Positions 1-64,000 of a stretch of DNA of 64,000 nucleotides are shown piece after piece (the stretch's first letter is position 1; each line of letters opens with the position of its first letter). The translations under genes and the position numbers were made by a program. This DNA comes from Octopus sinensis (Eukaryota): contig NC_043006.1 in the NCBI RefSeq assembly GCF_006345805.1, positions 86,800,001-86,864,000 of the forward strand, read 5' to 3'. A model generated the notes under the pieces. That model did no database searches and had not been told where the DNA came from. It saw nothing but the letters and a program-made list of their open reading frames with translations.

Positions 1-670
1 AGGAAGCATGATCTTTGAATGTTGGGCCACACAAAAGCAATGACAAGTGACCGAGACCTTTGGTGATATGCTGTGCTTGAGAAGATCTGGTAAGTCAAGT
101 GAGATTATAGTCATGGTCAATGCCAGTGTGAAGTAATTGGCTCATTAAAAGCACCCTTCAAATGTTGGGTGATTTTGGACATGCTGGTACGTGCATGAGG
201 CATAACTTTTAATAATTATTGTTTTGTATACCAAGTTGGGTGATATGCTGTGCTTGTGAAGACCTGCCAAGTGAAATCATAGGCATGGTTGATGGCAGTG
301 CTGTCTGACTGGCACCCATGCCGGTGACATGCAAAAAGCATCATTTGAGCATTGGGCCTCATGGAGTCAGTGACAGATGACTGAAACCTTTGGCAATATA
401 GCATGCTTGTGTTGACCTGTCAAGCCAAGTGAAACTATAGTTGTAGCTGATGCCGGTGTCAGATCAATGGCACCCGTGCCAGTGGCACATAAAAAATACC
501 CACTACATTCTCAGAGTGGTTGGCATTAGGAAGGGCATCCAACTGTAAAAACCTTGCCAAATCAGATCGGAACCTGGTGTAGCGTCCCAGCTTACCAGTT
601 TTCAGTCAAACCATCCAACCCATGCCACTATGGAAAACAGATGTTAAATAATGAAGATGATGATGATGAA
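1..670 (+). mobile_element. Non-autonomous retroposon (RTE-tail type) with diverged ~60-65 bp internal subrepeats
   Basis: 3' block ggttggcattaggaagggcatccaactgtaaaaacc...gatgttaaataatgaagatgatgatgat recurs at 8547-9328 (-), 19890-20460 (-), 29083-29490 (-) and 48330-48670 (+); (GAT)n tail. Confidence 0.7.
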
Positions 671-1154
671 GGTAGTTATATATGTACATTTAAACGTCTG
701 CAATCAATAATGTTGATAAATGTTTATGATGCATAAATGCATTAAAAATGATAATGAAATATACTTAAATTACAGAAAACTGTTTAACTCTAATTACAGA
801 CATTTACATACTTCAATATACTTTGCACTGAAAATGTGAGAACTTTTCAATATTTTTTAAGTGTTTATTTTAAAAAGTATGTTAGAAGAAACTGCAAAAG
901 TTAAGTGCAACAGAAGAGTGTCATAGATTTACATCGTGACATATATATATATAGTTTTATACATATTCATGTGTATATAAATAAGGATAAGATCGTTAAT
1001 TTAAATATTGATCTTATCAAGTGGCCAGCATGGGAATAAAAACCTTCAAAGGTAATAATTATTATTAAAATTATAATTTAGGGTATCTAAATGCTGAAAA
1101 TAGTAGTCAAAACCAGCAGTCATAATTTTAATATTCATATGTATATATAGATAA

Positions 1155-1700
1155 AATGATCAAGTTAGTCAGAGTGTGTGTGATAGGATTGTTAATCTAA
1201 GATTTGTATTTGATTATACAACAGTATAATCTCTGTTTATGCCCCACACGTTGGACTGACAGATGAACTGAAGGATCAATTCTGTAAGTCCCTTCTGCAG
1301 ATTACCTTAGTGACAGACAACAAAGATTTTATCGTTGTGGCTGATGATTTCAATGGACATGTTGGACAGTACTCGACTGGATCTCTTGTTGTACATGGAG
1401 GTTATAGCTTTAGTTCTAGAAATGAAGCAAGAACAAATCTGTTGGAGTACTGCAATGCTAATGACTTGTTGAATAGCAATAGAAACCTCAGAAAACCCAT
1501 CATCCACTCAATTACTTATGACTGGCTAAGCCAGACTGACTAGCGTCTCACCAGAAAATAGGATGGGTAGATACATGTGAATGCAAAGTCCTTTCATGGT
1601 GAACAATGTAGTTCCAATATGGGTTAGTTGTGACCTCAGAATTAGAGCTTGAAGGTCTTAAAAACACAAACCGATCTGGAAGTGGGAGCTCTTGAAGCTT
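1155..1700 (+). mobile_element. RTE-clade LINE, AP-endonuclease fragment (decayed)
   Basis: Motifs SVYAPHVG, ADDFNGHVG, HGGYSFSSRNE, LLEYCNANDL in and upstream of ORF 1310-1543; stops and frameshifts. Confidence 0.8.
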
Positions 1701-2354
1701 AGAGTTCTTTTAAACATCTATAATTATAGTAAAGAACTTTTGCTATAGAGTTAATATAAGCCTTGAAGTTAAAACAGCTTCATAAAACGTTATCTGAGAG
1801 CTGGATGAGAAGGCTGTGAATAACATCCAACACAGTAAATTCCATCCTCCAGTATATAAAGGCAATCATTGAGAGCTCATCTAGATACACACAATGGAAT
1901 ACTACCTGTACTAGATACTGGACTATGATTAGAAGCTGTAAGTAGTAAAATACAGTTCCACCAGTTTGCATTAAATGAAACCTATGACCATTAAGAAACT
2001 GATTCATGAGCATTCTGCTATGTAAGAGAAAATTAAGGTAAACAATCTATAAGGAGATCTAATAAGGATAATGAGAAATGTATCCATGTATCCTACATGT
2101 AACAGGTATGCAAATTTTAAAATATGCACAGGATTTTATCCATTGAACACATTTCTCCATGTATAGCCAACAAGAACAAATTAGAGTAGATAAAGCAGCA
2201 AAGAAAAATGTTTTAAACTATCATCAATAATAATGTGAAAGGAGTATACTACATATAATTGAAAAAATCCTGAAACACATACATAAGGAATAAAATTAAA
2301 CATGATAGGCCACAAATAGCACAAGAGCAGTAAGTTTACTGATGTAATGTTTGT

Positions 2355-3200
2355 CAGAAGAAATTTCAGGTGTGGTATCAAGGCTGGAATCTAAGGGTGT
2401 AATGGTTAATTTAGCAAAAATCAATGTCCTAGCAAGTAGGAAAACAGAGAAATCGCAAGTCCCAGAAAGAAGGTGACTCTGCTCGTGAGATATAAGAAGG
2501 GTACAGGTAGAAACTTCACATATTGTATGCAGTGCAAGCTTTTGATACATAAAAAGTGTAGCTGTATCACAGGAAAGTTAACAGAGAAAACAGTCTTTGT
2601 GTGTGGCAAATATGTGGGTACAATAAGCACTAAAAATGCACAGACAACAGACTCAAATGCTCGGGGAATCCTTAGAAGTAGTAGATAGCTTCTGTGACTT
2701 AGGTGCCCAGGTTAGCAGTGAAGGAGGAAGTTCTGAAAATGCATTTGCTAGAATAAGAACAGGATGGGCAAAGTTCAGAGAGCTTCTACTTTTGTTGGTA
2801 ACTAAGGGCCTCTCCCTCAGAGTGAAAGGCAGAACGTATGATGCCTGTGGACATACATGGCAGTGAAACATGAGCTATGGCTACAGAGGACTTGTGAAGG
2901 CTTGAAAGAAATGAATCTAGCATGCTCCACTGGGTGGGTAATGTCAATGTGCATATACAACAAAGTGTAAGTGGTTTAAGAGGAAAACTGAGTATAAGAA
3001 GTATCAGATGTTGTGTGCAAGAGAAAAGATCGAGCAGGTTTAATCAAGTGATGCATATGGATAAGGACAGCTGTGTAAAGAGGAGCCAAGCTTTAATTGT
3101 GAAGGGAGTGTGTGTAAGGGATAGACCCTGGAAGACATGGAACTAAGTGGTGTGAAAGGCTCTTCAGACACTGGGTCTCACTGAGGAAATGACAAATGGG
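2355..3200 (+). mobile_element. RTE-clade LINE, 3' fragment (RT C-terminus with Cys-rich insert)
   Basis: CMQCKLLIHKKCSCITGKL..FVCGK, LEVVDSFCDLG, ARIRTGWAKFREL, GRTYDAC; homologous to 47405-48245. Confidence 0.85.
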
Positions 3201-3204
3201 TATT

Positions 3205-5717
3205 GTTGAATCACGACCTCAACCATGGCTTCTTTATTAGCTTTTTTAAAGCTCCCTTAAAAGTGTCCACAAAATGTTCAGCCCTTCCATTTGATCTAGG
3301 GCAATGTGGTGCTATAGTTTTATGTTCTAATGTGAACATCTCACAGGATCTTTTAAATTCACAGGATACAAACAGTGAAACAATTATATCCGGTACATCA
3401 AATCTTGCAAACAGCTCATATAAGAAGTTTATTACCATATATGATGTTGGTCATTTACACCTCGCAACCTCAGGCCATTTTGTGTAGCTGTCCACAACTA
3501 TTAAGTAATAATATCCATTCACCAGGCCTGCAAAATCGATATGCAATCATGACCATGGTATTTTCACTTTCGGCCAAAGTTCATATTTTGTAGTAGGTAG
3601 TGTCACTGCCAGCACACATCCTATGCAGCCTTTTACCAGGTTTCCAACCTCCTTGTCCATGCTTAGCCAGTATATATGAAATTTCGTGTCAGCACTTTCA
3701 TTCCAGAGCTGCCTGGGTGTTTCACATGAAACTCTTTTAGCATTCTCTTCTGTAATGTTTGTGGTATGATCACCCTCTGAGCATATATTAGTACACCATC
3801 ACATATAGAGTACATGTTCACATCTTGGCAGTTCTTTGCATCAGACCTTTCTTTGTCAACCACAGTTTTCTTTTTGTCTCATTAATAAATTTGTCATTTC
3901 ATGCATTTATTTTTATTTCTTCCAAAGTTGTAGTTCATGCACAAAGTTCCACATCACATTTTTGGTTTCAGTTCATCAACATCATTCAATTGTTTTACTA
4001 CTCTGTTTATGCTTATTGGGCAAAGGGCTTATGGGTGTATTCCATAAGTTAAATTTCTCCATACATTCAGTGCCAAATAAATTCCTGGATCTTTTCAATA
4101 CATAAATATTCACTTTTTCGGTTCGACCTTTGAACAATATATTACAAATGCATTTGCCCATGAAATGTAATTTTCTTCCTGTAACACCATACACTATTTT
4201 CTTTGAACTACATAATTTTGCTTTACCCATTTGTTCTCATGTTTTCTTATTTATGATTGTGATATCACTTCCCATGTCTAATTGCATTCTGACACTAGTG
4301 TTTTCAATTCTCACATTCACAAATTTTCTGTTTGTAGTCACAACTTTTCCTGCTGACAAACTATTTATTTTTTTCTTGTTTGTTCAATTTTCTATCATTC
4401 TACTTTTGCAGTGCAAGTTTATGTACCTTGTAAACCCACAGTGAAAACACTTTGTTTTTTTATATGGGCAATCTTTTTTCAGGTGCATCCCAACACTTGC
4501 CATACACGGATCTACATTCCAATATTTTTTCTGTTTTTCCTGCAATACTTTGTCTTGCACTGGTCTTATTGGAAACACTCTTTCCATTGAATTTCTTCCG
4601 TGTCATGCCTTAATTTTAATATCCTTCCAACAGTTTCTACAATGTCAAATCTTGGTCCATTCCCAGTTTTGATAGAATTTTCATTCAGATTTCTGCATCC
4701 CTTTTATTTGTCAATCCTTGTGCAAAAATTAAATGCTTGAAAGAATCTGGAGTAAGTATGTCTAGCCTAAATCTTCACTCTTTTCTGTGTTTAAACATTT
4801 CCATCTACTATAAAACAGTGAGGTCATTTCACTAAACATTTTGTACAAAAATGTCAACTGTGTTGGTGAAATTTATGTCGGATACTTTTTTTGGCAATAT
4901 GAAGTTAATTATACTTCTCATGCTCTGCTGTCATTAGTTTTCTTAACACTAGGCACGTTTTCATATTGTTGGTCCAATTCTGACATTCTTTCCCAAAGAT
5001 TTGTTGAAATTTTTGAAAGAAAGCCTCAAAGGTTACATCTTCTTCAGGGTCATATTTGAATTCACTTATGGCATTTGCTACATGGTCAGGTGAAAATGTA
5101 TTCTCCGATTTGGTTATCAACTTCATTAGTTGTAACATTTGCTGCTGCAATCCTTGTTGTTCTCGTTGTTCCTTGAGTTGTTGTTGTTGCTGTTTTTGCA
5201 ACTCAACTATCCCAGCTAACAAGTCTTCCATATTTTATGATTTTTGTAAGTTTGCACAACAGTATTTTTGTTTCATTTTTGTTGAGGTATTTAATTTTCC
5301 ACGTGAATTAGTTTCAACTCTCCATGTGAAGGTTGTTTTCCACTCCGCATAAATTTGTTTTTCCTCATTGTCACTGCTGTAAAGCGGTCTTTTGCCACTG
5401 TTGTATATGTCTTTTGACAATGGTTGTCGCTCAGACAAATATTGTTATATTCCGAAGACATTGATAGAATTGTTCTATCTGGCATTCCCAGTCATACAGT
5501 GTTAGTATCCTTAAAAAGTTGGATCATTATAACATCTACTCAGTATCTCAGTATAATTACTATTTCAGCACAGATATGACTACCAACACTATCTACACAT
5601 ACTCTCAACCTTTCCTGATCTTCTGACCTTCTTTTGTTCACCAGCTACTGGTCTGTTCATAATGGCTGTCTACAACCACTTTTTACCATGAGGCATGTAC
5701 AGTTTCACTATACAACA
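3205..5717 (-). mobile_element. Ty3/Gypsy LTR retrotransposon remnant (LTR-gag-protease-integrase; RT/RNase H absent)
   Basis: Gag AISEFKYDPEEDVTFEAFF and CFHCG..H knuckles; protease-like QLDMGSDITII near 4255-4290; integrase HVKHPG and PHCPRSNGRAEHFVDTFK. Confidence 0.85.
5443..5717 (-). repeat. Putative 5' LTR of the Gypsy element
   Basis: On the minus strand begins TGTTGTATA and ends TATAACA (TG...CA with short terminal inverted repeat), directly upstream of the gag leader; no second LTR seen. Confidence 0.55.
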
Positions 5718-5951
5718 GCCCTTTACAAGCTGAAGTGCTATCCTTACATGGCCTCTCCAAAAACCTCATGCAGCATACTATATTCCTAATTTTGCAGTTT
5801 ACCAGTGAGACAGCTTTGCATAATCAGTATTTATTATTTATAACTACAATATAATATTCTTTTTGTGTTAAATGTGGGTTATGATTTCAGGGATATTGTT
5901 GACAGAAGTGAATTCACAAGTCATCATGGCTTGCAAATATAAACACATACT

Positions 5952-5956
<5 letters not shown>

Positions 5957-5990
<34 letters not shown>

Positions 5991-6084
5991 CATATATATT
6001 ATATATATATATATTATATACATATATATATATATATATATTATATACATATATATATATATATTATATATATATATATATATG

Positions 6085-6132
<48 letters not shown>
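5957..6132. repeat. (TA)n microsatellite
   Basis: Direct reading. Confidence 0.95.
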
Positions 6133-6134
<2 letters not shown>

Positions 6135-6136
6135 CA

Positions 6137-6529
6137 TGACGCATATTTGCCATTTCAATATGGCTACCCCTAAGGGTGGATGCTACTGTAGTTTTTAGCC
6201 CCAGGAGGACACACTCCTCCAGCTGGCCATAGACACACTTTCTGTGCCCTGTCAGTATTTGCAAAGGGAAGTCATCCTTCCCGTCTTCAACTTATGATAC
6301 ACACGGACTCGAGTTTCGAGGTATTGACCTCTCGTCAGCGTGTGACAATCATAGTTGTCGGCGAGAATTAGATTTCCTTCACAAATACTTATACTTTTTC
6401 CAGCGTCCACTGTCGCTGATATTGAAAAAGTGAAATCAAACAATGATAAATATCAAAGTGAGTTATATACAGTAGCGGTAACACATCGTGACGCATATTT
6501 GCCATTTCGATATGGCTACCCCTAAGGGT
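6137..6529 (-). mobile_element. Retrozyme/PLE-like non-coding unit, 352-bp period, ~1.1 monomers
   Basis: 41-bp direct repeat tgacgcatatttgccatttc(a/g)atatggctacccctaagggt at 6137-6177 and 6489-6529; contains HHR at 6300-6344; abuts (TA)n. Confidence 0.75.
6300..6344 (-). ncRNA. Type I hammerhead ribozyme, canonical core
   Basis: Minus strand CACACG-CUGACGA-GAGGU caau ACCUC-GAAA-CUCGAG-UC/CGUGUG: 6-bp stem I, 5-bp stem II, palindromic stem III ACUCGAGU, GUC triplet. Confidence 0.93.
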
Positions 6530-6534
6530 ATACA

Positions 6535-6752
6535 TCAGATCGCCATGTTGATTCGTTAGCTACTGCACGCATTTTTTTTCTCTCCTTCTTTCTGTGTTTT
6601 TCTCTCTCTGTGTATCTTTCTGTTGAAGAGCGTAGGCTCGAAACGTTAAAGACTTGTTTTATTTATATTTCCTGAGCGCCATACTAATACAATTGTTCGT
6701 TTGTTTTCCACCTGCCTTCGTCTTTTGTTTATTTTCATAAAGCTTCCCGTCA
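6535..6752 (+). mobile_element. Short PLE pseudo-LTR-like element with variant minimal HHR
   Basis: Homologous to 34228-34413 and to the 3' end of the GIY-YIG remnant at 45940-46045. Confidence 0.65.
6615..6652 (+). ncRNA. Minimal hammerhead-like motif with variant core
   Basis: UCUUU-CUGUUGA-A-GAGC guag GCUC-GAAA-CG-UU/AAAGA; stems I and II pair, stem III palindrome ACGU; core differs from CUGANGA. Confidence 0.6.
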
Positions 6753-6754
6753 TC

Positions 6755-6778
6755 ATATACATATATATTATATATATG

Positions 6779-6816
<38 letters not shown>

Positions 6817-6882
6817 ATTATAATATATACATATATATATATACATATATATATATTATATATATACATATATAATATATAC

Positions 6883-6913
<31 letters not shown>

Positions 6914-7065
6914 CATATATATATATTATATATATTACATAATATTATATATCATATATATATATATATTATATATATACAATATATATTATATTATACA
7001 TATATATATATTATATATATATACATATATATATATATTATTATATATATAATATATATATATAT

Positions 7066-7116
<51 letters not shown>

Positions 7117-7293
7117 TATATTATATACATATATATATATTCATATATATATATTATATATACATATATATATATATACATATATATATAATACATATAT
7201 ATATATATACTATATATATATATCATATACATATATATATATATACATATATATACATATATATTATATATATTACATTATATATATATATAC

Positions 7294-7340
<47 letters not shown>

Positions 7341-7463
7341 TATATACATATATATACATATATATATACATATATATACATATATATATAATATATATAT
7401 ACATATATATACATTATATATACATATATACACATATATATATATACACATATATATATATAC

Positions 7464-7516
<53 letters not shown>

Positions 7517-7521
7517 ACATA

Positions 7522-7552
<31 letters not shown>

Positions 7553-7562
7553 CATATATATA
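6755..7562. repeat. Long imperfect (TA)n/(TACATA)n microsatellite
   Basis: Direct reading; irregular indels suggest low consensus accuracy. Confidence 0.95.
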
Positions 7563-7882
7563 TGTAAAAGTTTTTAATTCTCATCTCACTAAATTTATCC
7601 AGCTATTGTGTATCTAGTACACTTTTCGCCTTGAATGTAATGATATATGTATAATATATGGCGTGTACTGGTACACCGGCGATTATAATTAATTTTATTG
7701 TATCGCATTATCTTTGTTTACATATTCTCTCGATAAATTTCTGACCGTTAGACGATTATACCACAATCCCCTATTTTGTCGGGTTTGTTCGGAGTCTGCG
7801 CAGTGTTTTGAATAGTTTAGAAAGAGCATTTCGATAGACGCACATGGATCTATTGGTATGGTCTTTCCATCATTAACAGGAA

Positions 7883-7953
7883 TCTACTGAGGAGCCAGCC
7901 TGAGTAAATAAATACTATTTTTATACTGAATTTGGCGAAACTGCAGTATAAGA
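7883..7953 (+). ncRNA. Type I hammerhead ribozyme, array copy 1
   Basis: UCUA-CUGAGGA-GCCA...UGGC-GAAA-CUGCAG-UA/UAAGA; one U missing in stem I relative to copy 2. Confidence 0.85.
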
Positions 7954-8282
7954 AAAGTTAAGTTTGTAAAAGTTTTTAATTCTCATCTCACTAAATTTAT
8001 CCAGCTATTGTGTATCTAGTACACTCTTCGCCTTGATGTAATGATATATGTATAATATATGGCGTGTACTGGTACACCGGCGATTATAATTAATTTTATT
8101 GTATCGCATTTATCTTTGTTTACATATTCTCTCGATAATTTCTGACCGTTAGACGATATACCACAATCCCCTATTTTGTCGGGTTTGTTCGGAGTCTGCG
8201 CAGTGTTTTGAATAGTTTAGAAAGAGCATTTCGATAGACGCACATGGATCTATTGGTATGGTCTTTCCATCATTAACAGGAA

Positions 8283-8355
8283 TCTTACTGAGGAGCCAGC
8301 CTGAGTAAATAAATACTATTTTTATTACTGAATTTGGCGAAACTGCAGTATAAGA
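8283..8355 (+). ncRNA. Type I hammerhead ribozyme, array copy 2
   Basis: UCUUA-CUGAGGA-GCCA[AU-rich extension]UGGC-GAAA-CUGCAG-UA/UAAGA; 5-bp stem I, palindromic stem III ACUGCAGU, GUA triplet at 8348-8350. Confidence 0.92.
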
Positions 8356-8546
8356 AAAGTTAAGTTTGTAAAAGTTTTTAATTCTCATCTCACTAAATTT
8401 ATCCAGCTATTGTGTATCTAGTACACTCTTCGCCTTGAATGTAATGATATATGTATAATATATGGCGTGTACTGGTACACCGGCGATTATAATTAATTTT
8501 ATTGTATCGCATTTATCTTTGTTTACATATATATATATGTATACAT

Positions 8547-9328
8547 ATCATCATCATCATCATCATCGTTTAACGTCCGCTTTCCATGCTAGCATGGGTT
8601 GGACGGTTCAACTGGGGTCTGGGAAGCCCGAAGGCTGCACCAGGCCAGTCAGATGTGGCAGTGTTTCTACAGCTGGATGCCCTTCCTAACGCCAACCACT
8701 CCGAGAGTGTAGTGGGTGATTTTATGTGCCACCGACACAGGTGCCAGACGAGGCTGGCAGACGGCCACGCTCGGATGGTGTTTTTTTATGTGCCACCGAC
8801 ACAGGTGCCAGACGAGGCTGGCAGACGGCCACGCTCGGATGGTGTTTTTTTATGTGCCACCGACACAGGTGCCAGACGAGGCTGGCAGACGGCCACGCTC
8901 GGATGGTGTTTTTTTATGTGCCACCAACACAGGTGCCAGACGAGGCTGGCAGACGGCCACGCTCGGATGGTGTTTTCTTATGTGTCACCGACACAGGTGC
9001 TAGACGAGGCTGGCGGACGGCCACGCTCGGATGGGTTTGTTACGTGCCCTCAGCACGGAGGCCAGTCATTGCGGTACTGGCTACGGTCACGTTCGGATGG
9101 TTTTCTTATGTGCCACCGGCACTGGTACCACAAGGATACAAATTCCATTGATGTTCATCTATTTTGATTTGGTTCGATTTGATTTGATACGATTCGATTC
9201 GATTCTCACTTGCCTCAACAGGTCTTCACAAGTGTCACAAGAAGGAAGGTATGCACAGGTGGACTGACTACGTCCCAGGTAGGGGCCATGGATTATGGCT
9301 TCACTAGTCTTGCCGGCCATTGCGCTCC
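8547..9328 (-). mobile_element. RTE-tail type retroposon with a 64-bp minisatellite (5 copies, ~8720-9040)
   Basis: Unit start atgtgcc/atgtgtc at 8724, 8788, 8852, 8916, 8980; (CAT)n tail at 8547-8567. Confidence 0.85.
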
Positions 9329-9335
9329 AAATATA

Positions 9336-9384
<49 letters not shown>

Positions 9385-9460
9385 ATATATATATAATTTA
9401 TGTAATATATATATATATATATATACAATATATATATATATACAATATATATATGTATAC

Positions 9461-9517
<57 letters not shown>

Positions 9518-9709
9518 GGCTTCTCTCAGTTTCCATCTACCAAATTCACTTACATAGCTTGAGTTAAAAAATGGATTTAGTAAAAGACACATGCCCAAAT
9601 TGCCATGCAGAGTGATTGAATGTGGTTCCTTGCTCTCATCACCATGCCTGCACCAAATGCATGGTTGAAAATCAAAATTGTCTTTTACAGTCAGAAAATA
9701 AAGTAATGC

Positions 9710-9935
9710 AACGAGCTGGCAGAAATGTTAGCACACCGGGCAAAATGCTTAGTGTTAGTTCATCTGCCGCTACGTTCTGAGTTCAAATTCCACCAAGGTT
9801 GACTTTGCTTTTCATCCTTTTGGGGTCGATTAAATAAGTACCAGTTATGCACTGGAGTTGATATAATCGACTTAATCCATTTGTTCTAGTTTGTCCCCTC
9901 TGTGAGTAGCCCCTTGTGGACAGTAAAGAAATAAG
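9710..9935 (+). mobile_element. SINE (family gagctggcagaa...ctgagttcaaattc...gcctttcatcc)
   Basis: tRNA-like B-box gagttcaaat; many copies in the window (42462-42690, 63435-63665, 39975-40385). Confidence 0.8.
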
Positions 9936-10089
9936 AAAATAAAGTAATGCAAGTGAAAGGTGTAAACTGCTTCAAACAACTAAAATATTTACTATAAAAT
10001 ACTAAATAACTAAATTAGATTGGTTACTGAATGGAAAATGATGAATAGTTTACTCTAAACATGACATTTCAACAAACAAGGCACCTCAG

Positions 10090-10329
10090 ATTCTGTTGTG
10101 TCTGGGGAGAGTCATTCTCTTTTAGTGCCTTATTATTTAACACACTCACCAGTAAAATTTCCACTTATTTCTTATTTTTATTTTCTAAAATTTTCGTTGC
10201 GTCTTGCAACCTTTTCAATAGTCTTAACTTTTAGAAAATAAAAATAAGAAATAAGTGGAAATTTTACCGGTGAGTGTGTTAAATAATAAGGCACTAAAAG
10301 AGAATGACTCTCCCCAGATACAACAGAAT
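10090..10329. repeat. Fold-back element: 101-bp inverted arms, 38-bp spacer
   Basis: 10090-10190 is the reverse complement of 10229-10329 with 2 mismatches. Confidence 0.95.
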
Positions 10330-12647
10330 ATGCTTCAGCACGCGAACTCATATAAAGAATCTTGTAAACCAAATTCAAAAACGAAAGACACCCCAGAGTT
10401 TTCTTGTTATTTCTTCTCATGGTCTTGAACTCAAAGCAATGAGCTAATGAAACACTTCTTGGTTATATGTTACTCTCATCACAAGCTGTAATAACTCCTG
10501 GTATGTATTTACAACTGGCTGACTAGACCCAACCTGTATAATATTGACTGTCAACATAGTATGAAGACTGAGCTGAGATAAATACTGTCAATCATTCAAT
10601 TTATATTCAGATAACCTATAAAAATAATTAACTGAGCCAAATACAAACCAACAAGTGGTTGCAAAATACCTGCAAGAAATTTCCAGCCAGATTTCTTCCA
10701 AATCACATTGTACCATTATAAACAAGGAAGAACACATTAGATAATATACTCCTTAAACCATTCCTGAATAATCAAAGCTGGAATTCCTTTAATCATAAGC
10801 CTACTTGATCAACAGCTAAACAATGAAAACTACAAATATTGAATGATATGCTTGATAATTACTAATTAAATGTTGTATAGAGTAATAACACTTCATTCAA
10901 TGCAAACCAATGAGCAGGTCGTTATGCGATTACTTTATCTGTTAGAAAACTCATCTAAGGCTTCTTCAAATCGCATCCCAACACCTTAGAAATAAAGAAG
11001 GATATGTTGGATACTGTAGTCCACAAAATACTGTACCTAGAAAATAAAGCCTATGGATATGAATCATGCAAAATATTTTTAATGGCTAAGGCAGAGGAAG
11101 AAGTGTAGTACTAAATCACTTTTTCAAAGTATTTGATTGGAAAAAAATTGTTTTTCCTCAAATAAGAACCTCACCTAACTGATTGCCTACAGAGTAGCTT
11201 CTGCTAAAGGCACCCTAGTGGTGGTGCTAAACTGGTTGCTGGATCAATTCTACCACAAGGCACCAAAGTGTTGGTGGTACTGCTGCTAAACTAGGCAATG
11301 AATTATGTCTGTTATGTGACACAAACATGATGGTGGTGCTGGTGATAGATTGTCTACTGCAAGACACCAAGGGGTGATAGGGGTGGTGTTAAAATTAGGT
11401 GATGGATTATGTCTACTTCTCATCAATAGAAGTAGTCTCTCTAAAGCAGTGGCAAAGTGTGGGTTGCCATCACCCAGGACTAAGCAAGTATTGTTTTTGT
11501 TTTTTTAAAATTTATTTATCATCTCTACTTTATTTCTAATTCTTTGAAATTTTTCACCTCTAAGAATTTTATACCCAGATTAACTACCCCTGTACCCGTA
11601 CACAAACAGCAACACTACTCTGAAGGCCCTCCACACAGTTTCTGTCTACCAAATATCACAAGCTTTTGATACATTGGAGGCTACTGTAGAAGACACTTGC
11701 CCAAGATACCATGCAGTAGGATCGGGCCTGAAACCATAGAATCAAGAACTAAATTTCTTAACCACGCAGCCATGTGATATGGCTATAAAAACAAATTACA
11801 ATTTGTAACAGAAAAGACTTCTTAAAGCAGAAATCTTTTGTAAGAGTCATCTTCTTTTGTTTGCTTCTATTTGTATATTTACTTTATCTTAGTCCATAGA
11901 GCTCAAACATATTTCTAAAACATTTTTCTACTTTCACTGCACCTAGTTTATTTTATTTCTATTTATTATTTTTTTGATCCTTTGCCATATTTGGCTATTT
12001 TCTGGCAAGAACCTCTTACATGTATCTTTGGAAATGTTTTTGTTAGCCTATATGTCTTTCTTTTCTGGACGAACTCTAAATCAATATCTTCGAAGTGGTG
12101 TTATTAGACAGTTTTTGAAACATATATCCTAGCCAAAATGTTTTTGTTACAGCCAAATAAATAAGTCCACTGGTTCATTATCTTTCTTTTCTGCCATAAG
12201 GTACTCAACTGAGGTTGTTTCACCAGGAAATTCGAAAATATTTTAAAGAATTCATTCTAATAATATTTGAACTTTACTTTCCTTCAAATTTCAAAGCTGC
12301 TTTATAGAAACTGTTCCTCTACCTATCTATCCATTTATCTAAATTACGAAAAAAACATTTCTAACTCAGTACCACATAACAGTCAAACTCAAACAGGCAA
12401 CAGTTTAGATGTGTGCACAAAAACTTAAGTTCAACAGTAATATCTGTAATGTAGTAGAATATTTCTGAGAATTATACTGCAAGGTTGGTCAGAACTCATG
12501 AAACTCAAATCTCTCTGGAATATCTGAAAATATATGTCTGAGAATAGTTTATCTTTCTACTTGTTTATCTCAAGTGTTTCAATTATACCAACTCAAAAAC
12601 GTCAATAACAACTTTAGAGTTCAATATTTAACCACACATTCATTCAA

Positions 12648-12649
<2 letters not shown>

Positions 12650-12683
<34 letters not shown>

Positions 12684-12741
12684 CTGCTTACATGCTCATT
12701 CTCATTTTTCACTGTCACTCTCTCTTTCTCTCTCACTCTCT

Positions 12742-12780
<39 letters not shown>

Positions 12781-12915
12781 TACACACGCATACACACACA
12801 TACACACTAAATCTACTCATACAGATAACACACATTTATACCTGTGCATGTGTCCGTATCTATAAAGCCATACAAGTTTATATACAAACACAGACAGATA
12901 AGTATGTGTGTACAT

Positions 12916-12958
<43 letters not shown>

Positions 12959-13176
12959 TACCCATATATAAACAAATCACTGACTGCCAACTACTTCATG
13001 CCAAACAGACCTTTTACTCAACAATAAACATATATCAGTCACACAATTCACACAACTTTATGAAATGTGTGTGCATGTGTGTGTACATATGTTTTATTTG
13101 CAGAAATATAACATATACATACATACATATTTATATAACATATACGCATATATATGTATATGTCTATAATATCTCT

Positions 13177-13249
<73 letters not shown>

Positions 13250-14317
13250 CTTTCATTGATATATATAAATATATATACATGCATATATATATGTATATAT
13301 ATGCATGCATACACACGCATAGATAAATAGACATACATACATACATACATACATACATGCATACATACATACACACACACACAAACACACACATAGATAA
13401 ATAGATATACATACATATATATGTAATTTCATTAAGTGTATTACATGTATTGTAACTAAGAAGTTGCTATGATATCCCCCTATCGTTTGCAACAAGATAT
13501 TGAAACTAGCACTTGTTGTTACAACCCATATACACTATTTGCATTCATATAATATACACACACACAAACACACTCACACACACTTATTTTCATACTCATT
13601 GAAACAGACACACATGAATACAAAAATGCTAAGCACATTTTCAGAGGGAAACATGTGGCCCATGTTGTTACATAGACACACACATGTAGCTACAGATACA
13701 TACACATTCACAAACAAGAAGACATTCAAAATAATCTACACACCACACATACCCATAATTCTCTCTCTCTTTCATACACACATGCACACACACACATACA
13801 CATATACAGAAATATTACCAAGAAACATACTGGCATATTCCTACACATTTTAAAAAGCACACTTACACATACTCACAAAGTAGATACATAACCATTCAGA
13901 TATCACATCCACACACCCTTAAACACATATATACATGAATTCACTCAAAATACGTTAATATGAATTCAAAGATGCACTTACAACTGAAAGAGAGGAAGAT
14001 GAAGAAGAGAGAAGGTGAAGAAGAGGAGATATATGCTGGCAACACTTACAACCGCATAGACACATGCAAAGATGCATACACAACACTGTCAAAGACACAG
14101 AGTAACAGATGGAGAGAGGGTGGAGAAAAGGGTGAGGGAGGAGGTAGAGAGGAGGAGAGAGAGGAACAGATTTGGAGGAGAAGAGAGAAGGGGACAGAGA
14201 TGGGAGAGAGACACATACAAGGACCCACTGAGACAGAGAGAGGGAGATACACACACACACACACAAATACACGCACACACACACACACCAAATACACGCA
14301 CACACGCACAAATACAT

Positions 14318-14361
<44 letters not shown>

Positions 14362-14626
14362 ACTGAAAGCAAGTAAATTATAGTCCTTTCATGTTAGATC
14401 GATACTGAAACAATGTTTAACTGTAAAGAACATAGGAAAATGAAAAAAGAGAAAAACTATTTTGGCCATTAAACCTTCAGTGGCTCTATAGAAGCTGAAG
14501 ACGGAAATATAAAAATTAATATCTAACACCTCCTTGATCTGTCTCATATACACAAATATATATTCAATATATGCACAATAAACACAAAACAACACACACA
14601 CATCTATCTATCTATCTCTCTATCTG

Positions 14627-14669
<43 letters not shown>

Positions 14670-14727
14670 GTCTATCTGTCTATCTGTCTATCTATCTATC
14701 TATATACCTATCTATTTCTCTATCTGT

Positions 14728-14762
<35 letters not shown>
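12650..14762. repeat. Compound microsatellite region (TG, CA, CT, TA, TACA, GA-rich, TCTA)
   Basis: Direct reading; explains the many low-complexity ORFs. Confidence 0.9.
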
Positions 14763-14763
<1 letters not shown>

Positions 14764-14769
14764 ATACTT

Positions 14770-15240
14770 TATAATTAGGGTTCAGCAAAGATTTGCTTCA
14801 CCACATACCGAAGTTTAGAAATAGCAGTAAAAAAATCTTAGCTATTCTTTCTACTTTAAAAGGGGCTCCCAGAAAACCAAAGTACTTGAAAACAATCCAC
14901 GCAGGCAAGGGGAAAAATAACGAAAATCAATCGATATTAGGTTACCCACATACGCGCGTTTCGGAATTAGATCGGTATAAAGAATAAATAATTATACTTT
15001 ACTCGACTATTTTCGGCTCATCAGCGTAGGATTCCTCATATATGAGGAATCCATGCATATGTAGGTAACCTAATATTGATTGATTTTCATTATTTTCCCC
15101 CTTGCCTGCGTGGATTGTTTTCAAGTACTTTGGTTTTCTGGGAGTCCCTTTTAAAGTAGTAGGAATAGCTAAGATTTTTTGACTGCTATTTCTAAACTTC
15201 GGTATGTGGTGAAGCAAATCTTTGCTGAACCCTAATTATA
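14770..15240. mobile_element. Fold-back element (189-bp inverted arms), PLE inverted pseudo-LTR-like
   Basis: 14770-14958 versus 15052-15240; mirrored ORFs 14793+ and 15217-; HHR across the spacer. Confidence 0.85.
14945..15030 (-). ncRNA. Type I hammerhead ribozyme with long imperfect stem II
   Basis: CCUACG-CUGAUGA-G...C-GAAA-CGCGCG-UA/UGUGGG; stem I 6 bp including two G-U pairs; palindromic stem III ACGCGCGU; base of stem II mismatched. Confidence 0.75.
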
Positions 15241-15348
15241 ATGTATTACTTAAGTTTACCATGAAATGGTCTTTTTCATGCCAAATTCTACTTGGTGAAA
15301 TTACTGATTACTTCTTCATTAATTAATTTTACTCTTTGTTATTATCTA

Positions 15349-15412
<64 letters not shown>

Positions 15413-15467
15413 CCTGTAAATGTATATGTTTATGTAAGTGGTGTGTGTATATATGCATGTGTATATA

Positions 15468-15524
<57 letters not shown>

Positions 15525-16569
15525 AAGAGGGGGAGATATACAAAGAGATAGACACACAGAGAGCTTGTATTGTAGTGCATTCCTTTCATCACCTGTCAAT
15601 TGGAGATCACCAATGTTGTTAGTATTTTCAAAGGTATCATTCCAGTGGTGCTGGGTGGCATTGATGCTGCTAGGGAATGCCTAAATTCTTGAAGCTCACA
15701 TAATAGCACACATTTTCCCACCTGTTATCCATGGAACAACCACCTGGAATTAAGGGAGACATTAAACCTTTTAATCTAGCAATGAATATATTGCCCAAGA
15801 ACTAGGTGAGGATTTTTGCAGGTTGCATATAGCTGATCTAGCTTGCTACCTATATCCAATAGCAAACTTACAACATACTACCTCAATTAGAAACACCATG
15901 CACTGACATATTTATACCCTCCATGTTTCCTTAATTCCCTCATATTTTAGACGGTTCCTTATATGTGCCATGCCACATTGCCTTCCTAAGGTAAAGCCAA
16001 TTTGTCAATCCTGACATATTTTGATAAATTAGTTCATGCCACAAAATTGGCCATTGTTTCATTAATACAATACGATATCAGAACACAAGCAATTAATTCC
16101 AAATCCATCTTTACCTCCTGGACATTAGCACCATTCAGATGTCTGAATATTGGCCTTCCTTTACTGAAGCTTCAAGCATTGTCCTTTTTTACCATTCTTG
16201 TTTAACTTTTAGCATTCAGATTATCCTGTCAAATGTAATCTTTATTTTCTCATATTGTTTTGAATTAATTATGCATTTTCTTCTAGCTTTGGAAAGTTGA
16301 TGATGCGATTGTTTATTTTAGAGTGAAATTATACAGTAGATGGCGGAGGTCAGATCTGGTCAGCTTGAACATAAAACAGGTAGAATATTTTGGCTGGATA
16401 TGACCGGTTTGGATGCTAAAGGGTTAAAACAACTTGGTGTAACCTGTAGCATAGAAGATTCATTGTTGGTTTATATCTTCCACATTAATTGTTAGGGCAG
16501 TCAAATAGTAAAAAAAATATCTATAGTGCATTGAATTCAATGCACCTTTTCTCCATGGAACAACCACCT

Positions 16570-16960
16570 GGCACATGCATCACAACCATATGTTCATAAC
16601 ATGGTGATCTCATGTCAAGATAAACAATACATGAACTTGCAGGTGGGGCCCAGTTAGAATTTTCTTTAGGTCAAGTAGCCCTTCCCACTCAAAAGGTCCT
16701 TGAATAAGGGTTGTTTAAGGATGTTGAACAAAACACCCATGTTTCCAGAGGTGAAGTAATCAAACCACAAAGAAATCCTCTCAACACATGGTTATGATGC
16801 TGCCCCACTACTTCTGCTCGTGATCAGAGATTGCCAGCTACTAAAAGATATGCTCAACTGGTTAAGGTCAAACAGCTGACAAGCAAATTTGTGGTATTGA
16901 GCAGAATATTTGCTGTAGCCTTTTATATTAAGACAAAACAATGTACATTGGGTAATATCA
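16570..16960 (-). mobile_element. Partial copy of the SINE-like family seen at 55172-55818
   Basis: Shared ggcacatgcatcacaaccatatg...gcaggtggggcccagttagaattttc...gcagaatatttgctgta. Confidence 0.8.
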
Positions 16961-17191
16961 GGAAATATGGCATACATCCAATAATCCAATAATTACAATT
17001 TAACTTTTATTAAATTTCTTGGTGTCAATACAAAATGACAAAAGAAATACTAAAAAGTATTAAGCGCTTCTCCTTCTCTGTTTCTATAATTATTTCTCTC
17101 TCACTCTGTGTGTGTGTGTGGATGTAACATTCCTTTATTCTTTCCCAGCCACCAAGCCTCATATTTTAACTCTCTCTGTATCTGTCTCTAT

Positions 17192-17735
17192 ATCATCATC
17201 ATTGTTCGACCGTGGTCAAGACAATGAAATTTACCATGCTACGCCAGACTTCACGGTCCATCATAGCATTACGGAGGTCCTGTTGCTGGATGCCTGTATC
17301 CCTGGAGATTACATCAGGGTAGGAGAGTGTGCGCCTTCTGGTATTGCGAGTAGATGGCTTCCAAGGGAGAAGAGTAGAAATTGCCTCGTTTTCAGCTCTA
17401 CAACAATGTCCAGCAAACTGGACTCTCTTACCTTTCACAAGAGATGACACAGGTGGTAGTTTCCCATATATTTGCATTTTGGTTGGATGACGCTTCCACG
17501 AGAGATTTTGAGCTCTCATAAGGAAGCGAGTGTAGGTTCCATCCAACTGCCTCTCAAGCTTCTTTGATAACGTCCAGGTTTCTGAGCCATATAGTAGAAT
17601 TGGTTCGACTGTGGCTTTGAAGATTTCAAGTTTGAAGTCTCTACTTAGATTTGATGACCAGATCTTATGCATGTCATTACAGGCTGACCAGGCCATACTC
17701 TTTCTAGTTAGAAAATCTTTTCCAGATGATGATAT
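17192..17735 (-). mobile_element. 5'-truncated RTE-type LINE (RT C-terminal region)
   Basis: ORF 17199-17696: FKATVEPILLYGSETWTL, FAGHCCR, DREVWRSMV; short (GAT)n tail. Confidence 0.9.
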
Positions 17736-17884
17736 GTATGACTATATGATGTATAGTGTGACTGAAAAAATAATCAACCAGCCAACTAACTAACACTTAT
17801 ATTGGCCATTATTAAAAGTTGCCAAGGACAACTTTACCTTTCATCCCTTGAATTATTATTGATTTTCTTCTTCTTATTATTATT

Positions 17885-18131
17885 ATTAAAGTGGCAAGCT
17901 GGTAGAACCATTGGCATGCCAGACAAAATATTTACCAGCATTTTGTCTGTTATTACACTCTGATTGGTACTTCATTTATTTGCCGAGGTCAATTTTGCCT
18001 TTCATCCTTTCAGGGTTGTTAAATTAAGTACCAGTCAAGTACTGGGGTCGATGTACTTGAATATCCCCTCCCCCAAATGTTAGGTCTTGTACCTATAGTA
18101 GAAAAGATCATCATTATTATTATTATTATTA

Positions 18132-18188
<57 letters not shown>

Positions 18189-18468
18189 GAAGAAGATGGT
18201 GAGCTGGCAGAATCATTAGCATGCTGGGCAAAATGCTTGCTGGAATTTTGTTCATCCTTACATTCTGAGTTCAAATTCCATCAAGGTTGACTTAGCCTTT
18301 CATCCTTTTGGGGCCGATAAAATAAGTAGCAGTGAAACACTGGGGTCAATGTAATTGACTAGTCTCATCCCCCAAAATTTCAGGTTTTGTGCCGATAATA
18401 GAAAGGGTTGCTGCTGCTGCTGCTGCTGCTGTTGTTGTTGTTGTTGTTATTATTATTATTATTATTAC

Positions 18469-18504
<36 letters not shown>

Positions 18505-18720
18505 GGTGGCAAGCTGGTAGAACTGTTAGCATGTCAAACAAAATGCTTAGTGACATTTTATTCATTTTTTATGTTCAGAGTTCAAATTCTGCTGAGGTTG
18601 ACTTTGCCATTCATCCTGTCAGGTCAATAAAATAAATGCTAGTTGAGTACTGGGGTTGATGTAATCAATTTACCTCTCACCTCAAATTGCTGGTCTTGTG
18701 CCAAAATTTGAAACTATTAT
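17885..18720 (+). mobile_element. Head-to-tail array of three SINEs separated by (TTA)n/(TGC)n tracts
   Basis: SINE heads near 17890, 18197 and 18503, each followed by the same body and a trinucleotide tail. Confidence 0.8.
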
Positions 18721-19889
18721 TACTGTTTTGTTTTTGTTGACACTTTTCATACTGAGTTCAATTCCTGCTGAAGTCAGCTTTGTCCTTCATGGGGTTGATA
18801 AAATAAAGCATCAGTGAAGTACTGAGGGCAATGGTAACAGTCCCCCAGTTCCACTCAAAACTGCTGACCATATGTCTAATTCTCACATAGGTATAGAAAT
18901 AATAATAATGAAAATAATAATAGTAATGATGATAATGATGATGATGATCATCATCATTCCTAGTTTTTGTCCCAAAACCAGCCAATTTGAAGGGAGTGAC
19001 CCAGCTGATACCATCAAGTTCAGTTCTTGACTGATATATTATCTTATTAACCCTTATGTTACAATGGCAAACTTACGACTTCATTAGACGTTGAAGACCT
19101 AGGAAAAGGAGAGTATACTAATTCAAAAGCATGCAGTTCAGTTGATTGAATAATTGACGACTCATATTCAAAATCACTGGTGATCACATACTTATATAGA
19201 TCCTTTTACGCCCTAAGTTCAAATCTTATAAATATCATGACTTATCTTTTATCCTTTCAAAGTCAACAACCAAATTAACAAAGATTGGAGTTAATTTCCG
19301 AAAAACCGCCCTCTGGGCAGTTTTCTGCTGGCATATGTGTTGCGCATATTGATATTATATATACATATAGATATAATACATAAATTGTAGAGTAAATTGA
19401 CAATATGCTCATGAATTGAACAAAAACTCTGTTATAGTTTATTCTGTAATCAGTAAAATGATCCAAGATATATTTAAAAAAGACAAGGCAAACTGGAAAA
19501 GAGATGAGACTGTCAAGGGAAAATGTTCATGAATCTTCACTTGAGTGAATTTGAAAATAGATGCTCTGGAGGGAATTCATGAATTACATTTACCAATGTG
19601 TCAAATTGAGTTTTGCTATATTGTTGTTTCATTATATTCACTTATAGACATCTTAAGTGTTTCTAGTGTCCCTTTCCAAGCAATTAAAAAGTAACTTAAA
19701 TACATTTCAATTAATAAAGAGTAATGAATGTCTCACATCACTGTAGAATTTTTTTGCAGACACATCTGTCAGCAAATGGAATCCTTTTCATTTATCTCGG
19801 TTAATATTTTTATATTTTCTTTTCTTGATGCTTTTGATAATGCAACTTACATTTGACCATATGCAAAAAATTGTGTTGGCAGATGATAT

Positions 19890-20460
19890 TCATCATCATC
19901 ATCATTTAACGTCTGTTTTCCATGCTAGCATGGGTTGGACGGTTTTGACTGAGGGCTGGCAACCAGATGGCTGCACCAGACTTCAGTCTTGATCTGGCAG
20001 AGTTTCTACAGCTAGATGCCCTTCCTAACACCAACCACTCCGGGAGTGTAGTGGGTGCTTTTTACGTGCCACCTGCACGGGGGCCAGTCAGGCAATACTG
20101 GCAATGACCTCACTTGAATCTTTTTACAGGTGCCACCGACACAGGTGCCAGTGAAGCGACGTTGGTAACAATCACGCTTGAATGGTGCCCTTTTACATGC
20201 CATGGGTACGGAAGCCAGTTGGCTGTTCTGGCAACGATCACAACGATCATGCTAGGATGGTGTTCTTAGCACCCTACTAGCACAGGCATGAGTGCCAGTA
20301 AGGCGACGCTGGTAATGATCATACTCGAATAGCCTCTCTGTCAACCTATCAATGATCACACTCATATGGTGCTCTTTGCACCCCGCTAGCACAGATGCCA
20401 GTCATCAAAATGATCTTGATTTTGATTTTGATTTGATTTTGATGATTTTGATTTGATATT
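19890..20460 (-). mobile_element. RTE-tail type retroposon with diverged subrepeats
   Basis: Same 3' block as 8547-8720. Confidence 0.8.
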
Positions 20461-22769
20461 ATGGACTAAATAATTTCAAGATGGTACCCAGCATGACCAC
20501 AGTCTAACACAATTTGAAAACTTAATTCTATTAGATAGGGATTATTGCTTTTGCACTACGTACTACATTTTAAAATAATTTACTCACTTGTTTTGTTGTT
20601 TTTTTTCACTTTATTACATTTTTTACAAATGCAGAGAAAAGCTATTTGTTTACATATGAAATTCAAACAGAAGTTGACACTTAGAACAGAAGCAAATCTT
20701 GTAATATTAAGCATTATAATTTATGTTTAATATACAAATAAACTTTATGGCTCAAACAGTTTTTAATATTCATTTATAATTTCTTCAAACTAATACGACT
20801 TTTTTAATAATGCGGGAAAAAAAAAGATAAACTGGACACAGTCCCACACTTCTTATGATCTTCAAATATTTGTGATCATATGTATATGGTGTGGCTGTGT
20901 GGTAAGAAGTTTGCTTCCCAGCCACATAGTTTTAGTTTCAGTCCATCACATTGCACCTTGAGCAAGAATCTTCTACTATAGCTTCAGGCCCATCAAAGCC
21001 TTGTGAGTGGACTTAATAGACAGAACCTGGCAACAGAAGTAGCAGTGATTGCCTGCTGCTGGCAACAGCTATGATGTGCTTTTATGTACCAAAAAACCAT
21101 ATAAGAGGTTTTCTCTTTTGGTATAAATACTGCTTTTGGTATTAATACTGCTTCTGTTGACATATTTTTTATTAAGCCCACTGGCTTTTAGCAACAGCAG
21201 TGCCTGTTTGGGCTCTGTATTTCTATGTATATTGTTAGTGCAGCAGTTACTACTATTTCTAGCAGTCAGGTGTCTGCCATTGCATAGGCCAAAATAGGCC
21301 AAAATCATGTGATCTGGTAGTCTTGACAGTGGAAGTAGTGGTTATTGTCTGCTGCTGGCAATAGCTTAGATGTGATTTTAAGCACCGAAAAACCATATGT
21401 GAGTTTTTCTCTCTTGGCAAAAATATTGCAGTATTTATGTGTTCTAACACAACATCTACTTTAAGTGGTGAATATTTTATTTTTTGGTACTATTACTGCT
21501 TCAGCTGCTGTGTGTGCATACATGCATGCGCACACGCGTGTGTGTGTGTGTATGTGTGGGTGTGTGTGTGTGTATGTGTGTATGTATGTATGCATGCATG
21601 CATGCATGTATGTATGTATATATGTGTGTGTGTGCATGTGTGAGAGAGAGAGTTTATGTTTGCTCCTGACCAACACATGGCAACTGATGTTAGTTTCTTT
21701 ATGTTCTCAAAACTAAGCAGTTTGACAAAAAGAGACCAATAGAATAAATACTAGGCTTTAAAAAAAAAAGTACTGGAGCTCATTCAAGATGGTGCCCCAG
21801 TATGACCACAATTTAAGGACTGAAGCAAGAAATTTGTTCAAGTGAGACGAGAATCATTAGCAATTCTTGGTTTTTGTTTCCCTGTTTTAATTCCAGTTCA
21901 TGCTTGACTCAAACTTTGATTTAAATCCCTTACAGATTCAGCATTATGATAACTCATTTTGTAATTGTATCAGGTTAATTCTATTGGTTATAAACCCTAC
22001 CCTACTTCCCACTCCTTTGCTAAATTTGGCCTGTTGCCTAGCCAGAAGAAACCACCAACACTGTCACCACCTTTAATAACTCAAAACCCACCACCACTGT
22101 TGGTTCCACCACAACTACCACCACCATCATCGCTGTTGTCATCATCATCATTGTCATAGTCACTGTGGTTATCATTATTGTTAATACCTCTATTATTATC
22201 TGTATCGTTACTATAGCAATCAAAGTCACTTTCTCCACACCCGATTTAAAAGTTACAATCAATGATTCTGCAAAACTGTTCAGACAAGTTGAAAGAGCAA
22301 TCTAGTTTGTCTAGACTTCCACTAATAAAATCTGACATAAAGTGTTTTCCTCACATAAAAAAATAATAATAATAATGATGATAAAACTGCCAACAAGAAA
22401 AAAGACAAAGAAAGAAAGAAAAAGGAAAAAGAAAAAAGTAAAAAGAAAGAAAGTAAGAAAGAAAACAACCGTTTGGTCCAGAAAAGTAATATAGGTTTAA
22501 ATAAATTCATTACAGTATTTACAATGATATTTCATCTTAACAGCTTTCTTTTCTTCGCAAACAAATTGCTAGGGTTGTCAGTTTGAGAGACTATTTTTTA
22601 AATTCCTTTTATATTTCTGTTGCTCTTATTTCAATTTAGACATCAAATTCTTTTGCAAATAACACAATAGGTGAAGGAATATAGATGGAATTTTGTCTTC
22701 ATCCACAAAAATCATGTGTTCACATTTCATTAGAAGTGCTCTCTCTCTCTCTCTCATTCACTTTATAAT

Positions 22770-22825
<56 letters not shown>

Positions 22826-23181
22826 TATATATACATATATGTATATACACACACAGAGACATATATATAAACCACACAAATACAGACACACACATATTTA
22901 TATACATATATGTATATGTATATATACTTACATATGTACATACATATACATATATATATACATACATATCATACATATGTACATACTATATTTATATATA
23001 TACATACATATACATATATACATACATATGCATACATATGCATATATACATTCATATGCATATATACTACATATGCATATATATACATAAATAAATACAT
23101 AAAATAAACATACATATATTTGCATATATACATATATATGCAATATATATATATTATATATATATTATATATATATGCATA

Positions 23182-23225
<44 letters not shown>

Positions 23226-25390
23226 GCACATGTGTATCATACGTACCAACACAAACTGATATATATATATATATACACATGCACATACATACATACACAC
23301 AGACACACATATATATATATATATACTTTTCCTGATTAATGACCTTTAAATCTCTTTGGCTTGAAGCAGTACAAAAGGATTAGAGTTGAAGGCTACGATA
23401 TTATATAGAAACCAGGAACTGGAGCAATTACAGCTTAATTGAATCTAATGAGTCTTACTCTTGTGCTGCCATTAAGAAACTTTCATCATATACAAAAGGA
23501 TTGTGCGGCTATGAGTTAAGTTTTGAGTTGACTGCAGAAAGCTATGAGGAAATTGTGTAAAACTTAGAGAAGGGAAAAAATAAATGTTTTATCTTCAACA
23601 TGAAAGTGAAATTTGATAGTTCTGATACAATGTGATATAAGGAACATACAATAGCCATCTACTGGTTCATGAGAAACTTCAGACTTTATATTTGACTGGA
23701 AGTTTATTTTTTATTTATTTACTGTGGCTGGAGGAAGATGTAGTGACCATTGCTTTTGCAGGCCTTCTTAGACTGAGGAGATGGATGCCATTAACATCAC
23801 TCTTGAACCTTTGTAAATTAATACTTATGGAAAAGACATGAGCAAGGTGGGAAAATTAGTCTATACATACTAGGGTATATGTGTCTATATATTAAAGTGT
23901 AATGATCTATATAGTTGGGCAAATTAGTCTATATGCTATTTTCTTTAGCTCCAGATCAAATATGATTTAGTAACTTCTAAACAAAGATGTTTTAGCCATG
24001 ACTATCTCATTATTTTGTTAGGCATAATGTATCTAGGACTACATTATCCAATGTATCATACCTATTTCAGACAGATTTAAGTGAAGTTTGATTCAATTCT
24101 TTAAAGTTTGTTTTGTTATTTAACCCCAAGTTGGATCTGATGAAGTAAATTTATGGTTAAAGACATTCCAGTAATGAACATCTCTATGATATTTTGGTTT
24201 CTAAGTCTTTTGTTCGTATGGTGAGATGTAGTTTGAGAGGCATTTAGTGGCTATTGAGGAACAATGCATAGATTCCCTCATTGCATAGTTTTTAACTTTC
24301 AAGTTGTTTTTTTTTGTATTATTAACACAGCAGTAAATAGTTTTGGAAACTAATGTGGGTTTAACAGAATCACTCTAAGGTAAATGATTACCAATAAGTG
24401 AATTTATGCCATGCTTATGAAGAATCTTGCAAATGAATTCTTGTAAATAAGTATTTGGCTATGATTTGACAGAATTATAATTTTTTTCCTTAACACTACA
24501 TGTTTCAACATGCTAAGTTCAATTAAAACAAACACAGGAATTTAGTCAATTGACAATAACATATCTAGTCATTTTCAACACATTCTGACAAATTGAAATA
24601 GGAATATGTGACCTCTGTTCTTTTATATCCTTGGAGAACTCCTCATCCTTTTAGACAGCGTGTGTTCACAATACACACTATGAATTATTGTCTGTTTGGT
24701 AAACATACTCATGCATCAGCAAATAGTTTACTAATTCCTATACACAAGGGCCCAGACTCTTGCTAAATTCATCAGTCTGGTAGGGTAGCTTCGACTGAGA
24801 AACACAATGAGGTTGAAACACCATGGTGTTCTCAGAGGTCCCTTAATCTGCCAAACTGAGTGTGTTATGAACACATATTTTTTAAAGAGAGACTTTCTTT
24901 GATGACAAAAAATAACAGCAATAAGATAATTACACTTAAATCTACCAGAAAATATAAAGAATATAAAAATATATTATTGTTTGGATTCTCAGTTCTGTGT
25001 GCATACTACTCTCATACTACAGTCTACATAACTAATCATATCCCAAAGGATTACTCAGTATGATACCAACATAGATTGAAACATGGTACAGCCAGAGATG
25101 TTCGTGTTATAAGGTACTCCCAAAATATTTTATTTATTATTTCTGTGACATAGATCTGCTCACACATTTCTTGAGTAGGTGGGTTATAAAACAAGAAAAA
25201 TTGTCTCATCTCATACTAAACTCTGCTGTGTTTTAATCACTCATTGCAGACATGAGGAACACAACTAGCAAATTAATTAAATGATATTTGATGTGAATAG
25301 AGAGTGATGATGTAATCAATGATGATCCCCACATATTTCAAAACTAATGTGGTTTCAAGCTCAATGCACAGCACAAAGAATAATTCAGTT

Positions 25391-25599
25391 TTGGAACTGG
25401 TTCTTGAAGTATATACTGATGCAGGCATGCTGTGTGGTAAGAAACTTACCTCCTGATCACATGGTTCTGGGTTCAGTCCCACTGTGTGGCACTTTGGGCA
25501 AATGTCTTCATCTGTAGCCTTGGGCTGACCAAAGCCTTGTGAGTGGATTTGGTCGACAGAAACTGAAAGAAGCCTATCATATATATATGTGTGTGTCTG

Positions 25600-25667
<68 letters not shown>

Positions 25668-25744
25668 GTGTGTCTGTGTGTATATATATATGTGTGTGCG
25701 TATGTATATATATATGTGTGTGTATATATATGTGTGTGTGTGTG

Positions 25745-25775
<31 letters not shown>

Positions 25776-26116
25776 ATGTATATGTGAGTGTGTGTCCTTG
25801 TGTCTGTGTTTGTCCCCTATCACTGCTTAACAACCAGTGTTGGTATGTTTATGTCCCTGTAACTCAGCAGTTCAGCAAAAAAAGAACTCTTAGAATAAAT
25901 GGTGCTGATAGAATAAATGTCTTAAATGGTGCTCCAGCATGGCCACAATCAAATGACAGAAACAAGTAAAACAATAAAAGAATTAAGCTATAAATAATAG
26001 CTAATAAACATTGACTTGAAAAATTGATTTGGAGTGAAAAGGTTGAAGACTGACTGCCTGTAGGCATGGCATGCTATTATTTATAGTTTTATATGTACTT
26101 CAAGAACCAATTCCAA
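25391..26116. mobile_element. MITE-like element (TIR TTGGAATTGGTTCTTGAAGTA) interrupted by a SINE (~25420-25985)
   Basis: ttggaactggttcttgaagtatata at 25391; tatatgtacttcaagaaccaattccaa ending 26116; same TIR at 37428-37642. Confidence 0.6.
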
Positions 26117-28172
26117 TTAGATGGACCAAAGCCTTTTGAGTGAAATTTCTCTAATGAAAACTGCATGGGAACCTATTGAAGGGGTTGTTCTTATTCTTAA
26201 ATATGTAAACTTAATTTGCCATTTAGTTTAATGGTAGTTCCCAAGCTACAGTAGTTTTAGGTATGCTTACTTGGTCACAAATATTCAAGTCTGTTCTTAG
26301 ATATCAGTATAAATTTCTTCCAAATAGTTGCAGAGATGCTGAAAAGCATCATGGCTACCAGTTGTCATCCTCTCAGATTAGAAGTCAACTTGGTTTTCAA
26401 TTCCTCTGTGTTTTATGAAATAATTGGCTACAGTTAATCAGAGTTTTCTTTGTCAAATAGGTGGGGTAGGGTGGGGTAACTGTGATATGAAGAGAAACTG
26501 CATATCGCTGTATGAGTCTATATCCATGTCCATATTGATATTCACATTGGTTTAAAACTGATATTATTTATTTTTTTACGTATTGTTTCTCTTTGTGTTC
26601 TGTGTCTTAGTTGGTTTGACAATAGAAATTGATAAAGTAAGCGGCAGATTGAAATAAGTGCTAGGAGCAATATGATTGGCTAAAGCCTCAAAGGTGGTGC
26701 CCCAGGAAGGCCATAGCCAAATAATTGAAATGAGTAAAAGGCGCCAGAGACAACATTAAGTTGAGAGGAACATAACAATCTTTCTAGTGTTGATGCCACA
26801 TAAAAAAAAAGAAAAAGCACAGACAAACTATTCTATACACTGTAATGTAATTAGTGAATGAGCTGAGACAGAATAAAGTTGAATGGACCATTTAGTCTTG
26901 ACAAATGTTTTGTACTGGTACCACAATAAAATGCATCAGTACACACAGTATAGAGATGATAGGAGAAAGAGCATCCAGCAGTTGAAACCAAACTGAATAT
27001 GAAACATGACCAAGACATGGTTTTCTGATCCATTTGGGAGGGAAGTAACTTCCAAAATAAACTGGCTCAGAATTTGATGACCCATCCAAACCATGCCTGC
27101 ATGAACTATATATTGGCAAAGTTGTTATAACATCATTTAAAATGCCTTGTTCTAGTTGTTCCAATTCTCTGAGCTTTGAGTTCAAATCCTCCTAAACTCA
27201 ACTTTGTCCCCAATCCCATCAGAGATGATTAAAAATTACTAATCCAGAGTTTTAGATTGGTAGAACTGTTAGAAATTAATAACCAAACAGATTCAGTAAA
27301 TTACAGATACCTTGCTATCAACACCTTCATTCATAAACACACTGACTTATTTGATATAAATAACTGCGACCCCTATGAGCATGAGCCTTTAATTATTTAC
27401 CCCAGCTTGTCATTTACATCTATATTAATAAATATCTATCCATCTTTCTGAACAATGAATGTAGCTATATAGCTGAGGATGTCCTCAGCAAAGGGACAAG
27501 AAAATTGGCAAGTATTAATATCAAACAAAAAGTAACCCTAAATTTTAATATTGCTGAATTACAGAAACAAAAATGAAAAAGAAAAAAAAAAAAGAAATTT
27601 TCCACTTCCCTCTCTCATCTTTGTATTTTATTAGCTTTTCTGTTAAAAAGGGATTATGTAACACATTTAATATCACCATAGAAATTGCTCATAAATATTA
27701 ACATTACACCATCACTATCATCATAATCACTTTTTCTACCATCACCACCACAACCACCACCACCACTGCTGCCATTACCACAACGCTTGTTTGGTGTGTT
27801 TGTGAAATTGTTTTCAGAACAGGCATTTTAATAACATATTTTGAAATTTTGCGGTAAATGTTGACTGTACAGCTTGTGTAGTTACCCATTTTCTCACATC
27901 ATTGCTTTAATAATGATGAAAATAATAATTACCCTGAAAGGGTTGAAAAGATACCAAAGAAAAAAAATGAAATTTTCACTAAGGGTTGCAAAAATAAATG
28001 ACAATGCACAGCTGGAAAAAAAACAACATGTTTACAAATTATGTAGCAGGGGTGGTAAGAGGTATTATACAATGTACATAAGGAGGTATTAAGAATTTTA
28101 AAGGAGTAGAGATACATGCATACATACGCACATATGAATAAGCATAATTATACATATGTAAATATGTATATA

Positions 28173-28211
<39 letters not shown>

Positions 28212-28373
28212 GTATATATATATGTGCATGTATATATGTATATATAATATATATATATATTATATATATATATATATATTATATATATATGTACGTATAT
28301 ATATATGTGCATGTATATATGTATATATATATATATATTATATATATATATATATATAATATATATATATGCA

Positions 28374-28505
<132 letters not shown>

Positions 28506-28892
28506 TACAAATACATAGGCACACACACATTTATGTCTTTGTTTTGCAAGATTCTAGATGTGAAATTGAGTGCTGCAACAGATGTTGTTATACTTGGGAT
28601 GGTCCTCTTTAGCCAATGAAACACACTGACTATTTATTTGATATTCACTTCAGTTTTGTTAAATTAATTTTACCTTATTTGTCACATTCTGTGACCACTT
28701 CAGTGACTCTCTGTCCCATGTGTCTCATCTTGCCCTGCCTGTTCCTCAACATAATAAAGCTAAAGTGGAGAACAAATAAATATTTTGTGTGTTTGCTGGC
28801 AAAAGATGACAATCCCCAAGCATAAAAATACATACTCACACACATATATATATACAGATACATGCACACATAAATATATACATATACATATA

Positions 28893-28956
<64 letters not shown>

Positions 28957-28957
28957 G

Positions 28958-28992
<35 letters not shown>

Positions 28993-29046
28993 GTATCTGT
29001 CTGTCTGTCTCTCTATCTATCTATCTTATGTATGTATGTATGTATC

Positions 29047-29082
<36 letters not shown>

Positions 29083-29083
<1 letters not shown>

Positions 29084-29490
29084 CATCATCATCGTTTAAC
29101 ATCCGTTTTCCGTGCTAGCATAGGTTGGATGGTTCGACCGGGGTCTGGGAAGCCAGGAGGCTGCACCAGGCTCCAGTCCGATCTGGACTACAGCTGGATG
29201 CCCATCCTAATGCCAACCACTCCGTGAGTGTAGTGGGTGCTTTTAACGTGCCACCGGCACGGAAGCCAGTCAAGGCAGCGCTGGCATCGGCCACGTTTGG
29301 ATGGTGCTTTTTATGTGCCACCGGCACAGAAGCCAGTCAAGGCGGCGCTGGCATCGGCCACGTTTGGATGGTGCTTTTTATGTGCCACCGGCACAGGTAT
29401 CACAACTACTATTTCCATTGATATTTATTTCGATGTTCATGTACTTGACTCAATAGGTCTCCTCAAGCACAGCGGGTTGTTCTGAAATCC
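29083..29490 (-). mobile_element. RTE-tail type retroposon with two near-identical ~62-bp subrepeats
   Basis: Same family as 8547-9328. Confidence 0.8.
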
Positions 29491-29499
29491 AAATATATG

Positions 29500-29560
<61 letters not shown>

Positions 29561-29561
29561 A

Positions 29562-29804
29562 CTTAAAATATTGCAGCAAAGAATGCCAGTTCTTCTAATT
29601 TATCACTCTTTAAATTTCTCATCCTTTAAATTTATTGTACAAAGCTGTTCAGCTAATTTCTAAGTTTGTTTAGTTAATCACTTTTTTCTGTATTTAAGGT
29701 AGTAAATTAGCCAAATTCTACTTAAATAAGTATATAGTTATTTGTAAACTATAATAAAATAAGTTTTAATATTCAAATTTTAATTTTAGCTGCAATATTT
29801 TAAG
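29562..29804. mobile_element. Candidate Tc1/mariner-type MITE
   Basis: 16-bp TIR cttaaaatattgcagc / gctgcaatattttaag with TA on both flanks; AT-rich interior. Confidence 0.55.
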
Positions 29805-30719
29805 TAAAAAGTTTCTTAATCTTTACTTTACTGGAAGTAATAGCTTATCCTATACTTTTACAGGTGTAATAACTTGTCCTGTACTATTCCAGGTTTGTAA
29901 TCTTAAGAATATTACTTTGCATGCTTGCATTTTTCCATGTAATCCATGATTTTTCCAGGCATTGCTGTTATAAGATAATTAAGATAATTAATAATGTGTC
30001 AATTAATAATTTAAGATTTTACCTTTTAAAATACTGAAAGATAATATTTCAATTTTTCCATGTAAGTGATGATAATATTTCAAATTTTCATGTTTAATTT
30101 AAATATATGTTGTGATTGAATTATTTGATATTACCCATCCACACCAAATTAATGGCAGGGATTTTTACCATGTTGTTGGTTGCACCATGGCTCACCATAA
30201 GTTACAAACAACAAGACCCCAAAACCATCAGTTACCAGGCTCACCATAAGTAACCTAATTTTGCAATATTAAGAGGTCACATGAATTCATTCAATGAAAA
30301 AAAATTTCTAATGATTCCAGGATTGAGCCTCCCCACCCACATCATTTTTTCCAAACCGAAATAAGGGATTTGCAGCATATTAGGAGGTCAGAGTACTTAA
30401 TTCTATGCAAAAAATAAAATTTTTTGTTTTTTATTTCAGATGTTAATGTAAAAATTTACCATAATGTTGTTGTGCAGCCTCAAATCAACCCTGATACTGC
30501 TAACTGATCATCAAAGGTATTCCAGCCTTCAGCAAACCGTCTTTTTGGGGATAATCTAGGATATTGCATCCAATGTGTGTGATTTAGGTAGGGGGATACT
30601 TTGGCTGCTATTTTCAGCGTGTCGAGCAACCAGATAGAGGCTCTTTCATTGGTTCAATTGCGTGATGAGATTTTTTTACACATATATGTAATATGTAAAT
30701 ACACATACACACACATGTA

Positions 30720-31137
30720 TACTCTTTTACTCTCTTTTACTTGTTTCAGTCATTTGACTGCGGCCATGCTGGAGCACCACCTTTAGTCGAGCAAATCGAC
30801 CCCGGGACTTATTCTTTGTAAGCCCAGTACTTATTCTATCGGTCTATTTTGCCGAACTGCTAAGTGACGGGGACGTAAACACACCAGCATCGGTTGTCAA
30901 GCAATGCTAGGGGGACAAACACAGACACACAAACATATACACACACACTTATATATATATATACATATATACGACAGGCTTCTTTCAGTTTCCGTCTACC
31001 AAATCCACTAACAAGGCATTGGTCGGTCCGGGGCTATAGCAGAAGACACTTGCCCAAGATGCCACGCAGTGGGACTGAACCCGGAACCATGTGGTTGGTT
31101 AGCAAGCTACTTACCACACAGCCACTCCTGCGCCTAT
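30720..31137 (-). mobile_element. tRNA-derived SINE, near full length
   Basis: Minus-strand head ggcgcaggagtggctgtgtggtaag...ggttcagtccc (A/B boxes), internal TA/TG microsatellite, gagtaaaa tail; matches 34569-35015. Confidence 0.9.
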
Positions 31138-32086
31138 GTAAACATATATATATATATATATATATATATCATCAACAAAAGTTAGAGAGTAAGTCAAAAG
31201 CTGAGAGTTTTGTATATTGGCAATTATTCAAAATTTTGTCAAAAATGTTAAGAGTAAACCCTGCTCTATGTGACACATTTTACCATTATCAGAAGTTTGG
31301 GAGTGTTTAGTGAAAAAAAAAAATTAATTAAATAATCTGTACATCTAATTGAATAGATCTGAAATGGATGAAAGTCAAAGTTGACCTCAGCAGAATTTGA
31401 ACACAAAATGTAAAGACAGATGAAATACCACTTCTGAAATACAAAATTTTGTCAAAAACGTTCAGAGTAAAACCTGTTCTATGTGATACATTCTACCAGT
31501 ATTGGAAGTTTGAAAGTGTTTAGTTGAAAAAGATTAATGAAATAATCCGTACGTCAAAGTTGACCTCAGCGAAATTTGAACTCAAAACATATAGGCAGAC
31601 GATATACCATTAAGCATTTCACCCAGTCGGCTAACGTTTCTGCCAGCTCGCCACCTTTGAATGTAAACATTCATTTTAGAAATATTACTTAAGCCTTACT
31701 TCCTTACGGCCCTAAAGTTTTGTAACATTTTACCTCATAACTCTTTTTCTACTAATTTTTGTTCAATGCAACTAGCGATTCTGAATAAGAAAAGTATACT
31801 TTTAATTTAAAATTAAAAAATTTATGTTAATTGAAGATGAATATCTGCCTTACTGCTCGCCTTGAGGTCACAGATATTTTGATGTAACTTATTTTCTACT
31901 GAACCAGATCTCAAACTATTTATGCCAAATTGTAGCTGAGGAGGTGTCCTCTTTAAGACTGTTAACAGTTTGCAATTTAGTTGAGAACTGAATTAGTGGT
32001 GAAGCTTGGAAGCTGCTGCAGTTGACAAAATGGTGGACTTAAGAATATATTCAACCACGGTAGTGGTTGAATTATGTACATACATA

Positions 32087-32132
<46 letters not shown>

Positions 32133-32319
32133 GTTCACATATATACACACACATATACATGTATACAAAATAAACTGGCTCAGAATTTGATGACCCATCC
32201 AAACCATGCCTGCAGAGTTGTTATAACATCATTTAAAATGCCTTGTTCTAGTTGTTCCAATTCTCTAAGCTTTGAGTTCAAATCCTCCTAAACTTAACTT
32301 GTATACATATATGTATGAC

Positions 32320-34195
32320 CGCATGATACCCACAAGGCTATGATGAATTAAATAATTTACATATGGCTATGTTAAAGCACAAGCGTTCTCAAAGGCATAT
32401 AAAATCTTTGATAGATCTTAAAATATTCGAGAATGTTTGCATAGACTTACAATTAGATGCATGTAAAAATCAAAGCATACAACATCATAATGAGAAAGTC
32501 AGACGAAACAGATCCATTCTGCAATGATTGATCGATGTTGTTATTTTTTTAGGCTTCCAGGAATTATCGTTTTGGGGTCATTTTGAATCTGAAGGCTCTA
32601 ATAATAGTGGAAATTATAAAGAACTCATATATGTAAATGGAAAGTTATCTAGATACAGCTTCTATCTTCACCGGTCTGTCAAACAGAATTCCAAATGACT
32701 TGATCGATGCAATTCATGAAGTTATGTTGAATGAGATGCAAAAGGAAATCGAGCAAGCTAAGTTTGTTTCTATTTTTGTTGATGGGACATCTGATGCCTC
32801 AGCATATTAACAACTGTCAACAGTTTTACGTTATGTTACAGAAGACTGTGCAACGAAAGAACGATTTATCGGTTTTAGTGATGTTAGTGAAGATCGATCT
32901 GCAAATGCTTTATCTGAACATGTTTTTAAATGCATTGAGACGTGGGAATGTGGAAACAAATTGATTGCACAGACATATGATGGTGCCACTACAATGGTAG
33001 GACAACTAAATGGGTTACAGGCAAAAGTAAGAAAGAAATATGAATGTGCGATCTTTATTCATTGTTGTGCCCATATCCTAAATTTAGTTCTTTCACAATC
33101 ATGCTCTGCTATGAAAGAATGCAAGATATTATTTTGTACAATAAACGGACTGAGTACATTTTTTATGAAATCACCAAAAAGGGCTAATGCATTAGATAAC
33201 ATTGTTAAAAAAAAGATTTCCGAAGGCAACAGCAATGGAATTACTTCTCACGGCTTATTATTACCACAAAGGAAAATTATAATTTCATAATCAGCCTTTT
33301 TGAGCACATCATTGAAAATCCTGAAGCATGGGATGATACCACCATAAATTCAGCAATTGGATTCTTACACACTTTAAAAGTTCCTGATTTCTTATTTTTG
33401 TTCAGTATTCAGTGAGATTTTTTCTTTTACTGACATCTTATTTAACATCCTCCAGAGTAAAAATCATGACATAGTGTATTGTAAAGAGCAAACAGATAAA
33501 ACTAGAACTGTATTCGAAAACAAACTTGATAATTTTTCAATCTTTTATATGTTAGGGGAAAAATATGGAGTCGATGCAGAAATTGGAATTCAGAGACCCA
33601 AGAATATATCTATTGAGCCCCAACGACATTATAAAATGCTTTATAACAAAATTATCAGTACAATAGTTGACCAAATAAAAGCACGATATTCATTCTTAGA
33701 AGAGTTTAAATTCATGGAACTTTCGAATTTCAACAAATTTGATGAGTATTGCAAATAATTTAAAAATCATGGGTACTATTTAAGAAGAGTGGTCCCGGTG
33801 CACGCACCCAAGCATCCCACGCCAGCTAGTCGTGACTAGTCGATCCTTACTTTGTGTTTTATTTATTTTATTTAAAACATTATTTACTTTGTGTTTTTGT
33901 GTTTTATATATTTTGTTTAAAAAATTTATTTACTTTGTTAGATAGTCGTAGGATTGACTAGTCACGACTAGCCAGGGCAGATGCGTGAGCACACGCAACA
34001 GGACCACTCTTCTTAAATAGTACCAGGGCGAGGTTTTTTTTTATTCTAGGTCATACGGGGGTGATTGCATATTCAGAATCTCCCATATGTAAATCATAGG
34101 AATTCGAAAATTTTATAACTGAAAAATTGCCGGGGGTGGGGTGGGGCAAAGAAATTCATTGCATGCCCAACCCTGGAAGTCACTGCACGCCACTG
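32320..34195 (+). mobile_element. hAT-superfamily DNA transposon remnant (ZMYM1-like transposase), 5'-truncated
   Basis: FVSIFVDGTSD, ERFIGF, AQTYDGATTMVG, FIHCCAHILNLVL; stops and frameshifts; right end cactgcacgccactg (reverse complement CAGTGGCG..., hAT-type terminus). Confidence 0.9.
33772..34024. mobile_element. MITE with ~70-bp imperfect TIRs nested in the hAT element
   Basis: ggtactatttaagaagagtggtcc...ctagtcgtgactagtc versus gactagtcacgactag...ggaccactcttcttaaatagtacc. Confidence 0.85.
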
Positions 34196-34227
34196 ATATA
34201 TATATATACATACATTCATACCTTTGC

Positions 34228-34413
34228 CATGATAGATTGCTAGCCACAACACTTTCTTTATTTTCTCTCCTTGTTTCTTTCTGTGTTCCTTTCTGTGGAA
34301 GACTGTAGGCTCGAAACATTAAAGACTTTTTCACTTCCTGAGCATTATACTAATACATCTGTTTGTTGTCTACACCACCTGACTTTGTCTTTTGTTTTGT
34401 GAATCCTCCCCGT
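34228..34413 (+). mobile_element. Second copy of the short pLTR-like element with a decayed minimal HHR
   Basis: CTGTGGA-A-GACT gtag GCTC-GAAA-CATT-AAAGA at 34293-34325; TA tracts on both sides. Confidence 0.65.
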
Positions 34414-34568
34414 ATATATATACATACACATATAATTTAAATATATATATATTTATATATACATACATATATACACACACACATGCATTGATTTGTGCAT
34501 ATACATACACATACACACTCACTGTACACACATGCCCACACATACACAGACATGTTTGCATGGACGCA

Positions 34569-34736
34569 ATAGGTGCAGGAGTGGCTGTGTGGTAAGTAGC
34601 TTGCTTACCAACCACATGGTTCCAGGTTCAGTCCCACTGTGTGGCATCTTGGGTAAGTGTCTTCTACTATACCCTCGGGCCGACCAAAGCCTTGTGAGTG
34701 GATTTGGTAGACGGAAACTGAAAGAAGCCCGTCGTA

Positions 34737-34787
<51 letters not shown>

Positions 34788-35015
34788 ATATATGTTTGTG
34801 TGTCTGTGTTTGTCCCCCCAGCATCGCTTGACAACCGATGCTGTTGTGTTTATGTCCCCATAACTTAGCAGTTTGGCAAAAGAGACTGATAGAATAAGTA
34901 CTAGGCTTATAAAGAATAAGTCCCGGAGTTGATTTGCTTGACTAAAGGCAGTGCTCCAGCATGGCTGCAGTCATATGACTGAAACAAGTAAAGGAGAAAG
35001 GAGTAAAGGAGTAAT
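34569..35015 (+). mobile_element. tRNA-derived SINE, near full length
   Basis: A/B-box head, internal microsatellite, ggagtaaa tail; other copies at 43575-43950 and 61450-61800. Confidence 0.9.
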
Positions 35016-35049
35016 ATTTAAAAAAGATTTAATTTGAAGAAATAAAACA

Positions 35050-36700
35050 TGAAAGATTTACAAGCTAAGCTGAGTTAAGGTTCTCCACTTAGTTCCGTTC
35101 ACTATACCATTTCCAAAATTGTATTCAAGTGCAATTGAATACACCAGTAAGCATTTTTGTGACAGTGTTAAAATCACCAACATCTTAGTAGTATTCACTT
35201 AAATTTAGGAATAATGTCTTAATGCTAGTGAACCATTCATTGTAGTTTGTCTAAATTCTGACCCTAACAGTTTTTGTGGGATTACAATTTCTTCAAAGTC
35301 TGTAAACCTTAGAGATATGTAATTCTTTCTGTCAACCATTTGTTTGGTTTTTGAAGAATGGTGAATCTTAGTTCACTTTTGTTCTTTTAATTTTCTTTGA
35401 TATTTCTTTGAGGAAAGATTTTGTTGTCGTTTAGAAGAAATTGTTTTTTTTTCACTTGTTTTTGTTGTTATATGTCAAGTTTTCATTTCCTATGATATTT
35501 TTCTCTTTTCCCTGGTCTTATTTTCAAGCATTTAGGAATTTTCATGTGTAATTATCACTAACACATCACTCAATGAATGTGTGGTACCAGAGGTTGGTAC
35601 TGTTTGGAGATGAGCCATTTGATCATCAATTTGTGATGCAAGTCCTAAGATATTCTCCTTACAATTTCTAGTGTTTGGTCTGAGGCGGGGGTGATCTAAA
35701 AATGTGGTTTGTTGTTATTTTTGCTGTCTATTACTTTTGCTTACTCTGTTTTTATTTAATCTGTTTTTGCTTAATCCTCCCAGTTCTAGGTATTCAGATA
35801 TTAGGTATGTTTTACTCCCCAAAAGTGTAACAGCCAGGTTTTCTACTCCATATCATCAACCTTATGCCCTTTGAATCAACACCTTCTACTGAGCACAATT
35901 CTGGTATGGGGTCATTAGGAGCTGCAAGTCTATTTTAACCAAAGCTCACTATCTGATTGCTCACCCACCCTGTAACACAGAATGTACCACTAGCCATATG
36001 TCTACACCATGTCCAATGTTGCTTACAGTGGGTCTGGTGTCCTTTGATCCATATATTTGGTCATAAATGTACAGCTAGAGGTATGTTTGACAATTTCAAT
36101 CAATATTTTGCCTGTCTTCAGTTTTAATGGTATAACATTTTTCATTTGAGATAATTTCTCCCAATATGATCAGAAAGCTTGTCGTACTACTTGATATCAT
36201 GGAAAATTTAATCCGCTTCCACTTTTTCAAAAGCAGTGATATATAATTCCTCTCTTCATTTTCCCCTGGATAATCTCCTCAGACAAAAAAATGTTGATAG
36301 GATTTACAAAGTTCTTCCGTATTATACTTGCAACTGTGATAGGTCCAAAAATTCTGTCCATTAAACACAGAGAGGCTTTTTTCATAAGAGATACTACATG
36401 AATGGACAACAATAACTGGATTCATGTAAGAGTTATTATGTTATTATTGTTGTTATTCATGTCACTCACTTTCAAATTAATAATTTGAATAGGGACAATT
36501 TCATCTGTTAACTGCTCACTATACTATTCATTTTCTTATTTCTTTTGTAAATCTAGTTGTGTTGATTCTTGTGTTTCTACTATTTTAGCTAGCATAGTTT
36601 TTTTTATTTTGTCATGTGGCGTATATGTGGTAGCTATTTTAGAAGTAAAAAGTTTGTAAAACAAACCATTTTCTTGATATCACCTATTAACTGTCAAGGT
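35050..36700 (-). mobile_element. Possible heavily decayed LINE 5' portion (ORF1 plus endonuclease)
   Basis: A-rich minus strand, CYRVG knuckle-like remnant near 35970, VGDFN near 35167-35181; many stops. Confidence 0.3.
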
Positions 36701-36856
36701 CAGATCCCCATCAATCCTAAGGCAATTATGATTTTTTTTTCCCCGAGTAATTCAAAGAAAATTTCATTTGGTAATGCTTGAATAAAAAATGTTTTGAAGG
36801 AAAAAGCAAAAACCATCTCTTCACTCTGTAATAATGATAATAATAATAATAATAAT

Positions 36857-37345
36857 ATGAAAAAATGGTATGACCATAAAACAGAGCACATTCTTGAATA
36901 TGACCATGCAAGAAAATATTACGGGATGTGAAACTTCAAAAGGTTAAGCAAACAGAACATTCCTGACCAGATAGTGTTGAACTCAATAAAGAAGAAAGTG
37001 TGTATAGCTTAATTGATGCCGCATGCTTGTTTGATAGAAGAGTAGCAGAAAAAGAATGTGAGGAAATAGAAAATTATCAGGATCTAAATTATGAACTTCA
37101 AAGGCGCTCAAATTGCTGCAAAGGTATCATTATTCCGGTTGTAAAAGGATTCTTAGGAACAGTTCCAAGAAGTTTGAATGATTAGTTGAGGGTTTTGGAA
37201 ATCAAGATGAATTTTCTGATTCTACAGAAAGCCTATAAGCTTGGCACAGCAAGAACTATAAGATAGGTGTTTAATTCATAACATTGCAGGATTTGGCTTG
37301 ATGTTTAACAATCCAATGAAGTGTTGAGCAAATGAAAGAAGAAGA
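36857..37345 (+). mobile_element. 5'-truncated R4/Dong-type non-LTR element (restriction-like endonuclease domain)
   Basis: KWYDH, PD...LIDAACLFDRRVAEKECEEIENYQDL, IPVVKGFLGTV, LQKAYKLGTARTIR; (TAA)n at the 5' junction and CAA/CAT/TAA repeats at the 3' end. Confidence 0.85.
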
Positions 37346-37387
37346 AACAACAACAACAACAACATCATCATCATCATCATCATCATC

Positions 37388-37420
<33 letters not shown>

Positions 37421-37427
37421 TGTTTTT

Positions 37428-37578
37428 TTGGAATTGGTTCTTGAAGTACATATAAAGCTATAGATAATAACATTTCATGTCTACTGGAGATGGGTTCAAA
37501 TGCCATGGGATGCCAGCCTTCAACGTTTTCTATCCAAAAGGGTTTTTCAAGTCAATACATACTTGCAATTATATATGT

Positions 37579-37627
<49 letters not shown>

Positions 37628-37642
37628 TTCAAGAACCAATTC
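37428..37642. mobile_element. MITE-like element, same TIR family as 25391-26116
   Basis: ttggaattggttcttgaagtacatataa ... tatatgtactt[(TA)n]tacttcaagaaccaattc. Confidence 0.6.
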
Positions 37643-38049
37643 AGGAGATGGAAGAGTGTGTAACAAAAGATTTCCAGACAATGGACAAAATGAGAAAAAT
37701 CATGAGTGAAGAATGAATATATAGTGCGTGCGTTTCATTGGCAACAAAAAAAAATTACCATCCTAAAATACGACAATAAATTATTCCTTGTTCTCTTGAG
37801 AGTTTATAAATTCTTATGGTGTTGATAACAACAACCACTACTACTACTACTATTATTACTACTACTTTGCTGACTAGAATAGTCTAAATATATAATGTAT
37901 GATGTGTCATGCAACCATCAACTGATTATTTGACTGGTACTTATTCTATTGGCCTCGGTGACATTTGGACTAAGAATTTTAAAAGCTGGTAAAAATTCTT
38001 CAAGACATTTTGTATTTTGCTCTAATGATTCTGCTAATCCAATTCAATA

Positions 38050-38267
38050 ATAATGGTTTCAAATTTTGGCATAAGGTCAGCAATTTGGGGGGAGGAGTAA
38101 GTCAATTACATTGGCCCCGGTGCTCAACTGGTACTTTTCCTTATCAACCCCATTGGGATGAAAGGCAAAGTTGATCTCGGTGGAATTTGAACTCAGAAGA
38201 CGGACAAAATGCTGCTAAGCATTTTTCTGGCATGCTAACAATTCTGCCAGCTCATTATCCTTAATTC

Positions 38268-38317
<50 letters not shown>

Positions 38318-38770
38318 TAATAATAATGATAATAATTATTCTAATTTTCATACAAGGCCAGCAATCTTGAGGAGAGGAGGAAGTTGATTACATCAACTAC
38401 AGGGCTCAATTGGTAATTATTTTATTAACCCTGAAAAGATGTGAGGCAAAGTCAACCTTGGCAGTATTTGAATTCAGAATACAAAGAGTCAAAAAAAAAT
38501 ACTGCAAAGTGTTTTGTCCAATGCAGTAATGATTTTACCACCTTTCTACCTCAGTAGTAATAACCCTTTCTACTATAGGCAAAAAGCCTGAAGTTTTGTG
38601 GGAGGAAGCTAGTTGATTACATTGGGCCCTATGTTCAACTGGCATTTATTGTATCGAACCCAAAAGATGAAAGGCAAAGCTGACTTCAGAAGAATTTGAA
38701 CTCAGAATATAAAAATTGGATGAATTGCTGCTGAGGATTTTGATCAACATACCTACAATTCTAATAATAA
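38050..38770 (-). mobile_element. Head-to-tail array of three SINEs separated by (AAT)n
   Basis: Reverse-complement equivalent of the 17885-18720 array. Confidence 0.75.
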
Positions 38771-39899
38771 AAAAATGAATAAATGAATAAATAAACCAGG
38801 TTTTATATTTCTGACACAACTCTAAGTTATTGCTATATCATATGACTATCTAACAGAAAATTTTGGAAGAGAAATATTTTTAGGCAATACCATAGTTGGA
38901 GTTTGAAATTTTATTTTAATACTTTGTATCTTTTTAAAGTAATTGCTTTTATCAATATTTTTTTCCGATGCATTCAAAAATGATCATCCTTCCAATTTTT
39001 CCCTGATTTTTCTCTCATCCATAAAGAAAAACAAAACATTTTCATTGATTACGAAAACAATTCCCCAGTATTGTGTTTTCTTCTGGTTTTTGTCAGTGTA
39101 AGCAAACATATCAATATATTTACATAATAAAAAGCTTGCTTTGTGTGCCAGTTACTGCAGATCATGCATTAAGATTTAAAAAAAAAAATTTATGAATTTG
39201 CAATTGAAGTATCTGATATTATTTTTAAGGAAGATAAAACTGAAAACAAAACAAAAAAAAAAAAACGTTAATATATTTATGAATTGAAAGGCTGCTAAAT
39301 TTATCACATGAAGTCAAAAGAACAACACCCATGCAACATTATTACTTTATCTTCTTTTAATGAAATGGATATATTGTGTAAATGGTAGCAAGATAAACAC
39401 ATCAGGCTGGTTCAAGCTATATAGACATAACCTATAACATACATTAAATCTATAAATTGGGCCTGTTGATGCTAGCTTGATATAGAAGTAGGTGATAGAT
39501 GTAATTATTATTATTTAGCCCTAGGTCAGCCTACAATGAAGGACAGTCCAGACATAACTATATTGTCTTTTTTCATATACACCATATACATATATATATG
39601 TGTGTGTGTGTGTGGAGGTACAATGGCCCAGTGGTTAGAGCAGCGGACTCGCGGTTTCAATTCCCAGACTGGGCGTTATGAGTGTTTATTGAGTGAAAAC
39701 ACCTAAAGCTCCACGTGGTTCTGGCAGGAGGTGGTGGCAATCCCTGCTGTACTCTTTCGCCGCTACTTTCTCTCACTCTTTCTTCTGTTGGCCTACTCGC
39801 TTAGCCAGCAGGATGGCATCATTTGAAGGCTAAAACAATGTGAAGCGCATTGTGACCAGCGATGTGTAGCAACATCTGATAGCCTGGCCGGTCACAGTG

Positions 39900-39930
<31 letters not shown>

Positions 39931-39974
39931 CATAGTATATCTTATTGTATCAACCAGACTATCCCATGCTATAT

Positions 39975-40385
39975 ACTTATTTCTTTATTGCCCACAAGGG
40001 GCTAAACACAGAGGGAACAGACAAAGGGATTAAGTTGATTACATCGACACCAGTGCGTAACTGGTACTTAATTTATCAACCTTGAAAGGATGAATGGCAG
40101 AGTCAACCTTGGCGGAATTTGAACTCAGAATTTAGCGCCAGATGAAATACCTATTTCTTTACTACCCACAAGGGGCTAAACATAGAGGGGACAAACAAGG
40201 ACAGACAAAGGGATTAAGTCAATTACATCAACCCCGGTGCATAACTGGTACTTAATTTATCAACCCTGAAAGGATGAAAGGCAAAGTCGACCTTGGCAGA
40301 ATTTGAATTCAGAACGTAATGGCAGACAAAATACCACTAAGAATTTTGCCCAGCATGCTAACGTTTCTGCCAATTTGCTACCACA
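39975..40385 (-). mobile_element. SINE with tandem duplication of its 3' ~175 bp
   Basis: ctatttctttactacccacaaggggctaaac block at ~39977 and ~40151. Confidence 0.8.
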
Positions 40386-42461
40386 TGCTATATACTGCTA
40401 TGTATGTGATATATACGCTGCTGGTCACAATTCACTTTTCACATTGTTGTAGTTGTTGAATGACGCCTTCTGCTGGTTAGGGAAGCAAGCCAGCTTTTCC
40501 CCACCTAACAGGATGCCAGTCTGCTGTGGGGTTGTCCATTTGCAGCTGAGTGAACTGGAGCAATGTGAAATAAAGTGTCTTGCTCAAGAACACAGTGCAC
40601 TGCTGGTCTGAAAATTGAAACCTTGGTCTTGTGATTGTGAGTACAACACTTTGACCATTTGTTCAAGTGTCTACACATACATAGTAGATACATAATCACT
40701 GTAACCAATGTATTCTTATATTTATAATTACAGAGTGTGGTTTTAGACATTAAGCTGCTTTTTCTAGCAGATCAAATCCTACAGGTCATGCAAAAGTGCC
40801 ATGATTTATCTCGTCCTTTACAACTAGTACATATTGAACCATTTAAGCCCAGCTTATAGATATTGGCTTGAATTTCATCCTTTATAGCTAGCATGTGTTG
40901 AACCATTATAGGCCCAGCTTATAAATTCTGGGCATGAATTACCTCATTCTTTACACCAATATACATTGAACAACATAGGCCCAGCTTATTAGGCCAATAC
41001 ACACAAACTGCAAATGCTGGAAATACAAATGATGCCAGGAATTTTGTCAGTACAAACTAACATTTCAATTCTATAGACAGGCCCTGTAGATGTTGAGTGT
41101 ATACATACAAATTTTAGAATAGCATTTCTCAAGCAAGTTCTCAGAATCTTTAGGGTTCTGTGAGAGATCACTTATGGTTTCTCAAGAAACAGTGATAAGT
41201 AGCTTAATTCAATGCAGATACATTTTTGAGTTGTTTTTGAGTTTGATTTTGTATTGATTGTTATGCATATATATAGGCTCTATTCTGGCCGTGTGGTTAA
41301 GAAACTCATATTACATCCACATAGGTTCAGGTTCAATCCAATTGCATCTCACTTTTGGTTTTTCTACCATAGACTCAGGCTAGCCAATATCTTGTAAGTG
41401 AGTTTGGTACTGAGAACTGGAGGAAACTCATCCTGTATGTGCAAGTTTGTATTTGTGTGTGTTCGTGTATGCGTGCACACATGCACGTGTATGTGTGTAA
41501 GTGCACATGTGAGTGTGTGTGTGCATGTGTATGTGTGTGCGTGTGTGTGCGCATGCATGTGTGTGTATGTGAGTGTGCACATGTTGGTATTTCACCTTTG
41601 ACTGCTTGACCTAAACAGTGTTGATGTTTACATTCCTTTTTGACATTACATTCAATCACACTATACTTTTGAAGACCAATGAAAGAAAAATAATCCCTGA
41701 CTTGAGAAACAGTGAGTGTTGGTGACAGGAAGAGCAACCAGCTGAAAATCCTACTTTAAAGTCATGCTTTTCTATGCTAGCATGGAAAAGGGGAAATTAA
41801 AACAAATGAATGAACTGATGATGAATGATGTACATCTATCCCCTAAAGGTGGGTAATTCTGACATCTATTGATAAACTTTCAACAGAGAATTGTAGGGAG
41901 AATCAGTCTGAGTGAGTTTATGGTTAAAACAAAATTTCTTAAACCTTCTTGTAAATTTAACTTTAAGAAGAGAAAGAAAATTACTAATAAAAATATATAA
42001 CTTTTATGTAGTAATTCTCTGAAACTGAAATGTATTTCAATGGTTACCTAACAGGAAAAAGTTGGGGGAAAGCTGCTTTCGATGTACTTATTTTCTAAAT
42101 ATTGAATAAGCAACATACAATATTTATATCCTACATAGACTCAGTGAGTGTTCAAGGAACTCAGTTTGTAAGTAACAACTGTCTAGGCACAGTTTGTGAA
42201 CATACAACCTGATGAGATGGAAAAAAATAAAGAATTAACAAAGTTCAGATTAGTTTTCACCTTGTTATATGTGTAATTCCAGTTTTAATTAACCAAGATA
42301 TTAGTATAGCTAAATCATTGTTTTGAGATTTGAAGTTGCCCCCCCCCCTTCTTGCTTTGGGCAGATTTACAAATTGTTTCAATGTTTATCTCTCATTAAT
42401 CTAAGTAGTCTTGATTAACTAGAGACTTATTGCTTGTCACATTGTGCTAGCATATACTTAA

Positions 42462-42690
42462 AGGCAGCGAGCTGGCAGAACCATTAGCACGCCAGGCGAA
42501 ATGTGTAACCATATTTCGTCTGCCGTTACGTTCTGAGTTCAATTTCCGCTGAGGTCAACTTTGCCTTTCATCCTTTCGGGATCAATAAATTAAGTGCCAG
42601 TTATGCACTGGGGTCGATGTAATCGACTTAGTTCATTTGTCTGTCCTTGTTTGTCCCCTCTATGTTTAGCCCCGTGTGGGTAATAAAGAA
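42462..42690 (+). mobile_element. SINE
   Basis: Same family as 9710-9935. Confidence 0.85.
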
Positions 42691-42799
42691 ACATACTTTA
42701 CTACACACACACACACACACACACACATACACTGAGATCAAATCATAACAAGAGTTGTCTCCTGTACTTGCTAAGGAAGAATGAATAGATAGGTTATTA

Positions 42800-44270
42800 T
42801 TTGGATTTTCCCTGTTTTGCATGCAACCCATGAAGTATCATCTGTTTGGCAGACATCAGCATGTATCTGCAAATAATTTGTTTGCTCATGCCATTGTCAG
42901 AGGCATCGGTCCAACAGGGTAGGTTTGACTGAGAAGATACACTCAGTTTTCTGTATCAGTAGTTGATGGGGAAATGTTTATTAATTAAAGCTAGGACATG
43001 TTTAACCAAGTTAGATTTAACATTTATTGAGAACAGCCATGGTGGCCAGATAATAATGGTGTCTTCTCTTCCAACCATTGGCTGCCTAATGGCTAAATGT
43101 ATATGTGATATTTAGCTTTGAATTCACTGCTTTCTAGTGCTTTATTAGGAAACCACACTGTCAAAAATTTTCATATTCAATAAAAGGTTAGAGGTTTGTC
43201 CAACAATATTGTTTTTACAAACTACGGTCAAATCGCAGGAATCTTTATTATTACATGTGTGCATATATATGTGTTTCATTAAGTCTACTGTATGATTTGA
43301 GTTAGGTTGAGTGTGGTTAGGTTGAGGGTAACGTCTTAGGAATTCACATGCTTAGGTGTGTAGTAATGATTATTTTCAGGCTGAAATTATTGAATATAAT
43401 AAGACGTTTCCTTATTTATGACCATAGTCTTTCTTATTTATAGAATTTTGTATAAAATTAGAGTTGTCAACTGTAATTTTGCTTTACAATTTTATGTTGC
43501 AATATGTATTAATAATGAGTTGCCTTCATTCCTTGTTACAAATGAAAGGTCATCTAATAAAAAAATATTATATTGTGGCTGTGTGATAAGTAGCTTGCTT
43601 ACCAACCACATAGTTTTAGGTTCAGTCCCACTGCATGTCACCTAATGGCAAGTGTTTTCTACTATAGCCTCGGGCTAACCAGAGCCTTGTGAGTGGATTT
43701 GGTAGATGGAAACTGAAAGAAGCCCATCGTATATATATGTGTGTGTGTGTTTGTGTGTCTGTGTTTGTTCTCCCAACATTGATTGACAACCGATGCTGGT
43801 GTGTTTATGTCCTCATAACTTAGTGGTTCAGCAAAATAGACTGATAGAATAAGTCTTAGGCTTACAAAGAATAAGTCCTGGGGTCGATTCGCTCAACTAA
43901 AGGCAGTGCTCCAGCATGGCTGCAGTCAAATGACTGAAACAAATAAAAGTATCTTTGAAAAATGGGTGTCTGAATCATATTCCATGTGTTTGTTAGTTTG
44001 TAATTTCGAGGTGATATGAGATTTTTTTTATTCTCATAATTTTATAATATATTCTATGAGTTTATGGTTAAGAGTGATACATGTTGTGTTCTGCTTCTTA
44101 AGTATTTTAATGATATATTCATCCATCTTATAACCAGGAGTAATTTGGTTCTTTTATTATATGATATATGTATGGCTTGTGTATCTTTAATAGGTACTGC
44201 ATAAGTTGTAACAGTGTAGGTAAATTCCATCTGGTATCATCCTGTGTAACATAATTCTAAATTTTTCTTC
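42800..44270 (-). mobile_element. Decayed Penelope-like element, interrupted by a SINE (43575-43950)
   Basis: Minus strand near 42950-43035 reads FSINVKSNLVKHVLALINKHFPINY*YRKL, resembling the PLE linker before GIY-YIG; extent approximate. Confidence 0.55.
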
Positions 44271-44849
44271 TTTTTTGTCTTTGGTCAGTAAGTGTTATTT
44301 CCTATTTGCTTCTATCTAGAAATCAAAGGAAATGACCACTATTTTCTTCAAGCTTTGCTTTTGTGACCTGGACATTAATGTTTTAAAACTGACCTATTTT
44401 CCATTACATTTCATACAGATTCAGCACTGAGCTGCAGAAGCAGAAATATCATTATAGTAAATACACTGCTCAGTACCATAGATTTGTTTGTCAGTTGCTT
44501 GGTCTTAACCACTTGAGTATGTCCCTTAGTGGCTGACAGCATATGTGTCTCTGATCATGAGCAGGAGTAGAGGGAGAGCAGCATAGCCATGTTTTGAGAG
44601 GGATTTTTTGAAGTTTGAATAAATGTGACAAAAGCAAAGTCTCAAAGAAATATTAGCAATTTTTCATACTTTCTAAGATTAAACAAACAGGAAATAGCAA
44701 TTGCAACTCAAAGACAAAAATCCTGTTGCACAGTGGAATCTATTAATATGACTATCATTTACTAATGTTTGTTCTACATATAGAATTTTCATATTTAAGG
44801 CTTCTTTAGTGGATGAAAATTTAATTGCTTGTCAAATAGGTGATTCAAC

Positions 44850-46045
44850 TCATACCAGCTATTTCACCCATTACTCAGTTCTATCTTTCCTGTCTCTTGA
44901 ACTGCAACTATAATTGGGAGACTCAATTTCAATTCCTTGCTCAACACTTGGCTCATTGTAAATACCCTCCACCATAATCCAAGCCACACTCAACACTCAT
45001 TTTTGAAGTCAGTGGCATCTCTACCCTTTACCCTGCCTCCAGCCCATCCATGATTACCTTCAGTTTCGTTCACCTACCACCCTTCCAACTACCCCTTTAA
45101 CAGACTGTTCTACTTGCATTATATGTCTTCCAATCTGACCCAACAACTTCCCATATCTTTCTCAAGTCACTTCTCCCCCTCCTTTTAATGCATCTATAAT
45201 CTATATAACCCATACATCCATAGTTCCTTCCCTAATCTACACCCAACCAAGGTCCCTTTTTTGTTCCTGCTGCCATGCTTGTCTCTTTCTCTCCAACACC
45301 ATTCTGTTTATTGGTCCTAACCACTATTCTCTCTGTAAAACTGATTCCTTCAATTGCTTTCTCTACTCAACTCATATATTGCATTCAATACACACTTTGC
45401 AATTCCCTGTACTTAAGATCAATTAGACAATGTTTGTGTGCTCACTTCACTGAACATCCACCTTGATAATAATTTCTCAGTCTTGCACTCGACTTGGCTT
45501 CTCTTTGTGCTTAGTGTAGCCCTTTACAGCGACCTTATTTCCAACATAAACAGAAACTCCTTTTCATTCTTAAATCTTTCATATCTCATGGCCTCAATGA
45601 CTACACTTTTTTAACATATGTCATCATCATATTACTCACACATGACACATACGCATGTTATAAAAACTTTTCTGACCATGTTATTAATTTCTAATACAAA
45701 CTTGCACACATATTTATACAAACATACATTCTGTGACTTTACATACATATGTATTACTTCACCTATATTAGGCTCACACATTACATCTAGAAACACATAC
45801 ACAAAGATAATTTACATACAAATATCTCCCTGTTGTTTTGTCTGTATGAAACCTCATTCCTTCTATCACACTTTTGGTTATTTAGCATTTGCTATTTTAA
45901 ACATTACTTGACAGAAAAACACATATTTTTCTATCAATCATGTTTTCTTTCCTTCCTCTACACTAATTCCTTCTGAATAAAAAAAAAACTTTGTGAAGAA
46001 GAGCATAAGCACAAAACATCAAAAGCACTTCTACTTTCCTAATCT
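44850..46045 (+). mobile_element. Decayed Penelope-like element 3' part: GIY-YIG endonuclease plus pseudo-LTR with HHR remnant
   Basis: LIYCIQYTLCNSLYLRSIRQCLCAHFTEH (ORF 45275-45466) and KQKLLFILKSFISHGLN near 45549-45599; HHR remnant 45989-46025; left boundary approximate. Confidence 0.7.
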
Positions 46046-46175
46046 ACTATTGATTTTCAAAGTAAAACTGCACTTCATTTTCACAATGTCTTTTTGTTGT
46101 TTGTGTCATCATTAATTTCAAACCTGTATATACATTAATTTTCAACTTGCAAACATAAAAATATATATATACTAT

Positions 46176-46222
<47 letters not shown>

Positions 46223-46227
46223 CATAT

Positions 46228-46287
<60 letters not shown>

Positions 46288-46417
46288 TATATATAAAATG
46301 AACATATCTATTGAAAGAACTAATAGAAAAATTGCAATCAATTAATTTCTGCAAGAGACATTAATCATAACCTGAAAGAAAAATATTAGAAACTTTAGAA
46401 GACTTCCATTTACTTAC

Positions 46418-46552
46418 CTTCTTATAGGTTATACTGTCAAATACTACAGCTATATCTCTGGGTTGTTTCACTCCATTTTCAATTGGGTGTGATGTTTCAA
46501 AGGCATCCTTATTTAGAGCAGATATGAATTGTCTGAGCATGATATACTGATT
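46418..46552 (-). CDS. Internal exon (135 bp, phase 0/0) of an M1 family zinc aminopeptidase
   Basis: tttatttcttcAG|NQYIMLRQFISALNKDAFETSHPIENGVKQPRDIAVVFDSITYKK|GTaagt; SHPI and FDxIxYxK (catalytic Tyr) motifs; continues in frame from exon 62565-62678. Confidence 0.95.
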
Positions 46553-47404
46553 CTGAAGAAATAAAACAAATGTAAATCAGATATAAATATTATACAGATA
46601 ATTATATAGATAAAATTATATAAAGTATATTTGTCATTGACTTTCTAGACACCAGATCTCATGACTCAAACATCTGGAATATAATATTCATTACTGTCAC
46701 AATAGTCTTACTAGGAAACAATAATTCTAGATACATTGTATATAGTCTTACAAGACCATATACATAATCTTGATAGATGCACTGTATTTTATTACTAGAC
46801 TCTTTGCTTTTTGTAATTATATATGCTAAAAATTTAGGTAGCAAAAAAAAAAAATTAAATGTTTGTAACACATTAATTTGCTTAAAATATGTTTAGACAT
46901 GTTAGAAATGGTAAAATAATTTTATAGTGTCTCCCTCTCTCTGATACATGCACACACCTAAGTCCTACTGAGGACATGACAAATTCTCTTGTGCTGGTGC
47001 CTTGATAAAATGCACTCAGTACACTCTAGAAACTGGTTTATGGCAGAAAGGACATTCAACTACAGGAATAAAGTAAAAAAGGACGTGTATGAGCAACATA
47101 TGATCACCTACTCATTAACAGTTCAATAACTCTGAATAAACTGGCTCAAATCATGATGACTAGTCCAACGTATAACAGTATAGAATGTAAACATAGGACA
47201 ATGTAAACATGTCATGTTAAGGTCAACTTTGCCTATTGTTATTTTAGAGTTGATAAAACGAAACAAAAATCCAGGGCAGTGGATTAGCAGAAGTAGGACT
47301 GGGGTGTTTGACATATCTACTTATAAGATACCTTATGGTATCTATTAGAGGTCAGTGCATTCTCAGCTCAAATTTCATCACCTATTACTCAAGATATGGA
47401 TCTT

Positions 47405-48245
47405 TCAGAACCTAGCAAAAATAGTTACAAGAAATATCAGGTGTGGAAGCAAGGTCTGAAATGTAGGGGCATTAGAGTTAATTTGGCAAAGATCAAAATC
47501 CAAATAAGTAGGAAAAAAAACAAATCACAAATCCCTTCAGGGAGATGGCCGTGCTTGATATGTAGGAAAGATGTTGGTAGAAACTCCATACAGTGTACCC
47601 AGTGTAAGCTATGGACATATAAGAGGTGCAGTGGTATTTCAGGAAGATGAACAGAGAAAGTAGTCTTTGTGTGTGGATGATGTGCAGGTACAATAAACAT
47701 TAAGAATAGACTTCCTCAAATGCCCAGGAGGATCTTTAGAAGTAGCATATAGTTTTTATTACCTAAGTGATCAAGGCAGTGGTGAAGGAGGGAGTTCTAG
47801 AAGCATAGTTGACAGAATAAGAACAGGCTGGGCAAAGTTCAGAGAACTACTACTTTTATTGGTAACAAAGTGCCTCTGCCTCAGAGTGAAAGGCAGATCG
47901 TATGATGCATGTGTACGAATAGCTATGCTACATGGCAGTGAAACATGGGCTATGACTACAAAGGACATGTAAAAGCTTGAGAGAAATGAATCCAGCATGG
48001 GTAATGTCAGTGTGCATGTACAACAGAGTGTAAATGTTTTAAGAGAAAAACTGGGTTTATGAGGAACCAGATGTAGTGTGCAAGAGAGAAGACTGCACTG
48101 ATATGGTTATGTGATGTATATGGATGAGGACAGCCACATAAAAATTACTGATCTCTAATTGTGGAGAGAACTTATGGAACAAGTAAGCCCAAGAAAGGAT
48201 CTTCAGACATTGGGCTTCACAGAGAAGATGACAAGGGACCAAGTA
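47405..48245 (+). mobile_element. RTE-clade LINE 3' fragment with Cys-rich insert
   Basis: WPCLICRKDVGRNSIQCTQCKLWTYKRCSGISGR, RIRTGWAKFREL, MLHGSETWAM. Confidence 0.88.
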
Positions 48246-48329
48246 AAATGACAACTATCCAACCATACAGGCACCTCTTTTATGGTCATGCTCCACTTCC
48301 TCTCTCTGCTGAGAGGTCTTTGTCTTGTG

Positions 48330-48670
48330 GGCTCACAGGTGCTGATGTCATATAAAAAGCACCTGTGCTAGTGCCTCACGGAAAGCATCTATGCCGGTAC
48401 CCCTCAAAAACCACCAAGCTGGTCCCATGTAAAAGCACCAATGCCAGTACCACATAAAAGCATCCATCCCAGAGCCACATAAAGACACCTGGGTCAGTGA
48501 CACATAAAAAGCACCCAGTACCCTGTAAAGTGGTTGGCCTTGGGAAGGGCATCCAGCTGTAGAAACCATGCCAAAACAGACAACAGGAGCCCGGGCAGCT
48601 GGCCAGCTCCTGTCAAATCGTCCAATTCATGCCAGCATGGAAAACAGCCATTAAATGATGATGATGATGT
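48330..48670 (+). mobile_element. RTE-tail type retroposon with ~30-bp subrepeats
   Basis: ggaagggcatccagctgtagaaacc...ttaaatgatgatgatgat. Confidence 0.75.
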
Positions 48671-50413
48671 TTGAGAAATCTATAAACAAAAGTCCAAACA
48701 TTTTCATCTAATATTTCTCAGTGGCAGCACATCAACTAGTAGGAGAGAATTGAAAGAGACTTTCAGCACCTGTGCAGCTAAAGGAAATTAATAAATAATA
48801 ATAAAATCATTCTAAACACATGCAACAGAGTTATAGCATCAAATTTTGGTTTTTATTCCACAAATTTCAGCCTATTTTTTCTTCTCTACTTAGCATTTTT
48901 CAAGAGTTCATACACAAATTCTATTTCATTGGTTATGAAAATCTATTCCAGGAACCTTTTACAAGAAATTTTGGTATTTGTTTTAGAGACAAAGAGCTGA
49001 TTCTGGGATACTAAGTAGACATAAATATGATGCTTATTAAATTATTAAATAATGAAAAGGTGTATATTAAATGGAAAAAAAACTATCATCATGTAATAAA
49101 CATCTTTGTGTGTAATTAGTGAATATGTTTATTAAATATAAAACATGTAAAGTGGTTATAAATTTCAGATATAAACTTTAGAATATTAAAAGCGCAGGCA
49201 TGACTGTGTGGGTATGTAGTTTACTGAGTTACCATATGGATTTGAATTTTGTGTCGGTAAGGTGAATAAAGTGCATTGTGACTAGCGGTGTATAATCACA
49301 TCCAATAGTTTGGATGATACTGACATACATACACATCAGGGACGTGTCGCCTGGGTAGGCAGAGCCTGCCTTGAATGAAATAGATTGATAGTAACATTTT
49401 CCTTTTATGGCAAAATATGCACCTAATTCAATAAAATTATAGTTACTCTGATTATTATGCATAAAATGCAAAATATTCTATTTATTTGTAGATTAGGTAG
49501 GCATAATTCACCCCTTTCAATTTCAGTATTAAAACTATGCATAGTGCTGTTGTAGTACACATGCTGCATACATTCCTACAACAATGTTTTCTTTACATGC
49601 TATAAAGGCAGAAGTAAATCTGCTTCCCACTCAGTCACGTGCCCGTGTTTTGCCTATTTTTTTGTGTGTTTTACTACATAAACACCACCAACTGCCTACC
49701 CTGAGTAATTACTCTTGGCATGTGCCTGATACATACATATATATTGCGACCCATTCGGTCATGAATGACCATGGGATTGCACCTAGAAAGTTAGCCTCTG
49801 AGGCACAAGTCTGGGCAAGATTGTTTATGAAAGACCAGCAGTCGCCCATGCATACCAGCCTCCCCTCCCCATGCCACCGATGCTATCCAAGGGAAAGGCA
49901 AAGGCTGATACAGCTTTGCACCAGTGACATCGCAACTCATTTGTTAATGTACAAGTGGCTGAGCACTCCACAGACACGTGTACCCTTAACGTAGTTCTCG
50001 AGGAGATTCAGCATGGCACAGAGTGTGACAAGGCTGGCCCTTTCAAATACAGGTACAACAGAAACAAAAAGAAAAAGTGGGAGAAAGTTGTGGTGAAAGA
50101 GTACAGCAGGGTTCACCACCACCCCTTGCTGGAGCCACATGGAGCTTTAGGTGTTTTTACTCAATAAACAATCACAATGCCCTGTCTGGGAATTGAAACC
50201 ACGATCCTATGACCACGAATTTGCTGCCCTAACCACCTGGGTCATTGCGCCTACAGATACATATATATAAGTACATACATATATATATACATACATACAC
50301 ATATACATGCACACACACACACACACATATATATATATACATATATATACACACACACATACATACATATATATACATACAAACAGACAGACATAGACAT
50401 GCATACACATATA

Positions 50414-50628
50414 TGAGGGTGTGGATGAAAAGTTCCTGGCTTTGGGTAAAAGAAATACAGGAGGATCAGTTAATTATGATTTTACTCAACATATTCTCCT
50501 CTCAGATTCACACACATTGCAGTAGTCCTTCAGTTTTTCTAAGCCCTGTAAAAGGACTTGGACGGTTGGGCCTTCAGCCAGACCCTTTGCGACACCCTTA
50601 AAGTCAGGAACTTTTCAGCACCCACTTG
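50414..50628. mobile_element. Mariner-type MITE
   Basis: TA-tgagggtgtggatgaaaagttcctggcttt ... aaagtcaggaacttttcagcacccacttg-TA. Confidence 0.85.
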
Positions 50629-52649
50629 TATATATATGTACACATGCATGCATTCATACACACATAGACACACGCATGTATGCATGCACACATACACATC
50701 CATCCATCCATCCATCCATCCATCCATCATCCACACACACACACACACATACACATACATACATGTATATATGTTTATTCGTTGTCTTCTTCCTCTTTAC
50801 CATATATGGGTTACAAATTCTGTTTGTTTGTGGAGACTTATTTTTTCTAGTAGTAGTAATAGTGACCTATTTGGCTGCTGAACTTTTGCTAGGTTATGAA
50901 GTCCTCTACATGGTCACTCAATGAGCAAGAAATGACAGCTAAATCTCCTTCAAATCATACTTGATGACTTGAAAACTAGAAAAAAACATTGGATTATATA
51001 ATCCTAGATATACCGTGCCAATCAGAAAACAGGTGAATCATAGCTGGAAGGCTTTTGTTCATAGGTCTAAAGATCAGTCCTGAACTGGAACAGTAAATTG
51101 CATGCATCCTTCAGCTGAGTCTTGTTCATCTTTGCTATGATCACAGTTTGTAGCCTCAAATATACAAGAATGAACTTGACAGGGGAGAGAAAGTAACATA
51201 TCACACTGCATCCCACATATCAAATCAAAGTATTTTTGAGTTTGGAGTGTGATATTTCCAGAGACAAAAGTATAGAACATCTAGAAAGCTGTATTTGTGA
51301 ATAGCACTAATATCTTTGACTTTCTACATATCTGCATACCAGAAGTCTGTTCTAGCAGAGTTGACTGAATCCACACCAGAACAACAAAGCGATGGATTCT
51401 TTTGTATCATAAACTAGTCAATAGTTAAGGTGGTGAGCTGGTAGAATCGTTGGTATGCCAGGCAAAATGATTAGTGGTGTCTTTACATTCAAATTCCACT
51501 AAGTTTGACTTTTCCTCTCATTTCTTTCGGAGTTGACAAAATAAGTACCAGTAGAATACTAGGGTCAATGTAATCAACTTACTGCCACCCTCAATGTTTC
51601 TGGCCTTGTGCCAAAATTTGAATTTCCATTTACAAGGCTTTAGTCAACATGAGGCTACAGTAGAAATATTTGACATGATGCAGTGCAGTGAGATTGTACC
51701 AGGAAATACATGGTTATGAAGTAAAATTCTTAACCATACAGCTGTATCTGTGTCTATGACTAATATCTAATTATTCCTTCCTTCAATTACAAAAATTTGA
51801 AAAATAAAAAAAAATGTTAATTCCTTCAAGTAGAATGGTTTTGATGAATAATTCATAGTGCACCTGAGCATTGTATAGCATAAGATCATCATCATCATTA
51901 TTATTATATGCCCGTAGCATTTTTATTTTATGTGAGGGATGCATGGCTTAGTGGTTAGGGTGTTGCATTCACAATTGCAAGATCATGGTTTATAATTCCT
52001 AGACCAGTTTCTGCATTGCGTTTTTGAGCAAAACACTTCATCTCACATTGCTCTGGGATCATTTTGACACCTGACATGTGGTACACTGTGCACCTGTTCA
52101 GGCAATTTGATGGTGGGAGTGAGCTAATATATAGCACATACGTTTCATCATCATCATCATCCAGTGTTTTAAATCTGGGTTTTGTTCCTGTTAATGGGGG
52201 TGACTGAATCTACCTCAATGCCATAGCAACTGCCCTCACGCCATCTTCCCATCATGCCTGGTTTTGGGCATCCTCCCTTCTCAATCCAACCCTCCCAATC
52301 TCTTCATCCACCTGTTCCCTCCATAAATAAAGTACCAGTGACGCACTGGGGTCAATGTAATTGACTTAATCTGTTTGTCTGTACTTGTCTGTCCCCTCTA
52401 TGTTTAGCCCCTTGTGGGCAATGAAGGAATAGGTTTGAATCTCAGACCAGGTGATGCATGTGTTAATGAGCGAAACACCTAAGCTCCCCATGGCTCCAGC
52501 AGAAGGTAATGGCAAAACTTCTGTTGATTCTTTTGCCACAACTTTCTTTCATTCTTTCCTCCTGCATTTTGCAGCTCACCTGTGATGGACCAGCGTCCCG
52601 TCCAGGTGGGGAACCTATACGCCAAGAAACCGGGAAACCGGAACCCCTG

Positions 52650-54690
52650 CACTCTCCATTACCACATAAACCACTATTGCAAACAACAATGGTGACAACA
52701 CAGTTCCCTGATGCACACCAACTTTCACAGCAAAATCCTTCGACAGCTCTGATCCAATTCAAACTTTTGTCTTTAACCCCTCACCCAAACTCATCACTGC
52801 CCTCACTATTACCTTTAGTACACCTCTCTTCATCAATGCCCACTCAGTCACCTTCCTTGGAACCCTATCAAATGCCTTCTACAGATCAATGAAGCATATG
52901 TACAACCCCTTCCCCTTATCTCAGTACTCCTCCTGCAATCTCCTTACAATGAACAATGCATTTATTGTCCCCCTTCCTGGCATAAAACCAAAAAGCATCT
53001 CGTCCACATCCACCCCTTTCCAAATTCTCCTCTCCAACACCCTTTCCACTATCTTCATCGCATGCTCCAATAACATCACTCCCATATATGCCCCACAGCT
53101 CATTGCATCCCCCTTTGCCTTTCTTGTTGTCATTTCCTTCATTGCTTCCACTACTTCCTCCTGACTAACCCTCTCCACTGGCCCCTTTACCACAACAACT
53201 TCCACCCTCTGATCGCATTCATTCTCCTCATTCATAATTCCCTCCATATACTCCTTCCAAACCCTTCCCCTGTCCTTCTCACTAAAATTCAACCTTCCAT
53301 CACTCACCCTCATGCATCTTCCTCCCTCAACATCTCTTCCATCTTTTTTCATCTATTTAATAAACCTAAACACTCTATCTGGGTTCTCATCCAGCCTGCT
53401 CAACTTCTCCCCAGCTTCCTTCCTCATAGATCTCACAATCACCCTCTTTGCACGATTCTTCATACCTGACTCTCATTTGCTCAGTCCTATTATAACATAA
53501 AGCTTTGTGCACTCCCTCCTTCCTCACTATCGCATCACTCACCTCCTTGTTCCACCACTACATATCTCCTCAATCCCTCCTTCCTTTTGTCCTTCAACAC
53601 ACTTCGTCACATGCCTTTAATACCCCTTCTTTAAAAGACTTCCACAAATCCAGTGCAACTCCTGAATTCTCTCCTCAAACCATGCTTTTGTTTCTTCTTC
53701 CTTCAGTTTCCACACCTTTCTCTTCTCGACCATTCCCTTTCTCAGCCCAAGTCAGCAACCACTAACCTGTGCTGCAACTCCCCTGGTATTGTCTTCACAT
53801 CTTTCTGATACTTTTTGTTCTTCTTGCCAACCATCACAAAATCAATCTCCGTCTCATTCCCGTCTGCACTGAAAGTCACCTTCCATTTCTCTGTTTTCCT
53901 AAACCACATGTTCACCACACACAACTCTTTCTCATCACAAAACTCCAACAGCATCCTTCGTTCCACATTTCTCTCCCCATTTCTGTTTCCCCCATGCACA
54001 CCCTCAAAGCTCTGGATCCATTTCTCAACATGTCCATTAAAATCACCCAAGCCCAAAACTAATTCATCTATCTTTTGTAAGTCCCACTCATTTGCTATTT
54101 CAGCAAAGAACTGCTCTTTCTCAGTGATCCTGCTTCCATTCTGTGGATCATACCCACAAATCACCCTTACCACTTCTTCCTCAAATGCTAACACTACTGT
54201 CATCACTCTGTCTCTCTTTCTCCTGACCTCCACCACCTTCTCACAGATTTCTTCTTTCACCAAAACTCCCACACCTCCAGTCCCCTTGGTATTTCCTGAC
54301 CACCACATCTTGTACCTTCTTCCCTTGACCCACCATAAATTTTGCACCCTGGCCCCTCCACCTAGCCTCCTGCACACAGCTCACATCCACCCTTATCTTT
54401 ATCAATTCTTCACATACCTTAGTTCCCCTTCCACGCAAACTGCCCACATTCCAACTTTCCAACCCTAACCCTAACACCAAGCTTCTCGTCAGGCCTTCGG
54501 CCATCATAAGGCAAGTCATGCTTGCGCAAACTAGAATGAGGGCTTGCACCTTCCTTTTTGAGGTAGGCAGCACCCTAACCTTTGGGTTGGCTGGTGCCCA
54601 TTCTCCTTAGCTATCATGAAGCTTTTTTGGAGCTGAATTTTCTACAGAGAGCATTCCCTTGCTTACCCCCAACCTCAGTTTCTAGACATG
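52650..54690 (-). mobile_element. RTE-clade LINE with 5' region, AP endonuclease and partial RT (internally deleted)
   Basis: SWNVGSL, CVQEARW, GGVGVLV, GDFNGHV, EIDFVMV, QHRLVVAD; RT motifs LLEHAMKIVER and FGFMPGRGTINALF. Confidence 0.92.
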
Positions 54691-55109
54691 AGTGGCCTTG
54701 AGACCAAGGCTTCAAACACAATTTTTAAGAAATGTGATGGAAAACAAGCTCAGGAAGGCAGAGACACTACTTCCTGAGACCCCTTTCGGAGCCCCTCTAC
54801 CTATGTTTGATTACTATAAACAAATCGTTTGTGCAGGTCATTCAGCAAAAGCTGAACACTCATATGTCATCTTCGATGGGAGAGTCCAAAACTATTTCAG
54901 GTGGTCAGCTAGGAGAACCGTTAGCATGCTCAACAAAATGATTAGTGACTTTTTTTCTGGTTCTTTACATTCTGTGTTCTGATCCCTTTTAATCTTAAAT
55001 GATATTCATCCTTTCAAGGTTGATAAAATAAGTACCAGATGAACACTGGGGTCGATGTATTTGACTAGGACCCTTCCCCCAAATTTCAGGCCTGGTGCCT
55101 TTAGTAGAA

Positions 55110-55151
<42 letters not shown>

Positions 55152-55171
55152 TTTATCATTATTATTATTAT

Positions 55172-55315
55172 TGAGTGAGAGAGCAGTTCATGCCATCAAA
55201 GTGACACTGGGGTAAAATATACGAAGCCCAATATACCCATCATGACTACCCGTCTGATAAAGGTACACCAGGCACATGCATCACAACCATATGTGTGCGA
55301 CATGTATTATTATTA

Positions 55316-55365
<50 letters not shown>

Positions 55366-55818
55366 GAGTGAGAGAGCAGTGCATGCCATCAAAGTGACAC
55401 TGGGGTGAAATATACGAAGCCCAATATACCCATCATGACTACCCGTCTGATAAGGGTACACCAGGCACATGCATCACAACCATATGTGCGCGACATGGTG
55501 ATCTCATATCAAGATAAACTGCACATGACCTTGCAGGTGGGGCCCAGTTAGAATTTTCTTCAGGTTGAGTAACCCATCCCGCTCAAAAGGTCCCTGAATA
55601 AGGGTTGTTTAAGGATGTTGAAAGAACCACCCATGTTTCCAGAGGTGAATTATTCAAACCCCAAAGAATCCCTCTCAACACATGGCTATGATGCTCCCCC
55701 ACTACTTCTGCTCGTGATCAGAGATGCACATATCGTCAGCCACTAAGGGACATGCTCAACTGGTTAAGGTCAAACAACTGACAAGCAAATCTTTGGTATT
55801 AAGCAGAATATTTGCTGT
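55172..55818 (-). mobile_element. SINE-like element embedded in (TAA)n, with a tandem 5'-truncated second copy (55172-55305)
   Basis: gagtgagagagcagt...accatatgtg block duplicated at 55172 and 55366; TTA/TAA tracts at all three junctions. Confidence 0.8.
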
Positions 55819-55855
55819 ATTATTATTATTATTATTATTATTATCATTATTATCA

Positions 55856-55886
<31 letters not shown>

Positions 55887-55897
55887 TATCATTATTA

Positions 55898-55936
<39 letters not shown>

Positions 55937-56385
55937 GAATCAATTATTCTCAAAGGACAAAGTAAAGATACCATTGGACATTCTGTGTTCAGTAACAACC
56001 AGGGTTATCTCTGATTTTTTATTATTCTAATACTGGTATATTTACATACCTGTCATATACTGATGAAATTCAATCAAATATTTTTCTCTCCACGCATATA
56101 CAGACTTGTTACATTGATCCAATCTAAAGGACCCTCAAGATAATAAGTCTCTCCTCTTATCTTTTTTGTAATAAAAACTACTACAATCATTTATCTTTCT
56201 TTTACTGATCACATTTTCTCAGTTGGAGACAAAGACATTTCCAGCTAGGTTTTTGTTTTACTTACATTTATTTTATTTCCATATATATAGTTTTTTCTTG
56301 TATTTTTTTTTGTTTTGTTTTGTTAACGATTCCACAAAATTATCAAGTTGGACAAATAGAAATTTTTTGCTTTCATAAACAGTAA

Positions 56386-56417
<32 letters not shown>

Positions 56418-56459
56418 CATATACACACACACAGATGTATAGCTACATATACATATATG

Positions 56460-56586
<127 letters not shown>

Positions 56587-59500
56587 CTTGATATTAACAT
56601 TTTGAGTTAATATTCAGATATTGAAACTCAATGGTGATACTCAGTTTGTTTTCATTAGTAAAGATATAAATAAAAATTTGTGAGGAAATAAGAAAATTGT
56701 AAAAAGAAAATCAATTTTATAAATATGAATATGACACATTGACTATATATAGTCTAACATTATTATTTTCAATTAACTGATATACACTGACTTTAGATTG
56801 TTAATAAATATTTATTTTTCCTTTTTATTGCATTATTTTCCCTTATTGCACAAAACCATAACATATACCGTAGTTTTATTTCATGAAATCAATTTAAAAC
56901 AGTTATTTTCACACTATATTGGAACTCGATATTGAAACAGTGGTTAGAAACAATTTTGCTTTTTTAGAAAACATATATCACAAGATTTCAGTCTGGTCAG
57001 AATGATAATAGTTTTCAGTTAATATTTTGTAAAATATGATCAAAGAAATACAACTTTCACAAAACCTAGCACAGAAGTTTTGCTATCCATTCCAAAGCTT
57101 CTCTATATTACTATAGATAAATTTAATAAATTAAGTGCCTTTTCTCAGAACAAGATTTAACAAAATCCTCTAACAAGCTCAGTTGAATTTCAAATACTGT
57201 TCCTGGAATCAGACAGACTCTAATATACAGATATACAATATTCTAGCTCTGTAAGAGAAACCAATACAATTCAGTTTCAAAATGGTGGCACTTAAAAGAA
57301 TAAAAATTGATGTATTTACAAAAAATATATCAAACTCTATTTTTGTCTACCTATAAGTCATTCTCATTGTGATTTTATATGGATCCAGTTATAAACTGAT
57401 AGAAAACATCATTTACAATATAACTGTAATAAGTCTAATTTGTAAGACATTCCAGATTTAAGTGGATGTTTTTTTCATTTATTTACCTCAATGAATGGTT
57501 GGCATTTTTATTATTTATTTCCATGCTGGCAATGTGCTATTTACCTACAAATCATCAATTCAAAGTCTGCTAAGTTTACTAAACCTATGATATTTATATG
57601 TCAAGTGTTTTATTGGACTTACAAAATGAACAACCATGGTGATGATGGTAATGATGATGACAAAGACAGTAGTGGTGATGATGATGATGATGATGATGAT
57701 TAAACTTTCACATTAGAATTGTTTTAAGTATCAATTATATTGTTAGATATATTTTACAGGACTTGAAATTAAGAAGGCCATTATATGAAAGGCAAAATGT
57801 TCCCCTGGAAAAGCAGCTCTTTTATATCAGACAACTTTTGCCTTGGCAATCTGGTAACTTCTTACAAATAGCTTAGTGAATTGAAATGAAAGTGAATGAA
57901 TCAACTCTTTTACTGTGACTGTCCTTTATTCTATGACTCAAAACTAATCCATTTAAAGTGCTTTCTGTTTAAATAAAAGCCTTGTATCATAATTTTATGT
58001 AGGAACATTTTTCGTAAGTAATGTTCAAAACATCAGGTTAATAATGACAAAATTAGTTCTTTTACTTGATTCTTCATAACTTTTGATTATTTTTAGTATC
58101 AGTTGCAATTCAATAGGAATGCATTTCATGATAAATATGGTTATGAAAGAGTTCAGTGAACTTCTCAAAGACAAAACAAAACAGCTGCTCTGGGTTTCAG
58201 CTTAAAACATTTCTGCTTATAGTCAAGTGTGCTAACCAACCAGCTTTATTCACATCAGCCTTTAATTATATTTCTCATTTGCTTTCACTTCATATCATAA
58301 CATAAACAATGAGGAAGCCTCTATTGGGCTGCTCAAGTTGCTAGAAATAGCAGCCAAATCTTTTTCAAATCACATCTTGCTGCCTTAAATAGGAAAGGAC
58401 ATATTAGATGTCATTATAGATACTTCTAAACAGACAAGATGTTCATAACCAATGCTTATGATCATACAACTGTTTGACCAGAGTTAACCTGGGGCTAACT
58501 ACATGTTAATGAAATTGCATCAGCTTTCATCACTCCTCTTTGCAGCTTGAAACAATATTCTATCAAAGTCGAGATGCAACCTCCAGAATGCCGTTTTAAT
58601 GTGAATTGCAGACAAGCATAGAAACGGTTTTGTATATTTGGGGTGGAGGGATGGTTTTGGTGTTCTCTCTTAATAGTCATGGCAGTGAAAATTTGGTGTA
58701 CCTTTACACAAGTACCTAGAAGTGGCTGTTTCTACCTTGTCTCCCACTTGCTACGCTTATGAAAGCAGGAAACAACAACAACAGCAACAACAACAACAAT
58801 AATCATCATCATCATTTTACAAGTATTTTCCATGTTGGCATGGGTTGGACAGGTCATCACAGTCCAAGTTGCCTTGCACTGGGAGATAAGACTCCCATAA
58901 ACAGGTAATCGAATATGTTATTTTGGCCCTATTTCAAAAGCTAAATGCCCTTCCTATCACCAACCACTTTACAGAGTGTACTGGATGTATTTTCTCATAG
59001 CACCATTACAAAAGACATTGAATGGGTCTCTCAGGATTAAAGGGATATCATAATCCTATACATTCTCTACTCATTATCCAACCACTTTGCAGAGAGAATA
59101 GTTGGCAAGGAGCCTTGTACACACTCTTTGCTGATAAAATTGTTGATCAGAATTACCTAGTGAGGTAATGAGAGAAATTTTTCTTCTCTAAATTGATCAT
59201 TATTTATATTTCATTATGTTAATAACCATAATTAATGATCTTAATGATCTCATTCATTATAATAATAATTCTTTCCTTCTTAAACACAAGTGAAGATAAC
59301 ACAGTATATATATGTATATATATATGTGTGTGTATGTATATATGTATATATATGTGTGTGTGTGTATATATGTATATATATATACATATACAAAATGGGT
59401 GGCTTATTAGTAATTAGAACCTAAAGGCAAACTTAGTAGAGATCACAAAAATGACAGAGGGTACTGACTAGCACAGCTTTTGCTAAAGGTAAGAGTTACA

Positions 59501-60249
59501 CTAACTCAGAGCCACATACATTTCTTAGGTTCAATTATTGTTCCTCTTAAATATACACTTCTCGGGTTTAATTTTCATCCCATTCTCCACCCCTGTATCA
59601 ATGCATATGTGAACTTGTACAGCTAAATCGAAGACACATAAACATAGCTAGCTTATTACCAATACAGTTTCTACTTCTTTTAATCTCTTCCTCTCTCCTC
59701 TCTCCTCTTCCAATTGTCACCCCAAGCATCTATTCTCTCCTCTCTCTCACTCCATTCATGCTTTCATCTTAGTTTTATGTCCACAACCTCTGTCTCTTCT
59801 ACTGACTCTATTAATTACATTGCTCTTTATAAAGGAGACAATATAGAGCTATTAGGCTTTCCTTTCTTTCATAGAGTATAGGGCCTTGGTACTAGTACTG
59901 GTGCCATGATAAAACGGCCTCAGCACAATACGTCTAGTGGCTGTTGAGTGACTGGAGACAATGTAGTGTCAAGAGGAGCATTAGTTTGGACTTTCTGAGG
60001 ATGTGACAACTTCTCTAATGCTGGTGCCATGATAAAATGCACCTAGTACAATCTGTAAAGTGGTTGGAGATGAAAATGGCACCCAACCATAGAATCCAAG
60101 TCAAAATAGTATTCACATGAAACATGATGCTGTGACTTATTAAGTAGGAGAATAACTCTAAATATGAGATAGATTTACTCATGACAACTCGCTAGTCAAA
60201 CCTATGAAAACATGGAAAGCAGCATGTAAAATGATGACAATGACAATAG

Positions 60250-60550
60250 TCGTAGTGCTACCGGTGGTTGATGGTGTTTGTGGTTGTTCTTGTAGGTGAT
60301 GAAGGTTAAGAGTGGTGGTGGTGGTAGTGGAGATGTTGGTTGTGGTAGGAGTTAGAGGTGATGGTTAATGGTGGTAGTATTGATTAGTGGTGATAGGTGG
60401 TGGTGGTTAGTGATGGTAGCATGTAGTGGTAGTGCTGGTTAGTGGTGGTGGTAGGGATCAGTGTTGGTGATGGTGGTAGCGATGGTGGTGGTTAGTGGTG
60501 GTAGCGATGGTGGTGGTTGGTTAGTGGTGGTGGTGGTAGTGGTTAGTAGT
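60250..60550. repeat. Degenerate (GGT)n low-complexity tract
   Basis: Direct reading. Confidence 0.85.
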
Positions 60551-61449
60551 CGAGGTATCTTAAACTTTGGAAGACAGTTGTAGCTGACCATATTTTTTAC
60601 AGCATAATTTATATCCTCTCTAACTTTATCCATTTAACAACATTTAAATTATGTAGCAATACACAGCTCACTGCTGGGGATTGCCAGGGACCCACTATAA
60701 TCTATTATAAACACAATGAAGGAAATATTCGTTTTTTCCTTTTACCATAGGAATCTATTCTATGTTAGGAATGATGTAGTCAGTAGTACTACAATGAAAG
60801 AGATTACAATTGGTAAACATCTTCAGAGAACCAACAAATCAAACTTGAGCAAGCAGAGAATGAAATCAAGGCTTCATGAATAATGGATTATAATTATGAG
60901 ATTAATGTTCAAAGATGTTACTGTTTTTGATGATGACATTGTTTGTTGGTGTTGATGCTGTTGTTCAGCCTCCAGGTCAGCCCAGATCCAGCAGGCATAC
61001 CATCAAAGGTTTTTCTACTATGAACATTCCATCTTATAATAACCATTATATTAGTGGATTGAACAGAAACTTATTGTATATAGTACGCTGCATTACAGCT
61101 TTCAGAAAGATTCAATCATTTAATAAAAAAAGATTGATGAAATAAATGCCAAGCAAATAATGGGGTTGAAAAAATTGACTAAAATCATTCAAAGCAATGC
61201 TCCAACATGATCGCTTTCACTCACAGTTAAAATGGGAGTGAAATATAATTACAAGGTGATGTGAACAAAGCTGATTGGTTATGGTATTTGCTTATAAGCT
61301 GAAATACTTTAAGCTGAAACCCAGCACACGTGTTTTGTTGTGTTTTTTCAGAAGCTCACTTAACACTTTTGTGACCATATTTCTGACGAAACAATTTCCA
61401 CATGTTTTATTAGGTTAAAGTATTGGTGTAACATTTAAACTGTGTATAC

Positions 61450-61800
61450 AGGCATGACTTTGTGGTAAGGAGCTTGCTTCCCAACCACATGTTTCTGGAT
61501 TCAGCTCCACTGTGTGGCACCTTAGGGAAGTATCTCCTACTATAGCCTTGTATACACACACATGTATATATCTATCTGTGTGTGTCTTTGTGTCAGTGTT
61601 TATATCTCCATCACTGTTTGACAACCAGTGTTGGTGTGTTTATGTCTCTGTAACTTGGTGGTTCAGTAAAAGAGACTGATAGAAAAAGTACTAGGCTTAA
61701 GAAATAAGTTCTGCAGTTGACTTGTTTGACTAAAACCTCTTCAAGACAGTGCTCCAGCATGGCTGCAGTCAAATGACTGAAAGAATAAAATAATAAAATA
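61450..61800 (+). mobile_element. tRNA-derived SINE (internally deleted)
   Basis: Same family as 34569-35015. Confidence 0.8.
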
Positions 61801-62564
61801 TGGCACAGTACAGGCTGTTATGTTTTGTCTCAGAAAAAACTTCTCAAAGAGACTTGTATGTTTAAAACACGGTGCTTTGTTCAAAACATCAGTAGATCAT
61901 CAGACGGCATTTCAACCTGATTTTATCTCTTAAATGATAAATACCCTGGACATTCTGAATAAAGGTGAAAATACTAGTATTGGTGTTTCAATTAATGAAA
62001 ATAATAAAATACTAAATGAATTAATTTAGTAAAATATTGAATTTTGTCATTAAACTGACATTTGACCATAACTTAAGAGAAATGTCTGGGATCAATAAAC
62101 TCAGGTATTGAACCAGAAACTGTAAATTGTTCCTTTTTCTTGGCATTTTCAATAAATTAGTGTGTATTCTCTGTTTCCAGCAGTGAGCATTGCCATGTAG
62201 TCTATTTGTTGCTAAATGGACAAAGGCAGTGAAAAAGAAGTGAAAAAAGATTTTGCTGCCAAAATCATGGTCATCTACATCTGTCTTCCAAAATTTATTG
62301 TCATTATATTCATTGTTTCACATCCATTTTCTCTACTGATGTAGGATGGCCGAGTTATCATGTTCAGCATTACCTCTTATTTGGAGTTATTCTCCTTTAA
62401 TTTTTATATTCATTGCTTTCACACATTGGAATGAGAGAAACCATTAAAACAGCAAAAGATGTAACTAGATACTCAAAGAGATTTAAGCTTGAATCACTCT
62501 TAATTTCTGACACATTGTCTCATTTTAATAATTGTAACAAAGGCAACAACAAGAATATACTTAC

Positions 62565-62678
62565 AGTGTCAAAATCTGGTTCAACAGCTTTTACTCCAAT
62601 CCACTGCATAAAAGTGGCAAATCCTTCATTCAGCCAAAGATCATCCCACCATTTTAAAGTAACCAAATTTCCAAACCA
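62565..62678 (-). CDS. Internal exon (114 bp, phase 0/0) of an M1 family zinc aminopeptidase (aminopeptidase N/ERAP/ENPEP-like)
   Basis: ctctatcattacAG|WFGNLVTLKWWDDLWLNEGFATFMQWIGVKAVEPDFDT|GTaagt; carries the Glu zinc ligand of HEXXH-X18-E; HEXXH exon not seen in the window. Confidence 0.97.
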
Positions 62679-63434
62679 CTGTAATGATAGAGAAAGACAA
62701 TTTTAAAATAAAATACATATGTAAGAATAAAAAATTACTAGTTGTAGTAGTAGTGGTGGTGGTGGTGGTGGTGGTATTCATTGTCATAAATATTATCATC
62801 ATCATCAACCTCAGCACACTTCATCCAGTATCATCATCACCAACTACTGATCAGGTGGAACGCATTAACAATCCATAGAGATAATCGATCATAGATTGTA
62901 CAGATATTTGTGTTGCTGTTACAATCCAGCAGGGCAGTAGAGTGACTTGGCAGAATTGTTAGAGCATCCGAGAAAATGCCAGTTGTTTACAACATATTCA
63001 AATGGCTTTGCATTTCTCTGGAGTCAATAAATTGCTGCCTTAGTGTCTTAATCAGGAACAATTGAAATTCACCAGAGAAATAACCCTCACATCCTATGAA
63101 ACTGTTTTGGTAACCAGGAACAATGATGATTTATAGAGTGCCTTGAGAATTCGATGATCATACAGAGTGTGGACACTTTCAGAAGACTTTTGGTTTGAGT
63201 ATTATGGTAAACTTTGATAAATCTTTCAACTGATAGTTATCAAGAAATGGGAGGCATCATGTTACGTGTCCTACTAATGCTTATGATTTAAACAGCAGAG
63301 CATACTAGAGACGTCTTAGTAAAAGCTGAAGTTTTCTCTATGCACTTTTGATATGGTTTTATATTTAAATACAAATATCATATGCTATATCTATAAAATT
63401 TATATTATATTGCACACACACACACACATATATA

Positions 63435-63665
63435 TTTCTTTATTGCCCACAAGGGACTAAACATAGAGGGGACAAACAAGGACAGACAAAGGGATTAAGT
63501 CGATTAGATCGACCCCAGTGCGTAACTGGGACTTAATTTATCGACCCCGAAAGGATGAAAGGCAAAGACGACCTCGGTGGAATTTGAACTCAGAAAGTAA
63601 CAGCAGACGAAATACCGCTAAGCATTTCTCCCGGCGCACTAACGTTTCTGCCAGCTTGCCGCCTA
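63435..63665 (-). mobile_element. SINE
   Basis: Reverse complement of the 42462-42690 family. Confidence 0.85.
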
Positions 63666-64000
63666 CATTTATATATTCAGTAAACTAAGCCTGAAAGAGA
63701 TGGATTTCTGTTAAAGGACTCCAAAACTTGAAGTTGCATGGAGCCAAATCAAACGTTTGTTTTTATGTTGAATTATAATACAAACAATAGGCAGAAACAT
63801 TGAAGTTCCCACCACCTTCAATACTATTCCTGTTAAAAGATCATATTTATATGTATATATTCAATATAAATTCAATTCATTTTGGTTTGATCCAAGTGTG
63901 TGGTATTGATAAGCCACAATAATGGTGAAATATCAGTGTCTATCATTCTTGGATTCAATCCAGGGCGAATTGTCTTGCTTAGTCTATGACATTACATTCA

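What the first reader, a model, noticed from the sequence alone, without database searches (positions are those of the whole stretch)
6137..6529. Second, unrelated HHR element: canonical minus-strand hammerhead in a 352-bp terminally redundant unit
Seen: CACACG-CUGACGA-GAGGU caau ACCUC-GAAA-CUCGAG-UC/CGUGUG with every core base intact. It lies inside a unit whose first 41 bp recur 352 bp later, and I see no similarity to the 402-bp family outside the ribozyme core. Inference: a 1.1-mer with junctions away from the cleavage site is what reverse transcription slightly more than once around a circular (or multimeric) RNA would leave.
Basis: partly seen in the sequence, partly recalled or inferred. 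Interest (0 to 1): 0.85.

Follow-up and report, generated by a model that had tools for sequence, protein, structure and literature searches.

The report
Retrozyme copied by Penelope-type jumping genes
This is one copy of a 352-base repeat that carries an intact hammerhead (self-cutting RNA) motif and sits in TA repeats at hundreds of places in this animal genome; its copies end at the same two fixed points, as Penelope-type jumping genes do, so those genes likely paste it in from an RNA that may be circular, and a second jumping gene is repeatedly found inserted just ahead of its hammerhead.

Summary
Observation confirmed: a canonical type I hammerhead (6300-6344, minus) lies in a 352-bp unit with a 41-bp redundancy. 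It is one 5'-truncated copy of a young dispersed/tandem family (about 800 insertions, 95-99% identical): a new animal non-LTR retrozyme, a known class.

The ends are not circularly permuted. 71 of 77 3' ends fall at two sites (+169-174 and +215-223 nt past the predicted cut), nearly all against (TA)n, none at the cut. All 19 classifiable inverted two-arm insertions pair one end of each site. This is the Penelope-like element (PLE) 'tail' signature of internal priming; a Neptune-type PLE in this genome shows the same anatomy (42-nt tail). Units and opposite arms of one insertion share haplotypes (98-99% versus 53%), which fits one circular template but does not prove it. The 41-bp repeat is incidental. 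The 'unrelated' 402-bp family shares a 14-nt motif at its own fixed end.

Unexpected: an L1/Tx1-like LINE and an ORF1-only relative insert at a fixed site just 5' of the hammerhead in this and other retrozyme families; my paper searches did not find this. Cleavage, expression and circles remain untested.

The parts
6137..6529 (-). Family-A retrozyme arm, 1.12 units of a 352-nt monomer; 3' end (6137) at end-site 1 (+169 after the predicted cut), 5' truncation (6529) at +129 of the previous round; holds a single hammerhead, so it could not itself release a unit-length RNA (inferred)
6295..6351 (-). Type I hammerhead: core 6300-6344, stem I with bulge and distal helix, 4-5 bp stem II, 2-bp stem III capped by palindromic CUCGAG; predicted cut 6306|6305
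6137..6177 (.). First copy of the 41-bp direct repeat (incidental redundancy)
6489..6529 (.). Second copy of the 41-bp direct repeat (1 mismatch)
6485..6489 (-). Internal copy of end-site 1 (+169 to +173): inferred reverse-transcription start used by 46 of 77 sampled 3' ends
6435..6443 (-). End-site 2 (+215 to +223): inferred second start, 25 of 77 ends; the 43-46 nt between the sites is the PLE-type 'tail'; motif shared with the fixed end of the 402-bp family
6342..6364 (-). Empty target site (about +294 onward) at which an L1/Tx1-like LINE is found inserted in other copies of this family and its sisters
6534..6750 (+). 5'-truncated 3' end (pLTR) of an autonomous Neptune-type PLE ('B'), 99-100% identical to full-length copies with 835-1009-aa open frames; minimal hammerhead at about 6623-6648; joined back-to-back with the retrozyme arm through 2-4 nt
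5954..6133 (.). (TA)n target tract at the retrozyme 3' end
6755..7563 (.). (TA)n tract at the PLE 3' end

Best explanation
The element is one 5'-truncated copy of a young, non-coding 352-nt hammerhead repeat family (an animal non-LTR retrozyme) whose copies end at two fixed sites against (TA)n, and which is likely inserted by a Penelope-like element's endonuclease/reverse transcriptase priming inside its RNA. Steps: (1, inferred) copies with two or more hammerheads are transcribed, self-cleave and would be ligated to 352-nt circles, as shown for other retrozymes; (2, inferred from the ends) a PLE protein, probably a dimer, nicks both strands of a (TA)n tract and primes cDNA at +170-173 on one strand and +215-219 on the other, needing no RNA 3' end; (3, shown as pattern) synthesis often runs past one unit and stops at variable points, giving single arms or inverted two-arm insertions with one end of each kind; (4, inferred, about 0.55) both arms and all units come from one circular monomer; (5, inferred, about 0.5) the helper is the Neptune-type family 'C'. 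The window copy is a site-1 arm of 1.12 units with one hammerhead, likely a dead end.
For: Family: 1,585 first-look candidates for the 393-bp query and 1,046 for the hammerhead region; 389 plus-strand site-1/(TA) junctions genome-wide, 0 for the reversed control, so about 780 on both strands (the 872 minus-strand matches are multiply counted). Ends: of 77 non-edge segments at 50 distinct sites, 46 end at site 1, 25 at site 2, 6 elsewhere, 0 near the cut; 67 of 71 site ends abut TA; of 23 outward two-arm insertions 19 are site1+site2, 0 are same-site, 4 unclassifiable (p 2e-6 against 50:50 pairing); single arms 25 site 1 and 4 site 2 of 29. The 25 sites reached only by internal queries give 37 of 40 ends at the two sites. 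PMC11167929 shows in vitro that a PLE extends both DNA strands at AT-rich nicks from two adjacent internal RNA sites that delimit the genomic tail. PLE C here: 38 of 43 ends at two sites 42 nt apart, 9 of 10 outward two-arm insertions site1+site2; at one of the 50 sites a family-A arm joins a C coding fragment within 1 bp. One template per insertion: p-distance 0.008 within arms and 0.009 between opposite arms versus 0.019 between sites; concordance at four polymorphic columns 370/375 and 258/262 versus 17,547/32,976; alleles seen at 4 or more sites are in all covering units in 55 of 63 cases. Ribozyme under selection: hammerhead less variable than the rest in sites not chosen on it (6/2284 vs 111/16890, p 0.02; 5/945 vs 101/5480, p 0.002); covariation. 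Circular monomer folds at -114.8 kcal/mol, z -6.5; the active hammerhead costs 5.9 kcal/mol; longest ATG frame 38 aa; GC 43%.
Against: No cleavage, transcript or circle was shown; no holder run is on record as RNA. A homogeneous linear multimer, or template jumping between cleaved monomers, would give the same homogeneity; 4 of 72 5' ends lie at +2 to +4 of the cut (p 0.055, query-biased), a weak hint of cleaved linear templates. The monomer has no significant similarity to the pLTRs of PLE B or C, unlike many Xenopus retrozymes; other PLE families were not examined. The tail here (43-46 nt) is slightly longer than the 30-40 nt in the literature. The A-to-C junction is one case and could be a later insertion with deletion. 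Rfam score is below gathering. The sample is top-scoring hits (40 scored per search), much of it from two contigs.
Confidence: 0.85

Rival explanations
1. Same PLE-driven insertion, but the template is a linear multimeric transcript (or cleaved monomers linked by template jumps); circles are absent or a by-product.
For: PMC11167929 found unprocessed RNA to be the dominant substrate and hammerhead cleavage dispensable in vitro; arrays up to 7.1 units exist as possible sources; 4 of 72 5' ends near the cut.
Against: At least six haplotypes each form homogeneous multi-unit arrays, and some alleles seen at only one of 50 sites are in both arms, which needs a monomer-to-multimer step; hammerhead is conserved.
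Confidence: 0.4
2. The window locus is one insertion event in which a PLE-B particle primed the retrozyme RNA on one strand and its own RNA on the other, so B is the helper.
For: Back-to-back join with 2-4 nt between, both outer ends at their proper 3' ends against (TA)n, both young.
Against: Seen at 1 of 50 sites; at L028 family A abuts a separate older two-arm insertion, so independent hits in one TA tract occur; B showed no second (tail) end among the ends listed, and here both arms are at first sites, breaking the site1+site2 rule; 19 two-arm insertions have haplotype-matched arms.
Confidence: 0.25
3. Solo or degenerate pLTR fragments of an unsampled autonomous PLE rather than an independent retrozyme.
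For: Same ends and target as PLE pLTRs; 10.64898/2026.07.22.740005 derives retrozymes from pLTRs.
Against: Units join head-to-tail at exactly 352 nt with no coding DNA; the hammerhead is canonical, not minimal; the one ORF found beside a sister family was an inserted LINE derivative with target duplications.
Confidence: 0.08
4. Ordinary satellite or DNA-level duplication, with the 41 bp as an LTR-like or target repeat.
For: Tandem arrays can homogenise by unequal exchange.
Against: Dispersed over 50 of 50 sampled sites, fixed 3' and variable 5' ends, inverted arms, TA targeting; the 41 bp are not a fixed feature.
Confidence: 0.02

Closest known systems
Animal non-LTR retrozymes (Cervera and de la Pena 2020, PMC7229834: Mytilus 350-390 nt, axolotl 331/353 nt, Acropora 225-245 nt)
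   Same: Canonical type I hammerhead with weak stem III, 352-nt non-coding unit, GC under 50%, tandem and dispersed copies, predicted self-paired circle, coexisting PLEs with minimal hammerheads.
   Different: New sequence family. The two fixed 3' ends, site1+site2 pairing of inverted arms and (TA)n targeting were not described in the parts I read, and PMC7761336 says the repeats show no motif pointing to the helper. Expression and circles are shown there, untested here.
Penelope-like element insertions (Craig et al. 10.1101/2021.04.23.441226; Frangieh et al. PMC11167929)
   Same: 5' truncation, partial tandems, inverted 5'-truncated arm, tail on one end only, AT-rich or (TA)n targets, 3' ends downstream of and not at the hammerhead cut.
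   Different: No ORF; canonical hammerhead; tail 43-46 nt; no detectable homology to the two PLE pLTRs tested.
Xenopus retrozymes as non-autonomous PLE derivatives (10.64898/2026.07.22.740005)
   Same: Same conclusion about the helper class.
   Different: That work rests on co-occurrence and pLTR homology and leaves the mechanism open; here the evidence is insertion-end anatomy without pLTR homology.
Tx1-clade LINEs with repeat targets (Tx1 into Tx1D, Tx1-Mar into Mariner-N4, Keno into U2; PMC4494074)
   Same: The side finding: APE-RT-zinc-finger LINE and an ORF1-only relative inserting at a fixed site in a multicopy element, with target duplications and tandem re-insertions.
   Different: Target is a hammerhead retrozyme, 32-39 nt before the core, across families of quite different sequence; clade not tested by phylogeny.

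Membership tests
Animal non-LTR retrozyme | Canonical type I hammerhead in each unit | tested here: met
   (32.2 bits, under gathering 34)
Animal non-LTR retrozyme | Unit of about 170-400 nt in tandem copies | tested here: met
   352 nt; arms up to 7.1 units
Animal non-LTR retrozyme | Non-coding, GC under 50%, highly self-paired monomer | tested here: met
   longest ATG frame 38 aa, GC 43%, predicted circular fold z -6.5; linear z -7.0
Animal non-LTR retrozyme | Self-cleavage as monomer or dimer | not testable with these tools
   only indirect: conservation and covariation
Animal non-LTR retrozyme | Expressed as linear and circular RNA | tested here: inconclusive
   no holder on record as RNA; contigs only
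Animal non-LTR retrozyme | Target duplications longer than 4 bp when present | tested here: inconclusive
   ends lie in (TA)n; 13 of 28 single-segment sites have TA on the 5' side too
PLE-type insertion (works like) | Two fixed 3' ends with a tail on one end only | tested here: met
   71 of 77 ends; 19 of 19 classifiable two-arm insertions
PLE-type insertion (works like) | 5' truncation, inverted arms, AT-rich target | tested here: met
PLE (autonomous member) | RT plus GIY-YIG ORF | tested here: not met
   no ORF in the unit
PLE pLTR derivative | Sequence homology to the pLTR of an autonomous PLE | tested here: inconclusive
   none to families B or C; other PLE families not examined
Plant-type LTR retrozyme | Type III hammerhead in fixed LTRs with PBS/PPT | tested here: not met
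   type I motif; redundancy length varies between copies; PBS/PPT not searched
tRNA/5S/7SL SINE | Small-RNA-derived head and fixed 5' end | tested here: not met
   no such Rfam match to E 5 in 6000-9000; 5' ends variable
Tx1 clade (side finding) | APE endonuclease, RT and C-terminal zinc finger; CCHC ORF1; target preference | tested here: met
Tx1 clade (side finding) | RT phylogeny groups with Tx1 rather than other L1-group clades | not tested
   no named reference sequences held; nearest solved structure is human L1 ORF2; the Tx1 label is by analogy

The most novel reading that the evidence does not exclude
A three-tier parasite chain: a Neptune-type PLE dimer primes a single 352-nt hammerhead circle at two internal sites to paste paired inverted multimers into (TA)n, explaining how a template with no 3' end retrotransposes; and a dedicated L1/Tx1-like LINE lineage, with its ORF1-only satellite, homes to a fixed site just 5' of the hammerhead of several divergent retrozyme families and at times rides out again as PLE-mobilised cargo.
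Probability: 0.4. Interest if true: 0.8.

Novelty: new member of a known kind. Interest (0 to 1): 0.63.

Why it matters
How animal retrozymes spread, and by which helper, is stated as open in PMC7229834, PMC7761336 and the 2026 preprint. This family gives nucleotide-level predictions (priming at +170-173 and +215-219, one per DNA strand, on (TA)n), a candidate helper with long open frames, and an existing in vitro PLE assay format in which circular and linear templates can be compared. The strict site1+site2 pairing with haplotype-matched arms also constrains the PLE mechanism itself. A LINE that targets ribozyme repeats would add a new target class for site-specific retrotransposons.

Tried and rejected
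Rfam at gathering threshold: 0 matches in the window. Single-strand MFE of the 56-nt core did not give the active fold (z -1.5); the active fold had to be imposed.

Expression: no RNA holder listed. Four runs laid as contigs: one 383-nt contig and one 'back 352' joint in run X5 fit a circle or a tandem equally, so no conclusion.

DNA search with the PLE 3' end: only 4 matches and then 0, because common words are skipped; the family was reached by protein.

I first read locus L130 as a 2-kb protein-coding ancestor of the retrozyme. Rejected: the ORF belongs to an ORF1-only LINE derivative flanked by duplicated retrozyme sequence. That ORF had no hit at E 0.001 in the protein database and only a sub-threshold Pfam hit.

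Enrichment of 5' ends at the cut, or of lengths just over one unit: not usable, since the queries bias both. The hammerhead-versus-rest variability is biased and was redone on other sites. No shared fold was evident around the end-sites of A, PLE C and the 402-bp family (the C window included TA flank). Pfam did not detect the B fragments of L033, and GIY-YIG in the full B frame is under the curated cut-off (16.9 vs 22.6 bits); the Neptune label rests on motifs read by eye (RT, CxxxxCxxC linker, GIY-YIG) compared with the description in Craig et al.

Earlier-findings look-ups returned nothing. Genome-wide counts for site 2 and for the cut site were not obtained.

Full report
OBSERVATION. Rfam Hammerhead_1 matches the full model at 32.2 bits, E 2e-5, below the gathering score of 34. 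The 41-bp repeat at 352-bp spacing is real, 40 of 41 identical. The unit sits between (TA)n at 5954-6133 and a 217-bp segment followed by (TA)n at 6755-7563. The host is an unnamed 2.7-Gb animal genome; a cephalopod is my guess from general features, not a result.

FAMILY. The 393-bp query gave 1,585 first-look candidates, 40 scored, with full-length matches 95-100% identical and many at 352-bp spacing. Two internal queries gave 1,046 and 801 candidates. A junction pattern found 389 plus-strand site-1/(TA) joins, control 0; minus-strand matches are multiply counted, so I estimate about 780. I analysed 90 loci, merging to 50 distinct sites. All are top-scoring hits, so old or short copies are under-sampled.

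ENDS. Numbering is from the predicted cut. Of 78 segments at 85% identity or more, one cut by a locus edge was dropped; lower-identity sister segments were excluded. Of the 77, 46 end at +169-174 (site 1), 25 at +215-223 (site 2), 6 elsewhere and 0 within 10 nt of the cut; 67 of 71 site ends run into TA. 5' ends are spread round the unit. Of 52 insertions, 23 have two outward arms: 19 pair site 1 with site 2, none pairs like with like, 4 are unclassifiable. The other 29 end at site 1 (25) or site 2 (4). Sites reached only by internal queries agree (37 of 40 ends). The window copy is a site-1 arm truncated at +129 of the second round, so its 41-bp redundancy is incidental and it holds one hammerhead only.

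WHAT THE ENDS MEAN. Craig et al. (10.1101/2021.04.23.441226, passages) describe PLE insertions as 5'-truncated partial tandems, often with an inverted arm and a 30-40 bp tail on one end only, and (TA)n as a preferred target of Naiads. Frangieh et al. (PMC11167929, parts 1-2 of 4) show a PLE protein, predicted dimeric, cutting AT-rich DNA, extending both strands and starting at two adjacent internal RNA sites that bound the tail; hammerhead cleavage was not required in vitro. Family A reproduces this anatomy with no ORF. Internal priming also removes the need for an RNA 3' end, which is what a circle lacks (inference).

HELPER. Two autonomous PLE families were examined. B (10,933 candidates, frames to 1,009 aa, RT plus sub-threshold GIY-YIG) supplies window 6534-6750 at 99-100% identity, but showed only one kind of 3' end in the loci held (loci reached through the ORF, so inverted arms are under-sampled). 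C (9,648 candidates, frames to 850 aa) has two ends 42 nt apart, used by 38 of 43 ends, and 9 of 10 outward two-arm insertions pair them; at one site family A joins a C coding fragment within 1 bp. Neither pLTR resembles family A. C is therefore a candidate only. The A-B join in the window may be one event or two hits in one TA tract; locus L028 shows the latter happens.

TEMPLATE. Units within an arm differ by 0.8%, opposite arms by 0.9%, different sites by 1.9%. At four polymorphic columns agreement is 370/375 within arms, 258/262 between opposite arms and 53% between sites; of 158 alleles seen at one site only in columns covered by several units, 145 are in one unit, 9 in several and 4 in all. 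Inherited alleles are in all units in 55 of 63 cases. So each insertion derives from one haplotype, and new variants must at some point pass from one unit to all. A circle does this simply; homogeneous multimers, template jumps or DNA-level expansion can too. I put the circle at about 0.55.

RIBOZYME. Across 13 hammerheads from this genome's related families, 12 of 15 pairs show two-sided changes and the slid controls collapse (relatedness inflates such counts). Loop 3 is palindromic in most rows (CUCGAG, CUAUAG, CACGUG, CAUG), suggesting dimer cleavage as for other retrozymes. The hammerhead varies 2.5-3.5 times less than the rest of the unit in sites not selected on it. The circular monomer is predicted strongly folded, with the active form 5.9 kcal/mol above the minimum. 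Activity and expression are untested; the run search listed no holder on record as RNA.

THE 402-BP NEIGHBOUR. It is a separate family (1,017 candidates) whose arms end at one fixed site about 175-180 nt past its own predicted cut, against TA, in 24 of the 25 loci fetched (overlapping loci not merged; the other is cut by its edge). That end carries the same 13-of-14 motif as site 2 of family A (E 0.44 alone, notable only for its position), hinting at a shared helper.

SIDE FINDING. An ORF1-only element (440 aa, CCHC knuckle, atlas neighbours ZCCHC3-like and zf-CCHC; 27,659 candidates) has a hammerhead core 32-37 nt after its 3' end in 18 of 25 loci where that end is visible (30 examined, 5 without a scored end), 3 more are tandem re-insertions, and several show 11-18 bp duplications of retrozyme sequence on both sides. 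At least three retrozyme families are involved. A pattern search found 5 joins to family A or near sisters, control 0; these belong to a LINE with APE, RT and zf-RVT domains, nearest solved structure human L1 ORF2. A search with its 3' UTR alone gave 30 loci: 23 are followed by retrozyme sequence just 5' of the hammerhead (18 in the A lineage, 6 of them at least 97% identical to the window monomer), 7 are not. The query came from a copy in the A lineage, four loci were already known, and two pairs look duplicated. L169 shows an approximately 25-bp target duplication. L133, L167, L168 and L171 lack upstream retrozyme and end at a PLE-type site, which may mean composites were moved by the PLE route (inference).

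LITERATURE. The class is known: PMC7229834 (parts 2-4 of 6), PMC7761336 (passages) and 10.64898/2026.07.22.740005 (parts 1-3 of 5) propose PLEs as helpers and leave the mechanism open. PMC4494074 (passages) lists Tx1 targets, including other transposons. PMC10886601 and PMC9004415 (passages) added nothing. Searches (0 papers with 'retrozyme' and 'Tx1'), 81 and 95 did not surface this family, the end analysis or retrozyme-targeting LINEs in their listings. Subscription papers, Repbase and all supplements were not seen and could hold them.

VERDICT. A real feature and a new member of a known kind (animal non-LTR retrozyme; membership met on sequence features, untested on cleavage and circles). 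It works like a non-autonomous PLE (0.85). Its value lies in the clean mechanistic footprint and in the LINE that targets it. Interest 0.63.

Noticed in passing
window 6534-6750 (+); full copies L120, L126, L127: 3' end of a young Neptune-type PLE with a minimal hammerhead (about 6623-6648), back-to-back with the retrozyme; 10,933 first-look candidates genome-wide.
   Followed up: yes
window 7563-8530 (+): 402-bp hammerhead family: 1,017 candidates, one fixed 3' end against TA about 175-180 nt after its predicted cut, long loop-2 insert, 14-nt motif shared with end-site 2 of family A.
   Followed up: partly
L162-L201 (e.g. L169:2275-7595 +): APE-RT LINE (L1/Tx1-like) inserted just 5' of the hammerhead of family A and sister retrozymes in 23 of 30 loci chosen by its 3' UTR; five more diverged copies share another, unidentified flank.
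   Followed up: partly
L130-L161 (ORF L130:886-2205 -): Very abundant ORF1-only element (HAL1-like by analogy; label recalled) with many intact 440-460-aa frames at 54-84% identity, targeting the same site in at least three retrozyme families and forming mixed tandem arrays; one subfamily (L157, L158, L160, L161) has other targets.
   Followed up: partly
L028, L133, L134, L139, L147, L169: Several further canonical-hammerhead retrozyme families (sisters at 70-90% identity and two more distant groups), some with the same two-arm and tail anatomy.
   Followed up: partly
L202-L226, L252-L258: Second Neptune-type PLE ('C') with a 42-nt tail, strict site1+site2 arm pairing, and a minimal hammerhead with a 2-bp stem II read by eye in its pLTR.
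   Followed up: partly
window 8720-9117 and 29236-29396: 64-67-bp GC-rich tandem units inside a probable SINE-like repeat.
   Followed up: no
window 17199-17741 (-), 32811-33290 (+), 52712-54468: Fragments that look like a LINE RT C-terminus, a hAT-like transposase and a LINE endonuclease/RT (read by eye).
   Followed up: no
runs: Words of the 393-bp stretch are held by runs coded as eight different organisms (A-H), suggesting the family is shared among related species; record quality unknown.
   Followed up: no
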